From: Candidatus Multivorans sp.
GTDB taxonomy: Bacteria > Acidobacteriota > Thermoanaerobaculia > Multivoradales > Multivoraceae
Direction of reading: 5' to 3'
Length of the DNA: 64,000 bases
NCBI GenBank assembly: GCA_965247095.1
Contig: OZ251997.1
Location: forward strand, 1,984,001-2,048,000
Part shown: piece by piece, positions 1 to 64,000 of the stretch
Layout of the letters: every line of letters starts with the position of its first letter
Position numbering within the stretch: the first letter of the stretch is position 1
The notes under the pieces: generated by a model
What the model was told of the DNA's origin: nothing
Seen by the model: only the letters and a program-made list of their open reading frames with translations
Databases searched by the model: none
Translations under genes and position numbers: made by a program

Positions 1-839
1 CGCCCCAGCAGGACCTCCATCTGGCGGCGCAGCCCGTCGAGCGCCTGCCTCTGCGCCGCCAGCGAGGCCTCGACCGTCGCAATCTGGGCGCGCGCCTGCC
101 GCACCTCGAGCGCGGTCGCCACACCCCGCCGGTAGCGGGCCCCGATCCGGTCGCGTGTCCGCTCGCGGCTCGCCAGAGTGCGTCGGAGGAGTTCCTCCTG
201 CTGCACCGCCTCGACGACCCCGAAGTACACCTTCGCGAGCTGGCCGGCGATCGAGAGGCGCGCCCCGTCGAAGTCGGCCTCGCCCGCCGCCGCCTCGGTC
301 AGGGAGGCCGCCGTCACGGCGCGGAGCCGGCCCCACAGGTCGACCTCCCAGCGGACGTTCAGCGCCAGACCGTAGCTGGTGAAGGCGAAGCTGCGCACGC
401 CACCCGGCTCGAAGCCCGGAATCGGGATCGGAATCGCCTTGGTCAGGCCGCTCTGGGCGGTGTTCTGCTTGCGCCGGCCGGGGTCGAGCGCCGCCTCCAA
501 CTCCGGATTCCCCGCCGCCCCGTCGATCCGGGCCTGGGCAAAGGCCGTCTCGACATTCGCGGCCGCGGCGCGCAGGCTCGCGTTGTGCTCCAAACCCTCG
601 ACGATCAACTGCGACAGCAGCGGATCGCCGAAATCGCTCCACCAGTCCGACGCGACCTGCGAGGAGCCGGCCGACGCCTCCGCCGAGGCCGCCGCATCGC
701 CGAACTCGGCCGCCACAGGCGCTTCCAGAGCCGGCGGACCAGGGCCCACAGCACTGCAACCGAGCCAGAGGATCGGAGCGGCGACTAGCGACCAGCGCAG
801 CCGGCCCAGGACGCCACCATGAAGGTGAACCATCATCAT
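1..839 (-). CDS. RND efflux outer-membrane lipoprotein, NodT/TolC/OprM family (3' end runs off the window start)
   Basis: Manual translation from ATG 839: signal peptide with lipobox-like WLGC, then 'DWWSDFGDPLLSQLIVEGLEHNASLRAAAANV' and 'WEVDLWGRLR', both typical NodT motifs. Absent from the ORF track because there is no stop in the window. Confidence 0.9.
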   Translation of the reverse strand, partial: MMMVHLHGGVLGRLRWSLVAAPILWLGCSAVGPGPPALEAPVAAEFGDAAASAEASAGSSQVASDWWSDFGDPLLSQLIVEGLEHNASLRAAAANVETAFAQARIDGAAGNPELEAALDPGRRKQNTAQSGLTKAIPIPIPGFEPGGVRSFAFTSYGLALNVRWEVDLWGRLRAVTAASLTEAAAGEADFDGARLSIAGQLAKVYFGVVEAVQQEELLRRTLASRERTRDRIGARYRRGVATALEVRQARAQIATVEASLAAQRQALDGLRRQMEVLLG

Positions 840-977
840 GAAGGGGAACCAACGTAGGTTGGTTGTCGGGTACGGACGATCGACTCGAGAGTTCGACGCC
901 GAGCCGAGACTACTAGCCGCCGAGGGCCGGGAATCAGTTAGCGTCATCCCGATGGCACCCGACCCGGAGCAGGTTCC

Positions 978-2066
978 GTGACCCCGGAGGATCGCGGCGC
1001 CAACCCGCCTTCCGGACACCGCCGCGTCGACCGGCAGCTCAAGCTCGACCTGATCGAGGCCGCCGTGCGCGAGAACGAGGCCGAGCTTGGCCGGCAAGGT
1101 TCCGACCCCGCCGGGAGCGACGGTCCGAAACGCCGACGGCGACGCCGTTTCTCACCCTGGAGCCTGCTCCTGCTGGCGCCGATCGCCGCCGCCGCCGGAC
1201 TCGGCTACCTGGAGCTGAAGCGCCCGGGAGCGGAGATCCAACCCGACCCGCCCGTCGAGGCGGCGCCGCCGGCGCCCGAAGTCCGTTTCACCGAGCCGCC
1301 GGAATCCCTCAACCTCAGCGTCTTCCCGCTGCCCATCAAGAGAATCGTGCTCGATCCGGGTCACGGTGGCGCCGCCTCCGGTACGGTGGCCGGAGGACTG
1401 GCCGAAAAGGACCTCGCGCTCGACATCGCCCGTCGGGTACGCGAGTTGCTGTCCGACCGGTACCGGGTCGCAATGACCCGCGAGGCGGACTTCGAAGTCG
1501 AACTCGATCGTCGTTCCGGCATCGCCAACCGGGCCGGGGCCGATCTGTTCGTCTCGATTCACGTGAACTGGTTGACGCGGAACCAGGCCTGCGGCGTCGA
1601 GACCTACTACCTCGGCCCCACCGACGACCCCGAGCTGACCGCACTCGCCGAACGGGAGAATGCCGAGGCGCACAGCTACTCCCTGGCCGATCTGCGCCGC
1701 CTCCTCGACGGCGTCTACGCACAGGCCATGCAGGACGAAAGCCGCACTCTCGCCAACGCGGTTCAGGACGCCCTGTTCGCACAACTGCAGACATCGAATC
1801 CGGAGCTACGGAATCGCGGCGTGAAGACGGCGCCCTTCGTGGTCCTGATCGACGCCGAGATGCCGGCCATCCTGGCCGAGGTGTCCTGCCTTTCGGACGC
1901 CGAGGAGATCGACCGGCTGCGCGAGGCCGACTACCTCCAGTCGATTGCCGAAGCCCTCGATGCGGGCATCCGGAGCTACGCCGACTCGCTTCTCTTGTCG
2001 GCCGAGCCGCCGGCAGCAGATCCGGCGCTAAGCTCCGCGACTTTGGAGATCAAGGAAGAGCAGTGA
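978..2066 (+). CDS. N-acetylmuramoyl-L-alanine amidase (Amidase_3), N-terminally membrane anchored
   Basis: Zn-amidase motifs IVLDPGHGG, EK, ADLFVSIHVN, GVETYYL and FVVLIDAEMPAILAEV. Arg-rich stretch followed by TM helix WSLLLLAPIAAAAGLGYL. No AMIN/LysM domain evident. Confidence 0.93.
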   Translation: MTPEDRGANPPSGHRRVDRQLKLDLIEAAVRENEAELGRQGSDPAGSDGPKRRRRRRFSPWSLLLLAPIAAAAGLGYLELKRPGAEIQPDPPVEAAPPAPEVRFTEPPESLNLSVFPLPIKRIVLDPGHGGAASGTVAGGLAEKDLALDIARRVRELLSDRYRVAMTREADFEVELDRRSGIANRAGADLFVSIHVNWLTRNQACGVETYYLGPTDDPELTALAERENAEAHSYSLADLRRLLDGVYAQAMQDESRTLANAVQDALFAQLQTSNPELRNRGVKTAPFVVLIDAEMPAILAEVSCLSDAEEIDRLREADYLQSIAEALDAGIRSYADSLLLSAEPPAADPALSSATLEIKEEQ

Positions 2067-3097
2067 GCAACACCACATCCAACGGGGAAGTCCTCAAGGT
2101 CGGCATCGACCTGGGGACCTCGCGGAGTTCGATCTCGGCCGCGAACGGCCAGCGCCACATGGTGCAGAGCTACGTCGGCTGGCCCCGGGACATGGTGGCG
2201 AGGAAGGTGCTCGGGCGCGACGTGCTGATCGGCGCCGAAGCACTGGAGCACCGCCCCATGCTCAACCTGCGCCGGCCGCTGGAGCGGGGTCTGATCAAGG
2301 AGGGATCGGTCCAGGACGAGAAGGCCGTCCGCGAACTGGTTCGCCGGCTGCTGGAACTGGCGGCGCCGCCAGGACCCGGGCCGGCGCCCGCGATCCACGC
2401 CGTCGTCGGCGTTCCCGCCGAAACGCTCAGGGTCAACCGCCAGAACCTGCGGCGCATCCTGACCGGCCTGGTCGCGAACACGATCATCGTCTCCGAACCG
2501 TTCGCCGTTGCCTACGGACTGGATGCCCTGCTTCACACGATGGTCATCGACGTCGGCGCCGGCACGACCGACTTCTGCGTCCTGATGGGCCGCTTCCCGA
2601 CAGAGGACGATCAGCGCACCCTGAGCGCCGCCGGCGACGCCGTGGACCGTCACCTGTACGGCCTGATCGAAGAGCGCTACCCCGACGCCTCGGTGTCCAT
2701 CCACATGGTGCGGGCCTGGAAGGAACGTCACTCCTTCGTCGGCGAGAGCGACCCGGTCGTGGTCGACGTGCCGGTGCGCGGCAAGCCGACCCGGATCGAC
2801 ATCACCGAGCCCATGCGGCGCGCCTGCGAGAGCCTGCTGGAGCCCCTGCGCGAGACGATGCTGGACCTGATCGCGAAGGTCGAACCCGAGTACCAGAGCC
2901 GGATCCGCAGCAACCTGATCCTCACGGGCGGCTCCGGCCTGATCCGGGGCCTCGGCGCCGAGCTGCAGCAGGCCCTCGGCGAACTCGGCGGCGGCCACGT
3001 GCGCGTGGTCAAGGACCCTGTCTTCGTCGGCTCCGACGGCGGCCTGAGCCTGGCCAGGGACGCCAACGACGAGTACTGGAAGCGCCTCGCCGGCTAG
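2063..3097 (+). CDS. mamK: MamK-like actin-family ATPase (MreB/MamK superfamily)
   Basis: Actin motifs GIDLGTS, VSEPFAVAYG, IDVGAGTTD and LTGGSG. MamK-like segments SYVGWPRD, PTEDDQRTL, PEYQ, VKDPVF and C-terminal YW. GTGA overlap with the amidase stop. Confidence 0.8.
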   Translation: MSNTTSNGEVLKVGIDLGTSRSSISAANGQRHMVQSYVGWPRDMVARKVLGRDVLIGAEALEHRPMLNLRRPLERGLIKEGSVQDEKAVRELVRRLLELAAPPGPGPAPAIHAVVGVPAETLRVNRQNLRRILTGLVANTIIVSEPFAVAYGLDALLHTMVIDVGAGTTDFCVLMGRFPTEDDQRTLSAAGDAVDRHLYGLIEERYPDASVSIHMVRAWKERHSFVGESDPVVVDVPVRGKPTRIDITEPMRRACESLLEPLRETMLDLIAKVEPEYQSRIRSNLILTGGSGLIRGLGAELQQALGELGGGHVRVVKDPVFVGSDGGLSLARDANDEYWKRLAG

Positions 3098-3119
3098 CAG
3101 CGCAGGTGGGTTGATGCTC

Positions 3120-3944
3120 CTACCGCCGGGCAACCAGATAGACGACCCAACTGCCGTCGTTGGCGAGCCTGGTGCGGTGCCGGAAGACGCCGTTGGGCTC
3201 GTCGGTGTCGGTGTCCCATCCCTCGCCGTAGACCTCGACTTTGCCGAAGCCGGCCTCGGCCAGGAGTTCGCGGATCTCGGGCAGGGTCCACATCCGCCAC
3301 GCGTAGCGGAACAGGTTGCGGACACGCTCGCTGCCCTCCGGCGTGAAGTGCATCGCGCACTTCATCCAGTGATCGACAGCGTTGAAGGACGCCTGGTCCC
3401 AGGTGTAGGTGAACGCCGGCAACGCCACGCCGTCGACGCCGACGGAGGCCTCGACCGCGGTGTCCTCCGTCGCGGTCTGGAACGAGTCCGTGCCGCCGAA
3501 GGCATCGAGTACGAACAGGCCGTCGACCGCGAGGGAGCTTCGGGCGGCGCCGAAGTACTCCAGCATGTCGGCCCGCTTCGGGAACAGGAAGTACGAGAAG
3601 TTGAACGCGACCTGCAGATCGACCGGCGGGCCGCCAACCGACCGCACGTCTCTGCATTCGAGTTCGACCCGGTCTTCGACGAAGTTCGCCTCCACCCTGT
3701 TGCGCCAACCCCAGTCCAGGGTCGGCCGGTCGAGATCGACGCCCCACGCGCGGTTCACGGACCGTCGCGATGCGAACGCGCTCGCGAGCGAGGCCGTGCC
3801 GCAGAAGTCCTCCCGCAGGGTCACCGGTCGCCGGCCGTTCAGCCGGCGGTAGACCCGGTCGAGGAAGTCGAGGTCCACCTCCACGTTCTGGACCGCCGCC
3901 TCGTAGAACCGATGGCGGTGGCGGCGAACTTCGGACGGCTTCAC
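3120..3944 (-). CDS. class I SAM-dependent methyltransferase
   Basis: LREDFCGTA motif I, GVDLD and AFNFSYF. GTG start overlaps the HAD gene stop (GTGA). Confidence 0.85.
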   Translation of the reverse strand: MKPSEVRRHRHRFYEAAVQNVEVDLDFLDRVYRRLNGRRPVTLREDFCGTASLASAFASRRSVNRAWGVDLDRPTLDWGWRNRVEANFVEDRVELECRDVRSVGGPPVDLQVAFNFSYFLFPKRADMLEYFGAARSSLAVDGLFVLDAFGGTDSFQTATEDTAVEASVGVDGVALPAFTYTWDQASFNAVDHWMKCAMHFTPEGSERVRNLFRYAWRMWTLPEIRELLAEAGFGKVEVYGEGWDTDTDEPNGVFRHRTRLANDGSWVVYLVARR

Positions 3945-4735
3945 GCGGCCGCGCCGTTCGCCCCGTGGCCCGGGGGCCCCGGCAGCAGAGCCGCCAGCTC
4001 GGCCAGGTCGGCGACCTTCGGGCAGTCGACCTCCGGCCAGTCGTCCCACGGGTCGAGCAGGACGGCGTGAACGCCAGCGGCCCGAGCGCCGGCTACGTCG
4101 GCCGCATAGAGGTCGCCGACGTGAACGGTGCGCTCCGGCCGGGCGCCGATCGTCTTGAGAGCGGCCTCGAAGATTCGCGGATCGGGCTTCTCGAAACCGA
4201 CCGTCTCCGAGTCGATCAGGGCGTCGAAGAGCTGGCCGAGCCCGATCGACTCCACGTTCCGCTTCATGCTGCCGTCGGAGTTGCTGACCACGACCATGCG
4301 ATAGCCGAGCGAGCGGATCCGTTCCAGCGCCTCCTTCCTGCCGGGCAGGCGCCGGTTCCAGAGCAGATCGTTCCGGCCGGGCACGTAGAGGCGCTCCGCA
4401 AGCCCGGAGGCCATGCCGGCAAGCTCGACGCCATTCAAGCAGGCAGCAGGCAGCCGGGCGAGAATCGCCTCTACGTAGAAGCGGAACGTGGACCCGCCCT
4501 CGGTCGACTGCAACTCCGCCGACAGGGCCGCCGAGAGATCGGGCCGGGCCGCCGCCTCCGCGCGCTCCAACTGGCGCCCGGAGCAATCGAGGCCCAGGTC
4601 CGACGCGACCTCGGCGACGCGCTCGAAGTTCATCGACAGGAAGGTGTTTCCCGCGTCGAAGAAGATCGTGTCCAGTTCTCCCCAGGGCACGTCGCGCGGC
4701 GGCGTCATGGTCGTCACGGCGTCGTAGTCTGCCAT
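3941..4735 (-). CDS. HAD-superfamily hydrolase (subfamily IA)
   Basis: Motifs FFDAGNT, VVSNSDG, KPDPRIF and HVGDLYAADVAGA. Confidence 0.9.
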   Translation of the reverse strand: MADYDAVTTMTPPRDVPWGELDTIFFDAGNTFLSMNFERVAEVASDLGLDCSGRQLERAEAAARPDLSAALSAELQSTEGGSTFRFYVEAILARLPAACLNGVELAGMASGLAERLYVPGRNDLLWNRRLPGRKEALERIRSLGYRMVVVSNSDGSMKRNVESIGLGQLFDALIDSETVGFEKPDPRIFEAALKTIGARPERTVHVGDLYAADVAGARAAGVHAVLLDPWDDWPEVDCPKVADLAELAALLPGPPGHGANGAAA

Positions 4736-4812
4736 CAGGCGCGATCGTCTATTCTCAGCACCCACATGGGCGGGACGCGCGTGCCGCCGGACCGGCACAT
4801 CGGAGGACGATC

Positions 4813-5949
4813 ATGAAGGAAAGAAGGGTCACGCGAAGGACGGCGTTGGCTGCCGCCGGGGCACTCCTTTTCGGGACGGCAGCAGCCGCGCAGGACCAAC
4901 CGGAAGCGCTGGAGCGGCTCGGCGCCGACCTGTTCGCCGAACTCCTGTTCAACAACCAGGGCACCGACTACGCGATCGCGTGCTCGGTATGCCACGCCCT
5001 CGGCGAGTCGGTGGCCGGCAAGGCGGAGCGCTTCTACGCCGACTACACGCCGACCAGCCTGACCGCCGGCCGTGAGACCACCGCCCGCAACGCCCAGACC
5101 TTGGCCGGCGTCCACCGGGCCGATGTGTTCGGCTGGGACGGCGCCTACGACTCGATGGAGGACATGATCCTCGAGAAGCTGATCGGCAAGCAGTACGGCT
5201 GGAACCCCGAGGCCCGCGACGAGGCGATCGACAACGCGGCCTACGTGCTGCTGGACGAAGGCCACAATGCGATCTCGGGCGTGCCCTACGTCGAACAGTT
5301 CCAGGAGGTCTACGGCCTCGACCTGGAGTCGCTGGAACGGCCGGAAGTAGCGACCGCGGCCGCACGCGCCCTGGCCGACTACACGCGCACTTTCGATTTC
5401 TCGATGACCTCGCGCTGGGACGCGTTCACCGAACAGAACCGCTTTCGCACGGCGCCGAACGCGGACGAAGACATCATGAACTACGCCGCAAGCATCGAGA
5501 GTCGGATCTACAACCAGGAAGGCCGCGGCCTGATCCGGCGGCCGGAAGGGTTCACCGAAACCGCGTACGAAGGCTTCAAGACCTTCTTCCGGGTGTTCGA
5601 CGTGGAGTCGGTGGGAAACTGCGTCCGCTGCCATGTACCGCCGACCTTCACCGACTACGCCCTCCACGGCACCGGCAGCGGCCGCGGCCGCTTCAAGACG
5701 CCGCCGCTGCGGAACCTGCCGCGCACCGACCCGTACCTCCACGACGGCAGCGCCGCCACGCTGGAGGAGGTACTCCAGGGCCACATGGCACTGGCCGAGG
5801 CGGCCCGTGGCGAAGAGGAAGGCGTCGACCCGTTGTTCGGCGAAATCCGGATCTCGGAGGCCGACATTGAAGCCCTGGTCCAGTACCTGCTGGTGCTGGA
5901 CGAGGTGGATCCCGCGAACTTCCGCTACTACCTGATCAACTTCGAGTGA
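4813..5949 (+). CDS. di-heme cytochrome c peroxidase / MauG-family protein
   Basis: Two CxxCH motifs (CSVCH, CVRCH), RNAQTL, FGWDG, FKTPPLRN and PYLHDGS. N-terminal signal peptide containing RR. Confidence 0.8.
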   Translation: MKERRVTRRTALAAAGALLFGTAAAAQDQPEALERLGADLFAELLFNNQGTDYAIACSVCHALGESVAGKAERFYADYTPTSLTAGRETTARNAQTLAGVHRADVFGWDGAYDSMEDMILEKLIGKQYGWNPEARDEAIDNAAYVLLDEGHNAISGVPYVEQFQEVYGLDLESLERPEVATAAARALADYTRTFDFSMTSRWDAFTEQNRFRTAPNADEDIMNYAASIESRIYNQEGRGLIRRPEGFTETAYEGFKTFFRVFDVESVGNCVRCHVPPTFTDYALHGTGSGRGRFKTPPLRNLPRTDPYLHDGSAATLEEVLQGHMALAEAARGEEEGVDPLFGEIRISEADIEALVQYLLVLDEVDPANFRYYLINFE

Positions 5950-6629
5950 GCACGCCGGAATCTCGCCCGCATCCGGTTGGCCTGCTCCTCGCCGCGCTGG
6001 TTCTCGCCGCGCCGCTCCTCGCCGCGCCGCTAGCCGCCGACCCGACGCTGGAACGCACGGACGGCCTGCCGCCCGGCCTGCCGGAGTGGCTGTCGCCGTT
6101 GCTCGATCCGTCCGGCTACCGGGTGGTCCGGGATGAAGGCGAGCCGATCGAGTTCTGGTTCCCGCCCGCGCTGCCGATGCAGGACCCCTCCGCCGAACTC
6201 GGCGTCGAGTACCCCACCCTGCCGCCCGGCGGTCTGATCGGGATCATCCGCACGACCGGGGGGTGGAGCACCTACAAGGCGCAGGTCGTGCCGCCGGGCA
6301 CCTACACGCTCCGCTACGCGGTGCAGCCCGCCGACGGCGATCACACCGGGCAGACCTGGTTCCGCGACTTCCTGCTGCTCATTCCGCTCGCGCTCGACAG
6401 TTTCGATCCCTATGGCGTTCCCGAGCAGGAACCCCTGGTCGAAACCAGCAACACGATCATCGAGGGCGGCACCCATCCGATGACCATGGCGCTGTTCCAG
6501 AACTACGACGGCATCGACGCCGCGGCGATGTTCTGGAACGACCTCGACCAGCCCACCCTGGCCGTGCCCCTGGGCGATGTCACCCTGGGCCTGGTCATCG
6601 AGGGCCAGGGCGAAGAAGTGCCCATGTAG
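5946..6629 (+). CDS. exported hypothetical protein coupled to the di-heme protein
   Basis: GTGA overlap. Signal peptide (LLLAALVLAAPLLAAPLAA) and motif PPGTYTLRYAVQPADGDHTG...RDFLLL...GTHP. Confidence 0.75.
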   Translation: MSTPESRPHPVGLLLAALVLAAPLLAAPLAADPTLERTDGLPPGLPEWLSPLLDPSGYRVVRDEGEPIEFWFPPALPMQDPSAELGVEYPTLPPGGLIGIIRTTGGWSTYKAQVVPPGTYTLRYAVQPADGDHTGQTWFRDFLLLIPLALDSFDPYGVPEQEPLVETSNTIIEGGTHPMTMALFQNYDGIDAAAMFWNDLDQPTLAVPLGDVTLGLVIEGQGEEVPM

Positions 6630-8020
6630 CGGATTTCGGACAGCCGGCGCTCGGCGCCGGATGCGGCGCGTTACGTTTGTCGCTGCACGCGCCGCCGGCG
6701 GCGCGCCAACCATCAGCCCTCGTCCGCGGGGCGACGGTGGATGAGCTGTCCCCTGCGCTGGTCCACGCTTCTCCTCGTGGCGTAGAAGGTCCAGGCTACC
6801 GGCCCAGTTCGGGCGCGCTTCGACGACAACGAGGCTGTTCCTCTCGTCGGCGAAGGAACCTGGCTTCACGCAAGCGGCGCTTCCCACTATCGCCTAAGCT
6901 CACCGCTGCAGAGGACCCACGACCGCCGATGACAACGACGACCGCGAAACTGGCCACAGCGGCGGAGGCCTTTGCCTGAGCGAGCTTGCCGATCAGGGCG
7001 CGGGCCACCCCGACACCATGAAGCTATCCCGGCTCTCTGCACACCATTACAGGAGTGTGAGAGAGGACACGATCGACCTGGGCCCCTGAATCTCCTCATC
7101 GGCGCCAACGCCGCAGGAAAGAGCACCGTGCTTGATGCGCTGCGCTTTCTTCACGAAGGAGCTGTGGCCCGCGATTTCCGCACCCCTGTGTTCACCAGGG
7201 GCGGAATCATCCATCTGGCCTGGAAGGGTGACGAAGCAAAGCGCGCCGAGTTGACCGCCAGCGTTGTCGACGGTGACACGACCTACGAGTGGTTTGTCGG
7301 GCTGGTCCGGGACGGATACGACTTCCGTGTCGAAGAGCACGTCGACATGGTGCGCTCCCAGGCTCCGCCAACCAGAGTCCTTGAAGCCAGCGCCGGCAGC
7401 GGCTGGTGGTGGTCGGGCGACGAGCGCAAGAAGGTGCCGCTCCGCCAGGAACCTACCGCATGTGCGCTGGCCTTGGCTGCGGCTGATGCCTCATTTCCAG
7501 CTCGGGCTGTCGCCGAGTTTGTCCGGCTTGGGGTTTCTTCGACCCGCACCCCTTTCTTCTCCGCCGAGACTGGTCCGGGCTTGACGCCGGCAGGTTCGAC
7601 CCCTACGGCAGGAATTTGGCCGAGACGCTCTATACCCTCCACCGCTCCTCGCCCGACATCTTCGACGCCGTCGTGGAAGCGACACAGTCCGTTCTCGGCC
7701 TCCCTTCCAGCATTCAACCACGGGAGTCAGACGACCGGTTTTACTTCGTCCAGAACGAGCCGGGGCTGAGGTTCCCCGTGCATCAGATGGGCGTCTCCAG
7801 CGGCACGTTGCGCATGCTCGCCCTCATGACCGCGCTCCTGGCGGAGCCGGAAACCAACCTCGTCGGGACCGAAGAACCGGAGAACTACCTCGGGCGGTCT
7901 CCAGGCAACGTGGATACGTCCAAGCCCGACGCGATACACAATCCGAAGTTGCACCTGAAACACCTACTCGGAAAGCGGGTCTACACCGCGCGGCTTTCGG
8001 AGGAGATCGCGCAGAGGCTA

Positions 8021-9239
8021 GTGCCGTGTCACTCGTCAAAAGTCGGATAGAGGCGCTTGAGTTTGACGCGAGCGTCGTCGGTGGTGAAGTGCCAGTTGAC
8101 CTTGGCTTGGATCCGGTCTCTGGCGGCCTGCCAGGCGCCGACTTCGGCGCGTAGGGTGTCGATGGAGTCGATGCGGCGGTTGAGGCACTGGCGGATCATC
8201 ACGCTGAGTTCGACCTCGGCGACGTTCAGCCAACTGCCGTGCTTGGGGGTATAGACGAACTCGAAGCGGTCCCACAGCGCCTTGGCCCGGGCCGGGTCGA
8301 AGGTCTCGTAAAGCGCGCCGGGGCGGTGCGTGTTGAGGTTGTCCATCACCAGCGTGATTCGGGTGGCGTCGGGATACTGCCCGGCGATGTCTTCCAGGAA
8401 ACGCGCCCAGTCGGTCTTGGTCCTGCGCTCGGTGACCTTGGTCAGACGCCGCCCGGCCAGCGGTTCGGTCGCCATGAACACGTTGCAGGCGCCGCAGCGT
8501 CGGTACTCGTAGTCTTCGCGGACCTCCCGTCCAGGGGCCGGCGGGATGGGCGCCCGTGTCTCGGCGATCAACTGCCGCGGCGTCTCGTCCATGCACACCA
8601 CCGGGAAGCTCGCGTCGTGCGGACGCCGATAGACGTCGAGCACCCGCTCCATGTTCGCCGCGAAGTCGGCGTTGCATTGCGGCGGAATCACCCAGCCGAC
8701 GCGGCGCCACGGTTTGAGAGCGTTTTTTTTAGCACCCGCCGCACCGTCTCGTGCGAGACGCTGTCGATATAGCCGAGCTCCACCGCACGGTCCGCCAACA
8801 GACGCAGAGACCACTGCGAATGCCCTTCGGGCGGCTCTCCGCAACTGAGCGCGATCAGCCGCGCCTCGAACTCGCCATCCGCCTTGCGCAGGTACTTGGG
8901 ACGACGCCCCTGCCGACTCCCGAGCGCCGCCTCCAGACCGTCCTCCACAAACCGCCTCTTCACACGATCCACCTTGCGCGCACTGATCCGCAAGACCCCG
9001 GCGATCGTCTCGCCGGTCGTCCGACGCCCGTTGAACTCGCCCTCGTCGCAGTTGAGCAGAATCAAGGCGTTGATCACCTTCTGCGACCGATGCGAACCCT
9101 TGCGCGTAGTCGTCGCCAACGCCTCGCGCTCCTGCTCCTCCAACTCCACCACATACCGCTTCATGCCAGACTCCTTGCCGTCGTCGAACGGCAAGGAACC
9201 TACTACGATTCATGCGACATAGGACGTGTGACATGACAC
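8021..9239 (-). mobile_element. IS630-family insertion sequence
   Basis: Duplicated TA at 8019-8020 and 9240-9241 (target CTAG). Terminal IRs GTGCCGTGTCAC / GTGACATGACAC match 10 of 12. HTH ORF plus DDE ORF. Confidence 0.93.
8029..9164 (-). CDS. IS630 transposase, two ORFs joined by a probable programmed -1 frameshift
   Basis: ORF A (HTH, WSLRLLAD) ends 8688. ORF B has VCMDETP, LVMDNLNTH and YTPKHGSWLNVAE. A8 slippery run at 8723-8730 in the overlap. Confidence 0.9.
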
Positions 9240-9452
9240 TAGACCCGCAGAGCATCGAGCAGACGAGCCCGAGCTTCAGGGGCTTTGTCGACGCGGTCAG
9301 GAACGGCGCTTCGCGTCCAGCATAGTCCGGTCGTCAGCTTCACTATCCGCCGTTGCCAGCCGCGCGCCCGACACTGCCGGCTTGCTACTCGCAGCGTCGA
9401 GTACCAACGCTAGAACAGACCGCGATGGCGATCATCGCGTTCGTCGCGCCCC

Positions 9453-10253
9453 TCAGCGATTCCGCGTCAGCGGCACAAATCGCACCGGGATCACACGCGT
9501 TCGCTCCACCGTCCCGTCGGTCTGCTTCTCCAGCACAACGAGCTCCTGCCGGCCGCCCCGCGGCCCCACCGGCAGCACCAGCCGGCCGCCGGTCGCCAAC
9601 TGCTCGATCAACGGCTGCGGCACGTGGTCCGGCGCCGCGGTGACGACGATGGCGTCGAACGGCGCCTCCTCGGGCCAACCGGCGTAGCCGTCGCCGATCC
9701 GGGTCGTCACGTTCTCGTAGCCTGCCATATCGAGCGCAGCCGCTGCCCGCAGCCCCAGCGGTTCGACGATCTCGATCGTGTAGACGTGCTCGACGATCTC
9801 GGCCAGCACGGCCGCCTGATAGCCCGAACCGGTTCCGATCTCCAGCACCTTGTGCGCCGGATCCGGCTCGGCGAGTTCCGTCATCAGCGCCACGATGTAG
9901 GGCTGCGAGATGGTCTGCTGCCAGCCAATCCCCAGCGGCGAGTCGTAGTAGGCCCAGACCCGCATCTCCTCCGGCACGAACAAGTGGCGCTCCACCTTCT
10001 CCATCGCTTCGATCACGTGAACGTCGCGCACCGGCGGCCGGCCGTCCCGGGGCTCGGCGATCGTGTCGCGCACCATGCGCCGCCGCAGCTCCGCGAAGTC
10101 GACCGGCTCCTGGGCCGAAGCCGTGCAGCCGGCGAAGCCAAGCGCGGCAGCGGCGACGGCGACGGCGCGTTGGGGAATCGGACCGCGCCGGAAACCGGCG
10201 TGTAGCCTTCGCAGGCTCTTCCCGACACTGTCTCCAACCGAGATCCGCGTCAT
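9453..10253 (-). CDS. pcm: protein-L-isoaspartate O-methyltransferase with signal/lipoprotein-like N-terminus
   Basis: Motifs RHLFVP, QTISQPYIVALM, VLEIGTGSGYQAA, GDGYAGWPEEAPFDAI and VRFVPL. Start uncertain. Confidence 0.9.
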   Translation of the reverse strand: MTRISVGDSVGKSLRRLHAGFRRGPIPQRAVAVAAAALGFAGCTASAQEPVDFAELRRRMVRDTIAEPRDGRPPVRDVHVIEAMEKVERHLFVPEEMRVWAYYDSPLGIGWQQTISQPYIVALMTELAEPDPAHKVLEIGTGSGYQAAVLAEIVEHVYTIEIVEPLGLRAAAALDMAGYENVTTRIGDGYAGWPEEAPFDAIVVTAAPDHVPQPLIEQLATGGRLVLPVGPRGGRQELVVLEKQTDGTVERTRVIPVRFVPLTRNR

Positions 10254-10311
10254 CGTCTCTCCCGCCACTCCAGCCGTCAGCCTGTGGAGCCGACCGGGCC
10301 TCCAAGCGTAC

Positions 10312-11475
10312 ATGGTGTCGCTGGCCTGCTCGAGCGCCGGCTTCGCCATGCAGCAGCTCCTGCTGGCGTGGCTGCTGATGACCGTGCTCGGCCTGCCAGC
10401 CGGCCGCGTTGGCACCCTGCAGGCGGCGGTCGGCCTTCCGGGCGTGATCATCATGCTCTGGGGCGGCGCCAGCGCGGACCGCACGGATGCGAGGACGACG
10501 CTGACCCGCGTGTTCGGCGCCGCCGCGCTCGTCCCCCTCGGTCTGGCGCTGGCGCTGGAATTCGGCGAACTCAACGTGTGGACCGTCACCGCCTGGGGTC
10601 TCGGCCTGAGCGCCGCGCTGTCGTTCTTGAGCCCGGCCCAGCAGGCCGTGCTGAACCGGATCGCCGGGCGCGACCTGCAGCGGGGCGTCACCGCAACCAC
10701 CGCAATTACCATGTTCACCTACATGGTCGGCCTGGCCGCGGCCGGCCAGCTCGACCGCATCGGCCTGCGGCAGGTGTTGCTGGCACAGTGCCTGTGCCTG
10801 GCCCTCGCCGCACTCTGGATCCGGCGGATCGGACCGCAGGCGTTGAACGACGGCGAATCCGCCGAGCCCGCCTGGCGCCAGATCCTCGAGGGCTTCCGGG
10901 CTTCCTATCGCCAGCGACCGGTCTTCGACGCGATGACGGTGAACTTCGTCTCCAGCATCTTCAACGCCGGCGCCTTCCTGACCGCGTTCCCCTTCATCGT
11001 TCGGCAGGTCTACAACGGCGACGCGGAGCTGCTGTCCTGGCTGATGATCGTCTTCTTCGCCGGCGCCGTCATCTCGAACCTGATCATGCTCCGGTTCATG
11101 CCGTTCCAGCATCCCGGCCGCTGGTTCGTCGTGCTGCAACTCTCCCGGATCGTCGTCCTGTTCCTGATCTGGATCGAGCCCGCGTGGTGGTTGGTCGTGG
11201 TCGCCTTGATTGCCTGGGGCCTGAACATGGGCGTCACGACCACCCTGGCCCGGGCGATCGTCCAGGAAGCCGCCGAACCCCAGACCCGCGGCCGCGTCAT
11301 GTCCGTCTTCGGCCTCGGCCTGCTCGGCAGCCCGCTGATCGGCGCCCTCATTCTCGGCGCGATCGTCGAGCGCTACGGCGCCCTCGCCGGCCTCGTCCCC
11401 GGCATGGTCGCGTCGGTGCTGCTGTTTGCGTACAGCATGGCGGCAACCGGGCTGTGGCGGTACCGGTCCACCTAG
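10312..11475 (+). CDS. MFS transporter
   Basis: About 12 hydrophobic helices, GGASADRTD and RGRVMS motifs. True start may lie ~20 codons upstream. Confidence 0.88.
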   Translation: MVSLACSSAGFAMQQLLLAWLLMTVLGLPAGRVGTLQAAVGLPGVIIMLWGGASADRTDARTTLTRVFGAAALVPLGLALALEFGELNVWTVTAWGLGLSAALSFLSPAQQAVLNRIAGRDLQRGVTATTAITMFTYMVGLAAAGQLDRIGLRQVLLAQCLCLALAALWIRRIGPQALNDGESAEPAWRQILEGFRASYRQRPVFDAMTVNFVSSIFNAGAFLTAFPFIVRQVYNGDAELLSWLMIVFFAGAVISNLIMLRFMPFQHPGRWFVVLQLSRIVVLFLIWIEPAWWLVVVALIAWGLNMGVTTTLARAIVQEAAEPQTRGRVMSVFGLGLLGSPLIGALILGAIVERYGALAGLVPGMVASVLLFAYSMAATGLWRYRST

Positions 11476-12317
11476 CGTCGGTCCCCGGTCAGCGGCGGGA
11501 GGTGCACCTGCAGCACGGAAGTCCGCTCGACAGAACCGTCGGCCCGCTTCTCCAGGACCTGGAGTTCCTGCATTCCATCCGGAGGCCCCACCGGCGCCAC
11601 GAGCTTCCCGCCCACTGCAAGCTGATCGATCAGCGGCTGCGGCACGCGCTCCACTGGCTCCTTGACGACGATCGAGTCAAATGGCGCATGCTCAGGCCAA
11701 CCCTTAAAGGCATCGCCGATCCGGATCGTCACGTTGCCGTAGCCGAGGTCACCGAGGGTGGTCGCCGCCTGCTCCGCTAGCGCTTCGACGGGCTCGATCG
11801 TGTAGACGTGGTCCACCATCTCGGACAGCACGGCAGCCAAGTAGCCGGAGCCGGTACCGACCTCCAGCACCTTGTGGCCGGGAACAGGCACCGTGGGTAC
11901 GGTAAACGCTGTCGCCTCTTCGCTGGCCCCGAGTTCCACCTCGTGGGTGAGGACGGGCACCGCAAGTTCGGCCATCAGCGCCACCAGAGCCGCATCAGGA
12001 ATCGTCCGCCCCCAGCCGATCGGCAGCGCAGGGCCGCGATAGGCATTCTCTCGCTGCGTCTCCGGAACGAAGAGGTGCCGCGGCACCCCTGCCATCACGT
12101 TGACTGCACGGGTCACATCGTGCTCGCGGCAACGGTCGAAGATGTACGGGATCAGCGACCACTGCCGTTCTTCCTGACCTTCGTAGCGAGTTCCCCAAGC
12201 GACGAGGGCCGCCACGAGGACCGCGAAGTTGGCCACCGCCAAGAGGGTGTAGACGCCAGCCGCCCACACCACAACTGGGCCAAAGGCAACAGGGTGAGCC
12301 GACGAGCGGTCCTCCAT
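11472..12317 (-). CDS. divergent second protein-L-isoaspartate O-methyltransferase paralogue with N-terminal TM helix
   Basis: Motifs VPRHLFVP, VLEVGTGSGY and GWPEHAPFD. Insertion before motif I; TISQP is changed to TIPDA. Confidence 0.8.
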   Translation of the reverse strand: MEDRSSAHPVAFGPVVVWAAGVYTLLAVANFAVLVAALVAWGTRYEGQEERQWSLIPYIFDRCREHDVTRAVNVMAGVPRHLFVPETQRENAYRGPALPIGWGRTIPDAALVALMAELAVPVLTHEVELGASEEATAFTVPTVPVPGHKVLEVGTGSGYLAAVLSEMVDHVYTIEPVEALAEQAATTLGDLGYGNVTIRIGDAFKGWPEHAPFDSIVVKEPVERVPQPLIDQLAVGGKLVAPVGPPDGMQELQVLEKRADGSVERTSVLQVHLPPLTGDRR

Positions 12318-12447
12318 TCGCCGCCTCAGCACCGCCGCCAGCGGACGGTCAAGCCGAACCGCCTGCAACCTGAACGGCCCATGGCCTCGACCCTCGTCGC
12401 CGACTCTCCTCCGGGACGCCAGGGGCCGCCAGATCTTCACGTCCGTC

Positions 12448-13290
12448 CTAACCGGTCCTCTGACCCGCCGTCCCGCCCCGCCGGCGCAGCCACTCCACCG
12501 TGGTGAGCGCCAGCAGCGCAAACACGATCAGGAACGTGGCGACGGCCAGCAGCGTGGGACTGATCTCCTCCCTGATGCCGGACCACATCTGGCGCGGCAG
12601 GGTGCGCTGCTCCAGGCCGCCCATGAAGAGGACGATCACGAGTTCGTCGAACGACGCGGCGAACGCGAACAGCGAGCCCGAGATGACGCCGGGCAGAATC
12701 AAGGGCAGTTGCACCCGTCGGAACGCGACCAGGGGGTTCGCTCCCAGGTTCGCGGCGGCGCGCATGACGGTCCAGTCGAAGCCGGCCAGGGTCGCACTCA
12801 CGGTGATGACCACGAAGGGCGCCCCGAACACGGCGTGCGCGAGGATGATCCCGATGTAGGTCTGCGAGAGACCGAGGCTCGAGTAGAAGAAGAACATGCC
12901 GACGCCGGCGATGATCACCGGCGTGATCATGGGCGAGATCAGAAGCGCCGAGACCATTCGGCGACCCGGCATCGCCGGATGGGCCAGGCCCAAGGCCGCT
13001 GCCGCGCCCAGCACGGTGGCGACGACGGTCGCCGAGATGCCGATGATCAGACTGTTCAGGATCGGGCGCGTCCACTCGTCGCCGTCGAAGATGCTCCGGT
13101 ACCAGCGGAGCGAGTAGGCCTCCCGGTCGAGCCGCAGCATGCCCTCGGTGAATGTGAAGTAAGGCTCGGCGTTGAAGCTGAGCGGGATGAGAACCAGGAT
13201 CGGCGCGATCAGGAAGACGAATGCCGCGACGCAGAACGCCAGGTAGCCCCACCGCGCAACGCGATACCCCGGACTCAGGGCAGCCGTCAC
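12448..13290 (-). CDS. polyamine-type ABC transporter permease (PotC-like)
   Basis: EAA-type loop AAANLGANP and FAASFDE; multiple TM helices. Confidence 0.9.
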   Translation of the reverse strand: MTAALSPGYRVARWGYLAFCVAAFVFLIAPILVLIPLSFNAEPYFTFTEGMLRLDREAYSLRWYRSIFDGDEWTRPILNSLIIGISATVVATVLGAAAALGLAHPAMPGRRMVSALLISPMITPVIIAGVGMFFFYSSLGLSQTYIGIILAHAVFGAPFVVITVSATLAGFDWTVMRAAANLGANPLVAFRRVQLPLILPGVISGSLFAFAASFDELVIVLFMGGLEQRTLPRQMWSGIREEISPTLLAVATFLIVFALLALTTVEWLRRRGGTAGQRTG

Positions 13291-14549
13291 GACCCGAGTC
13301 CGATCCGGTCGATGCCGACCAGCCGGTCGTAGACAACGTACAGAGTAGTAACACCGGCCAACAGCAGCGCCGCCAACGCCGCCGCCAGACCCCAGTTCAG
13401 GGAGGTCTGTACGTGGTAAGCGATCATGTTCGAGATCAACTGCCCGCTCTGACCGCCGACCAGGGCCGGGGTGATGTAGTAGCCGATCGCCAGGATGAAG
13501 GTCAGCAGGCAGCCGGCGCCGACTCCGGGCAGCGTCTGCGGCCAGTAGACCCGCCGCAGCGCCTGAATCGGATTCGCGCCCAAGGACGCCGCCGCGTTCA
13601 TGTAGGCGGGCGGGATGGACCGCATCACCGAGTAGAGCGGCAGCACAAGGAAGGGCAACAGCACGTGCGTCATCGCGATGAACGTGCCGGTCATGTTGTA
13701 GATCATCGCGATCCGGCCGTCGTCACCGACCAGACCGACGGCAACCAGCAGATCGTTGACCACTCCCTGGGTCTGGAGCAGAACGATCCACGATGTCGTG
13801 CGTACGAGCAGCGACGTCCAGAATGGCAGGAGGACCAGCACGAGCAGAACGTTCCCGCGGCGCGGCGGCGAGTTGGCGATCAGGTGCGCGACGGGATAGC
13901 CGATCACCAGGCACAGCAGCGTGACGCCGAGACTCACCTTCAGGGTGCGCCAGAACAGGGGCACGTAGATCCGCCACTCCTCGGCCTGACGGACGTAGCC
14001 CCCGTCGGGACTCCGCTCGAAGTCGAGCGCCTTCATGTAGTGACGTGCCGTCAGGCGCTGGCCGGCGTCCCGAAGCGCGCGCCACGGCTCGGGGCCACCC
14101 CAACGCGGGTCGATGCCGATCATCGTTTCGCGCCAGAAAGAACCGTCCGTCACGACGCCGGCAGCCTCCGCTGCGGCGGCCGCCTCAACCATCTCCCCGG
14201 AGGTGCCCATGATCGTGCTTCGCATTCCGCTGAAGACGCGATTCACCCGGTGCGCCGTACGGCCAAGGGTGCGCTCGGCTCGCGCCACGACGAACTCGCG
14301 GCCGGCGGCCGCAAACGTCTCGTCGGATGGCGCGCCCTCGCCGTCCCACTGCCGCAAGGCGGCGATTGTCTCCGGCAGGGCGTCGGCGACATCGGGGTCG
14401 TAGAAGCTCTTGGTCAGCAAGCTGACCATGGGACCGATGAAGGTGACGGTCACGAACGCGATGAGGGGCAGGGCCAGACCGGCGGCACGCAACCGCGGCA
14501 CCAGAGCCCGCCGCCACAGTGGCGGGTTCGTTGGTCCCTGCAATGTCAC
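13287..14549 (-). CDS. polyamine-type ABC transporter permease (PotB-like)
   Basis: Motifs LLPFWTSLLVRT, AAASLGANP and GYYITPALVGG. Confidence 0.9.
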   Translation of the reverse strand: MTLQGPTNPPLWRRALVPRLRAAGLALPLIAFVTVTFIGPMVSLLTKSFYDPDVADALPETIAALRQWDGEGAPSDETFAAAGREFVVARAERTLGRTAHRVNRVFSGMRSTIMGTSGEMVEAAAAAEAAGVVTDGSFWRETMIGIDPRWGGPEPWRALRDAGQRLTARHYMKALDFERSPDGGYVRQAEEWRIYVPLFWRTLKVSLGVTLLCLVIGYPVAHLIANSPPRRGNVLLVLVLLPFWTSLLVRTTSWIVLLQTQGVVNDLLVAVGLVGDDGRIAMIYNMTGTFIAMTHVLLPFLVLPLYSVMRSIPPAYMNAAASLGANPIQALRRVYWPQTLPGVGAGCLLTFILAIGYYITPALVGGQSGQLISNMIAYHVQTSLNWGLAAALAALLLAGVTTLYVVYDRLVGIDRIGLGS

Positions 14550-14565
14550 CGCTCCGCCTCGCCGC

Positions 14566-15717
14566 TCATCGCGCCAGCCAGGCGGCAAAGCGCTCCTGCA
14601 TCTCGTCGCTGTGGTCCGCCCACCACTCCCAGTCGGCCATCAGGAAGTTCTTCATGTTCTCGGGGTTGGTCGGCATGTGCGGCCACATTTCCGTACCGGT
14701 CTCGGCGTGCCGATCGATCAGTGCCTGCCCCGAGCGGCGCGCCGGGCTGTAGGCGATATAGCGGCCCACGCCCGCCATCGCCTCGGCCCGGGCGGCATAG
14801 CTGATGAAGCGCAGCGAATCCTCCAGCCGCCGCGTACCGGCCACGACAGCGAGCTGACCCCGGTCCATGACCTGGCCGTCCCAGACGATCACGAAGGGCT
14901 GGTCCTCCAGGATCTGGGCGTTGAAGATGCGCCCGTTGTAGGCCGTGCTCATCACCACCTCGCCGTCGGCGAGAAGCTGCGGCGGCTGCGCGCCGGTTTC
15001 CCACCAAACGACCTGGTCCTTGATCGTGTCCAGCTTGCGGAACGCCCGGTCCAGGCCCTCCGGGGTGGACAGCACTTCGTAGACCCGCTCATTCGGCACC
15101 CCGTCGGCCAACAGCGCGAACTCCAGGTTTGCGGAGGGCACCCGCCTCATGCCCCGCCGACCCGGAAACCGCTCGAGGTCGAAGAAGTCCGCGATCGTCG
15201 TCGGCGCAGGACCGCGCAGGCTCTCCAGGTTGTAAGCGTAGATCGTCGAGTAGAGCAGGGTGCCGACGCCGCAGTCGGTGTTCGCCTCGGGCAGGAAATC
15301 CTCTGCGGCGGCCTCTCCGTTCGGACCCGGCGGCAGGATCGCGGGATCGATCAGCTCCAGGATGCCCTCGTCACACCCGGTCACGGAGTCGGCGACATCC
15401 AGATCGACGACGTCCCAATGGACGGAGCCGGCCTCGACCTGGGCCCGGATCTGAGCGAGGCCGCCGTTGTAGTCCTCCATGTTCACCTCGAGGCCGGTCT
15501 CGGCGGTGAAGGACTCGTGGTAGCCCTTGACGCAGGCGCGGGCATAGGAGCCACCCCACGAAACGACGGTGATCGACCCGGAGCCGGAAGTCCGGCCATC
15601 GGTAGCGGACTGAGCGCTCCCATCCGTGGCCGGCGGTGCGCAGCCGGCCAGCAGGACGATGTACGCGGCGCAGATTACGACAGGTAGAGAACGGCCCAAC
15701 GCCGACTTTCTCACCAC
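14566..15717 (-). CDS. polyamine-type ABC transporter substrate-binding lipoprotein (PotD/PotF-like)
   Basis: Lipobox LAGC, VVSWGGSY, WDVVD, PGRRGMR and AYNGRI. Confidence 0.9.
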   Translation of the reverse strand: MVRKSALGRSLPVVICAAYIVLLAGCAPPATDGSAQSATDGRTSGSGSITVVSWGGSYARACVKGYHESFTAETGLEVNMEDYNGGLAQIRAQVEAGSVHWDVVDLDVADSVTGCDEGILELIDPAILPPGPNGEAAAEDFLPEANTDCGVGTLLYSTIYAYNLESLRGPAPTTIADFFDLERFPGRRGMRRVPSANLEFALLADGVPNERVYEVLSTPEGLDRAFRKLDTIKDQVVWWETGAQPPQLLADGEVVMSTAYNGRIFNAQILEDQPFVIVWDGQVMDRGQLAVVAGTRRLEDSLRFISYAARAEAMAGVGRYIAYSPARRSGQALIDRHAETGTEMWPHMPTNPENMKNFLMADWEWWADHSDEMQERFAAWLAR

Positions 15718-16853
15718 TCCTCCTCGCCCTCGGCGAGCTCCTCCGGCACCAGCGCCCGGCAGTCGAGCGCCGCCCAGCCGATCGTCACCGTATCCCCCGG
15801 CAGCACCGCCCCGTGACCGACGATGTTCGGGATCTTCGCAATGAAGTCCGTGCAGCCACTCACATCCATGCGCACGCGCAGGTGGTCGCCGAGGAAGATC
15901 ATGTCGTCGATGCGGGTCTCGACCTCGTTCCGGTAGCGGCCGGGCCGCGGCGAGACCGCCACCCGCTCGGGGCGGACGACGACCGTCGCGGGCGCACCCG
16001 GAGGACACAGGCCGAGACTCATCGCCCTGATCTTCAGACCTCCGACATCGACGTCGCAGACGCCGTCGCCCTCGCTCACAACGACTCCGTTCAGGCGGTT
16101 GTTCTCGCCGATGAACCGGGCGACGAAGGCCCGCTCGGGTTCCTCGTAGAGGACCTCCGGCGGCGCCGCCTGCTCGATCATTCCGTTGTGGAACACTGCC
16201 ACCCGGTCGGACAGCGTCATCGCCTCCTGCTGGTCGTGGGTGACGTAGACGACGGTCACCCCCAGGGCCGAGTGAATGCGCCGGATCTCGTACTGCATCT
16301 CCTCGCGCAACCGCCGGTCCAACGCTCCCAGAGGTTCGTCCATCAGCACCAACTCCGGTTCGAAGACGAGCGCCCGGGCGATCGCCACGCGCTGCTGCTG
16401 GCCGCCCGAGAGTTGCGCGGGTCTCCTATCCTCCAGGCCCTCGAGTTGCACCAGGCTGAGCGCCCGCTCGACGCGCTCCCGGCGCAGCGCCGGCTCGACG
16501 CCCCGAACCTCGAGCGGAAAGGCGAGGTTGCCGCCCACCGTCATATGAGGGAACAGCGCGTAGTTCTGGAACACCATCCCGATCCCGCGCTTGTGCGGTG
16601 GCTGATCCTGAATCGGCCGGCCGGCAATGAGGATCGTGCCCGCGGTCGTCGCTTCGAATCCCGCGAGCATCATCAGGCAGGTCGTCTTGCCCGAGCCGGA
16701 CGGCCCGAGCAGGGTCAGGAACTCGCCCCTCTCGACCGCAAGCTCCAAGCCCCGCACGACCAGGTTGCGGCCGTCGTAGCTCTTGTCTACGCCAACGAAC
16801 TCAACGTGGGGTACGGCGTTCTCGCCGCGCTCGTCAGGGTCCGGGACGTCCAC
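15711..16853 (-). CDS. polyamine-type ABC transporter ATP-binding protein (PotA-like)
   Basis: GPSGSGKT, LSGGQQQR, LMDEP and a TOBE-like C-terminus. Start is GTG 16853 or ATG 16883. Confidence 0.92.
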   Translation of the reverse strand: MDVPDPDERGENAVPHVEFVGVDKSYDGRNLVVRGLELAVERGEFLTLLGPSGSGKTTCLMMLAGFEATTAGTILIAGRPIQDQPPHKRGIGMVFQNYALFPHMTVGGNLAFPLEVRGVEPALRRERVERALSLVQLEGLEDRRPAQLSGGQQQRVAIARALVFEPELVLMDEPLGALDRRLREEMQYEIRRIHSALGVTVVYVTHDQQEAMTLSDRVAVFHNGMIEQAAPPEVLYEEPERAFVARFIGENNRLNGVVVSEGDGVCDVDVGGLKIRAMSLGLCPPGAPATVVVRPERVAVSPRPGRYRNEVETRIDDMIFLGDHLRVRMDVSGCTDFIAKIPNIVGHGAVLPGDTVTIGWAALDCRALVPEELAEGEEEW

Positions 16854-16904
16854 GGGGTCGTCACTATACTTGCCGCATGCCATTCCAGTCCGTCACATGA
16901 GCAG

Positions 16905-18608
16905 ATGACCACGCAGGCCACCGCGGGCGAGCCCTCCGGAACCGAGAAACCCACGGACGAGGCCATCGACTTCCGCACGGCGCCGGCGCGGTACCGGCAC
17001 TGGCGACTCGAGATCGCACCGCCGCTCGCCTTCCTGACGCTCGAAGTGGACGAGCAGGCAGGGCTCCGGCCCGGGTACCAGCTCAAGCAGAACTCCTACG
17101 ACCTCGGCGTCGACTTCGAGCTCTACGACGCGACCCAGCGGCTGCGTTTCGAGCATCCCGAGGTCCACGCCGTGGTGCTGCGGTCCGGCAGGGACCGGAT
17201 CTTCTGCGCCGGCGCGAACATCGGCATGCTCGGCGGCTCCTCCCACCAGTTGAAGGTCAACTTCTGCAAGTTCACGAACGAGACCCGCCTGGGGATCGAG
17301 GACGCAAGCCGGCACTCGGGCCAGCGCTACCTGTGCGCAGTCAAAGGCACGGCGGCCGGCGGCGGCTACGAGTTGGCGCTCGCCTGCGACCGCATCCTGC
17401 TCGCCGACGACGGCAGCTCCGCGGTCTCGCTGCCCGAGGTGCCGCTGCTCGGCGTCCTGCCCGGCACCGGCGGACTGACTCGTCTGCTCGACAAACGCCG
17501 TGTCCGACGCGACCTGGCCGACCTCTTCTGCACGCTCGAAGAGGGCGTGAAGGGCCGGCGCGCGGTGGACTGGAACCTGGTCGACGAGCTGCTTCCGCGG
17601 TCCTCCTTCGACGACGACGCTGCGGCACGCGCGCAGGATATGGCCGCAGAGAGCGACCGCCCCACAGAGGCCGGCGGGGCGGCTTGGCCCGCGATCGAAC
17701 CGGCGTTGGGAACCGACACGCTCACCTACTCCACACTGAGAGTCGAGTTCGACCGCGCGCTCGGCGTGGCCCACCTGACCGTCCTCGGGCCGACCGCGCC
17801 GCCGCCCGCGGGCGGCTCCGCCGCACTCGCCGAGGGCGCCGTCTTCTGGCCCCTCACCCTGGCCCGCGAACTCGACGACGCCCTGCTCCACCTGCGGCTG
17901 AACGAGACCCGGATCGGGCAGGTCGTGATCCGCTCCCAGGGCAAGCTGGCCGCGGTCGCCGCTTTCGACACGCTCCTACAGCTCGACCGCGAGCACTGGT
18001 TCCTGCGCGAAGTCCTGCTGTACTGGAAGCGGGTCCTCAAGCGGCTCGATCTCACTGCGCGCAGCGTCTTCACGCTGATTGAGCCCGGAAGCTGCTTCGC
18101 AGGCTTCCTGCTGGAACTGGCGCTGGCCGCGGACCGCTCCTACATGTTCGAAGACGAGGCCGAGGACGCCACACCGGCGCCGTGCATCCAGCTCGGCGAG
18201 TTGAGCTTCGACGCGCTCCCGATGCCGAACGGCCTGAGCCGGCTCGAGACCCGCTTCCTTGGCCGACCGGACGCCGTAGATCACCTTCGCGAGCTGGTCG
18301 GCAAGCCGCTGGACGCCGAGGCCGCCGAACGCGCCGGCCTGGTCACCGAGGTGCTCGACGACCTGGACTGGGACGACGAGGTCCGCATCGCGCTCGAGGA
18401 GCGGGCCAGCTTCTCTCCCGACGCGCTGACCGCGATGGAAGCCAACCTCCGATTCCCTGGTCCCGAGACCATGGAGAGCAAGATCTTCGGCCGCCTGAGC
18501 GCGTGGCAGAACTGGATCTTCCAGCGTCCGAACGCGGTCGGCGAGGAGGGAGCGCTCCGCCTCTACGGCACCGGCCGCCGGCCCCGCTTCGACCGCGAGC
18601 GCGTCTGA
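16905..18608 (+). CDS. boxC: 2,3-epoxybenzoyl-CoA dihydrolase BoxC
   Basis: NSYDLGVDFELYDATQRLRFEHPEV, KVNFCKFTNETR and GRLSAWQNWIFQRPNAVGE; double crotonase fold. Confidence 0.93.
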   Translation: MTTQATAGEPSGTEKPTDEAIDFRTAPARYRHWRLEIAPPLAFLTLEVDEQAGLRPGYQLKQNSYDLGVDFELYDATQRLRFEHPEVHAVVLRSGRDRIFCAGANIGMLGGSSHQLKVNFCKFTNETRLGIEDASRHSGQRYLCAVKGTAAGGGYELALACDRILLADDGSSAVSLPEVPLLGVLPGTGGLTRLLDKRRVRRDLADLFCTLEEGVKGRRAVDWNLVDELLPRSSFDDDAAARAQDMAAESDRPTEAGGAAWPAIEPALGTDTLTYSTLRVEFDRALGVAHLTVLGPTAPPPAGGSAALAEGAVFWPLTLARELDDALLHLRLNETRIGQVVIRSQGKLAAVAAFDTLLQLDREHWFLREVLLYWKRVLKRLDLTARSVFTLIEPGSCFAGFLLELALAADRSYMFEDEAEDATPAPCIQLGELSFDALPMPNGLSRLETRFLGRPDAVDHLRELVGKPLDAEAAERAGLVTEVLDDLDWDDEVRIALEERASFSPDALTAMEANLRFPGPETMESKIFGRLSAWQNWIFQRPNAVGEEGALRLYGTGRRPRFDRERV

Positions 18609-18646
18609 TTCGACCGCCGACCCTCACGAACGGAGTACCCAAACCG

Positions 18647-20110
18647 ATGACGACCCTCGACAGCACTGTCGACTACGACGTTCTGATTCCGAACAACGTC
18701 GCCCTCGCGTCGGACGCCCGCGTCCGCCGCGGCCTCGAGCGCTGGCATCCCGGCTACATCGACTGGTGGATGGACATGGGGCCCGACGGCTTCCAGACCT
18801 CCAACGTCTACCTGCGGACCGCGGTTCGGGTCGAGTCGAAGGGCAGCGACAAGTGGGCGGTGTTCGACTACGTGAAGATGCCCGAGTACCGCTGGGGCAT
18901 CCTGCTGGCGCCCCAGGCCGAAGAGCGGAAGATCCCCTTTGGCCGGCACTGCGGCGAACCGGCCTGGCAGGAGATCCCGGGCGAATACCGGGCCATGCTG
19001 CGGCGCCTGATCGTGATTCAGGGCGACACCGAGCCGGCATCCGTCGAGCAGCAGCGCTACCTGGGCAAGACGGCGCCCTCGCTCTACGACATGCGGAACC
19101 TGTTCCAGGTCAACGTCGAAGAGGGCCGGCACCTCTGGGCGATGGTCTACCTGCTGCAGAAGTACTTCGGCCGCGACGGCCGGGAGGAGGCTGGCGAACT
19201 GCTGCGCCGGCGCTCCGGCTCGGACGATGCCCCGCGCATGCTCGGCGCCTTCAACGAGGAGACGCCGGACTGGCTCTCCTTCTTCCTGTTCACCTTCTTC
19301 ACCGACCGCGACGGCAGGATGCAGCTTGAGTCACTCGCCCAGTCCGGCTTCGACCCGCTTTCCCGCACCTGCCGTTTCATGCTCACCGAGGAGGCGTTCC
19401 ACATGTTCGTCGGTGAGACCGGCGTCACCCGCATCTTGCAGCGCACCTGCGAGGCGATGACGGAGGCCGGCATCGACGACCCGACCGATATCGAGGCGGT
19501 GCGGGCCCTGGGCGTGATCGACCTGCCCACGATCCAGAAGAAGGTGAACCTGCACTACTCGCTCACCCTCGACCTCTTCGGCTCCGAGCTTTCGACCAAC
19601 TCCGCCAACTTCTTCAACGCCGGCCTCAAGGGCCGCTTCCGCGAGCACCGGCTGGAGGACGATCACCGGCTGCACGAAGACACCTACGGCATCCCTGAAC
19701 CGGGGAATGGCGACTGGACCGTCGCCCAGCATCCGGCGCTCAACGCGCTCAACGCGCGCCTGCGAGACGACTTCACCGACGACTGCAACCTCGGCGTCGG
19801 GCGATGGAACAAGGCGATCAGCCAGTCCGGAGTCGACTACGAGATCAAGCTGCCCCACGTCGCCTTCCACCGCCAGATCGGGGTCTACCGCGACCTGCAC
19901 ACGACGCCCGAGGGCGAGCTCGTGACCGAGGACGAGTGGGAAGGGCGCCGCGGCGACTGGCTTCCCGACAACAGCGACCGCGCCTTCATCGAATCGCTGA
20001 TGAAGGCCGAGTTCCGGCCCGGCCGCTACGCCTCCTGGATCGCGGAACCGAGGATCCGGATCAACCACAAGCCCGGCGACTTCGAGTGGGTCAAGCTGGC
20101 TGAGGCGTAG
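18647..20110 (+). CDS. boxB: benzoyl-CoA 2,3-epoxidase subunit BoxB
   Basis: IPNNV, QGDTEPASVEQQ, di-iron motifs VEEGRH and EEAFH, TDRDG. Confidence 0.94.
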   Translation: MTTLDSTVDYDVLIPNNVALASDARVRRGLERWHPGYIDWWMDMGPDGFQTSNVYLRTAVRVESKGSDKWAVFDYVKMPEYRWGILLAPQAEERKIPFGRHCGEPAWQEIPGEYRAMLRRLIVIQGDTEPASVEQQRYLGKTAPSLYDMRNLFQVNVEEGRHLWAMVYLLQKYFGRDGREEAGELLRRRSGSDDAPRMLGAFNEETPDWLSFFLFTFFTDRDGRMQLESLAQSGFDPLSRTCRFMLTEEAFHMFVGETGVTRILQRTCEAMTEAGIDDPTDIEAVRALGVIDLPTIQKKVNLHYSLTLDLFGSELSTNSANFFNAGLKGRFREHRLEDDHRLHEDTYGIPEPGNGDWTVAQHPALNALNARLRDDFTDDCNLGVGRWNKAISQSGVDYEIKLPHVAFHRQIGVYRDLHTTPEGELVTEDEWEGRRGDWLPDNSDRAFIESLMKAEFRPGRYASWIAEPRIRINHKPGDFEWVKLAEA

Positions 20111-20173
20111 CAGGTCGCGCCGCCGGCGCTGACCACGGCGTCCCGATCTACCGCCTGCAGGCGTCCGCGAACC

Positions 20174-20198
20174 CGGCTGGCGCTCCGGGCGCCAGCCG
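20174..20198. terminator. GC-rich hairpin between convergent genes
   Basis: CGGCTGGCGC-TCCGG-GCGCCAGCCG, a perfect 10-bp stem with no U-tail. Confidence 0.45.
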
Positions 20199-21466
20199 CG
20201 AACCATGCGTGCGCCCGTCAGCGGGCGCACGCACGAAACGCGGTGCTGTCGGTGATCGCCGGCGCCGGCACACCGGGCTCGTGCCCGTACACGCTGGCCC
20301 GACCCGTCACCGTGTCCGTCACCGCAATCCGGTAGCCGAGGTCCGTCGTCGCCGCGCCGAAGACCCAGAAGTGTCCGTTCGTCGAACAGCCATCCAGCAC
20401 CTTGACCAGGATCTCCCAGTTGCTGAGATCGAAGAACCAGAACAGAGCGGAGTCGTTCGTTCCCGCATGAGCCACCCGGGCGGACCCGCTCCGACCGTCC
20501 CTCCCCCACCACGCAGCCCGCACTTCGTACCGGGAATCCTGCAGGCAGCGCGTTTCCGCATCCGGCTTGCAGGTGCCGGCCGGGTCGCTCGCCTCGACCA
20601 GCACGTCATGGAACGCGGTTGACGACGTCTCGCCGTCCGACACGGTCAACGAGACGCGGTAGAAGCCGGGGACAGCCCAGTCGTGCCGGGGCCGCTCGGC
20701 CGACGATGTCGCGCCGTCGCCGAAGTCCCAGTGTCGAGTCGTCACTGTGCCCGTGCTGGTGTCGGTGAAGGCGACTTCAACTCCCGTCCGTTCGCGGTAG
20801 AGGCCATCCTCACACTTCGCCCCCGTCGTGAAGCCGGCCGTCGGCGGTCCGCTGGACGGCGGCTCCTGGCCGGAAGGCTGGATCCTCAGACAGGTGTCAC
20901 TGCCGCGCACCTTCCGGTTGGGGTCGTCATGGACGGCCATGTGGTTCAGGACGGCATCCGTCACTCCGTCGACCAACCGTATTGCGCCGCCATTCAGGCG
21001 AAGCGCATTGGCGGAAATGCTCACGCCGTCCTCATCCCGGTCACCCGGTTGCACCGTGTAGCCAAAAGAAAGCGCTGGAGACGGTTGCGGACCGGGGAAG
21101 TACGTCGCAAGCCTTGTCGCGCCACCGATGGTCAGCGCCACCTGCGGTCCACCTTCCACGGTCACGGCCTTGTCGAAGTGAAAGACCAGTTGGATGTCCT
21201 CGCCGAGTTCGTAGGTGGAACCCTGCAAGGGGTAGCCGCTGAAGGAGAGGCTGCTCACCTTCGGCGGTGTGTACCGGCCGCCATCGACCTTGCGGCTGGG
21301 GTCGGGGGCTATCCCGGCGTGTGTCAGCAGCGCGTCGACCGACCGGTCGACAGCCGCCACGATAACTCCGTCGTCGCCGAGGCGAAACGCATTGGCCGGA
21401 ACGCTGATTCCGTCGGCGTCCCGATCACCAGTCACTACCATGTACTCGAAGTACTGGGTATAGAAC

Positions 21467-22742
21467 CAGTGCTGTCCCACAAACGGAGGGTCAGGATGGG
21501 TCTGAATCGTGCCCTGTCGTATGATTGGTTTTCACACAAAGCCAATGACGGCAAGGAGATCCAGACCCATGGCGCACAATGGTACCGTACTCGGTCAGTT
21601 CCTCAAGCTGGTGTCGAGACATGAGTTCGAGCGGGAGGCGGGAAGGCACCACAGGGGACGCAAGCTGCGCTCGATGAGCCGCTGGAGCCAGTTCGTAGCG
21701 ATGGCGACGGCCCAGCTTTCCGGGCGGTGCAGCCTGCGCGACATCGTGTCGAACCTGGACGCGCAGGCTCACAAGCTCTACCACCTTGGCGTGGGCCGGG
21801 TGGCCCGGTCGTCGCTGGCGCGCGTCAACGAGAAGCAGCCCTCCGGTCTCTACGAGGCGTTGTTCGGTCGTTTGCTGGCGCGATGCCGTACGACGGCGCC
21901 GGGGCACGGGTTCCGGTTCCACAACAAGCTGTTCTCGCTGGATGCGACGTACGTGGACCTGTGCCTGGAGCTGTTTCCGTGGGCGCAGTACCGCACGACG
22001 AAGGGGGCGCTGAAGCTCCACGTGGGGCTGGACCACGAAGGCTTTCTGCCGGCGTTCCTGCAAGTCACGGACGGCAAGGGGTCGGACGTTGAGGTGGCGC
22101 GGTCCCTTCGTCTGCCGAAGGGAAGCATCGTCGCTGCGGACCGGCTGTACCTCGACTTCGAGTGGCTGAAATCCCTTGATGCACAAGGGGTTTTCCTGGT
22201 CACTCGGCTGAAGCGCAAGATCAAGTACGCGGTTCGAGAGCGGCGGTCGTTCGCGCCTGGGACGGGCGTGACCTCGGACCAGATCATTGAGTTGACCAGC
22301 GTCAGAGGCCGCGCCCGGTGTCCGATTCCGCTGCGTCGAGTCGGCTATCGCGACCCCGACACGAAGAAGTTCTACGCGTTCCTCACCAACAACTTCAGGC
22401 TCGCTCCGAAGACCATCGCGGCCATCTACAAGCAGCGTTGGCAGATCGAGACCTTCTTCAAGTGGATCAAGCAGAACCTGCGCATCAAGAGCTTCGTCGG
22501 CACTTCGCGCAATGCCGTCATGACCCAGATCTGGATCGCCATGTGCGTGCATCTCCTGCTCGCCTACCTGAAGTTCGTCAACAAGATGTCCTGGACCATG
22601 AGCGAAATCCTGCGCCTCCTGCAACTCAACCTGTTCGCGCGAAGACCGCTCCTGGACCTGTTCGAACCCCGGAACGGACCCCCTGATCCCAGAAACGCAC
22701 AGACTCAACTCGCACTGCGCTGAAGTTTGTGGGACAGCACTG
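21467..22742 (+). mobile_element. IS4-family insertion sequence
   Basis: Perfect 18-bp IRs CAGTGCTGTCCCACAAAC / GTTTGTGGGACAGCACTG. 9-bp TSD GTATAGAAC at 21458-21466 and 22743-22751. Confidence 0.95.
21569..22723 (+). CDS. IS4-family transposase (DUF4372 + DDE_Tnp_1)
   Basis: Motifs SLDATYV, KLHVGLD, AADRLY and YKQRWQIETFFKWIKQ (YREK-type). Confidence 0.93.
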   Translation: MAHNGTVLGQFLKLVSRHEFEREAGRHHRGRKLRSMSRWSQFVAMATAQLSGRCSLRDIVSNLDAQAHKLYHLGVGRVARSSLARVNEKQPSGLYEALFGRLLARCRTTAPGHGFRFHNKLFSLDATYVDLCLELFPWAQYRTTKGALKLHVGLDHEGFLPAFLQVTDGKGSDVEVARSLRLPKGSIVAADRLYLDFEWLKSLDAQGVFLVTRLKRKIKYAVRERRSFAPGTGVTSDQIIELTSVRGRARCPIPLRRVGYRDPDTKKFYAFLTNNFRLAPKTIAAIYKQRWQIETFFKWIKQNLRIKSFVGTSRNAVMTQIWIAMCVHLLLAYLKFVNKMSWTMSEILRLLQLNLFARRPLLDLFEPRNGPPDPRNAQTQLALR

Positions 22743-23497
22743 GTATAGAACCCACAAGGGGGGCATCGCGGAATGTCGTATCGCGGGGAGTAGTCCGCGA
22801 ATCTGGTCTGACGGCCGATAGCCAGGGCCAAGCGTACGCCCGGGGACGCGACCACAGTCCTGTTGAACTCGACCGCAAGCCGAATCTGCTCGCCGAACTC
22901 GTAGGTGTCGCCATTCCCGGGCGAGCTTTCGAAGGAAATGCTGCGTACTTCCGGCGCCGTGAAGCGACCGCCGTCGACCCTGTGGGTTGCGCTGTCACCT
23001 AGGCCGACATTGGTCAGCACCGCATCGATGACGCCCTCAGGCGACGCCCTGATGGACCCACCGTTGAGTCGAATGCCGTCGGCCGGAATGCCGATCCCGT
23101 TCGTATCCTGGTCTGCGGCCTGCACCATGTAGCGGAAAGACAACTTATTCGTCCAGATAATGTTGTGAGAGTAGGTGGCCCACCTGGTCTGATCGCCGAC
23201 GATCAGCGCCAGTTGCGGACTGCCGGTAACCTTACACGCGCGCGGTGAAGTCGACCGCCACTTCGACCGTCTCGCCGCGTTCGTAAGTACCATTGACTTC
23301 CGGGTAGCTGCGGAATGAGATGCTGCTCACCATCGGCGGCTCGTCCCCGGCCGAAGTCGGAAGCCGGAGCGCATCCTGAGCGGCCGCCGATGCGCCGCCA
23401 GCCAAGCCGCCCAGCACCAAGGCGCAGGCAACCAGCCCTTCGACGAACTTGGCTGCTTGAGTCATCGACGACTCCAGGGTAGGCCTTCGGAGGCCCA

Positions 23498-24118
23498 CTA
23501 AGGATACAGCCTGCCCGCCTGCCAGGAATCAGCATCCCGCTGGTAGAAGGTCCGGTCGTGCAACCGGTGTTCGCGGGCGACCCAGAACTCGAACCGCCGG
23601 GGCACCACCCGGAGGCCCGTCCAGTGCCGCGGCCGCGGCACGTCGCGGCCTTCGAAGCGCTGCTTCACGTGCTCGAAGTCGGCGAGAAGCTGCTCGCGGC
23701 TTTCGAGCCGGCGGCTCTGCTGGGAGGCCCAGGCGCCGAGCTGGCTGTTCCGGCTGCGGGTCGCGAAGTATGCGTCTGCCTCGGCGTCGCCTACCAGTTC
23801 GGCACAGCCGAAGATCGACACCTGCTCCTTCGGCTCGCGCCAGAAGAAGTTCAGGCTCACGTCCGGCCGAGCCAGGATCTCCCTGCCCTTTCGGCTCTCG
23901 AGATTGGTGTAGAAGACGAAGCCCTCGCGGTCGAAGTGCTTAAGCAGCACGACACGCGACGACGGGCGGCCTGAAGCGTCGGCGCTTGATACGACCATCG
24001 CGTTCGGCTCGGCAATGCCGGTCGCCGCAGCCCGCTCGTAGAGGTCGCGGAATCGTTCGAGCGGGTCGTGCCCACCGAGTGCGCCGGCCTTCTGGCCGGC
24101 ATCAGGTGCTGCAGTCAC
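23498..24118 (-). CDS. pdxH: pyridoxamine 5'-phosphate oxidase
   Basis: Motifs PSSRVVLLK, FYTNLESRKG, SQLGAWASQQS and EFWVAREHRLHDR. Confidence 0.93.
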   Translation of the reverse strand: MTAAPDAGQKAGALGGHDPLERFRDLYERAAATGIAEPNAMVVSSADASGRPSSRVVLLKHFDREGFVFYTNLESRKGREILARPDVSLNFFWREPKEQVSIFGCAELVGDAEADAYFATRSRNSQLGAWASQQSRRLESREQLLADFEHVKQRFEGRDVPRPRHWTGLRVVPRRFEFWVAREHRLHDRTFYQRDADSWQAGRLYP

Positions 24119-24164
24119 GACTGCACTCTGACCGATCCGGCGCCGGGAGCCAACAAGCGCCTGC

Positions 24165-25199
24165 TCAGATGCGTGGCAGGACCTCGTCCGTGAACAGCAC
24201 GAACGAGCTGTGACTGAGCGGAGCGCAAAGAAGATAGTCGAGGTGGATCTCCTCCTTGAGGCGCGTGATCTCGTCGACCAGTCCGTCCGGAGTGCCGTAC
24301 AGGATCACTCCGTTCAGGTAGCGGTCGACTGCCGACTCGTCGACCCTGTCGATGAACACCTCGTCCATCGACAGTTCTCCAAGCTCCCGGTTGAGCTTGC
24401 TCTCGACCCGGGCCGCGCGCACGCCCTTCTTCTGGTGCGAACCGACGGTCCATTCGGCGCCCTGCCGCGCGATCCGCTCCGCTTCGGCGCGGGTCGGCGC
24501 GCAGGCGATCAGGCGCGCCATCGGGATCTCCCGGCCCTCGATCGCGTGTCCGTGCCGGTCCAGGATCTGGCGGTAGAGTTCCCGCTTCTCGCCGATCCGG
24601 CTGTGCGTCGAGTGGGGGTCGAGCATGATTGAGAAGCCGTTCTCGGCCGCCCAGGTCATCGACTCCGGCGACGACGAAGCCAGCCACACGGGCGGATGCG
24701 GCTTCTGCGCCGGCTTCGGCAGCACCTCAACGTCGTGGCAGCGAAAGTGCTCGCCTTCGAAAGTAAAACGTTCCTCGGTCCAGGCGCCGATCACCGCCTG
24801 CACGTGCTCGCGGAAGACCTCGTAGCTCTGCTGCGGATCGACACCGAAAGCTCTGAACTCGCCTTCCTGGTAGCCGCGGCCGACACCCCAGTTGACCCGG
24901 CCGTTCGACAGCACGTCGAGCAACGCGACCTCTTCCGCCAACCGCAGCGGGTTGTAGAAGGGCGCCAGGGAAACACCGGTGCCGATGCGGAGGTTCTTCG
25001 TCCTCGCGGCGACGTGCGTGCCCATGATGTGGATCGACGGGCAGATGCTGAACGAGCTGAAGTGGTGCTCCGCAAGCCACACCGCGTCGTAGCCGTTCTG
25101 GTCCATGATGTCGATGCGCTGGAACGCACGGTGGTAGACGTCTTCCAGCGCGATACGCCGGTCGGGCCACGAGAAGAACTGGAGGACCGCGACCTTCAT
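24165..25199 (-). CDS. LLM-class (luciferase-like) flavin-dependent oxidoreductase
   Basis: Motifs WLAEHHF, NPLRLAEEVALLDVLSNGR, GVGRGY and PKPAQKPHPP. Confidence 0.92.
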   Translation of the reverse strand: MKVAVLQFFSWPDRRIALEDVYHRAFQRIDIMDQNGYDAVWLAEHHFSSFSICPSIHIMGTHVAARTKNLRIGTGVSLAPFYNPLRLAEEVALLDVLSNGRVNWGVGRGYQEGEFRAFGVDPQQSYEVFREHVQAVIGAWTEERFTFEGEHFRCHDVEVLPKPAQKPHPPVWLASSSPESMTWAAENGFSIMLDPHSTHSRIGEKRELYRQILDRHGHAIEGREIPMARLIACAPTRAEAERIARQGAEWTVGSHQKKGVRAARVESKLNRELGELSMDEVFIDRVDESAVDRYLNGVILYGTPDGLVDEITRLKEEIHLDYLLCAPLSHSSFVLFTDEVLPRI

Positions 25200-25232
25200 C
25201 GGCCGGCTATCGTCTCACAGATCGGCGAACGA

Positions 25233-25544
25233 CTATTTCGGCCGCCGCTTGTAAACGTAGGACAACCCCTCCTCGGCGAACGCCCGGCAGGCTTTGTCCT
25301 TGAACTCGACCGCCTTGTCCCACTCCTCGATGTCGTAATAGTCGCGCTCGGCGACAACCCGGATTTCGCGTACCGTCCGCTCGTCGAGGTCGAGCCGTTC
25401 GGCGATCTCGCGATCGGACAGTCCGCGGCGCCGCTTCTCTCTCGGCAGGTGCTCGTGGATGTCGACCTGGATCGAGTTCGACAACTCCAGGATCTCCTCC
25501 CGGTGCCGGCGGTAGGTCTCCGGATCGATGAAGAAGAAAGCCAT
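25233..25544 (-). CDS. small hypothetical protein with HTH-like segment
   Basis: GLSDREIAERLDLDERTVREIR. Lies 18 nt downstream of the Fe-S gene, with GAGGTG RBS-like sequence upstream. Confidence 0.75.
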   Translation of the reverse strand: MAFFFIDPETYRRHREEILELSNSIQVDIHEHLPREKRRRGLSDREIAERLDLDERTVREIRVVAERDYYDIEEWDKAVEFKDKACRAFAEEGLSYVYKRRPK

Positions 25545-25562
25545 CGTCTACACCTCGCTCGC

Positions 25563-26447
25563 CTATGCCTTCTGCCGATGCTCGGCGCCGACCGGACACA
25601 CACGCATGCATTCCCAGCACTGCCCCTGGCTCTGGGCGGCATAGGTCATCGACCACAGGGTCTTCGTAAAATGGCTGGAGTAAAGGACCATCTTGCGGGC
25701 TTCGGGATCGTCCTGGTCGAGGGCCAGTTCGAGCCCCTTCTGAAACCCTGGAATCCAGTGCGTGTAAACCCGGGAAGTGCAGCGCGCCGCGTCGTACCGG
25801 CGCTCGACGAGCCGGCCGTTCTCGATCCGCCCGTCGAGGCAGCCGCCGTCGCCGAGTGGGCAGACCTTGGTGCATGGAGTGGCGCCCTCCGCTTCCCACA
25901 TCTCGACGCAGGCCGGCGCCGGGCAGGCCGGTTCGGCCGGTTGGGGCGTGACCGGAAAGGGGTACGTGGTGATGATCGCCGAGTAGAAGAGCAGGCCGTA
26001 CTCCGGGTGCAGCACCGGCCCGGCCAGGCTGCGGGAGCCGCAACCGGCGAGTTCCGCCGCCAGCGCCACGCTCAAGAAAGGCTGGTTGCCGCGACGAACT
26101 CCAGGCGGCACGAACAGCGCGTAGTAGCCGAACTCCGCCTCGATGAACTTCGCCGTCTTGAGGCCGAGGGAGTTGATCCGGTCGCTGGTGCCCATCGTCT
26201 CCAGGTGCTCGTGGACCGGGCTCGCCCAGTCGGCGGCCCGCGGCGGACTGCCGCCGACAACCACGACCCGGCGGGCGCCGGGCAGCAGGTCACCGGGCCG
26301 GAAGCCCTCCGGCGCCTCGTCGAACGCCTCGGCATCGGCGACCCCCCAGGCCAGCGCGCCGCCCCGCCCGGCCATCGCCGCAAGGCGGTTCAGGGCCGCC
26401 GCGGCTTCGTCCGCCGTCGGCTTGGGGGCCACCCTCGAGACCGTCAC
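25563..26447 (-). CDS. QueG/reductive-dehalogenase-like Fe-S protein, paralogue 2
   Basis: PEGFRPGDLLPGARRVVV, AAELAGCG...LHPEYG, CPAPAC-x11-CTKVCP-x5-C, RCTSR and CWECMRVCP. GTGA overlap with paralogue 1. Confidence 0.78.
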   Translation of the reverse strand: MTVSRVAPKPTADEAAAALNRLAAMAGRGGALAWGVADAEAFDEAPEGFRPGDLLPGARRVVVVGGSPPRAADWASPVHEHLETMGTSDRINSLGLKTAKFIEAEFGYYALFVPPGVRRGNQPFLSVALAAELAGCGSRSLAGPVLHPEYGLLFYSAIITTYPFPVTPQPAEPACPAPACVEMWEAEGATPCTKVCPLGDGGCLDGRIENGRLVERRYDAARCTSRVYTHWIPGFQKGLELALDQDDPEARKMVLYSSHFTKTLWSMTYAAQSQGQCWECMRVCPVGAEHRQKA

Positions 26448-27307
26448 TGGAGACGCCTCTCGCCCATGCCGACCGGACACACCCGCATGCACTCGAAGCA
26501 CTGCGCCACGCTCTCCTTGTAGTAGCTGAGCGACGACAGCGACTGGGTGAAGAAGTCCGAATAGATCATCGAACGGCGCCGTTCCCGGTCCTCCTCCGTG
26601 GTGATCTGCACCAGGGACTTCTGGATTGAACCGATGCCGAAGTTCATCGCCCGGGAAGTGCAGCGCTCGCGGTCGTAGTACGAATAGCTGATCCGGCCGT
26701 TCTCGTCGATCGCGCCGTCGAGACAGCCGCCGTCGTCCTTCGGGCACGCCGCGAGGCACGGCGTCGTCCCCAGCTTCTCCATCATCTGGATGCAGGGCTT
26801 GGAGGGGCAAACGTCCTCCTCCAGGGGATGGTCCGGTTCGAGGTCCAGCGTCGTGACCAGGGCGGCGTAGTACAGAAGGCCGTAGCGGGGATGGAGGATG
26901 ATGTTCGCCGCCAGCGACCGGGTGCCGAGTCCCGCGAGCACCGCGGCCAGCATCATGCTCATCGGCGGGTTGTGCCCGGCGGTGGGCAGGGACGGCGCCT
27001 GCAGTGCACGGTGGCCGTGCTCGCGCTCGATGTAGTCGCACATGACGTGGATCGCGACGTTCTCCCGGAAGTCGTAGCCCGTGATCTCCATCACCCGGTG
27101 ATCGGGACTGCGCCAGGCGCCCGCCGTCGGTCCCTGGTTGCCGGCGACGACGACGCTCCGGGCGCCGGGCAGCACGTCCTCGGGCCGATGCCCCTCCGGC
27201 ACGAACTCGTTGAAGGCGCTCGCCGCCGCCACGCCGACCACGAGGGCCCCGGCACCGGCGCCCACATCGTGCACTGCCGCCGTTCTCTGCTGTCGCGCAT
27301 CCGCCAT
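26444..27307 (-). CDS. QueG/reductive-dehalogenase-like Fe-S protein, paralogue 1
   Basis: PEGHRPEDVLPGARSVVV, AAVLAGLG...LHPRYG...VTTLDLEPD, CPSKPC-x11-CLAACP-x5-C, RCTSR and CFECMRVCP. Confidence 0.8.
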   Translation of the reverse strand: MADARQQRTAAVHDVGAGAGALVVGVAAASAFNEFVPEGHRPEDVLPGARSVVVAGNQGPTAGAWRSPDHRVMEITGYDFRENVAIHVMCDYIEREHGHRALQAPSLPTAGHNPPMSMMLAAVLAGLGTRSLAANIILHPRYGLLYYAALVTTLDLEPDHPLEEDVCPSKPCIQMMEKLGTTPCLAACPKDDGGCLDGAIDENGRISYSYYDRERCTSRAMNFGIGSIQKSLVQITTEEDRERRRSMIYSDFFTQSLSSLSYYKESVAQCFECMRVCPVGMGERRLQ

Positions 27308-27335
27308 CGGGGATCGCTCCGGTAGTCTGCTGTCA

Positions 27336-28070
27336 GTGAACTTGGGGGACGATAGCACCGGCGCGCCGGGAGCGGCTGAAACCTCCAACCCGTGGCAGGA
27401 ACGGAAGGACCGCGGTCTTGCGGCAGCTCTGTTCGCATCGCTGGGCCTCCTCGCCACCTCTCCCCGGAAGTTCTTTGAGGGGACCCGGGTCGATGCAGGG
27501 ATTTGGGGTCCGCTGCTGTTCGCCGGTCTAGTGACCGCGCTATCGGCCCTGCTGAACGTCCTGATCCTCGCGATCCTCGCCGTGACGCTGCCCGAGCCGG
27601 CGCTCGATCTGGTTCACCGCATGGAAATCTGGGGCGACCCCATTGGTTTTGGATCCGCCCCAGACGGAACGGGTCTTTCGGCCAACCTACGCGCCTTCCT
27701 TGGACTTCAGGCGACGCTGCTCCTCCTGCCCGTCATCTTCGTGTTCTCGCTGGCCAGCGTGCTGATCAGCGGCGGCGTCGGCCACGTCCTGCTGGTCCTC
27801 ACCCGCACGCCGAGGCCACGTGGGTTCCGGGGCACCCTTACCGCGGCCTGCTACGCAAACAGCGCCGCCCTCCTGGCCGCCCTCCCCCTGGCCGGCGACA
27901 TTCTCAGCGGCCTCGGCACCGCGGTGCTGTTCGCGCTCGGCCTTTACGTCCTGCAGGGAGCCACAGCCGTCAGAGCGGCCGTGGTCGCCACGATCCTGGC
28001 ATTGCTGCTGACCCTGCTGGCGCTGTCGACTCTGTTGCTCCTTAGCGGCATCGACGGCTCGACCTTCTGA
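27336..28070 (+). CDS. YIP1-family-like membrane protein
   Basis: NPWQER...SPRKFF...GPLLFA and about 5 TM helices; GFRGTLTAACYA. Confidence 0.7.
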   Translation: MNLGDDSTGAPGAAETSNPWQERKDRGLAAALFASLGLLATSPRKFFEGTRVDAGIWGPLLFAGLVTALSALLNVLILAILAVTLPEPALDLVHRMEIWGDPIGFGSAPDGTGLSANLRAFLGLQATLLLLPVIFVFSLASVLISGGVGHVLLVLTRTPRPRGFRGTLTAACYANSAALLAALPLAGDILSGLGTAVLFALGLYVLQGATAVRAAVVATILALLLTLLALSTLLLLSGIDGSTF

Positions 28071-28179
28071 CGTACGACCCGCGGTCGGTGCCGTCCCGCG
28101 GTGCAGACTCTTAGTAGAGTCGGGCGCCCGTGGCGGCCCCGAGCCAGGGCCTCGCACGAAGACTCGCCTCAACGCCGCC

Positions 28180-29216
<1,037 letters not shown>

Positions 29217-29217
<1 letters not shown>

Positions 29218-31763
29218 TGCGCGTTCCGCTCAGTTGGCTCGGCGACTTCGTCGAGTTCGAAGGCTCACCCGAGGAACTCGCCGAGCTGCTCACCAACGCC
29301 GGCCTGGAGGTCAAGGCGATCGAGCGCTTCGGCGTCGACGGGGCTGAGCTGCCGTGGCCGGAGGATCTGGTCATGGCCGCGAAGGTCCTCCGCGTCGATC
29401 CGGTGCCGGACGCCGACCGCCTGGTCCTGGCAACGGTCGACTACGGTGCGGGCTCGACGCGCCAGGTGGTCACCGGAGCGCCCAACCTGTTCGCGTACAA
29501 GGGGCGTGATCTGGGCGACGCGGACCTCTGGGGCACCCTCCTGCTCGCCGGCGCCAGCTACCGCAACCCCTACCGCGACTACAAGGTCACGCGGCTCAAG
29601 GCGAAGAAACTGCGCGGCATCACCAGCGACGCGATGCTGTGTTCGGCGGCGGAACTCGGGCTCGGCGACGATCACGAAGGCATCATCCTGTTCGAGCCAG
29701 CGGCCGAACTCCCGGAACTGCGGCCAGGACGACCGCTGGCCGAAGTGCTCGGCGATGTCGTGCTCGACATCGACGTGATCCCGAACATCGCCCGCTGCGC
29801 CTCGATCATGGGCACCGCCCGCGAGGTCGCCGCGCTCACCCGCGTCGACTTTGTGCCGCCGTCCGACGCGCTTCAGATGGACGGTCCGCCGATCGACGGC
29901 CGGGTCGAGATCGCAGCCGAGAACCCGGAGCTCAATCCCCGCTTCGTCACCCTGCTGATCGAGGGCATCGAACAGGGGCCGTCGCCCTACTGGATGCAGC
30001 ACCGGTTGCACCTCGCCGGGCAGCGGCCCATCGGCAACGTGGTCGACGTCAGCAACTACGTGATGCTCGAGGTCGGTCAACCGAACCACACCTTCGACTA
30101 CGACCTTCTGCGGCAGCGCGCCGATGGGTATGCCGACGGCGGTCCGGTGCGCATCGTCACCCGTCTCGCCCACGAGGGCGAACGACTGACCACGCTCGAC
30201 GGCGCCGAACAGAAACTGCGGACGAACCAGATCCTGGTCACCGACCCGGCCGGCGCCCTGAGCGTCGGCGGCGTGATGGGCGGCCGGGACAGCGAGATAA
30301 GTGCTGAGACCAGCAACGTCCTGCTCGAAGCGGCGGCCTGGGAACCGCGGAGCATCCGGCGCACCCAGCGCCAGCTCGGTGTCCACACCGAGTCGGGCTT
30401 CCGCTTCAGCCGCGGCGTCCACCCCAGCCAGGCCCTGCTCGGCGGCAGGCGCGCGGCCGAGCTGCTGCGGCGCCACGCCGGCGGCGCCGTCGCCCACGGC
30501 ATCGTCGACCACCACCCGCAACCGGCGCCGGCCGTCACCGTCGACTTTGATCTCGCCTACCTGCGCCGGATCAGCGGCCTGGACCTCGGCGCAGCAGAGA
30601 CTGCGGATTTGTTGCGGCGCCTGGAGTTCGAGGTCGAGGCGACGGACGACTCCACCGCCCTGCGCGTCATCGTTCCGGCCCACCGTCTCGACATCGAGGG
30701 TCCGCACGACCTGGTCGAGGAGGTCTGTCGCATCTACGGCTACGACCGCATCCCCTCTACCGTGCTCAGCGACGTGCTGCCACCCCAGCGCGGCAACCGC
30801 GAACAGGCGTTCGAGGACAGGGTCAAGGACACCCTTGCCGACCTGGGGCTGCAGGAGGTCGTCAACTACCGGCTGACCACGCCGGAGGCGGAAGACCGGA
30901 TGAGTCCTGAGACGGGATATCCACCGCCCTACGTCCGGCTCGCCAACCCCTCGACCCTCGACCGGGTCGTCATGCGGCGGAGCCTGCTTGCGTCCGTGCT
31001 GGAAGCGGCGGCGTCGAACAGCCGCTTCGAGGACCGGCTCGCCCTATTCGAGGTCGGCCGCGTGTTTCCGCTGGACGAAGGCGCCTCACTTCCCGAAGAG
31101 CGGCAGTGGGCCGCCGTCGTCCTTACCGGCCCCCGTCGGAGCAGCCACTGGCAGGCCGACACCGACAGCGACGACTGCTTCGACTTCTCCGACGTCAAGG
31201 GCGTGGTCGAGGCGGTCCTGGACCGACTCGGCGTGGACGTCGAGTTCACCGCGCCGTCGGAGGAAGAGTCAGCGGCTGCCTTCCAACCCGGCCGCGTCGC
31301 CGCGGTAAGGCTCGCCGGCGACCCGGAACCGATCGGTTGGCTGGGCGAAGTCCACCCGGCCGTCGCCGCCAACTTCGACCTTGAACCCGCGCCCGGGCAA
31401 TCCGTCCTGGCCGCCGAACTCGAACTTGACCGCATCCTCGGACACATCCCGGACTCCCTCAAGGTCGACCCCGTGCCCGTCTATCCCGAAGTACGCGAAG
31501 ACCTGGCCCTGATCGTCGACGAAGCGACGCCGGCCGCGGCGGTCGAGGCCGCCCTGCTCGCCGCCGGCAAGCCCCTGCTCTGCGCGGTCGAGTTGTTCGA
31601 TGTCTTCCGCGGCGTTGGCGTAGGCGAGGGATCGAAGAGCCTCGCCTACCACCTCACCTTCAGAGCGCCGAACCGCACCCTGCGCGACCGGGATGTCAAG
31701 AAGCTCCGCAGGCGCATCCTGGGTCAAGTCGAACGGGCCGTCGGCGCCAAGTTGCGGGAGTAG
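29217..31763 (+). CDS. pheT: phenylalanine--tRNA ligase beta subunit
   Basis: MRVPLSWL start overlapping the pheS stop (TGATG). DADRL, NYVMLEVGQP, EEVCRIYGYD and FDX-ACB C-terminus (KSLAY). Confidence 0.96.
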
Positions 31764-31778
31764 CTGGCGCGGGCGGCC

Positions 31779-32516
31779 TCAAGCTCCGAGGCGGGACAGC
31801 AACGCCACGACTGCGTGCTCGACCCGGAGTGCCCGCGGTCCGAGGTTGACCGTTCGAGCACCGGCCTGGTCAAACAGAGCGAGTTCCTCATCGAGAAGGC
31901 CACCTTCGGGGCCGACGAGCAGCGCTGTCGGACCATCGACGCCGAGCGGGCAAGGCTCAGCGCCCGCCGCGTCGGCGACCAGCACGTCATCGTGGTTCCG
32001 CGCCAAGCCAGGCAGAGCCTCGATCAGGTCCCGGGGCCCGGCGAGGCATTCGATCTCCGGCAGCAGCGTGTCGCGCGCCTGCGCCAGGCCGAGCATCAGG
32101 TGACGCCGCAGCGCCTCCGGCCGCATCACCGAGCTGTGCCAGTAGCTCTTCTCGACGCGCGCCGTATGGACGAGCAGGATCCGCTTGACCCCCATCGCCG
32201 TAGCGCCCTGCAGAATGCGGCCCACGAACTTGGGCCGCGGCAGGGCCAGCACCAGGGTCACGGACAGCGGCTGCGGCGGTTCCCGGTCGGGCGATCCGAG
32301 TTCCAATACGACGCGTTCGCGGTTCAGTTCGACGATCCGCCCGCGACCGATGCCGCCGCCGAGCCGGCCCACTTCCAGCGTGTCGCCGACCTCCGCCCGC
32401 AACACCTTGCGCACGTGCAGGAGCCGTTCGCCCGCGACCACCGCACGCGCTGCCGGCCGCCGGCCGGAACCGGCTGCAAGATCGAGGTCGCGATCCTCCA
32501 ATAGGAGCAGGTTCAT
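31779..32516 (-). CDS. rsmE: 16S rRNA m3U1498 methyltransferase
   Basis: Motifs HVRKVLR, VGPEGG and LGPRALRVEHA. Confidence 0.92.
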   Translation of the reverse strand: MNLLLLEDRDLDLAAGSGRRPAARAVVAGERLLHVRKVLRAEVGDTLEVGRLGGGIGRGRIVELNRERVVLELGSPDREPPQPLSVTLVLALPRPKFVGRILQGATAMGVKRILLVHTARVEKSYWHSSVMRPEALRRHLMLGLAQARDTLLPEIECLAGPRDLIEALPGLARNHDDVLVADAAGAEPCPLGVDGPTALLVGPEGGLLDEELALFDQAGARTVNLGPRALRVEHAVVALLSRLGA

Positions 32517-32591
32517 GCTGCTAGAGTCACGCGCTCAAACGACGCAGAGAATTGCGTTCCAGAGACCACTGGCAGAGGAGGACGGAACCGT

Positions 32592-33083
32592 ATGGCAGCA
32601 AAGAAGTTCCCGATCGAGGCCGGCCACATCATGATGTTCGCCCGCGCGGTCGGCGACCCGAACCCCATTTATCACGACGCCGACGCGGCGGCGGACACCG
32701 AGCCCGGCAAGGTCATCGCACCGCCGACCTTCTATCAGGCCTCGGCCCAGTACGACCCCGACTACTTCCTGCGCCCGAAGATCGGCGAACCCTGGTTCGG
32801 CTCCGGCAAGACGCCCACGGGAGTCCCGCCCAGGAACACCGGCGGCGACGGCGGCACCGGCCTCCACGCCGAGCAGCGTTTCGAGTACTTCCGGCACGTG
32901 AGCCCCGGGGAGACCCTGACGCTCAAGGCCCGCCCCGGCAAGAGCTGGGAGCGGCAGGGCAAGCGCGGCGGCAAGCTCACGTTCAGCGAGAACATCGTGG
33001 AGTACTTCGACGAATCCGGCGAACTCGTGGTGCGCGCCACCGGCGTTGGCGTACGCACCGAGAAAGTCGTCGAGAGCGACTGA
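32592..33083 (+). CDS. MaoC-like dehydratase, N-terminal-domain (HadA-like) subunit
   Basis: Motifs FARAVGDPNPIY, APPTF and LHAEQRFEY. Confidence 0.85.
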   Translation: MAAKKFPIEAGHIMMFARAVGDPNPIYHDADAAADTEPGKVIAPPTFYQASAQYDPDYFLRPKIGEPWFGSGKTPTGVPPRNTGGDGGTGLHAEQRFEYFRHVSPGETLTLKARPGKSWERQGKRGGKLTFSENIVEYFDESGELVVRATGVGVRTEKVVESD

Positions 33084-33094
33084 GGAGAGAACAA

Positions 33095-33517
33095 ATGGCA
33101 CTTCAGGCAAGCAAGATCCAGGTCGGCGACACCCACGAGGCACAGCTCGTCGACAACCTGTCCCGCACCCAGCTCGTCCAGTACGCCGGCGCGTCGGGCG
33201 ACTACAACCCGCTCCACTCCGACGAGATCTTCACCACCAAGGTCGCCAAGTACCCGACCGTCTTCGCCCACGGCATGCTGACGATGGGAATGACCGGCCG
33301 GATGGTGACCGACCTGGTCGGTGACGGCCGCCTGACTGCCTACGGCGTCCGCTTCACGCGACAGGTGTGGCCCGGCGACAGCCTGAGCGCCACCGCGACC
33401 ATCGATGCGGTGCGCGAAGAGGACGGCCAGCACCTCGTCGACCTGTCGGTCACGACGGTGAACCAGGACGGCGACGTGGTTGTTATGGGACAGGCGACGG
33501 CGCGGCTCGATCCGTAG
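33095..33517 (+). CDS. MaoC-family dehydratase (HadB-like catalytic subunit)
   Basis: Hydratase-2 motif YAGASGDYNPLH...AHGM. Confidence 0.88.
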   Translation: MALQASKIQVGDTHEAQLVDNLSRTQLVQYAGASGDYNPLHSDEIFTTKVAKYPTVFAHGMLTMGMTGRMVTDLVGDGRLTAYGVRFTRQVWPGDSLSATATIDAVREEDGQHLVDLSVTTVNQDGDVVVMGQATARLDP

Positions 33518-33531
33518 GCGGAGGCGCGACG

Positions 33532-34617
33532 CTAGTCGCGCACGGCCTGTTGGCGCAGGGCATGATCGGCCAGCACCAGGGCCACCATCGCCTCGCCCAT
33601 GGGGACGAAGCGCGGCAGCAGGCAGGGGTCGTGGCGGCCCTTGGTGGCGATGGTCGTCGCCTCGCCGGCCCGGGTCACCGTGTCCTGGGGCTGCGGCAGG
33701 CTGCTCGTCGGCTTGACCGCGCAGCGCAGGATGATCGGCTGACCTGAGGAGATCCCGCCCAGCATGCCGCCGTGGCGGTTGCCGCGCGTGGCGACCTGGC
33801 CGGCGCGCATCTCGAACGGGTCGTTGTTCTCGCTGCCTCGGGCCCGGGCAACGCCAAAGCCGGCGCCGTACTCGACGCCGAGCACCGCCGGCAGGCTGAA
33901 CAGCGCCTTGCCCAGGTCAGCCTTCAGCTTGTCGAACACCGGCTCGCCCCAGCCCGGCGGCACGCCCGTCGCCACGAGTTCCGAGATGCCGCCGACCGAG
34001 TCGCGCTCCGAGCGCATCCGCTCGATCAACTCGGCCATCCGGGTCGCCGCTTCCTGGTCCGGGCAACGCACCGGGTTCGCCTCGACCTGCTCGAGCGTCA
34101 CCGCCGCGGGATCGTCGATCCGCGCCTCGATGTCGCCGATCTGCCTCACGTAGCCGACGATCCCGACCCCCCAGCGCTCCCGCAGCAGCTTCTTCGCCAC
34201 CGCCGCCGCCGCCACCCGCACCGAGGTCTCGCGGGCGCTGGAACGGCCGCCGCCCCGGTAGTCCCGAAAGCCGTACTTGGCGTCGAACGTGTAGTCGGCG
34301 TGGCCCGGGCGGTACTTGTCCTTGATCTCGCTGTAGTCCTTCGGCCGCTGATCGCGGTTCTCGATCAGAAAGGCGATCGACGTCCCCGTCGTGCGGCCCT
34401 CGAACACCCCGGACAGGATGCGGGCCTGGTCCGGCTCCATCCGCTGCGTGGTCAGTTTCGACTGCCCGGGCCGTCTCCGGTCGAGGTCCGGTTGCAGGTC
34501 CGCCTCGGACAGTTCCAGGCCCGGCGGCACGCCGTCCAGGATGCCCACGTACCCCGGCCCGTGGCTCTCGCCGGCCGTCGTCAGCCGCAGCGCCGTCCCG
34601 AACGTGTTCCCAGCCAT
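33532..34617 (-). CDS. aroC: chorismate synthase
   Basis: Motifs GESHG, RPGHAD, GGGRSSARET and GRHDPC. Confidence 0.96.
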   Translation of the reverse strand: MAGNTFGTALRLTTAGESHGPGYVGILDGVPPGLELSEADLQPDLDRRRPGQSKLTTQRMEPDQARILSGVFEGRTTGTSIAFLIENRDQRPKDYSEIKDKYRPGHADYTFDAKYGFRDYRGGGRSSARETSVRVAAAAVAKKLLRERWGVGIVGYVRQIGDIEARIDDPAAVTLEQVEANPVRCPDQEAATRMAELIERMRSERDSVGGISELVATGVPPGWGEPVFDKLKADLGKALFSLPAVLGVEYGAGFGVARARGSENNDPFEMRAGQVATRGNRHGGMLGGISSGQPIILRCAVKPTSSLPQPQDTVTRAGEATTIATKGRHDPCLLPRFVPMGEAMVALVLADHALRQQAVRD

Positions 34618-34644
34618 GACACGGGCACTCTGCCACAGCCGGCT

Positions 34645-34670
34645 GTAGCCGCGGGTCTGCCGACCCGCGG
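34645..34670. repeat. GTAG-type REP-like hairpin
   Basis: GTAG followed by CCGCGGGTC-TGCC-GACCCGCGG, intergenic. Confidence 0.5.
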
Positions 34671-34691
34671 GCAATAACGAAGCGGCGACCC

Positions 34692-35411
34692 CTACCCGCC
34701 CGGAACGATCTGGCTCGCTTGGATCTCCAGGTCGAGACCCGGAACAGCCAGCCGGTCGCTGCCCGAGCGGGTCGAGGAGTCCGCGTAGCCGTCCGGCCCG
34801 GGAGACCTGTACACCTCGACGCGGCTTCCTTGGAGATCCACCACCCAGACCTCCGCAATGCCGTTGCGGGCGTACAGCGCGAGCTTCGCGCCGCGGTCGA
34901 AGTCGAGGCTCGAGTCCGCCAGCTCGATGACGAGCAGCGTGTCCTGGGGACCAGGATGCCGGCTGGCGTACCCGTCGTTTCGCCAACGAAGCAGCGCGAT
35001 ATCCGGCTGCGGCTCTGACGAGTCGTTCAACCGCAACGGGTTCTGAGGCGCAACGATCGCTCGGCGCCGCGCTGAGGGGACGAGAAGTTCATTGAGCCGG
35101 TTGAGGCAACCCGCATGCCGGCTGCCGATAGGTGACATCACGACGATTTCTCCCGCGATCAGTTCCACACGGTCGTCCTCGCCAAGGATGCCGGCCTGCG
35201 CCATGGCGTAGTACTCGTCTACGGTGAACAAGCGTGGTGCGGGCGGTCCCTCGTGCATCCGGATGATCGTCCCCTCGATCAGTTCCAGGTTCTCTTCGCG
35301 GCGAAGGACGCCGGCCCGCGCCATCGCGTAGTACTCGTTCACGTTGAACAGCCGCTTGGCCGGCGCCCTGCCAGCGAGGCCTTGCTCCCGCTCACGCGCT
35401 GCCACCGTCAT
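34692..35411 (-). CDS. Uma2 (DUF820) family endonuclease with duplicated N-terminal segment
   Basis: VELIAGEIVVMSPIGSRH, EPQPD, LVIELADSSL and YARNGIAEVWVVD. The first ~40 aa are repeated. Confidence 0.9.
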   Translation of the reverse strand: MTVAAREREQGLAGRAPAKRLFNVNEYYAMARAGVLRREENLELIEGTIIRMHEGPPAPRLFTVDEYYAMAQAGILGEDDRVELIAGEIVVMSPIGSRHAGCLNRLNELLVPSARRRAIVAPQNPLRLNDSSEPQPDIALLRWRNDGYASRHPGPQDTLLVIELADSSLDFDRGAKLALYARNGIAEVWVVDLQGSRVEVYRSPGPDGYADSSTRSGSDRLAVPGLDLEIQASQIVPGG

Positions 35412-35469
35412 GCCCACAATCATACCGGCCACCGCCAGCCGAACGGACGTAGACTGGTGGGTGATGGAG

Positions 35470-36369
35470 ATGTCCACTGCCGCCGCTCCCTTCGAGTCGC
35501 CGCCCATCGACGCGGTCGGGGTCGAGGAACGCGTCGCCCGGCTGTGTTCGCGCAGCATCAAGAAGGAGGCGAAGCTCCAGGCGCTCCACCTGACCCTGGC
35601 GATGATCGACCTGACGACGCTCGAAGGCGCCGACTCGGAGGGCAAGGTAAGGCAACTCTGCGCCAAGGCGCTGCAGCTTCACGCGGCGCTGCCCGACCTG
35701 CCGCACGTCGCCGCGGTCTGCGTCTACCCCGCCCTGGTCGGCACAGCCAAGCAGGCGCTCAAGGGGAGCGGCATCGCGGTCGCCTCGGTCGCCACCAGCT
35801 TCCCCGCCGGTCAGGCGCCCCTGGAAATCAAGTTGCTGGAGGTGCAGCGCGCGGTCGAGGCCGGCGCCGACGAAGTCGACATGGTGATCTCCCGAGGCCG
35901 TTTCCTGGCCGGTGATCTCGCCTACACGGCGGACGAGATCGCCGCGGTCAAGGAGGCCTGCGGCGAGGTGCATCTCAAGGTCATCCTCGAGACCGGCGAA
36001 CTCGGCACCCTCGACGCGATACGCCGCGCCTCCGACCTTGCCATGCGCTCCGGCGCCGACTTCATCAAGACCTCGACCGGCAAGATCAAGCCCGCCGCGA
36101 CGATGCCGGTGGTGCTCGTCATGCTGGAGGCAATCCGCGACCACTACCTCCGCACCGGCCAGCGAATCGGCATGAAGCCGGCCGGCGGGATCTCCACCGC
36201 CAAGGACGCGATCCGGCACCTGGTCATGGTGCGCGAAACGCTCGGCCAGGACTGGCTCGACCCGAGCCTCTACCGGTTCGGCGCGAGTTCGCTGGCGAAC
36301 GATGTCCTGCGCCAGATCGTCAAGCAACGGAGCGGCATCTACCAGTCCTTCGACGACTTCTCCCTCTGA
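35470..36369 (+). CDS. deoC: deoxyribose-phosphate aldolase
   Basis: Motifs IDLTTLEG, AAVCVYP, KVILETGEL, DFIKTSTGK and RFGASSL. Confidence 0.95.
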   Translation: MSTAAAPFESPPIDAVGVEERVARLCSRSIKKEAKLQALHLTLAMIDLTTLEGADSEGKVRQLCAKALQLHAALPDLPHVAAVCVYPALVGTAKQALKGSGIAVASVATSFPAGQAPLEIKLLEVQRAVEAGADEVDMVISRGRFLAGDLAYTADEIAAVKEACGEVHLKVILETGELGTLDAIRRASDLAMRSGADFIKTSTGKIKPAATMPVVLVMLEAIRDHYLRTGQRIGMKPAGGISTAKDAIRHLVMVRETLGQDWLDPSLYRFGASSLANDVLRQIVKQRSGIYQSFDDFSL

Positions 36370-36387
36370 AGGAGGTGACGAGAGTTC

Positions 36388-37902
36388 ATGGCCAACCGCA
36401 CTGCGTTCGCCGGAAGAGCATCCGCTGAAATCGCCCCACTGCGTCTGGGCGGCAGCGACGGCTGGGCCTACGCGCCCGCGCCCGAGTCGACGGATCACGT
36501 CGAGCTGCGAGACCGCTACGGCCTGTTCATCGACGGCGAGTTCACCAACGCCGCCGACGGACGGACGTTTGAGACGACGAACCCGGCGACTGAAGAGAAG
36601 ATCGCGGACGTCGCGCTGGCTGGCGACCTCGATGTCGACCGCGCGGTGGCGGCAGCCCGGCGCGCCTACGACGAGGTGTGGTCGCGGCTCGCACCAAGCG
36701 AGCGCGGCAAATACATCTACCGGATCGCCCGAGTACTCCAGGAACGCGGCCGCGAAATGGCGATCACCGAGTCGCTCGACGGCGGCAAACCGATCCGCGA
36801 GTCGAGGGACGTCGACATCCCGCTCGCGGCAGCGCACTTCTTCTACTACGCCGGCTGGGCGGACAAGCTCGACTACGCCTTCGCAGGCCGCGGCGCCCGT
36901 TCCCTCGGGGTCGCCGGCCAGGTCATCCCGTGGAACTTCCCGCTGCTCATGGCGGCCTGGAAGATCGCGCCGGCGCTGGCGGCCGGCAACACGGTCGTGC
37001 TCAAGCCGGCCGAGACGACGCCGCTCACCGCGCTCAAGCTGGCCGAGATCGTCCGCGATGCCGGCCTGCCGCCCGGGGTGGTCAACATCGTCACCGGGGC
37101 CGGCGAAACCGGCGCCGCAGTGGCGCAGCACGATGGCGTCGACAAGGTCGCCTTCACCGGCTCCACCGAGGTCGGCAAGCTGATCCGGCGCGCGCTCGCG
37201 GGCAGCGGCAAGCACTACACCCTGGAACTGGGCGGCAAGGCGGCGAACCTGGTATTCGAGGACGCCGCCATCGACCAGGCGGTCGAGGGCATCGTCAACG
37301 GCATCTTCTTCAACCAGGGGCACGTCTGCTGCGCGGGTTCGCGCCTCCTGGTCCAGGAATCGGTTGCGAACGAGGTGATCTCCAAGCTGAAGGACCGGAT
37401 GGAGACGTTGATCGTCGGCGATCCGCTCGACAAGAACACGGACATCGGCGCGATCAACTCGCGCGCCCAGCTCGACAAGATCGAGGAGTATCTGGATATC
37501 GGCGAGAACGAAGGCGCCGAGCCGTTCCAGACCTCGTGCCCGTTGCCCGAACGCGGCTACTGGTGCCGTCCCACGCTGTTCCTGCGCGCCTCGCAGTCCC
37601 ATCGCGTGGTCCAGGAGGAGATCTTCGGCCCGGTGCTGGCGGTGCAGACGTTCCGCACTGTGGACGAGGGCGTAGCGATGGCGAACAACACGCCTTACGG
37701 CCTCTCGGGCGGCGTCTGGAGCGACAAGGGCGCCAAGGCGTTCCGGGTCACGAGCCAGATCCGGGCCGGCGTGCTGTGGGCCAACACCTACAACAAGTTC
37801 GATCCCACCTCTCCCTTCGGCGGCTACAAGGAGAGCGGCATCGGCCGCGAGGGCGGCCTCAGCGGCCTGCAGGCCTATCTGCAGCCGGAGGAGGCGGCAT
37901 GA
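36388..37902 (+). CDS. aldehyde dehydrogenase (deoC-associated)
   Basis: PWNFP, FTGSTEVG, LELGGK, catalytic Cys in NQGHVCCAG, and EEIFGP. Confidence 0.95.
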   Translation: MANRTAFAGRASAEIAPLRLGGSDGWAYAPAPESTDHVELRDRYGLFIDGEFTNAADGRTFETTNPATEEKIADVALAGDLDVDRAVAAARRAYDEVWSRLAPSERGKYIYRIARVLQERGREMAITESLDGGKPIRESRDVDIPLAAAHFFYYAGWADKLDYAFAGRGARSLGVAGQVIPWNFPLLMAAWKIAPALAAGNTVVLKPAETTPLTALKLAEIVRDAGLPPGVVNIVTGAGETGAAVAQHDGVDKVAFTGSTEVGKLIRRALAGSGKHYTLELGGKAANLVFEDAAIDQAVEGIVNGIFFNQGHVCCAGSRLLVQESVANEVISKLKDRMETLIVGDPLDKNTDIGAINSRAQLDKIEEYLDIGENEGAEPFQTSCPLPERGYWCRPTLFLRASQSHRVVQEEIFGPVLAVQTFRTVDEGVAMANNTPYGLSGGVWSDKGAKAFRVTSQIRAGVLWANTYNKFDPTSPFGGYKESGIGREGGLSGLQAYLQPEEAA

Positions 37903-38777
37903 ACGACTCGCGACCCGCCACCACGACCGACCGCCTGCCGGTGCTCAAGACCCACAAGGTCTACATCGGCGGCAAGTTCCCGCGCTCCGAGTCCGGCCGC
38001 TTCGACCGTGCCCTGGCGCCGGACGGCAGGCCGATCGCCAACATCTGCCGCTGCTCGCGCAAGGACGTCCGCGACGCCGTGACCGCAGCGCGCCAGGCAC
38101 AGGCCGGCTGGGCCGCGCGCTCGGCCTACAACCGCGGCCAGATCCTCTACCGGATCGCCGAGATGCTGGAAGGCCGCAGCGCCCAGTTCGAGGCCCTGCT
38201 CACGGCCGGCGGCGCAACCCCGGAGAGCGCAGCGGCCGAGGTCCAGGCCGCGGTCGACCGGCTCGTCCACTACGCGGGATGGACGGACAAGTTCCAGCAG
38301 ATCTTCTCGAGCGTCAACCCGGTGGCCACGAAGCACTTCAACTTCTCGATCCTCGAGCCCATGGGCGTGGTCGGCGTGCTGGCGCCCGCATCGCCCCTGC
38401 TCGGCCTGGTCTCGGCGACCGCGCCCGCGATCGCCGGCGGCAACACGACGGTGGTTCTGGTCACCGGCAGTCAACCCTTGCCCGCCGTGACCTTCGCCGA
38501 AGTCCTCAACTCCTCCGACGTGCCCGGCGGCGTCGTCAACATCCTCACCGGCCGCCGCGACGAGATGCTCGCCCCGCTCGCCGCCCACCGCGACGTCGAT
38601 GGGCTCCTCCTCTGCACCTCCGACCCGGAGATCGGCAAGGCCGCCGAGATCGAGGCCGTCCACAACCTGAAGCGCGTCCTGCATCGCCGCCACGAGGACT
38701 GGACGGAAATCCAGAGCCCGTACGAGATCACCGACCTGCAAGAGGTGAAGACGACATGGCATCCGATCGGGAGTTGA
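37899..38777 (+). CDS. short aldehyde-dehydrogenase-family protein lacking the catalytic domain
   Basis: KTHKVYIGGKFPRSESGR and KTTWHPIG. No FTGS/ELGG/Cys motifs. ATGA overlap with the preceding gene. Confidence 0.88.
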   Translation: MNDSRPATTTDRLPVLKTHKVYIGGKFPRSESGRFDRALAPDGRPIANICRCSRKDVRDAVTAARQAQAGWAARSAYNRGQILYRIAEMLEGRSAQFEALLTAGGATPESAAAEVQAAVDRLVHYAGWTDKFQQIFSSVNPVATKHFNFSILEPMGVVGVLAPASPLLGLVSATAPAIAGGNTTVVLVTGSQPLPAVTFAEVLNSSDVPGGVVNILTGRRDEMLAPLAAHRDVDGLLLCTSDPEIGKAAEIEAVHNLKRVLHRRHEDWTEIQSPYEITDLQEVKTTWHPIGS

Positions 38778-38806
38778 GCGACCACGCCGTCGAGACGGCG
38801 TCCCCC

Positions 38807-39265
38807 ATGCAACCTGCTGAACCGCCCGAGACCGGGGAGATGCAACTCCCGCTCCATGCCCGCAACCGCGCCGCCGAGATCGGCAAGTCGCCGGAGAAGC
38901 TCCGGGAGATGGTCGCAGAGGCGAGGGCGAAGGCGGACACCGCCGGCAGTTCCTCCCGCCCCCTCGCGGGCGTGATCGAAGACCTGAAGACGATGTTCGA
39001 GATGCTTCGATCGGTAGCCCGGGGCGCCTACCGTCCCAGGAAGGAGACCCTCATCCTCATCGCCGGCGCGGTCCTCTACTTCGTGATTCCGATCGACGTG
39101 ATTCCGGACTTCATCCCGGTGGCCGGCTTCGTCGACGACGCCGCGGTGATCGCCTGGGTGGTCAAGACCTGCAAGGGCGAGATCGAACTGTTCAAGGCCC
39201 TGAAGGCAAACGGCAGCGGATCCGCAGCGCACTCCGCCGAGCCGGCAGAACCGAGCGCCGTCTGA
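38807..39265 (+). CDS. YkvA/DUF1232 family protein
   Basis: Motif LYFVIPIDVIPDFIPVAGFVDD. Start uncertain (38774-38840). Confidence 0.88.
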   Translation: MQPAEPPETGEMQLPLHARNRAAEIGKSPEKLREMVAEARAKADTAGSSSRPLAGVIEDLKTMFEMLRSVARGAYRPRKETLILIAGAVLYFVIPIDVIPDFIPVAGFVDDAAVIAWVVKTCKGEIELFKALKANGSGSAAHSAEPAEPSAV

Positions 39266-39306
39266 TCAAGCGCCCAAGTGGGCGCACCCGCCGGGGGCGC
39301 GCCCGC

Positions 39307-40515
39307 CTACAGCGCCGCGGCGCCGTGGTAGGCCCTGGCCACCCAGGCCATGAGTTGAGCGCAGAGCAGACCCAACGGGGTGCCGACCAAGTTGCCGAGG
39401 ACGCCCATGAGCACCCCGACCGCGGCGAGTGCCGGCTGGAAGACGCCGGCGACTACCGGCGTTGAGATGACGCCGCCGACGTTGCCCATGCTGCCGGTCG
39501 CGAACAGGAAGAGCGGCGCGCGCAGCAGGCGCATGGCCACGAACAGGCAAATGACATGGATGCTGATCCAGACCACGCCGACCGCAAGCACCAGAGGCGC
39601 CTCGACGATCGCGGCCAGGTTGCCGCCGGCGCCCATCGTCGCGACCATCAGGTAGAGGCCGCCGTAGGCCACAGGTGTCGAGCCCCGGTGGTCGAGCCGC
39701 CGGAGCCGTGTGAACGAGAGACCCAAACCGACCGCCACAACCAGCAGAATGCCCCAGGTGAAGTGCGAGAGCACGGAGCCGACTCGCGGCAGCAGCTCCC
39801 CGCCGCGCATGCACAGCCAGCTTCCCACCAGGCCGACGCCGAGCATCGACGCGAACGCCGGCAGGGTGATCGGCCGCGCCTTCTCGGTCTGGACCTTCTG
39901 CAGCCGTTCGTTCAGCCGGTCGAGTTCTCCGCGCCGCGCCCGGTTGCGCCGGTCGATCCGGTTCTGGTGGCCGCTGAGCAGGATGATGATCGACATCCAG
40001 CCGTAGCCGACGACCGAGTCGACGATGATCATCGGAGCGAAGATCTCGTCGGGGGCGCCGACGCCCTCCTTGATCGCGATCATGTTCGACAGGCCGCCGA
40101 TCCAGGAACCGGAGAGAGCGGCCAGTCCCTTCCAGATCTGCGGGTCGAGGAACGGCTGGAAGATCGCCAGCGCGATCGGGCCGCCGATCACGATGCCGAC
40201 CGACCCGGCGAGCAGCATCGCCGCCGCCAGCGGCCCCAGGCGCTTGATCGCCGGCACGTCGGTACCCATCACCAGCAGCAGCAGGGCGCACGGCATCAGG
40301 TAGTCCGTACACCAGTCGTAAAACGGCGACTCGGCCGGCGTGATGCCAACCGTGGTCAACACCACGGGCAGCAGGTAGATCCAGACAATCGGCGGCAGGG
40401 TCTTGAACAGCCGCTCGAAGGCCGGCGTCTGCGCCAGCGCGAAGATCAGCGCCACGAAGCCGGCGAAGAAGACGAGCAGCGCCGTGGGATCCGTGATCAG
40501 CGCCTGCTCTGCCAT
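39307..40515 (-). CDS. DUF819-family membrane protein
   Basis: SGSWIGGLSNM and GSMGNVGGVISTPVVA; about 11 TM helices. Confidence 0.85.
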   Translation of the reverse strand: MAEQALITDPTALLVFFAGFVALIFALAQTPAFERLFKTLPPIVWIYLLPVVLTTVGITPAESPFYDWCTDYLMPCALLLLVMGTDVPAIKRLGPLAAAMLLAGSVGIVIGGPIALAIFQPFLDPQIWKGLAALSGSWIGGLSNMIAIKEGVGAPDEIFAPMIIVDSVVGYGWMSIIILLSGHQNRIDRRNRARRGELDRLNERLQKVQTEKARPITLPAFASMLGVGLVGSWLCMRGGELLPRVGSVLSHFTWGILLVVAVGLGLSFTRLRRLDHRGSTPVAYGGLYLMVATMGAGGNLAAIVEAPLVLAVGVVWISIHVICLFVAMRLLRAPLFLFATGSMGNVGGVISTPVVAGVFQPALAAVGVLMGVLGNLVGTPLGLLCAQLMAWVARAYHGAAAL

Positions 40516-40597
40516 CGCGGGCGATTGTAGTCGGCCTACCGGCTGCTATCTTCCGCGCCACTTCCCCAGGCGTCCAACGCCCTCCGAAAGGCTGACC

Positions 40598-41650
40598 ATG
40601 AGAACCCCACGCCCATCCCCTACAACCACCGCGTCAGCCGTAGTTGCGGCCTGCCTCCTTTTCACACCGGCGATCCAGGCCCAGTTCGGCGCCGCACCGC
40701 CCAACCGGTCGTCGCTGCTCGACGATGGCGCGCTTCATGTCGTGCTCTGCGGCAGCGGTTCGCCGCTGCCGAGCGTCGAGCGCGCGGGGCCGTGCACCGC
40801 TGTGATCGCCGATGGCCGGATGTTCCTGGTCGACGTCGGACCGGGATCGACCGAGAACCTGCGGCTCTGGGGCCTGCCGGCCGGCAACCTCGCCGGTGTG
40901 CTGCTCACCCACTTCCACTCCGACCACATCGGCGAACTCGGCGAGGTTACCTTCGGGAGCTGGGTCGCGGGCCGGGCCAAGCCGCTGGACGTCTATGGTC
41001 CGGTCGGCGTCGACAAGGTAGTCGCCGGCTTTCAGGCCGCCTACGAGCTCGACGCCTCCTACCGGATCGCCCACCACGGCGCCGACCTGCTGCCGGCTGC
41101 GGGCGCCAAGGCGACGCCCCATCCGGTAGAACTCGGGGGCGATGCCTCCTCGGCCGTCATCTACGACCAGGACGGCGTGCAAATCACCGCCTTCCTGGTC
41201 GACCACGAGCCGATCTCGCCGGCGCTGGGCTACCGGATCGATTTCGGCGGCCGCTCGGTCGTCGTCAGCGGCGACACCGTGCGCTCGGCGAACCTGGAAG
41301 CCGCGAGCCAGGGCGTCGACGTCCTGGTCCACGAGGTCCTTTCCGACAACTTCATCGGCATGGCGTCGCGGGCCCTTGCGAGCGGCGGCAACGAGCGGAC
41401 CGGGAAGATGCTGAAGGACACGCTCGACTACCACACCTTCCCTGCCGACGTGCACGCGCTGGCCGCCGACGCGAAGGTCAAGCTTCTGGTGCTGAGCCAC
41501 CTCGTGCCGCCGCTGCCCCCGGCGCAGGCCGAGACCGTGTTCATGAGCGGCCGGGCCGAGGACGCGCCGAACGACGCCGTGGTCGGCGTCGACGGCATGC
41601 ACATTGCCCTGCCGGCGAACAGCGACGAACGGACGATCGAGACGTTCTAG
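40598..41650 (+). CDS. exported MBL-fold hydrolase (RNase Z/AtsA-like)
   Basis: LCGSGSP, THFHSDHI, VSGDT and LVHE; signal peptide. Confidence 0.88.
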   Translation: MRTPRPSPTTTASAVVAACLLFTPAIQAQFGAAPPNRSSLLDDGALHVVLCGSGSPLPSVERAGPCTAVIADGRMFLVDVGPGSTENLRLWGLPAGNLAGVLLTHFHSDHIGELGEVTFGSWVAGRAKPLDVYGPVGVDKVVAGFQAAYELDASYRIAHHGADLLPAAGAKATPHPVELGGDASSAVIYDQDGVQITAFLVDHEPISPALGYRIDFGGRSVVVSGDTVRSANLEAASQGVDVLVHEVLSDNFIGMASRALASGGNERTGKMLKDTLDYHTFPADVHALAADAKVKLLVLSHLVPPLPPAQAETVFMSGRAEDAPNDAVVGVDGMHIALPANSDERTIETF

Positions 41651-41664
41651 TGGCGGCCCTCCGT

Positions 41665-41704
41665 GCCTGGGAGCGCGGGCGTCTCGCCCGCATCCGGCAC
41701 GAAG
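41665..41704. repeat. REP-like palindrome (GCGGGCGTCTCGCCCGCATCCGG family)
   Basis: Same hairpin core as the copies at 47080-47106 and 44746-44771. Confidence 0.65.
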
Positions 41705-41732
41705 CGCCGGTCTGCCACGCTAGCCTCGCACC

Positions 41733-42518
41733 GTGACGAACTACGAAGCCGAACTCGACTTCGCGGTCGAGACCGCCTGGATCGCCGGCCAGTTGACGCT
41801 CGAGTTCTTCCGCCTCGGCGTCGAGACGGAACTGAAGAGCGACCGCACGCCGGTCACCGAAGCCGACCGGGGCGCCGAGGAGCTGATCCGCTCCCGGATC
41901 GCCGAGACCTTCCCCAACGACTCGATCGTCGGCGAAGAGTTCGGGGCGGGCGGCGGCACGCAGAACTCACAAGGCGCCGCCGAGCGCAACTGGTACGTCG
42001 ACCCGATCGACGGCACCCGTTCCTTCGTCCGCGGCGTGCCCCTGTACGGCATCCTGATCGGCCTGGAGGTCAAGGGACGGGTGGAGGTCGGCGTCGCCCA
42101 CTTCCCGGGCATCGGCGAAACCGTGGCGGCCGCCTCCGGTCACGGCTGCACGCTGAACGGCGAGCCGGCCCGGGTCTGCGCAACGGACAAGCTGGCGGAG
42201 AGTTACGTCTCTTTTGGCGATCCCGGTCTCTTCGTCGACTCTCGCCATACGCAGGCCTGGCAGCGGATGATGAAGCAGACCGCCTACCGTGTCGGCTGGT
42301 CCGACGCCTACGGCCACGCCCTCGTCGCCACCGGCCGCCTCGAGCTGATGGTCGACCCGCAGATGAGTGCCTGGGACTGCGGACCCTTCCCCGTCATCCT
42401 GCGCGAAGCGGGCGGCTACTTCGGCGACTGGGACGGCAACGAAACGATCCACTGCGGCAGAGCGGTGAGCACCACGCGCCGACTACTGTCCGAGGTCCTG
42501 AAACTGCTCGGCGACTGA
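41733..42518 (+). CDS. hisN: histidinol-phosphatase / inositol monophosphatase family
   Basis: Motifs KSDRTPVTEAD, GEE, DPIDGTRSFVRGVP and WDCG. Confidence 0.8.
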   Translation: MTNYEAELDFAVETAWIAGQLTLEFFRLGVETELKSDRTPVTEADRGAEELIRSRIAETFPNDSIVGEEFGAGGGTQNSQGAAERNWYVDPIDGTRSFVRGVPLYGILIGLEVKGRVEVGVAHFPGIGETVAAASGHGCTLNGEPARVCATDKLAESYVSFGDPGLFVDSRHTQAWQRMMKQTAYRVGWSDAYGHALVATGRLELMVDPQMSAWDCGPFPVILREAGGYFGDWDGNETIHCGRAVSTTRRLLSEVLKLLGD

Positions 42519-42535
42519 ACCGCGGGCGAGCCCGA

Positions 42536-42802
42536 TCAGCCGTTCGAACGGCCGCCGTCCGGCGGCTCCTCGCCCTCCTCGACCGGACCGGCCACGCAGC
42601 TCAGCAGCTCCCGTACCTCGTCCAGCCGGTAGTCCGGCACGCAGAGCGACACCGGCACCGGCGATTTCCCCATCATCCCCATGCCGAACATGCCGACTCC
42701 TGCGCTCTGCACCAGGAACGGGATGTCGTACTGATCCAGGGCATGGCCGATCGTCTCGGCCTCGAGCCTGGAATCGAACCTGGCGAGCTCGACGAACTTC
42801 AT
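42536..42802 (-). CDS. DUF2007-like small protein
   Basis: FDSRLEAETIGHALDQYDIP...VSLCVP. Confidence 0.7.
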   Translation of the reverse strand: MKFVELARFDSRLEAETIGHALDQYDIPFLVQSAGVGMFGMGMMGKSPVPVSLCVPDYRLDEVRELLSCVAGPVEEGEEPPDGGRSNG

Positions 42803-42915
42803 GAGTAGCTCCCGTTGACCTGCCGCCACACTAACCCACGGGAACAAGGACTACTTGAAGGCGCATCGGACGTGCCTCTTGAGAAAGACGTCCCGACGTC
42901 CTATGATCCGAGGCT

Positions 42916-44064
42916 ATGGCAAGCCCTCGGCGGCCACCAGGTCAGGTTCGCGACGCCATCGTCGCCGCTCTGCGCGCCTATCCGGACGGTGCGTCTCCCG
43001 GCTCGATCGAACAGGTCGTGCGGCAGCGGATCGGTCCGGTAGCTGGATCGAGCATCCGCTCTTACCTGCGACTCAACACGCCCGGCCTCTTCGAGAGGCC
43101 GAGCAGGGGCCGCTATCGGCTTCGCCACGATCCGATCCGCTGGATCCCTCCTAGCAGTGAGATCAGAGACGCTCTGCCGGACTTCGATCACGGAAGGGCG
43201 GCGATCATCCACGGCGACTGTCTCGACTGGCTGAAGCTCTGTGAGCCGAACAGCGTTCACGCTGTGGTTACTGATCCGCCCTACGGACTTGTGGAGTACT
43301 CGTCCGTCGAGCAGCAGAAGCTGCGGGCCGGGCGCGGTGGCGTGTGGCGCATTCCTCCGTCCTTCGACGGCGCGCGGCGGTCTCCCCTGCCCCGATTCAC
43401 GACGCTGTCGGAGCAGGACAAGCGCGATCTGGAGGCCTTCTTCGAGACTTGGGCACGCCTGCTTCTCCCCGCGCTGGTCCCCGGCGCGAACGTCGTAGTG
43501 GCGACCAACCCCTTGCTTTCCTACATCGTGTCTGTCGCACTCGCCCGGGGCGGTCTGGAACGCCGAGGCGAGGTAGTTCGTCTGGTCACGACCATGCGTG
43601 GTGGAGACAGACCAAAGGGCGCGCACGTCGAGTTCGAGGAGGTGAGCGTCATGCCCAGGTCCATGTGGGAACCGTGGCTATTGTTCCGCAAGCCGCCAGA
43701 AGGGAGGATCCAAGACAACCTTCGGAAGTGGGGCACCGGCGGATTCCGCCGGCCCGAAAGCGGGCGACCATTCGGCGACGTGATTCGTTCGGCGCCCACT
43801 CGGGCCGCCGAGAGGAAGCTCGCGCCACACCCGAGTCTGAAACCGCAACGCTTTCTCAGGACTCTCGTGCGGGCCGTCCTACCCTTGGGCAAGGGCGTCG
43901 TCCTCGACCCATTCTGCGGCGCCGCTTCGACGCTTGCCGCCGCCAACGCCGTCGGCTACAACAGCATCGGCATCGAGAAAGACCCGTACTACTACCGCAT
44001 GGCCTGCGAGGCGCTTCCTCGGCTCGCCGCGCTACAGAATCAACAGCCGCTCTTCTCGAGCTAG
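42916..44064 (+). CDS. beta-class N4/N6 DNA methyltransferase with N-terminal winged-helix extension
   Basis: Motif IV TDPPY precedes HPSLKP and motif I VLDPFCGAAST; ~70-aa N-terminal HTH-like domain. Confidence 0.9.
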   Translation: MASPRRPPGQVRDAIVAALRAYPDGASPGSIEQVVRQRIGPVAGSSIRSYLRLNTPGLFERPSRGRYRLRHDPIRWIPPSSEIRDALPDFDHGRAAIIHGDCLDWLKLCEPNSVHAVVTDPPYGLVEYSSVEQQKLRAGRGGVWRIPPSFDGARRSPLPRFTTLSEQDKRDLEAFFETWARLLLPALVPGANVVVATNPLLSYIVSVALARGGLERRGEVVRLVTTMRGGDRPKGAHVEFEEVSVMPRSMWEPWLLFRKPPEGRIQDNLRKWGTGGFRRPESGRPFGDVIRSAPTRAAERKLAPHPSLKPQRFLRTLVRAVLPLGKGVVLDPFCGAASTLAAANAVGYNSIGIEKDPYYYRMACEALPRLAALQNQQPLFSS

Positions 44065-44245
44065 AAGGCCGAGTCACCGGGCAGATACAGCCAGTTGCGA
44101 CGGAACTTCTGTATTCCGTCTCGGTCGAGAGTCGCCGTCCGGGCGCCAAAGCTCGCCGCGCTCGTTTCGCCGGAGAGTGCCAGTTCCCAGTTGAAGCCAG
44201 CAGACTCAACTTGACTCCGACCGATCGGCTCCCTGCCTTGGCGAC
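44061..44245 (-). pseudogene. possible 3' stub of the cognate restriction endonuclease gene
   Basis: Convergent frame ...FGARTATLDRDGIQKFRRNWLYLPGDSAF* whose stop overlaps the MTase stop (CTAG). No start codon of its own. Confidence 0.4.
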
Positions 44246-44713
44246 CTACGAGCACGATTCTTCCGCCGGCACCTTCAGCATCAGCCCCAGCCGGGTGCAG
44301 CGGGCGACGAGTTCGGCCCGCTGGTTGTAGGCGCGGTGCTCGAAGGTCACGATGCCGGCGTTGGGCCGTGAACGGCTCTCCCGCTTGTCCTTGACCTCGG
44401 TCTCGATCCGCAGCGTGTCGCCGTGGAACACCGGCCGCGGGAAGACGACGTCGTTCCAGCCCAGGTTGGCGATCGTGGTGCCGAGCGTCGTGTCGCCGAC
44501 CGAGATGCCGACCATGAGGCTCAGGGTTAAGCAACTGTTGACGATCCGCTGCCCGAACTCGCTGTGCTTCATCGCCTCGGCGTCGAGGTGGAGCGCCGCC
44601 GGGTTGTGGGTCATCGCGGTGAAGAAGACGTTGTCCGCCTCGGTCACCGTCCGCCGCAGCGCGTGGTCGAAGAGCCGACCGACTTCGAACTGTTCGTAGT
44701 AGAGGCCTGCCAT
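44246..44713 (-). CDS. MaoC-family dehydratase
   Basis: Motifs [25 protein letters not shown] and PVFHGDT. Confidence 0.9.
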
Positions 44714-44745
44714 GAAGGCAACCCTATAGCCATTGCCGCCTTCTG

Positions 44746-44850
44746 CGGATGCGGGCAGGATGCCCGCGTTCCATCCGGGCACCCGATGACGGGCGCCCGG
44801 AGTGGTTCACGGGTGGCGCGGATCGCGCCACCCGGGTTCCCAGGGCCGGA
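44746..44850. repeat. ~104-bp double-hairpin REP/BIME-like element, inverted copy of 47002-47105
   Basis: Contains GCGGGCAGGATGCCCGC and GGGTGGCGCGGATCGCGCCACCC hairpins; near-identical to the reverse complement of 47002-47105. Confidence 0.85.
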
Positions 44851-44869
44851 TACCGGCGCGTGCCTCTTG

Positions 44870-46195
44870 CTAGCCCACCCGTTCGATGTCGGCCCCGAGG
44901 GAACGCAGCCGCTCGTCGATCCGCTCGTAACCGCGATCGATCTGCTGCACGTTGTCGATCACGCTACGTCCCTCGGCGCACAGGGCGGCGATCAGCATCG
45001 CCATGCCGGCGCGGATATCGGGGCTCACCATGTCCCGTCCGTAGAGCTTCGACGGCCCGCTGACGACCACGCGGTGCGGGTCGCAGAGCACGATCTGGGC
45101 GCCCATAGCCACCAGGCGGTCGACGAAGAACATGCGGGACTCAAACAGCTTCTCGTGGATCAGCACCGAGCCGCGGCTCTGGGTCGCGCCGACCACCGCG
45201 ATCGAGGTCAGGTCGGCGGGAAAACCGGGCCACGGCGCGTCCTCGATCTTCGGAATCGCGCCCTGCAGATCCGTGCGTACGCACAGTTCCTGGCCGCCGG
45301 GGACGAACAGGTCGCTGCCGTCGTCGGACACCTCGAAGTCGATGCCCAGCCGGCCGAAGGCGAGCCGCGTCGCGCGGTGCTCCAGCGGCCGCGCGTTGGG
45401 GATGAGCAGTTCGCCGCCGGTCACCGCCGCCAGCGTGATGAGCGACCCAACCTCGATGTAGTCGGGCCCGATCTCGAAGTCGGCGCCGCCGAGCCTCTCG
45501 GTGCCCTCGATGGTCAGCGCGTTCGTCCCGATACCGTCGATCCCCACACCCATCGACCGCAGCAGCCTGCACAGGTCCTGCACGTGCGGCTCACTCGCCG
45601 CGTTCAGGATCCGGGTCTCGCCCTCCGCGAGAGACGCCGCCATCACCGCGTTCTCGGTCGCCGTGACCGAAGCCTCGTCGAGGAAGATCTCGGCGCCGCG
45701 CAGCCGGCCGTCGGCGGCCTTGACGCGGCACTCGAGACCGCCGCGAGGGCAGAGCGTGATCCCGGCGCCGAGAGCCTCGAGTGCAAGCACGTGGGTGTCG
45801 AGTCGTCTACGACCGATCACGTCGCCACCCGGGGGCGGCATGCTCACCTGCCCGCGCCGGGCCAGCAGGGGACCCGCGAGCAGGATGGAGGCCCGGATGG
45901 CGCGGCACAGGTCCGGGTCCGGATCCTCGTCACCGAGACCGGCGGCGCAGACCCGAACCGTGTCCGCGCCCACGAACTCGGCCTCGGCCCCGAGTTGACG
46001 AACCAATCCGATCTGCGCTTCCACGTCGCGGATTCGCGGCACGTTGCGCAACGTCACCTCGTCGTCGGTGAGGAGCGCGGCAGCCAGGATCGGCAGCGCC
46101 GCGTTCTTGTTGCCGCGCGCTTCCAGCGTCCCCGAGATCGGCCGGCCGCCCTCGATCACGAACTGGGAGCGCGGCATGTTTCCGGCGGTGTCCAT
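44870..46195 (-). CDS. murA: UDP-N-acetylglucosamine 1-carboxyvinyltransferase
   Basis: Motifs [43 protein letters not shown] and RGYE. Confidence 0.96.
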
Positions 46196-46354
46196 CGCGG
46201 CGTTAGTTGACCACAGGAACACCGTGGCGAGCGCGATCTCTTCCGACCCGGCCGACCTGAAACTTCCCCGCCGCCCCAACGTCCTACCAGAAGTACGGCG
46301 CAACACGGTCGAACACTGCCCCACGACCTCCACCTCCAAGCAAGGAGAACCGAC

Positions 46355-46993
46355 ATGAAGAACCGTCACCACCCGTGGTCGACCCTGGCGTTCGCCCTCC
46401 TCGTCGCCCTCGCACCCGGCGCCGCCCTGGCCCAGAACGATGCCGGCCAGGACCCGGACGAGCGCTGGGAGGAACTCGGCCAACGCTGGCAGGAGTGGGG
46501 CGAGCAGTTCGGCCGCAGTTTCGAGGACGCCGACTGGGAGTCCCAGCACAAGAACTGGGAGGAGTACGGCGAGCGCTGGGAGAAGTGGGGCGAACAGTTC
46601 GCCGCGTCCTTCGAGAGCGCTTTCGACGAGGAAGAGTGGGAGGCCTGGGCCCAGCAGTTCGAGGACATGGAACACGAGGACGGCGAAGTCGACTGGGAGC
46701 GGTTCGGCGAGTTTTGGGAGCAGTTCGGCGACCGGTTCGGCGACTCCCTCGGCGAAGCGCTCGAAGGCGCGGACTGGGAGACCTTCGGTGAAGCCCTGGG
46801 CGCCATCGGAGAGCAGATGGGCGAACTGGCCGAGCTGATTGCGGCCAGCGTCGAGAACGCGGATTGGGACGGTTTCACCGATCTCATCAGCGAGACGGTG
46901 GAACAGGCCGTCGAGGGCGCCGAGGAAGCAGTGGAGGCAGCCGAAGAAGCGGCCGAGCGCGCAGCAGAGGCCGCCGAGGAGATCGACGCCTAG
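46355..46993 (+). CDS. secreted, very acidic Trp-rich helical-repeat protein of unknown function
   Basis: Strong RBS AAGGAG, Sec signal ending ALA-Q, repeats of the form WEExGxRWxxWGEQF, and an EAA-rich tail. Confidence 0.85.
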
Positions 46994-47001
46994 CCTCGGC
47001 G

Positions 47002-47105
47002 TCCGTCCTGGGAACCCGGGTGGCGCGATCCGCGCCACCCGTGAACCGCTCCGTGCGCCCGTCATCGGGCGTACGGATGGAACGCGGGCGTCTCGCCCGC
47101 ATCCG
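47002..47105. repeat. ~104-bp double-hairpin REP/BIME-like element
   Basis: GGGTGGCGCGATCCGCGCCACCC and GCGGGCGTCTCGCCCGC hairpins; inverted copy at 44746-44850. Confidence 0.85.
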
Positions 47106-47227
47106 GCGCGAAGCTCCGGGCCTTCGCCGGCGCCCAGAGCTTCTCCGTGAGGCCGACATCACGGGAAGGCCTGATGCCAGTGCCTTAGGCTACGCACTCC
47201 GTTTCACCACCCACGGAGTATCCAAAC

Positions 47228-48178
47228 ATGCCGGTCGATCCCCAGGTACAGGCCTTCCTCGAAGCCCAGGCGCAGGCCGCGATCGAGAACCAGGTTCCGC
47301 CCATCACGGAGCAGACGGTGGAGATGGCCCGAGCCGGCTATCTCGCCGTCGCCGAAATGCTGGGCCTGGGCCCGGACGTCGACACCGAAGACTCCGCAGC
47401 GCCCGGTCCGGCCGGCGACATCCCGGTCCGCATCTACCGCCCCAAGAGCGCCGGCCCCGGCCTACCGGTGCTGGTCTACTACCACGGCGGTGGCTGGGTG
47501 ATCGGCGATCTCGACACCCATGACTACGCGGCGCGGGAGCTTTGCGCGGGCGCTGGCTGCCTCGTCGTCGCGGTCGACTACCGTCTGGCCCCCGGGGCCC
47601 AGTTCCCCGCCGCGGTCGACGACTCCTGGGCCGCCCTCCAGTGGGTGGCCGCCAACGCGGAGAGTCTCGGCGGCGACCCGGGCCGGATCGCGGTCGGCGG
47701 GGACAGCGCCGGCGGCAACCTCTCCGCCGTGATGAGCCTGCTCGCTCGCGACGCAGGTGGCCCGAAGCTCGCCTTTCAACTCCTGATCTACCCGGCGGTG
47801 GACATGGACTTCAGCCGCCCATCGATCGACGAGAATGCGGACGGCTACGTTCTGACCAAGGACCACATGATCTGGTTCCGCGGCCACTACCTGCGCTCCG
47901 ACGCCGACCGCGCCGACTTCCGCGCCTCGCCGCTCTTAGCCTCTGACCACAGCGGCCTGCCGCCGGCCCTGGTCATCACCGCCGAGTTCGACCCGCTGCG
48001 CGACGAAGGGCGGGACTACGCCGACACGCTCCATGCCGCCGGCGTCGCGGCCACCCTCTCCAACTACGAAGGCCAGGTCCACGTCTTCTTCCAGCTCTCC
48101 CCCATCCTCGACGGTGGACGCAGGGCGGTGGACGAAGCCTGCGCGGCGCTGCGCAGGGCGTTCGGCGAAGCCGACTGA
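47228..48178 (+). CDS. HSL-family alpha/beta hydrolase (esterase)
   Basis: Motifs HGGGW, GDSAGG, DPLRDEG and HVF. Confidence 0.93.
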   Translation: MPVDPQVQAFLEAQAQAAIENQVPPITEQTVEMARAGYLAVAEMLGLGPDVDTEDSAAPGPAGDIPVRIYRPKSAGPGLPVLVYYHGGGWVIGDLDTHDYAARELCAGAGCLVVAVDYRLAPGAQFPAAVDDSWAALQWVAANAESLGGDPGRIAVGGDSAGGNLSAVMSLLARDAGGPKLAFQLLIYPAVDMDFSRPSIDENADGYVLTKDHMIWFRGHYLRSDADRADFRASPLLASDHSGLPPALVITAEFDPLRDEGRDYADTLHAAGVAATLSNYEGQVHVFFQLSPILDGGRRAVDEACAALRRAFGEAD

Positions 48179-48192
48179 GACACTTCGGGGCG

Positions 48193-48891
48193 TCAGCCGA
48201 AAACGCGGGGTTCGAAGTCCGGCTCGTTGACGATGCTGGCGCTGCTCCCCGTTGCCCGGATGACGAACAGACCTCGGCGGTCCGCGTACTTCGTCACCGA
48301 AGCGTCGCTCTTGAGGTAGGCCACCGCGCCGTAGATCCGCCGTTCCCGGTACTCCGGCGACCACTCCACGAACTGCGAGAGCTTGTCCAGGAACTCGGTG
48401 ACGTCTTCCGATCTAAGCGTCGTCTTGACCTCGACAACGACGACTTCCGCGCCGTTCGCGGCGACGATGTCGATCTCGAAGTGCTCCCCGTTGCGGCGCC
48501 CCGTCATTCGCTGGAGTGTCCGTTCCACCTCGATGCCGCGTTGCTTCAGCAGGGGAACGAGGTCTCCCTCGACCAGGCTCTCCATCAACTTGCCCCACTG
48601 CGAGGTGAACAGGTCTTCCGCCTTCTTGAGCCGCCGGTCGGTCTCCTTCATCTGCCGGGCGGTTTCCTTCTGGTACTCCCTGATCTCGGCCATTTCGGCT
48701 CGGCCCTTTGCGAAGTCGGCCTGCCTCTCGGCCCGGCTCTTTTCGAAGTCGGCCTGCCTCTCGGCCCGGCTCTTCGCGATGTCGGCCCGGCTCTTCGCCA
48801 TCAGATCGGACGTGCGCCGCAGGATCGCCCAGATCTCCTCCGGCGTAGCCGGAGCCTCGGCACCCGCACCTGGTGTGTTCGTACTCGTCAT
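48193..48891 (-). CDS. coiled-coil plus PD-(D/E)XK nuclease-like protein (DUF3782-like)
   Basis: TPEEIWAIL, coiled-coil repeats, WGKLMESLV and EIDIVAANGAEVVVVEVKTTL. Confidence 0.82.
   Translation of the reverse strand: MTSTNTPGAGAEAPATPEEIWAILRRTSDLMAKSRADIAKSRAERQADFEKSRAERQADFAKGRAEMAEIREYQKETARQMKETDRRLKKAEDLFTSQWGKLMESLVEGDLVPLLKQRGIEVERTLQRMTGRRNGEHFEIDIVAANGAEVVVVEVKTTLRSEDVTEFLDKLSQFVEWSPEYRERRIYGAVAYLKSDASVTKYADRRGLFVIRATGSSASIVNEPDFEPRVFG
48712..48790. repeat. 33-bp intragenic tandem repeat (11-aa KSRAERQADFx)
   Basis: CGAAGTCGGCCTGCCTCTCGGCCCGGCTCTT repeated twice plus a partial copy. Confidence 0.8.
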
Positions 48892-49165
48892 CGATTCCTC
48901 CACGCGAGGCAGCCTTCGGGGGAGGGCAAGCTCTGGTTGGCAAGGATCGGGCCCGCGGCGCAAGCCGCTTCCGCAGCCGACCCAACGGCCGTCATCGTAG
49001 CGCAACCCCACCGAGGAATTGGACGGCAAGAGCCTGCTTGCCGCCGAGGGTGGTCAAGGGACGCTGCCGCGACGGCAACCGGGTCGCCGGCCGCTTCACC
49101 GACGACAAGGTCGAGGGCAAATGGAAGATCCGCGACCAACTGGGACACGTCCTGGAAGAAGCGAG

Positions 49166-50439
49166 GCGCCGGATCGGGCCGCTTCATCTTGGCAGCAGCT
49201 CGGCGGTTTCCGGAAGCCGCCCTGGTCGCCGTGGAGACGGACCCGCTCGCGATCCTGATCCTCAGGGCCAACGCGGAAGTCCTCGGTCTTTCGGGTCGGC
49301 TCACGATCGAAGAGACCGACTATCGCGACCTCTCCCTGCCTGCTATCGACGGAACGACTCTGTTCATCGGCAACCCGCCATACGTCCGACACCATCGCAT
49401 CGACGCCGAATGGAAGAACTGGTTCGCCAACACCGCGGCCAACCACGGGCTGCGAGCGAGCAAGCTGGCCGGGCTCCATATTCACTTCTTCGTCAAGAGC
49501 CTGGAACTGGCCCGCCCCGGCGACTACGGCGCCTACATCACCGCCGCGGAGTGGCTCGACGTGAACTACGGTTCGGTGCTTCGCCACGCGCTGGCCGACG
49601 GCTTGGGCGGTCTGGCTCTCCACCTTCTCTCACCGACTGCCGCGCCGTTCCCCGACGCGCTGACCTCGGCCGCCATCACCTGCTGGGAGGCCGGCCACCA
49701 CGGCTCTTCCGTCGCGGTCCGAACAATCGAAGGCCCCGATCAACTCGACGGGCTGCGGTCACGTCGCTCGGTGCCCTGGACCACGCTCAGAAGGGCGCAT
49801 CGCTGGTCAACGATCATCAGACCATGCGACCCGAGGCGCGGCGGCGCAATCGAACTCGGTGAGATCTGCCGTGTTCACCGGGGGCAGGTCACCGGGAGCA
49901 ACGCGGTCTGGGTCACCGGCAAGTACGACGGCGACCTGCCCTCGAATGTCCTGTTCCCATCCGTCACCCGAGCACGAGAGTTGTTCTCGGCCGGCGCCGC
50001 TCTTACTTCGGCCGAGCACCTGCGCCAAGTCGTCGATCTGCCGCGTGACCTCGACAGCCTCAAGCCTTCGGCCCGCCACCTCGTCGACAGGTTCCTGCAC
50101 TGGGCACAGGACCAGGGTGCTCACGAGACCTACATCGCTCGCCACCGCCGCCCTTGGTGGACGGTCGGTCTACGATCGCCGGCGCCGATTCTCTGCACCT
50201 ACATGGCCCGCCGGCCTCCGGCCTTCGTGAGGAATCGTTGCGGCGCACGCCACATCAACGTCGCCCACGGGCTGTACCCCCGAGAGGAGCTACCCGACGC
50301 TCAACTGACCAACCTCACGGCATGGCTCAACCGCAACGTCGGCACCGAGCAGGGGCGCACCTACGCGGAAGGCCTGACGAAGTTCGAGCCCAAGGAAGTC
50401 GAGCGGATCCTGATTCCGAGGCTGGAAGACTTCGGATGA
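49166..50439 (+). pseudogene. XamI-type N6-adenine DNA methyltransferase, 5'-truncated
   Basis: GAGSGRF lacks the preceding DP and any start codon. GNPPY, WLDVNYG and GLTKFEPKE are present. Confidence 0.75.
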
Positions 50440-51290
50440 TCGAACCGCGGCGGTGGACCCTCGCCGAGCTTGAACGAGATGCGGAAGAGGCTACGTCCCT
50501 CTTCCGCGAAGAGCGCCTCAAGGAGTCGCTGAACCAGTACTCCGACTTCTTCGAACACTTCTCGACCGTCTTCCGAGAACTCGTCGACCGCCTACCTGCC
50601 CTTGCGCACGCAGAGAACTCCGCGCACGCAATCATCGAGATTCTCAGCGAGGACGACGCGCGGACTGCTCTTCGCTACCTCGCGGCACCCCTGGTGTCCG
50701 ACGACGACCTGAAGACCCTCGCCGAGACCAAGCTCTCCGCCACGGCCCTGCGGAACACGCCCGAGAACGCCCACCGCGTAGCCGCCCTCGTCCTTCGCCT
50801 CATCGACCCCCACCGCTTCCCCTGGATCGCCGAGAACCGCCTACCAACGAGCGACGAGGTCGAGCGGGCAGTGGTTGCCTCCGCAGCGCTCGTAGCGACG
50901 CAGAAGGTATCCACCTCCCGCCGGAGCGCCAGCAAGGTCCAAGAAGACGCCGTCAAGGACGTCCTCCGCTCCTGCGGCTTCATCGAAGACCCTTCCCGAC
51001 CCGACATTGAGACTCTCGTGGATGCCCCGGCGTCGAACCACTTCCGAGGCGAGAGCAAACTCGGCCGAACAAAGGCCGACATCGTCGCCCGCCTCCCCGA
51101 TCAGCGACTGCTGGCGATCGAGTGCAAGGTATCGAACAGCGCCGTGAACTCCTACAAGCGCGTGAACCACGAGGCCGTTGGCAAGGCACGGTCGTGGCTG
51201 TCCGACTTCGGCAGACGCCAGATCGTCCCGGCGGCCGTTCTCAGTGGCGTCTTCAAACCCGCGAACCTGGCTACAGCGCAAGATGAAGTC
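50436..51290 (+). pseudogene. XamI-family restriction endonuclease, apparently 3'-truncated
   Basis: ATGA overlap. IDPHRFPW and KADIV...LAIECKVSNSAVNSYKRVNHE, AVLSGVF. After LATAQDE the frame runs into unrelated sequence to stop 51725. Confidence 0.78.
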
Positions 51291-51399
51291 TTGCACTCTT
51301 CTGGGCTTTCGGGCAAGCGGGATCCTGCTACGAAGGGTCGGTTCGATCAAGCCGCGACACGAATTCAGATTCTCGCGTGGCTCTACTGCTGCCAAACAC

Positions 51400-51991
51400 T
51401 CCTGGAGGGGTCTTCAGTGTTGCCGACCGAGTTGCATCTTCCGGGGCGCCGCACATTTCAGCTCCAGGACATTCACGTCGGCGCAGCCAAGACGTTTGGT
51501 GTCCAGCTTGCATGGAACAAGCCATGTTTCCTGTGCGTCAGCGCGGCGCGGACGCCGCGACTCGACTTGCATGGAACAAGCCATGTTTCCTGTGCGTCAG
51601 CGCGGCGCGGACGCCGCGACTCGACTCCTATCGGTGATGGCGATGGAGTTGGCATTGAAACTAGGAATCGAGCAAGAGAAGGGAACCCCCTGCTCCAAGC
51701 GGACGCGACGCCCACGATCTACTGAAGCTGGCCAAGAGCTTGCCAACAGACCGTCTCAAGAAGATGGACGAGTACTTCAGGGAGTACTTGGTCGAACAGG
51801 GGCGAAACCACCAGGGGATCATGGATGTCATCAAGAGAGAACGAAACGCGTTTGTCCATTGGCGATACGTTGCGGAGCTGACTCCGACATGGCAAACGGG
51901 CAGCATCGAGACTGATGCCGTCGTGCTTTACGGCGCGGCGCTGTGTACTGCGATGACGTGTTTTCGGAATCCAGCCGGTAGTAAGTCGTAG
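51400..51991 (+). pseudogene. fragmented HEPN-like protein gene
   Basis: Fragments LLSVMAMELALKLGIE and ERNAFVHWRY lie in different frames. 5' boundary approximate. Confidence 0.45.
51507..51626. repeat. exact 59-bp tandem duplication
   Basis: CTTGCATGGAACAAGCCATGTTTCCTGTGCGTCAGCGCGGCGCGGACGCCGCGACTCGA at 51507 and again at 51566. Confidence 0.92.
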
Positions 51992-52091
51992 GCCGACGTA
52001 CCAAGCTGAGCGTGGCTGACGAGATTCCTCGACGACGTCCAGCCTGGCTGGGGCTCGGCGGGTACCGCCGATGCGGGTGTCACCGCCGCAG

Positions 52092-55000
52092 CTACACCGC
52101 CGGCAGCAGCCGGCTGACGCGGTAGCCGTCGGGGTCCTTCTCGAAGCCGCAGGCGTCGAGGGTCGGAGCCCACGAAGATTCGGCGGCCGGTCGGCCGTCG
52201 ATCCGCAGGAGCCGCAGGAACCGCCGCCGACGGCGGCCGGCGAGGTCGCGCAGCGCGGCCCAGGCCTCCTGCGGGGCCGGGTCGCCGCCGAGCGCCGCGA
52301 ACGTCCAGACGCCCTGGCCGCCGGCTTCGAGGTACAGGCACGGCGTGCCGGCGCGCAGCACGAGCCAGGCACGGGGAATGCGCCGGGGACCGGCTCTGCG
52401 CGGGTCGGCTTCCGACCCGAGCTGAGGCCAGGACATCACGGCGCCCCAGGGGTTCGCCGGGTCGACCGCGGGAAGGATCTCGATCGGCCCTCCATGCGCC
52501 GGTGCCCGCCGCTGGCGCCGTAGACGCTCGACAGCAGCCGGAAGAGCGAACTGCCGGCCGGCCAGACCGTGGACGAAGTAGCCGCGGCGGAGGTGGCCGA
52601 CCTCTTCCATCTCGCGCAGTACCGGGTAAATCGCCTCGAACCCGCCCGGGATGCCCTCGGCCCTGGCCGTCTCCGCCGCAACGACGCCGTACCGGTCGAG
52701 CAGCATGGTGGCCGTCGCGTGAGCCCACTGGGTGTGGCCGATCGTTTCGTTCGACACCGCCAGATCGGCGACCAGGGACCAGCGGCCGCCGGCCAGGGTC
52801 GCGGCGCGGCCACGCCGGGCGCCGGATGGTTGGCTGCGGACACCGCCGAAAGGCATGCCGGCCCCCGGTCCGCGGCGCCAACCACGCGGAAGCCCGCGCG
52901 ACCGACGTTCGACCGCGGGACGCCCGCGCTTCCCAAGCGACGCGAGCGGCAGGAAGGTGTCGTTCGTGATCCGCCCCGCCCACACCAGCTCCCAGATCGC
53001 GCCCTCGACCTCCGTCTCACCCCAGTCACCCGCACCGACCACGCCGCGCACGAGGTCGAAGGTGAAGCAGGCGCCGCGCGTCTCCAGTCGCGAAAGGACG
53101 GCCCGGTGCAGCACTCCGGTCCACTGCTCTTCCGGTTCGCGACCGTTCTCGCCGTCGGATTGACCGCCCGCGCCCGGCTCTCGGAGAGCGCGAGCCAGCG
53201 ATCCAACGCGATCCCGCCGGTAGACCGCCACCCTGCCGTCCCGTGCCCCCAACCGGCCGCGACCGACCCAGACGATTTCGCCCGCCGCCGCCAGGCGATC
53301 GAGCATCTCAACCCGGAAGCCGGGCACCCGGGACGGCAGGATGTGGTCGACCAGAGTCCGCCATGACAGCGGCAGCCCTTCGAGCTGGGCGACCGCCTCT
53401 TCGAGTCGACCAAGGGCACGATCCGAAACCGCGGACGTACCTGCCGTCGGCACCCGCGATCGCGACGCCGTCCGGCTCTCCCCGCCGGCCGCTGCGTCAA
53501 CCCCCTGCCAGCGACCGAGAAACCTCGCCAGGGCCGCGCCGTCGACCGGTTCCGCCTCCCGGCGCAGCTTCGCCAGGGTGCGGCGCTTGATCTGCCGCAG
53601 CACCTCCCGGTCGCACCATTCGCCGCCGTCAATCCCGGCCCGGAACTCGCCGCGGACGAGTGAGCCGGCTTCTTCGAGCCCCGCGAGCACCGGTCCGATC
53701 GCACCCTGAGGCAGATCGAAGCGCGCCGCCGCATCGGCGCTCCCAAAAGGGCCCCTGCCGCCCGCGTATCGGCCCACAAGTGCTTCGAGCGGCGCCTCCC
53801 GAGGCGCCAGCAAATCGGCGGGCAGTCCCTCCGGCAGAGGCGCGTCCAGGCCGTCGCGGTAGAGAGCCGCGTCTTCCGTCGCCACCCAGATGCGCTGCCC
53901 GCCAGCGCCCAACTCGACCTCGACCGCACGCTTCTGCCGTTCCAGCTCCGCCAGCCAGTCGCCGGCGTCGCCCGGCCCGCGCTCGTCGACTTCGGCCCGG
54001 GTCAGACCGCCGGTGCGCCGCAGCAGGTCGTAGAGATCGTCTTCGTGGCGCAGCCTCCGGTCCGGCGCCAGCCCCTGCAGCTCATCCTCGACTGTCTGGA
54101 TGACCTCCGGGTCGAGCAGCTCCTTGAGGCTGACCGTGCCGAGCAGCTCGCGCAGCAGCTCCCGGTCGAGCGTGAGCGCCTGCGCGCGCCGCTCCGCCGC
54201 CGGCGCATCGTCGTCGTAGAGGAACCTCTCCTCGTACGCGAAGACCAGGGAGCGGGCGAAGGGCGACGGCGCCGGCGTCTCCACGTCGTCGATCCGGACG
54301 TCCCCGTCCTCGATCCTTCTCATCAGGTCCACGAGGCCGGACAGGTCGAAGAGATCGCTCATGCATTCGCGGTAGGTCTCAAGCAGCACCGGGAAGTCCG
54401 GGTAGCGGCGGACGACGGAGAGCAGGTTCTTCGAGCGCTGCCGCTGCTGCCACAGCGGCGTGCGCTTACCCGGCCGGTTGCGCGGCAGGAGCAGGGCGCG
54501 GGCGGCGTTCTCGCGGAAACGGCTCGCGAACATCGGCGTGGACGCGACCTGTTCGACCACCAGGTCCTCGACCTCACAGGCATCGAGCAGGAACTCGCGC
54601 GCCGGGGGCAGATCACCCGCGTCGGCGAAGCGGAGCGCGATGCCATCGTCCGTCCACAGGGTCTGGACCTGAAAACCGTAGCGCTCGCCGATCCGCCGCT
54701 CCAGCGCCATCGCCCATGGTGCGTGGATACGGGCGCCGAAGGGCGTCAGGATGCAGACCCTCCAATCGCCGATCTCGTCCCGGAACCGCTCGATCGTCAC
54801 CGCCCGGTCGGTTGGCAGGGTGCCGGTCTGATCCCGCTGCTCCTCGACGTAGGCGCAGAGGTTCGCGGCGGCGTAGGGGTCGAGCGGCGCCTCCCCGGCC
54901 AGCCAGCGGCGAGCGTCCTCTCCCTCCCGGCGGCCGAGTTCGCGCAGGAACGCACCCAACGCCTGGCCCAGTTCCACCGGCCGGCCCGGACCGTCGCCGT

Positions 55001-56825
55001 GCCAGAAGGGCATCCGACCCGGTTCGCCGGGAGCGGGCCGCACGATGACCCGGTCGCGGGTGATCTCGGTCACCCGCCAGGCCGAGGCGCCGAGCAGGAA
55101 GGTGTCCCCGGCACGGGACTCGTAGACCATCTCCTCGTCCAGCTCGCCGAGTCGCGGTCCGTCGGGCCCGAGGTGGACGGTGAACATGCCGCGGTCGGGA
55201 ATCGTGCCGGCGTTCATCCGCACGAGCAGGGCGGCCCCGCGCCGGGCCGTCAACACGCCGCGTCCGCGGTCCCATGACAGGCGCGGCCGCAGGTCGGCGA
55301 ACTCCTCCGAGGGATAGCGGCCGACCAGCATGTCGAGCACCGCGGTGAGCACGCCGCGGGTGAGGCCGCGGTACGGGCGAGCCCGCCGCGCCACGGCGAG
55401 GAGATCGTCGACGCTCCGCTCCCGGTCGCAGCACATCGCCACGACCTGCTGCGCCAGCACGTCGAGCGGGTTCTCGGGCATCCGCATCGACTCGATCGCG
55501 CCGCGCTGCATCTGGATCGCGGTCACGGTGCACTCCAGCAGGTCGCCGCGGAACTTGGGGAAGATCAGGCCGCGGCTGCGCTCGCCGACCGCGTGACCGG
55601 CGCGGCCCACGCGCTGGAGGCCGCGCGCGGTCGAGCCGGGCGCCTCGACCAGCAGCACCAGGTCGACCGCGCCCATGTCGATCCCCAGCTCGAGTGAGCT
55701 CGTGGCGACGATGCAGCGCAGGCGACCGGCCTTGAGCGCCCCTTCGATCTCCCGCCGCTGGTCGTGGGAGATGCTGCCGTGGTGTGCGCGGGCCAGCGGT
55801 GCCATCCCCGCGCCCGATGACGGGCGCAGGGACTGGTTCGCGGTTGACGCGGGGACGCGCCAACCGGGTGCCGGGCCATTGGCCGCTTCGCCGGAGTCGT
55901 CGGCGCCGGCGTCGTCACCTGGTCGGTCGTCCAGGGCCGCCAGGTCGTTCAACCGCTGCGCGAGCCGCTCGCAGAGGGAGCGGCTGTTGACGAACACGAT
56001 CGTCGACCGGTGGCGCCTGACCGCATCCAGGATCCGCGGAAAGACCGACGGCCATAAGCCGGACGTCTCAAACCCGGGCGGCGCCTCCATGTCCGGCACC
56101 GGCACCACCACCTGCAGGTCGATGTTCGGCGGCGCCGATGCGTCCACGACCTCCACCGGCCGGTCGCCGCCGAGGAACTCAGCGGCCAGGTCCATCGGCC
56201 GCACGGTGGCCGACAGGCCGATCCGCTGCGGTCCCTCCCCGCCCGTCAGCTCGGCCAACCGCTCGAGCGACAGGGCCAGGTGAGCGCCGCGTTTGGTCGC
56301 CACCATGGTGTGGACCTCGTCGACGATCACGGTCTCGACCGTGCGCAGGTTCGCGGCCGCCTGCGACGCGAGGATGAGGAACAGCGACTCCGGAGTCGTG
56401 ACCAGGATCTCGCCGGGACGCCGCAGTTGACGGCGGCGCTCCTGGGGCGTCGTGTCGCCGGTCCGCACGTCGACGGTCACCGGCCGTACCGGAACGCCTG
56501 ATTTGCGGGCGCTGCGGCGCACGCCGACCAGCGGCGCCTCCAGGTTCCGGTCGATGTCGTAGACAAGGGCCTTCAGCGGCGAGACGTAGAGGACGCGGAC
56601 GCCCGGCTCACGGGTGACGCCCTCTTCACACTCCTGCGGCTGCTCGAAGCTCAGGCGGTCGATCGCCCACAGGAAGGCGGCAAGCGTCTTGCCGTTCCCG
56701 GTCGGCGCCACCAGCAGCGCATTCCGGCCGCGGGTCAGCACCGGCCAGCCGAGTTCCTGCACCCGGGTCGGGCCGGGGAACGAGTCCGCGAACCACCTGC
56801 GCACCGGCTGGGAGAACGAGTCCAT
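52092..56825 (-). CDS. lhr: Lhr-family ATP-dependent DEAD/H helicase (long form with C-terminal winged-helix domain)
   Basis: APTGNGKT, DEVH, SAT, HHGS, SSLELGIDMG, QRVGRAGH, GELDEEMV and C-terminal AVDPANPWG. Confidence 0.93.
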   Translation of the reverse strand: MDSFSQPVRRWFADSFPGPTRVQELGWPVLTRGRNALLVAPTGNGKTLAAFLWAIDRLSFEQPQECEEGVTREPGVRVLYVSPLKALVYDIDRNLEAPLVGVRRSARKSGVPVRPVTVDVRTGDTTPQERRRQLRRPGEILVTTPESLFLILASQAAANLRTVETVIVDEVHTMVATKRGAHLALSLERLAELTGGEGPQRIGLSATVRPMDLAAEFLGGDRPVEVVDASAPPNIDLQVVVPVPDMEAPPGFETSGLWPSVFPRILDAVRRHRSTIVFVNSRSLCERLAQRLNDLAALDDRPGDDAGADDSGEAANGPAPGWRVPASTANQSLRPSSGAGMAPLARAHHGSISHDQRREIEGALKAGRLRCIVATSSLELGIDMGAVDLVLLVEAPGSTARGLQRVGRAGHAVGERSRGLIFPKFRGDLLECTVTAIQMQRGAIESMRMPENPLDVLAQQVVAMCCDRERSVDDLLAVARRARPYRGLTRGVLTAVLDMLVGRYPSEEFADLRPRLSWDRGRGVLTARRGAALLVRMNAGTIPDRGMFTVHLGPDGPRLGELDEEMVYESRAGDTFLLGASAWRVTEITRDRVIVRPAPGEPGRMPFWHGDGPGRPVELGQALGAFLRELGRREGEDARRWLAGEAPLDPYAAANLCAYVEEQRDQTGTLPTDRAVTIERFRDEIGDWRVCILTPFGARIHAPWAMALERRIGERYGFQVQTLWTDDGIALRFADAGDLPPAREFLLDACEVEDLVVEQVASTPMFASRFRENAARALLLPRNRPGKRTPLWQQRQRSKNLLSVVRRYPDFPVLLETYRECMSDLFDLSGLVDLMRRIEDGDVRIDDVETPAPSPFARSLVFAYEERFLYDDDAPAAERRAQALTLDRELLRELLGTVSLKELLDPEVIQTVEDELQGLAPDRRLRHEDDLYDLLRRTGGLTRAEVDERGPGDAGDWLAELERQKRAVEVELGAGGQRIWVATEDAALYRDGLDAPLPEGLPADLLAPREAPLEALVGRYAGGRGPFGSADAAARFDLPQGAIGPVLAGLEEAGSLVRGEFRAGIDGGEWCDREVLRQIKRRTLAKLRREAEPVDGAALARFLGRWQGVDAAAGGESRTASRSRVPTAGTSAVSDRALGRLEEAVAQLEGLPLSWRTLVDHILPSRVPGFRVEMLDRLAAAGEIVWVGRGRLGARDGRVAVYRRDRVGSLARALREPGAGGQSDGENGREPEEQWTGVLHRAVLSRLETRGACFTFDLVRGVVGAGDWGETEVEGAIWELVWAGRITNDTFLPLASLGKRGRPAVERRSRGLPRGWRRGPGAGMPFGGVRSQPSGARRGRAATLAGGRWSLVADLAVSNETIGHTQWAHATATMLLDRYGVVAAETARAEGIPGGFEAIYPVLREMEEVGHLRRGYFVHGLAGRQFALPAAVERLRRQRRAPAHGGPIEILPAVDPANPWGAVMSWPQLGSEADPRRAGPRRIPRAWLVLRAGTPCLYLEAGGQGVWTFAALGGDPAPQEAWAALRDLAGRRRRRFLRLLRIDGRPAAESSWAPTLDACGFEKDPDGYRVSRLLPAV

Positions 56826-56928
56826 GGGGCATCCTACGCACGGCACCGTCCGGGCCCGCCAGATCCTGGCTGTTACTCTCGACGGCCCGTCTGAAGACCC
56901 GAACGAGCGACCGTCGAGACTCCTAGCG

Positions 56929-57240
56929 TTGGCCCACCACGACCACAGGAAGCACGGCAAGACCTGGTGGCTCGACGACAAGCGGAACGTCGCCAAGGTC
57001 TTCTACATCCTGATCGGGGTCGATGCCCTGTGGTTGCTGGCGGACTTCATCCACCACAAGCACTCGGAGTGGAGCACGCTGGAGGGCCGGCTCCACGAGT
57101 TCGACGCCTGGGTCGGCTTCTTCCCGCTCTACGGCTTCGTCGGCGCGTTCCTGCTAGTGCTGGCCGCGAAGCAGATGCGCCGGGTGCTGATGCGCCCCGA
57201 GGACTACTACGAGCGCCGGGGCGGCGGCAAGGACTCCTGA
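56929..57240 (+). CDS. small membrane protein of Mrp-type antiporter clusters
   Basis: WLDDKRNV...GFFPLYGFVG...LMRPEDYYE; 2 TM helices; TTG start inferred. Confidence 0.7.
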   Translation: MAHHDHRKHGKTWWLDDKRNVAKVFYILIGVDALWLLADFIHHKHSEWSTLEGRLHEFDAWVGFFPLYGFVGAFLLVLAAKQMRRVLMRPEDYYERRGGGKDS

Positions 57241-57246
57241 TCGCCG

Positions 57247-59004
57247 ATGCTCGAGTTCCTGCTGTCACCGCCCCTGTTGCTGATGCTCGGCAGCGTGGCT
57301 CTGGCCGCGGCGCCGCGCTCGGTGATGCCCCAGACAGTTCGGCGGGCCCTGTTGCTGGCGCTGCCGGTCTATTCGCTGTGGCGGTTCTGGGGCCTCGAAC
57401 CCGGCAGCTACGCCCAGTTCGATCTCTTCGGGCAGACCCTGACGCTGATGCGGGTCGACAAGCTGAGCCGCGTCTTCGCAGTCATCTTCCATCTCGCGGC
57501 ATTCATCGGCAGCATCTACTCGCTCTACGTCAAGGACAACTTCCAGCCGCTGGTCGGGGTGTTCTATGCCGGATCGGCCCTTGGCGTGGTCCTCGCCGGC
57601 GACCTCTGGACCCTGTTCCTGTTCTGGGAGGTGGCGGCGGTGTCGTCGGCGCTCCTGGTCTGGGTCCGTCGCGACGGCCGGGCTCTCGCGGCGGGCCTGC
57701 GCTATCTCGGCATGCAGATGGTCTCGGGGGTCCTGCTACTGGCAGGCATCGTCCTGCTGCGCCACGACCTGGGCGCGGCGCCCGGCTGGTCCGAGTTCCG
57801 CAATCTCACGGGCTTGCTCGAGGATGGCGGCATCGGCTTCGCCAACCTGGCGCCGACCCTGATTCTCGTCGCCTTCGGCCTCAAGGCGGCCTTCCCGCTG
57901 CTCCACAGTTGGCTGATCGACGCCTACCCCGAGTCGACGCCGGCCGGGGGCGTGTTCCTCTCGGCCTTCACCACCAAGTTCGCGATCTACGCCCTGGCGC
58001 GCGCGTTTCCGGGCCAGTCCGAGCTGATCTGGATCGGGGCCGTGATGACCGCCTTCCCGATCTTCTTTGCGGTGATCGAGAACGACCTGCGCCGGGTTCT
58101 GGCCTACAGCATGACGAACCAGCTCGGCTTCATGGTCGTCGGCATCGGCATCGGCACCCAGTTGGCGATCAACGGCGCCGTTGCCCACGCGTTCGCCGAC
58201 ATCCTGTTCAAGGGGCTGCTGTTCATGGCCATGGGCGCGGTGCTCTACCGGGTCGGCCACGTGAACGGCTCCGACCTCGGCGGGCTCTACAAGTCGATGC
58301 CGATCACGACCGGTCTGTGCATCATCGGCGCCGCCTCCATCTCGGCCTTCCCGCTGTTCTCCGCCTTCGCCACCAAGTCCCTCATCATGAGCGCCGCGTC
58401 CCACGAGGGGTATCTGGTGCTATGGCTGGTGCTGCTCTTCGCCTCCGCCGGCGTCTTCCACCATGCCGGCATCAAGATCCCGTTCTTCGCCTTCTTCCAC
58501 CACGACGCAGGACACCGCTGCAAGGAGGCGCCGCGGTCCATGCTCGTCGCGATGGTGCTGGCGGCCGTCGGGAGCATGACGATCGGATTGAGACCGAGCC
58601 TCCTCTACGGGCTCCTGCCCTACGCGGTCGACTACGCGCCGTATACCTCGACACACGTCATCACCCAGAGCCAACTCTTGTTCTTCTCGGCCCTCGCCTT
58701 CGCGACGCTCCTGCGTACCGGCCTCTACCCGCCGGAACTACGCTCGGTGAACCTCGACGCCGACTGGTTCTACCGTCGGGTCGGTTACCGCCTCTGGGAG
58801 GGCACGGCCACGGCGTTCGTCGCCCTGCACCGGGCCGGATACTCGGCCGCAGGCCGTCTCGCCGCGACCGCCCTGGCCATGGCGCAACGCCACCTGGGCC
58901 CGCAGGGACTGCTCGGCCGTTCCTGGCTCACCGCTTCGATGACGCTCTGGGTCGCCCTGCTGCTTGCCGCGTACCTCGTCGTCTTCTACTGGCGGCTGGG
59001 CTAG
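57247..59004 (+). CDS. Na+/H+ antiporter subunit D-like (Mrp/complex I proton-conducting membrane subunit)
   Basis: Motifs FWEV, LHSWLIDAYPE, AFTTK, LRRVLAYS and HAFADILFKGLLFM. Confidence 0.88.
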   Translation: MLEFLLSPPLLLMLGSVALAAAPRSVMPQTVRRALLLALPVYSLWRFWGLEPGSYAQFDLFGQTLTLMRVDKLSRVFAVIFHLAAFIGSIYSLYVKDNFQPLVGVFYAGSALGVVLAGDLWTLFLFWEVAAVSSALLVWVRRDGRALAAGLRYLGMQMVSGVLLLAGIVLLRHDLGAAPGWSEFRNLTGLLEDGGIGFANLAPTLILVAFGLKAAFPLLHSWLIDAYPESTPAGGVFLSAFTTKFAIYALARAFPGQSELIWIGAVMTAFPIFFAVIENDLRRVLAYSMTNQLGFMVVGIGIGTQLAINGAVAHAFADILFKGLLFMAMGAVLYRVGHVNGSDLGGLYKSMPITTGLCIIGAASISAFPLFSAFATKSLIMSAASHEGYLVLWLVLLFASAGVFHHAGIKIPFFAFFHHDAGHRCKEAPRSMLVAMVLAAVGSMTIGLRPSLLYGLLPYAVDYAPYTSTHVITQSQLLFFSALAFATLLRTGLYPPELRSVNLDADWFYRRVGYRLWEGTATAFVALHRAGYSAAGRLAATALAMAQRHLGPQGLLGRSWLTASMTLWVALLLAAYLVVFYWRLG

Positions 59005-59147
59005 TTTAGGTCGCGTACTCGCCGACGATCCGAGGCCGCTCAGATACGGCCAGGTTCTTCGGCAGTCTTTTCCAATAGAGAAATGAGCGTGGAACGGAGG
59101 CGGTAGAGAGGGTTCGCTGGCGGTCAGTTCAGGGGTGGTTTCTGGAA

Positions 59148-59175
59148 GCGGCAGACGGTTCCGACCGTCTGCCGC
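59148..59175. terminator. hairpin downstream of the transposase
   Basis: GCGGCAGACGG-TTCCGA-CCGTCTGCCGC, an 11-bp stem. Confidence 0.5.
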
Positions 59176-59279
59176 CTAACGGTAGCGCGCTTGGCAGGTG
59201 GTAAGGGTGGTCGGCTGGACGGGCGGGTGTTTGGAGTTGGCGGTTGTGGTCGGTGTAGGGCATCGGCTTCGGGGTCGGT

Positions 59280-60551
59280 TCAGGCGCTCCGGCGGCGGCT
59301 GGGATCGGACTCCCGGGCGATGAGTTCGAAGAGTCTGGCGCGGGCCTGCTTGAGGGCGATCGCGGCGTCGAGGTCGCTCATGGTCCTGGCCTGGGCTTCG
59401 AGAGAGGAGATGGTGACGCCGGGGCGGAGGTGCTGGTCCACGTCGGGCAGGGGCTTCAGCTTCTCGAGCGGGGTCATGGTGTCCTGATAGCGGTAGCGCT
59501 TCCTGACGCGGCGTTTGCCGTCGGCGATCTCGGTGGCGAACAGGCATGGGCGGTGGAAGTTGAGGAAGGGCAAGAGCACGTCGCGGGCGAAGGCGTTGAC
59601 TTCGCGGGCGAAGAGCTTGGGGATGTGTCCGTAGCCGAAGTGGCGTCGGATCACGTTGCCGTTCTTGGATTCGACCAGCGCGTTGTCGTTGCTGTGCCGG
59701 GGGCGGGACTTGGTGAACTCGGGAATGTGGAGCCTGCTCAGCAGTTCGGCCACCTTGTGGTTGATGTACTCGGAGCCGTTGTCGGCGTGAAAGCCCAGGA
59801 CCTTGAAGGGACAGGACGCGATGATCTGTCTCAGCACCGGCACGAGACAACGCTCCGAGATGGCGCGCACCGTCGCCACATGCTCCCATTGCGTGACCTC
59901 GTCCACGACGTTGACGTGGTACACGCCCTTTTCGCCGTCCCGGTCTCCCTGGTGCACCGTGTCGACGCGCAGGAAGCCCGGCCGACCGCGCGGCTGGGGC
60001 TTGCGCCGTTCGCCAATCTTTGCCGCGGTGGCCCGCGTCTTCTGGAACGTCGTGCGTCGGCGCCGGTAGGCGGCGTGTTTGCGCAGATTGTAGAACTGGC
60101 CGTTCGAGATTCCGGCCAGACGCGCGAAGCGGTCGTCGCCGTACTCCTCGAACATCCGCCTCATGACGGCGCGCGTGCTGTGCCCGCAAAGCTGGCCCAG
60201 CGCCGCGTCGACTTCGGCCAGGAGCCCGATGTCGGCCTTCGTGTACCGGCGCTTGAAGGCGTGAGCCGGCGCACCGCGGCGGTCCCGGATGCGGCCGGTC
60301 TCCCGATGCTGCCGGATCAGCCGCGTCACCTGCGACTCGGACTTCCCGGTCATCTTCACCAGGTAGGCCCGGATCACGCCCTTGTCGCACCGCGGAAGCG
60401 ACCGGTAGCGGAACCTGCCAAGAGTCTCGCGCACGAACTCGTACGTCGAGCCGCGATCCGCCAGCACGAAGTCCACCGCCTCGTTGCCCGACAGGAAACT
60501 GCGAATCTCGCCAAGTGTCTGAAGTCGGCGTGTCTGGAGCGTCACGATCAT
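59280..60551 (-). CDS. integrase-core (rve) DDE transposase
   Basis: Motifs PGFLRVDTVHQGD, FHADNGSEYIN and SRPRHSNDNALVESKN. Confidence 0.9.
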   Translation of the reverse strand: MIVTLQTRRLQTLGEIRSFLSGNEAVDFVLADRGSTYEFVRETLGRFRYRSLPRCDKGVIRAYLVKMTGKSESQVTRLIRQHRETGRIRDRRGAPAHAFKRRYTKADIGLLAEVDAALGQLCGHSTRAVMRRMFEEYGDDRFARLAGISNGQFYNLRKHAAYRRRRTTFQKTRATAAKIGERRKPQPRGRPGFLRVDTVHQGDRDGEKGVYHVNVVDEVTQWEHVATVRAISERCLVPVLRQIIASCPFKVLGFHADNGSEYINHKVAELLSRLHIPEFTKSRPRHSNDNALVESKNGNVIRRHFGYGHIPKLFAREVNAFARDVLLPFLNFHRPCLFATEIADGKRRVRKRYRYQDTMTPLEKLKPLPDVDQHLRPGVTISSLEAQARTMSDLDAAIALKQARARLFELIARESDPSRRRSA

Positions 60552-60712
60552 CCTCCGATGATCCCTGACCTCACCCGCTCACGCTCACCTCTCGTTGGAT
60601 TGACGCCACCCGCTCACGCTCACTTCTCGCTGGACAGCGCTGGACAGCAGCTGGACAGCTCTTCGGCTTGACCACCGGCGCTAGGCACGCTAGCATGACC
60701 CAAAGTCGCAAC

Positions 60713-60757
60713 CAGGGGTTCCCCACACAGGGGTTCCCCACACAGGGGTTCCCCACA
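60713..60757 (+). repeat. 3 x 15-bp tandem repeat CAGGGGTTCCCCACA immediately upstream of an RBS
   Basis: Exact copies at 60713, 60728 and 60743; AAGGAG at 60761 and ATG at 60774. Confidence 0.9.
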
Positions 60758-60773
60758 CGGAAGGAGCCCCTAC

Positions 60774-61070
60774 ATGAACCACTCAAGTAGCCGAACGAGG
60801 ATTACCCGCTCGTTCCAGGTCATTCTATTCGCCATCGTCGCGTTCGCCTTGCTAAGCGCTGAGGTCTGCCTTCCAGGGGGGTGCGGGACTACCACGATCG
60901 TCGACATGGAGGACGGAGCACTCGTGGGGAAGATCTGGTGCAACGGCGTAGAGCCCAACGGGGACAGGACCAACTTCTTTGACATGTGCGAGGGTGTCAC
61001 TCACCAGTCAGGTCTCCGCATTGAATGCGGTAGCGACGTGGTTGACTGCCCTGGCAGCCCTTGCAACTAG
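60774..61070 (+). CDS. small secreted cysteine-rich protein
   Basis: RBS AAGGAG, hydrophobic signal ILFAIVAFALLSA, and 7 Cys. Confidence 0.7.
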   Translation: MNHSSSRTRITRSFQVILFAIVAFALLSAEVCLPGGCGTTTIVDMEDGALVGKIWCNGVEPNGDRTNFFDMCEGVTHQSGLRIECGSDVVDCPGSPCN

Positions 61071-64000
61071 ATGCCCTCGGGCTCTGTCCCCCTGTCACCA
61101 CGCTGCCCGCGTGGACAGCTTCATCGGTGGCTTTCTCGCCTATGCTTCCTTCTGTTGGCGCCAACCGCATTCGCTGCGGAGTTGAGTCTTCGAGTAGAGG
61201 ACGGTGGGGCACCTGGGGCCACGGTTAGCGTCTCGCTGATCGAAACCTGTACTTCCTACGCGTGCGGGCGTGCTCTTCTCTCGCAAGAAGCGCCACCGTC
61301 GTCAGCGCTGGCCCCGTCCTTCGAGGATTCCGGCGGCGAAGCCCGTGTTGTTCGAATCTCCACGCCCGAGGACAGAGACGCATGGTGGGTCGTCGTCGAG
61401 GCGGTAGACAGCCTGCCGCTCGCGCTGCTGTGGCGGCCGACGACGACGCACGGCTACTTGCCAGCGGTCCCCCGCATCGCGAAGGCGCCCTGCCGCGTCG
61501 TGGTAATGGACGAGCATGGCGCCGCCATTCCGGGAGCACACGTGGTCCCGGTCGTCCGGGAGCTTCCTTCCGCGCTCAAGACGACACGTAAGGACCGCCC
61601 AGCGGTGTTCCCAGGGTGGCGGCCGTGGCTATCACCGAGCCGCACCGATGGCACGGGCCGGGCCATGCTCGAGGTTCCCGCTGGAGGCGCCGTCGATCTC
61701 CACGTCGCGGCGGCGGGGTATCGAAGCGGCGCGGCGCGATGCCGCCCGAACGCGGTCATTCCATTTTCCCTTGATCCCACATTGATGAAGGCCTTGCGCC
61801 TCGAGGATCTGAAGGGACGCATCCTGCCGGGCGCACTGGCGCGCGACGGTCTCGGCCTACCCGTCGCCCTTGGCGACGCCCAGGGGACGATCGAACTCGA
61901 TCTTGCAACCGTCGAGGCTGCGGCTCGCGGTGCCGGGCGGTTCTGGTTCGAGACCGCGACTGGCGCGGTCTACGAACCGGCTGAGCTCCGGGCTTCGGAT
62001 GGCGCGGCCGTTCTCATTGTCTCTGAACGGTCCAGCCTGCGGTCGGGCACGGTCAGCCTCCAAGCCGTCGAAACCGTAGCCGGCACGGAAACCGCCCAAG
62101 CGTGGACGTGGCGCGAACCGAACTGGCCGTGGCCCGCTGTCGAGCCCCGCGCCGCGACGCCGCTGGTCGAGATCGAGGGTGGTGCCTACGCCGTCGTCGC
62201 CCTGCCAGGCGAGCGTCTATGGTTCGTGGCACCGGAGGCTGCCCATGCCGTCTGCGAAGACCCGGATCGTAGCGCTCGCCGAGCAGATTCGCGTAACGAA
62301 GGCGCCTGCCCAACGCTAGAACCGGCGCCACGAATCGAAGGCGTCGTGCTGGACGAAGACGGTACGCCAATCCCGGACGCGGAAATCCGAATCGACTGGA
62401 CTGCCGGGCGGGCGGGCCCCACCATGGTGCGGGACAGCGGGGCCCGGGGACGGTTGGCAACTGCTCTGATGCGATCCGACCCGAATGGGCGATTCGCCGG
62501 CCGTCATGTGCCGCTCGATGTGAGTACTTCCAGGCCTGGCAACTCGTCCTCGCAACGTCGGGTTCGGGTGGACCGACCACCGTATCTGCCGATCGACAAC
62601 CGAGGCCTCTGGGAGTTCGCCACAGACCGAGGCGGCTACGAGATCACACTCGTGCGGGGAGCACGGATCGTGGGACGTGTCGTTGACGCCTTGACTTCCG
62701 AGCCCGTTGCCGACGCGGACGTCGCAGTCGGCCAGTTCGCGGGCCGCGGCAGCCGTTCGGTGGTGCTCGGTCCTCTCAACGTTACAACAGGACGATACGG
62801 GAACCGCGTGAGGACGGCACGGACCGACTCCGGCGGCGCATTCGAGCTAACGACGTGGCCAGGGCTCCAGGATCTTCTCGTGCGAGCCCCCGGACGGGCG
62901 CTCTTCATGCAGCCTGGTCTTTCGGTGCTACCCGTAGGCCAGGATCTGGGCGATATCCGGCTTGATCGAGAGCTTCAGATCCGGGGCATCGTCCTGGACC
63001 GGGACGGCATTCCCGTGCCGAACGCAACAGTCTGGGCCGCCGGTTCGAACACTTCTGACGCTCTTTCCAGGCCTTCGACCGAGGCCGGCCCACGGTCCGG
63101 CATCGCTGCCCAATTCGATACGGATCGGCACGGCCGCTTCTTCGTGCCCGGTCTGCCGCGGAGATCCACTGTTGATCTTGAGATCTCGGCACCCGGGTTC
63201 GCCACCCAGCACCGGTTGGAAGTGTCTCCGACGGAGTCAGCGGCCATCGAGATCATGCTCGAACCCGAAGCCGTGATCGCAGGCCGCGTTACGTTGCATG
63301 GCCAGGGCATAGCGACCCAGGTCAGTGTCTTTGACGAAGCAGGTAGCAACACTTCCTGGTCGACTGACGAAGGCGGTCGGTTCCGCACCTCCGGTTTGGC
63401 TCAGGGGGAATACAACCTCGTGGCGTACCCTCCCGGCGCCGGGACGTTCGTAGTGGTCGACGATTCCAAGGGGCCGCCGGTCGAGAATCGGTACACGTTG
63501 CTTTCGGACGGGCCCGGGGAAGAAACACGGCTCTCTGTTCGGGCGGACTCTGGCGAGACGGTCGGGGTGGAGATAGAACTGGGGCTCGGCGAGCGGCGGT
63601 TGTTCGGGCGGGTTTCGGAACGGGGCGCCGGGCTTCCCGGTGTTGCGATTCGCGTTGAACGCCGCAGCGCTACGGTGACCGACGGGGACGGTCGTTACTC
63701 GATCGAGGGCTTGCCTTCCGGCTTGGCTTGGGTCACGGCTGATCGGGGCAGCGGTGGCGGCTCCGGTGGAGATATAGACATCCTGCGGCAGACAGTCGCT
63801 ATCGATTCGGAGTCGAAGCGTCTCGACTTCGACTTCAGCGTTTTCGAGGTTGCTGGTCAGGCCGTCCTGGGTAACGGATCGCCTGCCGCAGGGATCGAGA
63901 TTTCTTTTGCTCGGATTGACGGACGTTCGCCCTACGGTCAAGGGACTACTGCGCGCGGGGACGGGTCGTTCGACCTGGAACTGGCGGCAGGCGACTACCA
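61071..64000 (+). CDS. large exported protein with repeated carboxypeptidase-regulatory-like (prealbumin-like) domains, runs off the window end
   Basis: Manual translation: ATG directly after the previous TAG, signal LCFLLLAPTAFA, repeats GVVLDEDGTPIPDA / GRVVDALTSEPVADA / GIVLDRDGIPVPNA / TDGDGRYSIEGL. Frame is consistent to the window end. Confidence 0.85.
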   Translation, partial: MPSGSVPLSPRCPRGQLHRWLSRLCFLLLAPTAFAAELSLRVEDGGAPGATVSVSLIETCTSYACGRALLSQEAPPSSALAPSFEDSGGEARVVRISTPEDRDAWWVVVEAVDSLPLALLWRPTTTHGYLPAVPRIAKAPCRVVVMDEHGAAIPGAHVVPVVRELPSALKTTRKDRPAVFPGWRPWLSPSRTDGTGRAMLEVPAGGAVDLHVAAAGYRSGAARCRPNAVIPFSLDPTLMKALRLEDLKGRILPGALARDGLGLPVALGDAQGTIELDLATVEAAARGAGRFWFETATGAVYEPAELRASDGAAVLIVSERSSLRSGTVSLQAVETVAGTETAQAWTWREPNWPWPAVEPRAATPLVEIEGGAYAVVALPGERLWFVAPEAAHAVCEDPDRSARRADSRNEGACPTLEPAPRIEGVVLDEDGTPIPDAEIRIDWTAGRAGPTMVRDSGARGRLATALMRSDPNGRFAGRHVPLDVSTSRPGNSSSQRRVRVDRPPYLPIDNRGLWEFATDRGGYEITLVRGARIVGRVVDALTSEPVADADVAVGQFAGRGSRSVVLGPLNVTTGRYGNRVRTARTDSGGAFELTTWPGLQDLLVRAPGRALFMQPGLSVLPVGQDLGDIRLDRELQIRGIVLDRDGIPVPNATVWAAGSNTSDALSRPSTEAGPRSGIAAQFDTDRHGRFFVPGLPRRSTVDLEISAPGFATQHRLEVSPTESAAIEIMLEPEAVIAGRVTLHGQGIATQVSVFDEAGSNTSWSTDEGGRFRTSGLAQGEYNLVAYPPGAGTFVVVDDSKGPPVENRYTLLSDGPGEETRLSVRADSGETVGVEIELGLGERRLFGRVSERGAGLPGVAIRVERRSATVTDGDGRYSIEGLPSGLAWVTADRGSGGGSGGDIDILRQTVAIDSESKRLDFDFSVFEVAGQAVLGNGSPAAGIEISFARIDGRSPYGQGTTARGDGSFDLELAAGDY

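Follow-up and report, generated by a model that had tools for sequence, protein, structure and literature searches.

The gene of a membrane-anchored peptidoglycan amidase is directly followed by that of a MamK-family actin in the window, by which we mean the whole stretch of 64,000 nucleotides analysed here, and this pair recurs in relatives and across about nine phyla. We consider it probable, at roughly 60%, that the two products work together as a cytoskeleton-hydrolase module: a helix in the cytoplasmic tail of the amidase would bind the actin filament, which in turn would hold or place the enzyme.

The first-pass annotation had described a two-gene unit with a GTGA overlap, and both reading frames as well as the overlap are in place (Table 1). 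Its view of the flanking genes was borne out on one side only. The divergent gene carries an outer-membrane efflux domain, and its frame has a start region near 846 (ATGATGATG) followed by a lipobox-like LWLGC. The convergent frame downstream (3120..4586, minus strand), taken for a methyltransferase, matched no Pfam family at E <= 0.01. A sigma-70 consensus scan found no site, and a terminator scan returned one terminator-like site, which is the chance level.

Table 1. Positions of the gene pair, its parts and its upstream neighbourhood within the window.
Feature	Position	Strand	Description
Amidase gene	978..2066	+	GTG start, 362 aa; bitopic N-acetylmuramoyl-L-alanine amidase, Amidase_3
Actin gene	2063..3097	+	GTG start, 344 aa; MamK-family actin-like ATPase, member of the amidase-linked clade
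GTGA overlap of amidase stop and actin start	2063..2066	+	Read from the sequence
Codons of the cytoplasmic N-terminal helix, aa 15-38, with the conserved motif	1020..1091	+	AlphaFold2 model
Codons of the single transmembrane helix, aa 62-80	1161..1217	+	AlphaFold2 helix; basic KRRRRRRF before the helix
Codons of the periplasmic catalytic domain, aa 121-340	1338..1997	+	Pfam match and pLDDT
Intergenic stretch separating the amidase gene from its divergent OEP neighbour	847..977	.	Putative promoter region of the pair
Divergent OEP gene	3..1097	-	Upstream of the pair; OEP outer-membrane efflux domain, Pfam 66.6 bits

The pairing of amidase and actin genes goes far beyond chance: the amidase gene lies directly upstream, on the same strand, in all 30 loci of relatives (own genome, 13 of the same genus and 16 from genera elsewhere in the order) as well as 61 of 80 loci of named MAGs from about nine phyla, a set that favours the amidase-linked clade because the best-scoring loci were chosen, yet the whole 4.6 Mb genome contains only three Amidase_3 genes (the window gene and two others). 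The MAG loci belong to Acidobacteriota, Rokubacteria, Thermodesulfobacteriota, other 'delta' records, Nitrospirota, Gammaproteobacteria, Aminicenantes, Rhodothermales, Schekmanbacteria and Gemmatimonadota. That is, a linkage first noticed in the window alone is conserved among relatives and across phyla. With starts chosen by script, the two genes are separated by -4 or -1 nt in 14 of the 30 loci of relatives and by at most 29 nt in 29 of them. When all ORFs within 6 kb of the actin gene were clustered for the 80 loci, no family beyond the pair occurred in more than 11 loci, a count that excludes antisense shadow ORFs. SPOR or PilZ-AMIN genes did not turn up as a third member, although short, divergent SPOR proteins could slip past the clustering thresholds. 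Inspection of families downstream revealed housekeeping genes that differ from lineage to lineage (alpha/beta hydrolase, DHFR, Ser/Thr kinase and thymidylate synthase). Upstream of one clade member (L096), the 366 nt available held no amidase match, and in Planctomycetota-type relatives the upstream gene encodes a different protein that belongs to no Pfam family. A search for amidase fusions in long proteins with a C-terminal MamK-type domain found none; nine of ten of their N-terminal parts had no Pfam family, and one was FtsZ.

As the first-pass annotation had proposed, the actin is closer to MamK than to MreB. NCBIfam profiles gave 360.5 bits for MamK, which stays below the cut-off of 400 (NF040964), 212.9 bits for BeeR (NF053558, cut-off 530) and 47.4 bits for MreB (PRK13927, cut-off 293; TIGR00904 gave 36.1 against 365.75). 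Among solved structures, MamK 5jyg matched with 270.8 bits (residues 11-342 aligned) versus 44 bits for MreB, and the general Pfam families scored 56 bits (MreB_Mbl) and 40.9 bits (Actin). The same-order relatives reached at most 389 bits on NF040964. All MamK strings used for the comparison at first reading (SVVGYPKD, VSEPFMVGYGLD, DIGAGTTDIC...PGPEDQVTL and the terminal YW) are present in the aligned PDB MamK sequence. The actin core begins at residue 11, without a disordered N-terminal domain of the BeeR type, and no amphipathic membrane helix is evident in the N-terminus (MSNTTSNGEVLKVGIDLG). The nucleotide-binding residues D16, G18, T19, D163, G165, G167, T168 and D170 are invariant in 52 sequences.

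Phylogenetic trees were calculated with FastTree (all 157 rows) and IQ-TREE 'quick' (60 chosen rows, MreB-rooted); the representative proteins in them carry no organism names. The amidase-linked actins formed a single clade in both (67 of 157 rows, SH-like support 98, and 23 of 60 rows, SH-aLRT 97, respectively). The window actin fell outside MreB and outside the true-MamK clade, which we recognised by P0150 (508 bits on NF040964, 463 bits against PDB MamK 5jyg). Together with the HMM scores, the phylogeny thus puts the protein in a separate clade, all members of which are amidase-linked, and not within MreB. The suggestion that this might be an ancestral role of MamK found no support: the clade takes a nested rather than a basal position in the MreB-rooted tree, and the order of events is unreadable because the root lies on a very long branch (6.7 changes per column).

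The genome (99% complete, a single contig of 4.6 Mb) has its own mreB-mreC-mreD-pbp2-rodA row 1.3 Mb away from the pair, so that the separate mre locus sought after the first reading does exist. Its MreB scores 471 bits on PF06723, and FtsA is encoded as well. Since these standard systems and two other Amidase_3 genes are present, the actin-amidase module would be an addition to them.

The product of the upstream gene matched PF01520 with 152.2 bits (gathering cut-off 27), residues 123-332 covering profile positions 1-173 of 174. Amidase_3 was the sole Pfam match, and no AMIN domain was detected by Pfam. Its best relatives of solved structure are Nostoc AmiC2 (5emi) and, from E. coli, AmiC (4bin) and AmiA (8c2o), the last of which was also the top fold match (TM-score 0.81 on the target). 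Across 55 sequences from about nine phyla, H129, E143, H195 and E301 show no variation; we take them to be the zinc ligands (His, Glu, His) and the catalytic Glu. NCBIfam scores are far below the equivalog cut-offs (AmiA 90 versus 400, AmiC 90 versus 700). AmiC and AmiA match the protein as one contiguous stretch of ~215 residues, whereas insertion-less amidases match in two, and helices were modelled at 218-243 in the region of the regulatory insertion. This insertion is autoinhibitory in AmiA, AmiB and AmiC.

The AlphaFold2 model of the amidase (55-row alignment, mean pLDDT 81.2) predicts a helix (15-38), a basic stretch of low confidence (40-55), a hydrophobic helix (62-80), a linker and the catalytic domain (121 to ~340), with pLDDT above 90 across most of this domain. 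The linker (aa 81-120, ~40 residues) is rich in proline and partly of low confidence. No cleaved signal peptide is evident; the N-terminus consists of the helix, the basic stretch and one membrane helix. Homologues have their hydropathy maximum at the equivalent place, 27-52 residues past the start of the tail motif described below. AlphaFold2 and Pfam therefore agree with the architecture assigned at first reading, namely a cytoplasmic N-tail with a helix, one TM helix, a linker and a catalytic domain without AMIN.

About 30-40 residues ahead of the membrane helix, the tail contains the motif K/R-x-x-I/L-L-x-x-A/V-V/Y-x-E/D-N, which in the window amidase extends from K22 to N33 (LKLDLIEAAVREN). 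It was matched by pattern in 54 of the 61 amidase-type loci; five of the seven misses are cuts at contig ends and one is a visible variant. At pattern-free motif positions we counted K/R in 53, L in 46 and E/D in 50 of the 54. N33 is invariant in the 55-row alignment, which is partly circular because the other 54 rows were chosen by a pattern that requires this N. Searched against its own genome, an HMM of the tail motif returned the window amidase as best match (E 0.014) and nothing else below 0.1. Applied to the upstream ORFs of the Planctomycetota-type loci, it gave tentative matches to L104 (E 1.9e-6) and L105 (E 0.002), each consisting of several short fragments within coiled-coil-like sequence, and none to the remaining ones. 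The N-tail helix singled out by the first-pass annotation (DRQLKLDLIEAAVRENEAEL) corresponds to this conserved motif, and also to the part that was modelled on the actin.

Modelling of the complex supports the docking of the tail that had been envisaged. The tail helix was placed on the actin with a score of 0.82, a measure of the model's confidence, compared with 0.00 for the best of three controls. Among 80 solved complexes 58 attain this mark, and among 110 mismatched pairs 2 do, a calibration that holds only roughly here because our alignments were self-made and unpaired. The three runs shared at least 92% of their contacts, with a partner pLDDT of at least 57. On the side of the amidase, the predicted interface comprises residues 18, 21-30, 32-34 and 36-37, and the tightest modelled contacts involve N33. 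On the side of the actin, it comprises the connecting helix (aa 140-157), the strand past the second phosphate loop (176-178) and the C-terminal helix (330-342); from these positions and the topology of the actin fold, we infer a groove between subdomains IA and IIA. Peptide-in-groove complexes have been solved for other actins (ParM-ParR, actin-WH2), and part of the score may therefore reflect likeness to them.

Among the actin contact residues, Y151, L156 and G176 do not vary within the clade. Positions 123 and 130 are basic in the clade (R/K in 58 of 64 and 62 of 64, respectively) and hydrophobic in the Planctomycetota, long-N and true MamK groups. As a whole, conservation within the clade is no higher at the interface columns than over the remaining part of the actin (0.68 versus 0.66). 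Actin position 334 covaries with tail position 30 (A-V in 22 cases, M-Y in 17), a signal that is inseparable from descent because the pairs follow the two main subclades.

In the proposed module, the amidase would be anchored in the inner membrane, with the Zn-dependent catalytic domain on the periplasmic side and about 57 residues in the cytoplasm, where the short amphipathic tail helix (aa 21-37) would bind the MamK-like actin at the predicted groove. The actin would polymerise with ATP and, via the tail, determine the place, and possibly the time, at which this additional amidase cleaves peptide stems from glycan strands. The amidase in return would provide a membrane link for the actin, which appears to have no membrane-binding helix of its own. 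Filament formation, the positioning of wall cleavage and the cellular process served belong to what we infer. A periplasmic activator may really control the amidase, because its contiguous match to AmiC and AmiA takes in the insertion that is autoinhibitory in AmiA/B/C. In ParM, according to the available part of PMC3794156, a filament leaves the equivalent groove open at just one of its ends; because of this, binding of the tail all along the filament is not assured.

Tentatively, one could go further and see in the pair a third kind of bacterial actin machine: a cytomotive MamK-family filament whose IA/IIA groove would capture the amidase helix and whose polymerisation would carry the hydrolase along the membrane or space it there, in the way of ParMRC but with an enzyme for its cargo, in a two-gene cassette spread over about nine phyla. 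We find it rather doubtful that the tail binds in a ParMRC-like manner at the end, filling the IA/IIA groove of monomers and of a single filament end only, with amidases riding on growing ends or being pushed apart by them instead of decorating a static scaffold. The partner is a short helix, as in ParR, the predicted site (140-157, 176-178, 330-342) is by fold topology the ParR-peptide groove of ParM, and ParRC attaches to one filament end only (available part of PMC3794156); however, the subdomain assignment of the groove was deduced from residue positions, and the tight translational coupling suggests roughly matched protein amounts, which would be odd for an end-binder. It is also unlikely that the amidase is mainly an anchor, tying the filament to membrane and wall while the filament positions other cargo or gives mechanical support. 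MamJ/MamY and RodZ tie their actins to the membrane, the lack of an evident amphipathic helix in the actin N-terminus suggests that an adaptor is needed, and the different upstream protein in Planctomycetota-type relatives shows that partners are exchangeable. The invariance of H129, E143, H195 and E301 nevertheless points to a functioning enzyme and not just a tether, and no conserved third gene or cargo was seen in the 80 loci.

Regulation from the inside out appears improbable. Here, actin binding or polymerisation would alter the tail and the TM helix and turn the autoinhibited amidase on, or the tail would regulate actin assembly like a WH2/profilin-type monomer binder. The cytoplasmic ATPase FtsE acts through FtsX and EnvC, the contiguous match to AmiA/AmiC includes the regulatory insertion with its modelled helices, and the fold matches include anchored Amidase_3 enzymes that have partner activators (LytH-ActH 7tj4, CwlD-GerS 7rag), but the ~40-residue, partly low-confidence linker between TM helix and catalytic domain would make allosteric transmission hard. 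Adjacency of genes alone does not prove contact, and the two might share an operon for regulatory reasons only. We regard such mere co-expression as very unlikely, given that the pairing persists over about nine phyla while all other neighbours change, that a conserved cytoplasmic motif on a periplasmic enzyme would otherwise have no evident use, and that the complex model passes against its controls. There is next to no chance that the actin represents a genuine magnetosome MamK or what is left of a magnetosome island, even though MamK is its best-scoring named family and its best solved relative. Its score is below the cut-off, it lies outside the clade of P0150, and the gene was found in 41 of 41 relatives. 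The genome was searched for the MamI, MamP and MamQ families and, in line with the lack of mam genes that the first-pass annotation had noted for the window, gave no match above a curated cut-off: MamP reached 32 bits (cut-off 300), MamQ 74 bits (cut-off 250; a generic LemA-type match 370 kb away), and MamI had zero matches, a weak result as the MamI control matched in no genome. Magnetosome MamK was rejected as an identity on the sub-cut-off score, the separate clade and the lack of a MamI, MamP or MamQ match above cut-off.

Peptidoglycan hydrolases need confinement in space and time, and the mechanism is known for few of them. The known cytoskeletal guides work with the elongasome (MreB), the divisome (FtsZ and FtsA) or LmdC (bactofilin). 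MamK-family actins, to our knowledge, have so far been known for the organisation of magnetosomes. A member of this family now seems to be firmly tied to an amidase in many uncultured lineages in which MreB and FtsA already exist. If the predicted contact is real, the MamK family would gain a role beyond magnetotaxis, a second, independent polymer would recruit a bitopic wall hydrolase through the cytoplasmic tail of the latter, and a defined 17-residue peptide and its groove could be tested directly with two recombinant proteins.

Compared with known systems, the amidase shares its catalytic fold with AmiA/AmiB/AmiC, LytH (with ActH) and CwlD (with GerS), structures of which are among the fold matches (8c2o, 4bin, 7tj4, 7rag), and differs from them by an N-in anchor and a conserved cytoplasmic motif, without AMIN or an evident cleaved signal peptide. 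The actin resembles MamK of Magnetospirillum (PDB 5JYG, 5LJV, 5LJW; NF040964) in its fold, its nucleotide-binding motifs and a C-terminal helix containing YW, but its partner gene is an amidase rather than mamJ or other mam genes. MamK-related actins are found in non-magnetotactic bacteria: BeeR of Verrucomicrobiota (PDB 8R2N) polymerises with ATP, as far as described in the available text of PMC11929497, and the accessible part of bioRxiv 10.1101/817700 reports that a MamK-like protein of Saltatorellota, in E. coli as well as in M. gryphiswaldense, localised along a filamentous structure. BeeR differs in forming a basal clade (IQ-TREE, 60 rows), and the window actin reaches less than half of its profile cut-off. 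The word 'amidase' is absent from the available parts of both papers (PMC11929497, bioRxiv 10.1101/817700). Our literature search found no paper describing an amidase-actin module; the supplementary neighbourhood tables of the BeeR, Saltatorellota and bactofilin papers were outside this search.

With ParM-ParR (PDB 4A62; PMC3794156, as far as its available text goes), the predicted complex shares a short partner helix in the IA/IIA groove of a bacterial actin, a groove that we assigned from residue positions and not from coordinates. ParMRC, in the same portion of PMC3794156, segregates plasmids with an adaptor that binds DNA, and sequence kinship is undetectable beyond the actin fold. Another parallel is BacA-LmdC of Hyphomonas neptunium and Rhodospirillum rubrum: according to the accessible sections of PMC10945521, the gene of the bactofilin BacA adjoins that of the M23 endopeptidase LmdC in many species, and a conserved cytoplasmic motif of LmdC, a beta-hairpin, binds bactofilin with a measured KD of about 15 uM, whereas binding is predicted in our case. 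Both systems thus combine a polymer gene with the neighbouring gene of a bitopic peptidoglycan hydrolase that has a conserved cytoplasmic motif. On the basis of the same sections of PMC10945521, they differ in their parts: a putatively ATP-dependent actin and an Amidase_3 amidase with a helix motif here, a nucleotide-independent bactofilin and an M23 endopeptidase with a beta-hairpin there.

The gene pair reported by the first-pass annotation is present in the window: a bitopic Amidase_3 amidase and a protein with actin-type domains are encoded on the same strand, and their ORFs share a GTGA overlap (see table). The longest frame of the divergent upstream efflux gene probably overstates its length: an ATGATGATG start lies near 846 with a lipobox-like LWLGC behind it, and the two divergent genes would then be about 130 nt apart. 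Downstream, two minus-strand frames overlap each other; the 488-aa one probably extends too far at the 5' end and matched no Pfam family, which leaves the methyltransferase named in the first-pass annotation a putative assignment.

Coordinates of the gene pair, its flanks, related genes of the same genome and segments of the modelled amidase
Feature	Position	Strand	Description
Amidase ORF	978-2066	+	362 aa, GTG start; Amidase_3 152.2 bits, residues 123-332 (Pfam)
Actin-like ORF	2063-3097	+	344 aa, GTG start; MreB_Mbl 56 bits, Actin 40.9 bits (Pfam)
Upstream divergent ORF	3-1097	-	Outer-membrane efflux (OEP) domain (Pfam)
Downstream convergent frame	3120-4586	-	488 aa
Overlapping frame	3941-4798	-	285 aa; HAD-family hydrolase, 76.5 bits
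Further Amidase_3 genes, own genome	C1:2536015-2537793; C1:4029635-4031428	+; -	~595 aa each, N-terminal regions ~315 aa, one with a LysM domain
Amidase model	residues 15-38; 40-55; 62-80		Helix; basic stretch, low confidence; hydrophobic anchor helix; then linker and catalytic domain (pLDDT > 90)

Against NCBIfam models, the window actin scored 360.5 bits for MamK (NF040964, cut-off 400), 212.9 bits for BeeR (cut-off 530) and 47.4 bits for MreB (cut-off 293). Magnetospirillum MamK (5jyg, 5ljv) ranked first among solved structures with about 271 bits, aligned over residues 11-342, followed by BeeR (8r2n, 152 bits) and MreB (4czf, 44 bits). Both comparisons bear out the earlier view that the protein is closer to MamK than to MreB, and the MamK motif strings cited in its favour were all found in the alignment with PDB MamK. 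By the NCBI curated threshold, the protein does not qualify as a MamK.

The genome containing the window is a single 4.62-Mb contig and 99% complete. A separate mreBCD locus is present, with a real MreB (471 bits, PF06723) followed by mreC, mreD, a PBP2-type transpeptidase gene and rodA. FtsA was detected above its cut-off (353 bits), and the two further Amidase_3 genes are likely ordinary septal amidases. Three magnetosome markers were searched for in this genome, and none exceeded its cut-off: MamP reached 32 bits versus a cut-off of 300, MamQ 74 bits versus 250 (a generic LemA-like match distant from the window), and MamI gave no match, which is weak since the MamI control matched in no genome.

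All 41 genomes analysed from the order (the own genome, 24 of the same genus and 16 of other genera from 11 other families) contained a MamK-family match at E <= 1e-40. In each of the 30 loci examined (the own locus, 13 from the window's genus and 16 from other genera), an amidase was encoded directly upstream of the actin on the same strand. Based on script-picked starts, 14 of these loci show a gap of -4 or -1 nt, and the gap does not exceed 29 nt in 29. A wider survey with one genome per species, for which 30 diverse family members were aligned as the query, revealed this arrangement in 61 of the best 80 loci, all from named MAGs. The amidase linkage is thus kept among relatives. According to record titles, the 61 loci belong to Acidobacteriota (Thermoanaerobaculia, Holophagae), Rokubacteria, Desulfobulbaceae, other 'delta' records, Nitrospirota, Gammaproteobacteria, Aminicenantes, Rhodothermales, Schekmanbacteria and Gemmatimonadota. 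When ORFs within 6 kb were clustered across the 80 loci, only actin and amidase were common, and other neighbours varied by lineage. Across the phylum the gene occurs sporadically, in 18 of 201 evenly sampled genomes at E <= 1e-60, mostly members of the window's own class. Outside that class, the Acidobacteriota genome G089 carries a MamK-family match of 417.9 bits (G089:C54:14405-15397), above the curated cut-off.

The other 19 loci comprised 16 of Planctomycetota type, L114 (labelled euryarchaeote), L092, whose contig is cut at the actin itself, and L096, where no amidase matched in the 366 nt of upstream sequence that this locus offers. Planctomycetota-type MamK-like genes (L097, L101-L116, for example L115:35-1246 (+)) occur without amidase. 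In 11 of the 19 loci without an amidase, the upstream ORFs, about 250-400 aa long, belong to a different common family; it matched no Pfam family, gave weak coiled-coil-like matches only, and is possibly another adaptor.

A HMMER search of 1.84 billion cluster representatives returned 169 clusters at E <= 1e-30. In a FastTree phylogeny of 157 rows (full-length representatives, the 80 locus actins, the window actin and the own MreB), every amidase-linked actin, with L096 counted within this group, fell into one 67-row clade (SH-like 98). IQ-TREE (LG+C20+F+G4, quick search) recovered the same clade with 23 rows (SH-aLRT 97) from 60 hand-chosen rows spanning the clades. True MamK forms a separate clade marked by the representative P0150, a label that rests on its scores (508 bits NF040964, 463 bits PDB MamK) because cluster representatives carry no organism names. 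BeeR (P0220, 562 bits) is basal; since the branch that leads to the MreB root measures 6.7 changes per column, the order of functions is not readable from the tree. Other architectures were also encountered. P0189 (768 aa), in the true MamK clade of both trees, carries an FtsZ (Tubulin and FtsZ_C domains) fused ahead of a MamK-type actin. A clade of 14 representatives (P0132-P0154, 523-1232 aa) has the MamK-type domain C-terminal after 190-900 residues, in which 8 of the 14, those scanned, matched no Pfam family. The MamK-like P0158 cluster (371 bits, NF040964) includes proteins whose names come from archaeal MAGs of ANME-2 and Methanosarcinales.

The amidase was modelled with AlphaFold2 from a 55-row alignment (mean pLDDT 81.2). 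Its closest fold is E. coli AmiA. AmiC and AmiA align to it in one contiguous stretch, amidases without the regulatory insertion in two; by this match, the window amidase may be autoinhibited in the manner of AmiA/B/C. The cytoplasmic tail carries a motif kept across phyla, K/R-x-x-I/L-L-x-x-A/V-V/Y-x-E/D-N, which begins 6-29 residues from the N-terminus, with the membrane helix beginning 27-52 residues past the motif start. A pattern search found it in 54 of the 61 amidase-type loci; five of the seven misses are ORFs truncated where their contig begins, L093 carries a recognisable variant (…ELFRDVYEEN…), and the last is L064. The final N in 54/54 is circular because the pattern demanded it, and the invariance of N33 in the 55-row MAFFT alignment is not independent, as the other rows are the same 54 pattern-picked loci. 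Positions left open by the pattern were strongly biased (K/R 53/54, L 46/54, E/D 50/54).

Complex prediction of the actin (52-row alignment) with amidase residues 1-57 (55-row alignment) gave scores of 0.82, 0.81 and 0.82 in three runs, versus 0.00 for the best of three controls. Of 80 solved complexes, 58 reach this mark, as do 2 of 110 mismatched pairs; these counts hold only roughly because own alignments were used. The runs shared at least 92% of contacts, with partner pLDDT of at least 57. The predicted tail interface (18, 21-30, 32-34, 36-37) is the conserved motif, facing actin residues 123, 126-127, 130, 140-143, 151, 154, 156-157, 176-178, 330, 333-334, 338 and 341-342. Actin-fold topology would assign these residues to the helix that follows the SEPF motif, the strand behind the second phosphate loop and the helix at the C-terminus, elements that together probably make up the groove separating subdomains IA and IIA. 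In the amidase-linked clade, Y151, L156 and G176 are invariant; residue 123 is basic (R/K) in 58 of 64 rows and 130 in 62 of 64; the Planctomycetota, long-N and true MamK groups have hydrophobic residues at both positions. The contact pair actin 334-tail 30 co-varies (A-V 22, M-Y 17) along the two main subclades and hence not independently of descent.

We read the pair as a cytoskeleton-hydrolase module, with a probability of about 0.6; this main interpretation of the first-pass annotation is supported within the reach of sequence analysis. The filament would grip the bitopic amidase through the tail helix and thereby determine where the extra amidase acts, and the amidase would in turn tie the actin to the membrane. 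The tail helix is predicted to lie in the same groove where, according to PMC3794156, the ParR peptide binds ParM. Resemblance to solved peptide-actin complexes may therefore account for part of the score, and in a filament the groove may be accessible at one end only. A ParMRC-style end-binding and transport mechanism appears unlikely.

That the amidase merely anchors a filament having another job is quite doubtful; H129, E143, H195 and E301, which we take to be the zinc ligands and the catalytic glutamate, are invariant across the 55 amidase sequences. That the pair works as an inside-out switch for activation, or that it regulates how the actin assembles, we regard as improbable. Conservation of a cytoplasmic motif in an enzyme that acts in the periplasm calls for a partner on the cytoplasmic side, and mere co-expression of products that make no contact is very improbable. 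With standard mreBCD, FtsA and other amidases encoded and none of the three magnetosome markers above cut-off, the module is an addition to the standard wall and division set outside any magnetosome context; a magnetosome role has next to no likelihood.

MamK-related actins of non-magnetotactic bacteria are already published, namely BeeR (PMC11929497) and a Saltatorellota protein (bioRxiv 10.1101/817700), and the word 'amidase' is absent from the accessible text of both papers. Judged by titles and abstracts, the searchable full-text literature, outside subscription journals and supplements, yielded no MamK-amidase pair; nor did it yield such a pair for bacterial actins more broadly. Among the matches listed for MamK-like actins and non-magnetotactic bacteria, no title concerned an amidase pair. 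A cytoskeleton-guided wall hydrolase is a known kind of system, the players here being a MamK-family actin and an amidase; the closest working analogue of the pair is the M23 endopeptidase LmdC together with the bactofilin BacA.
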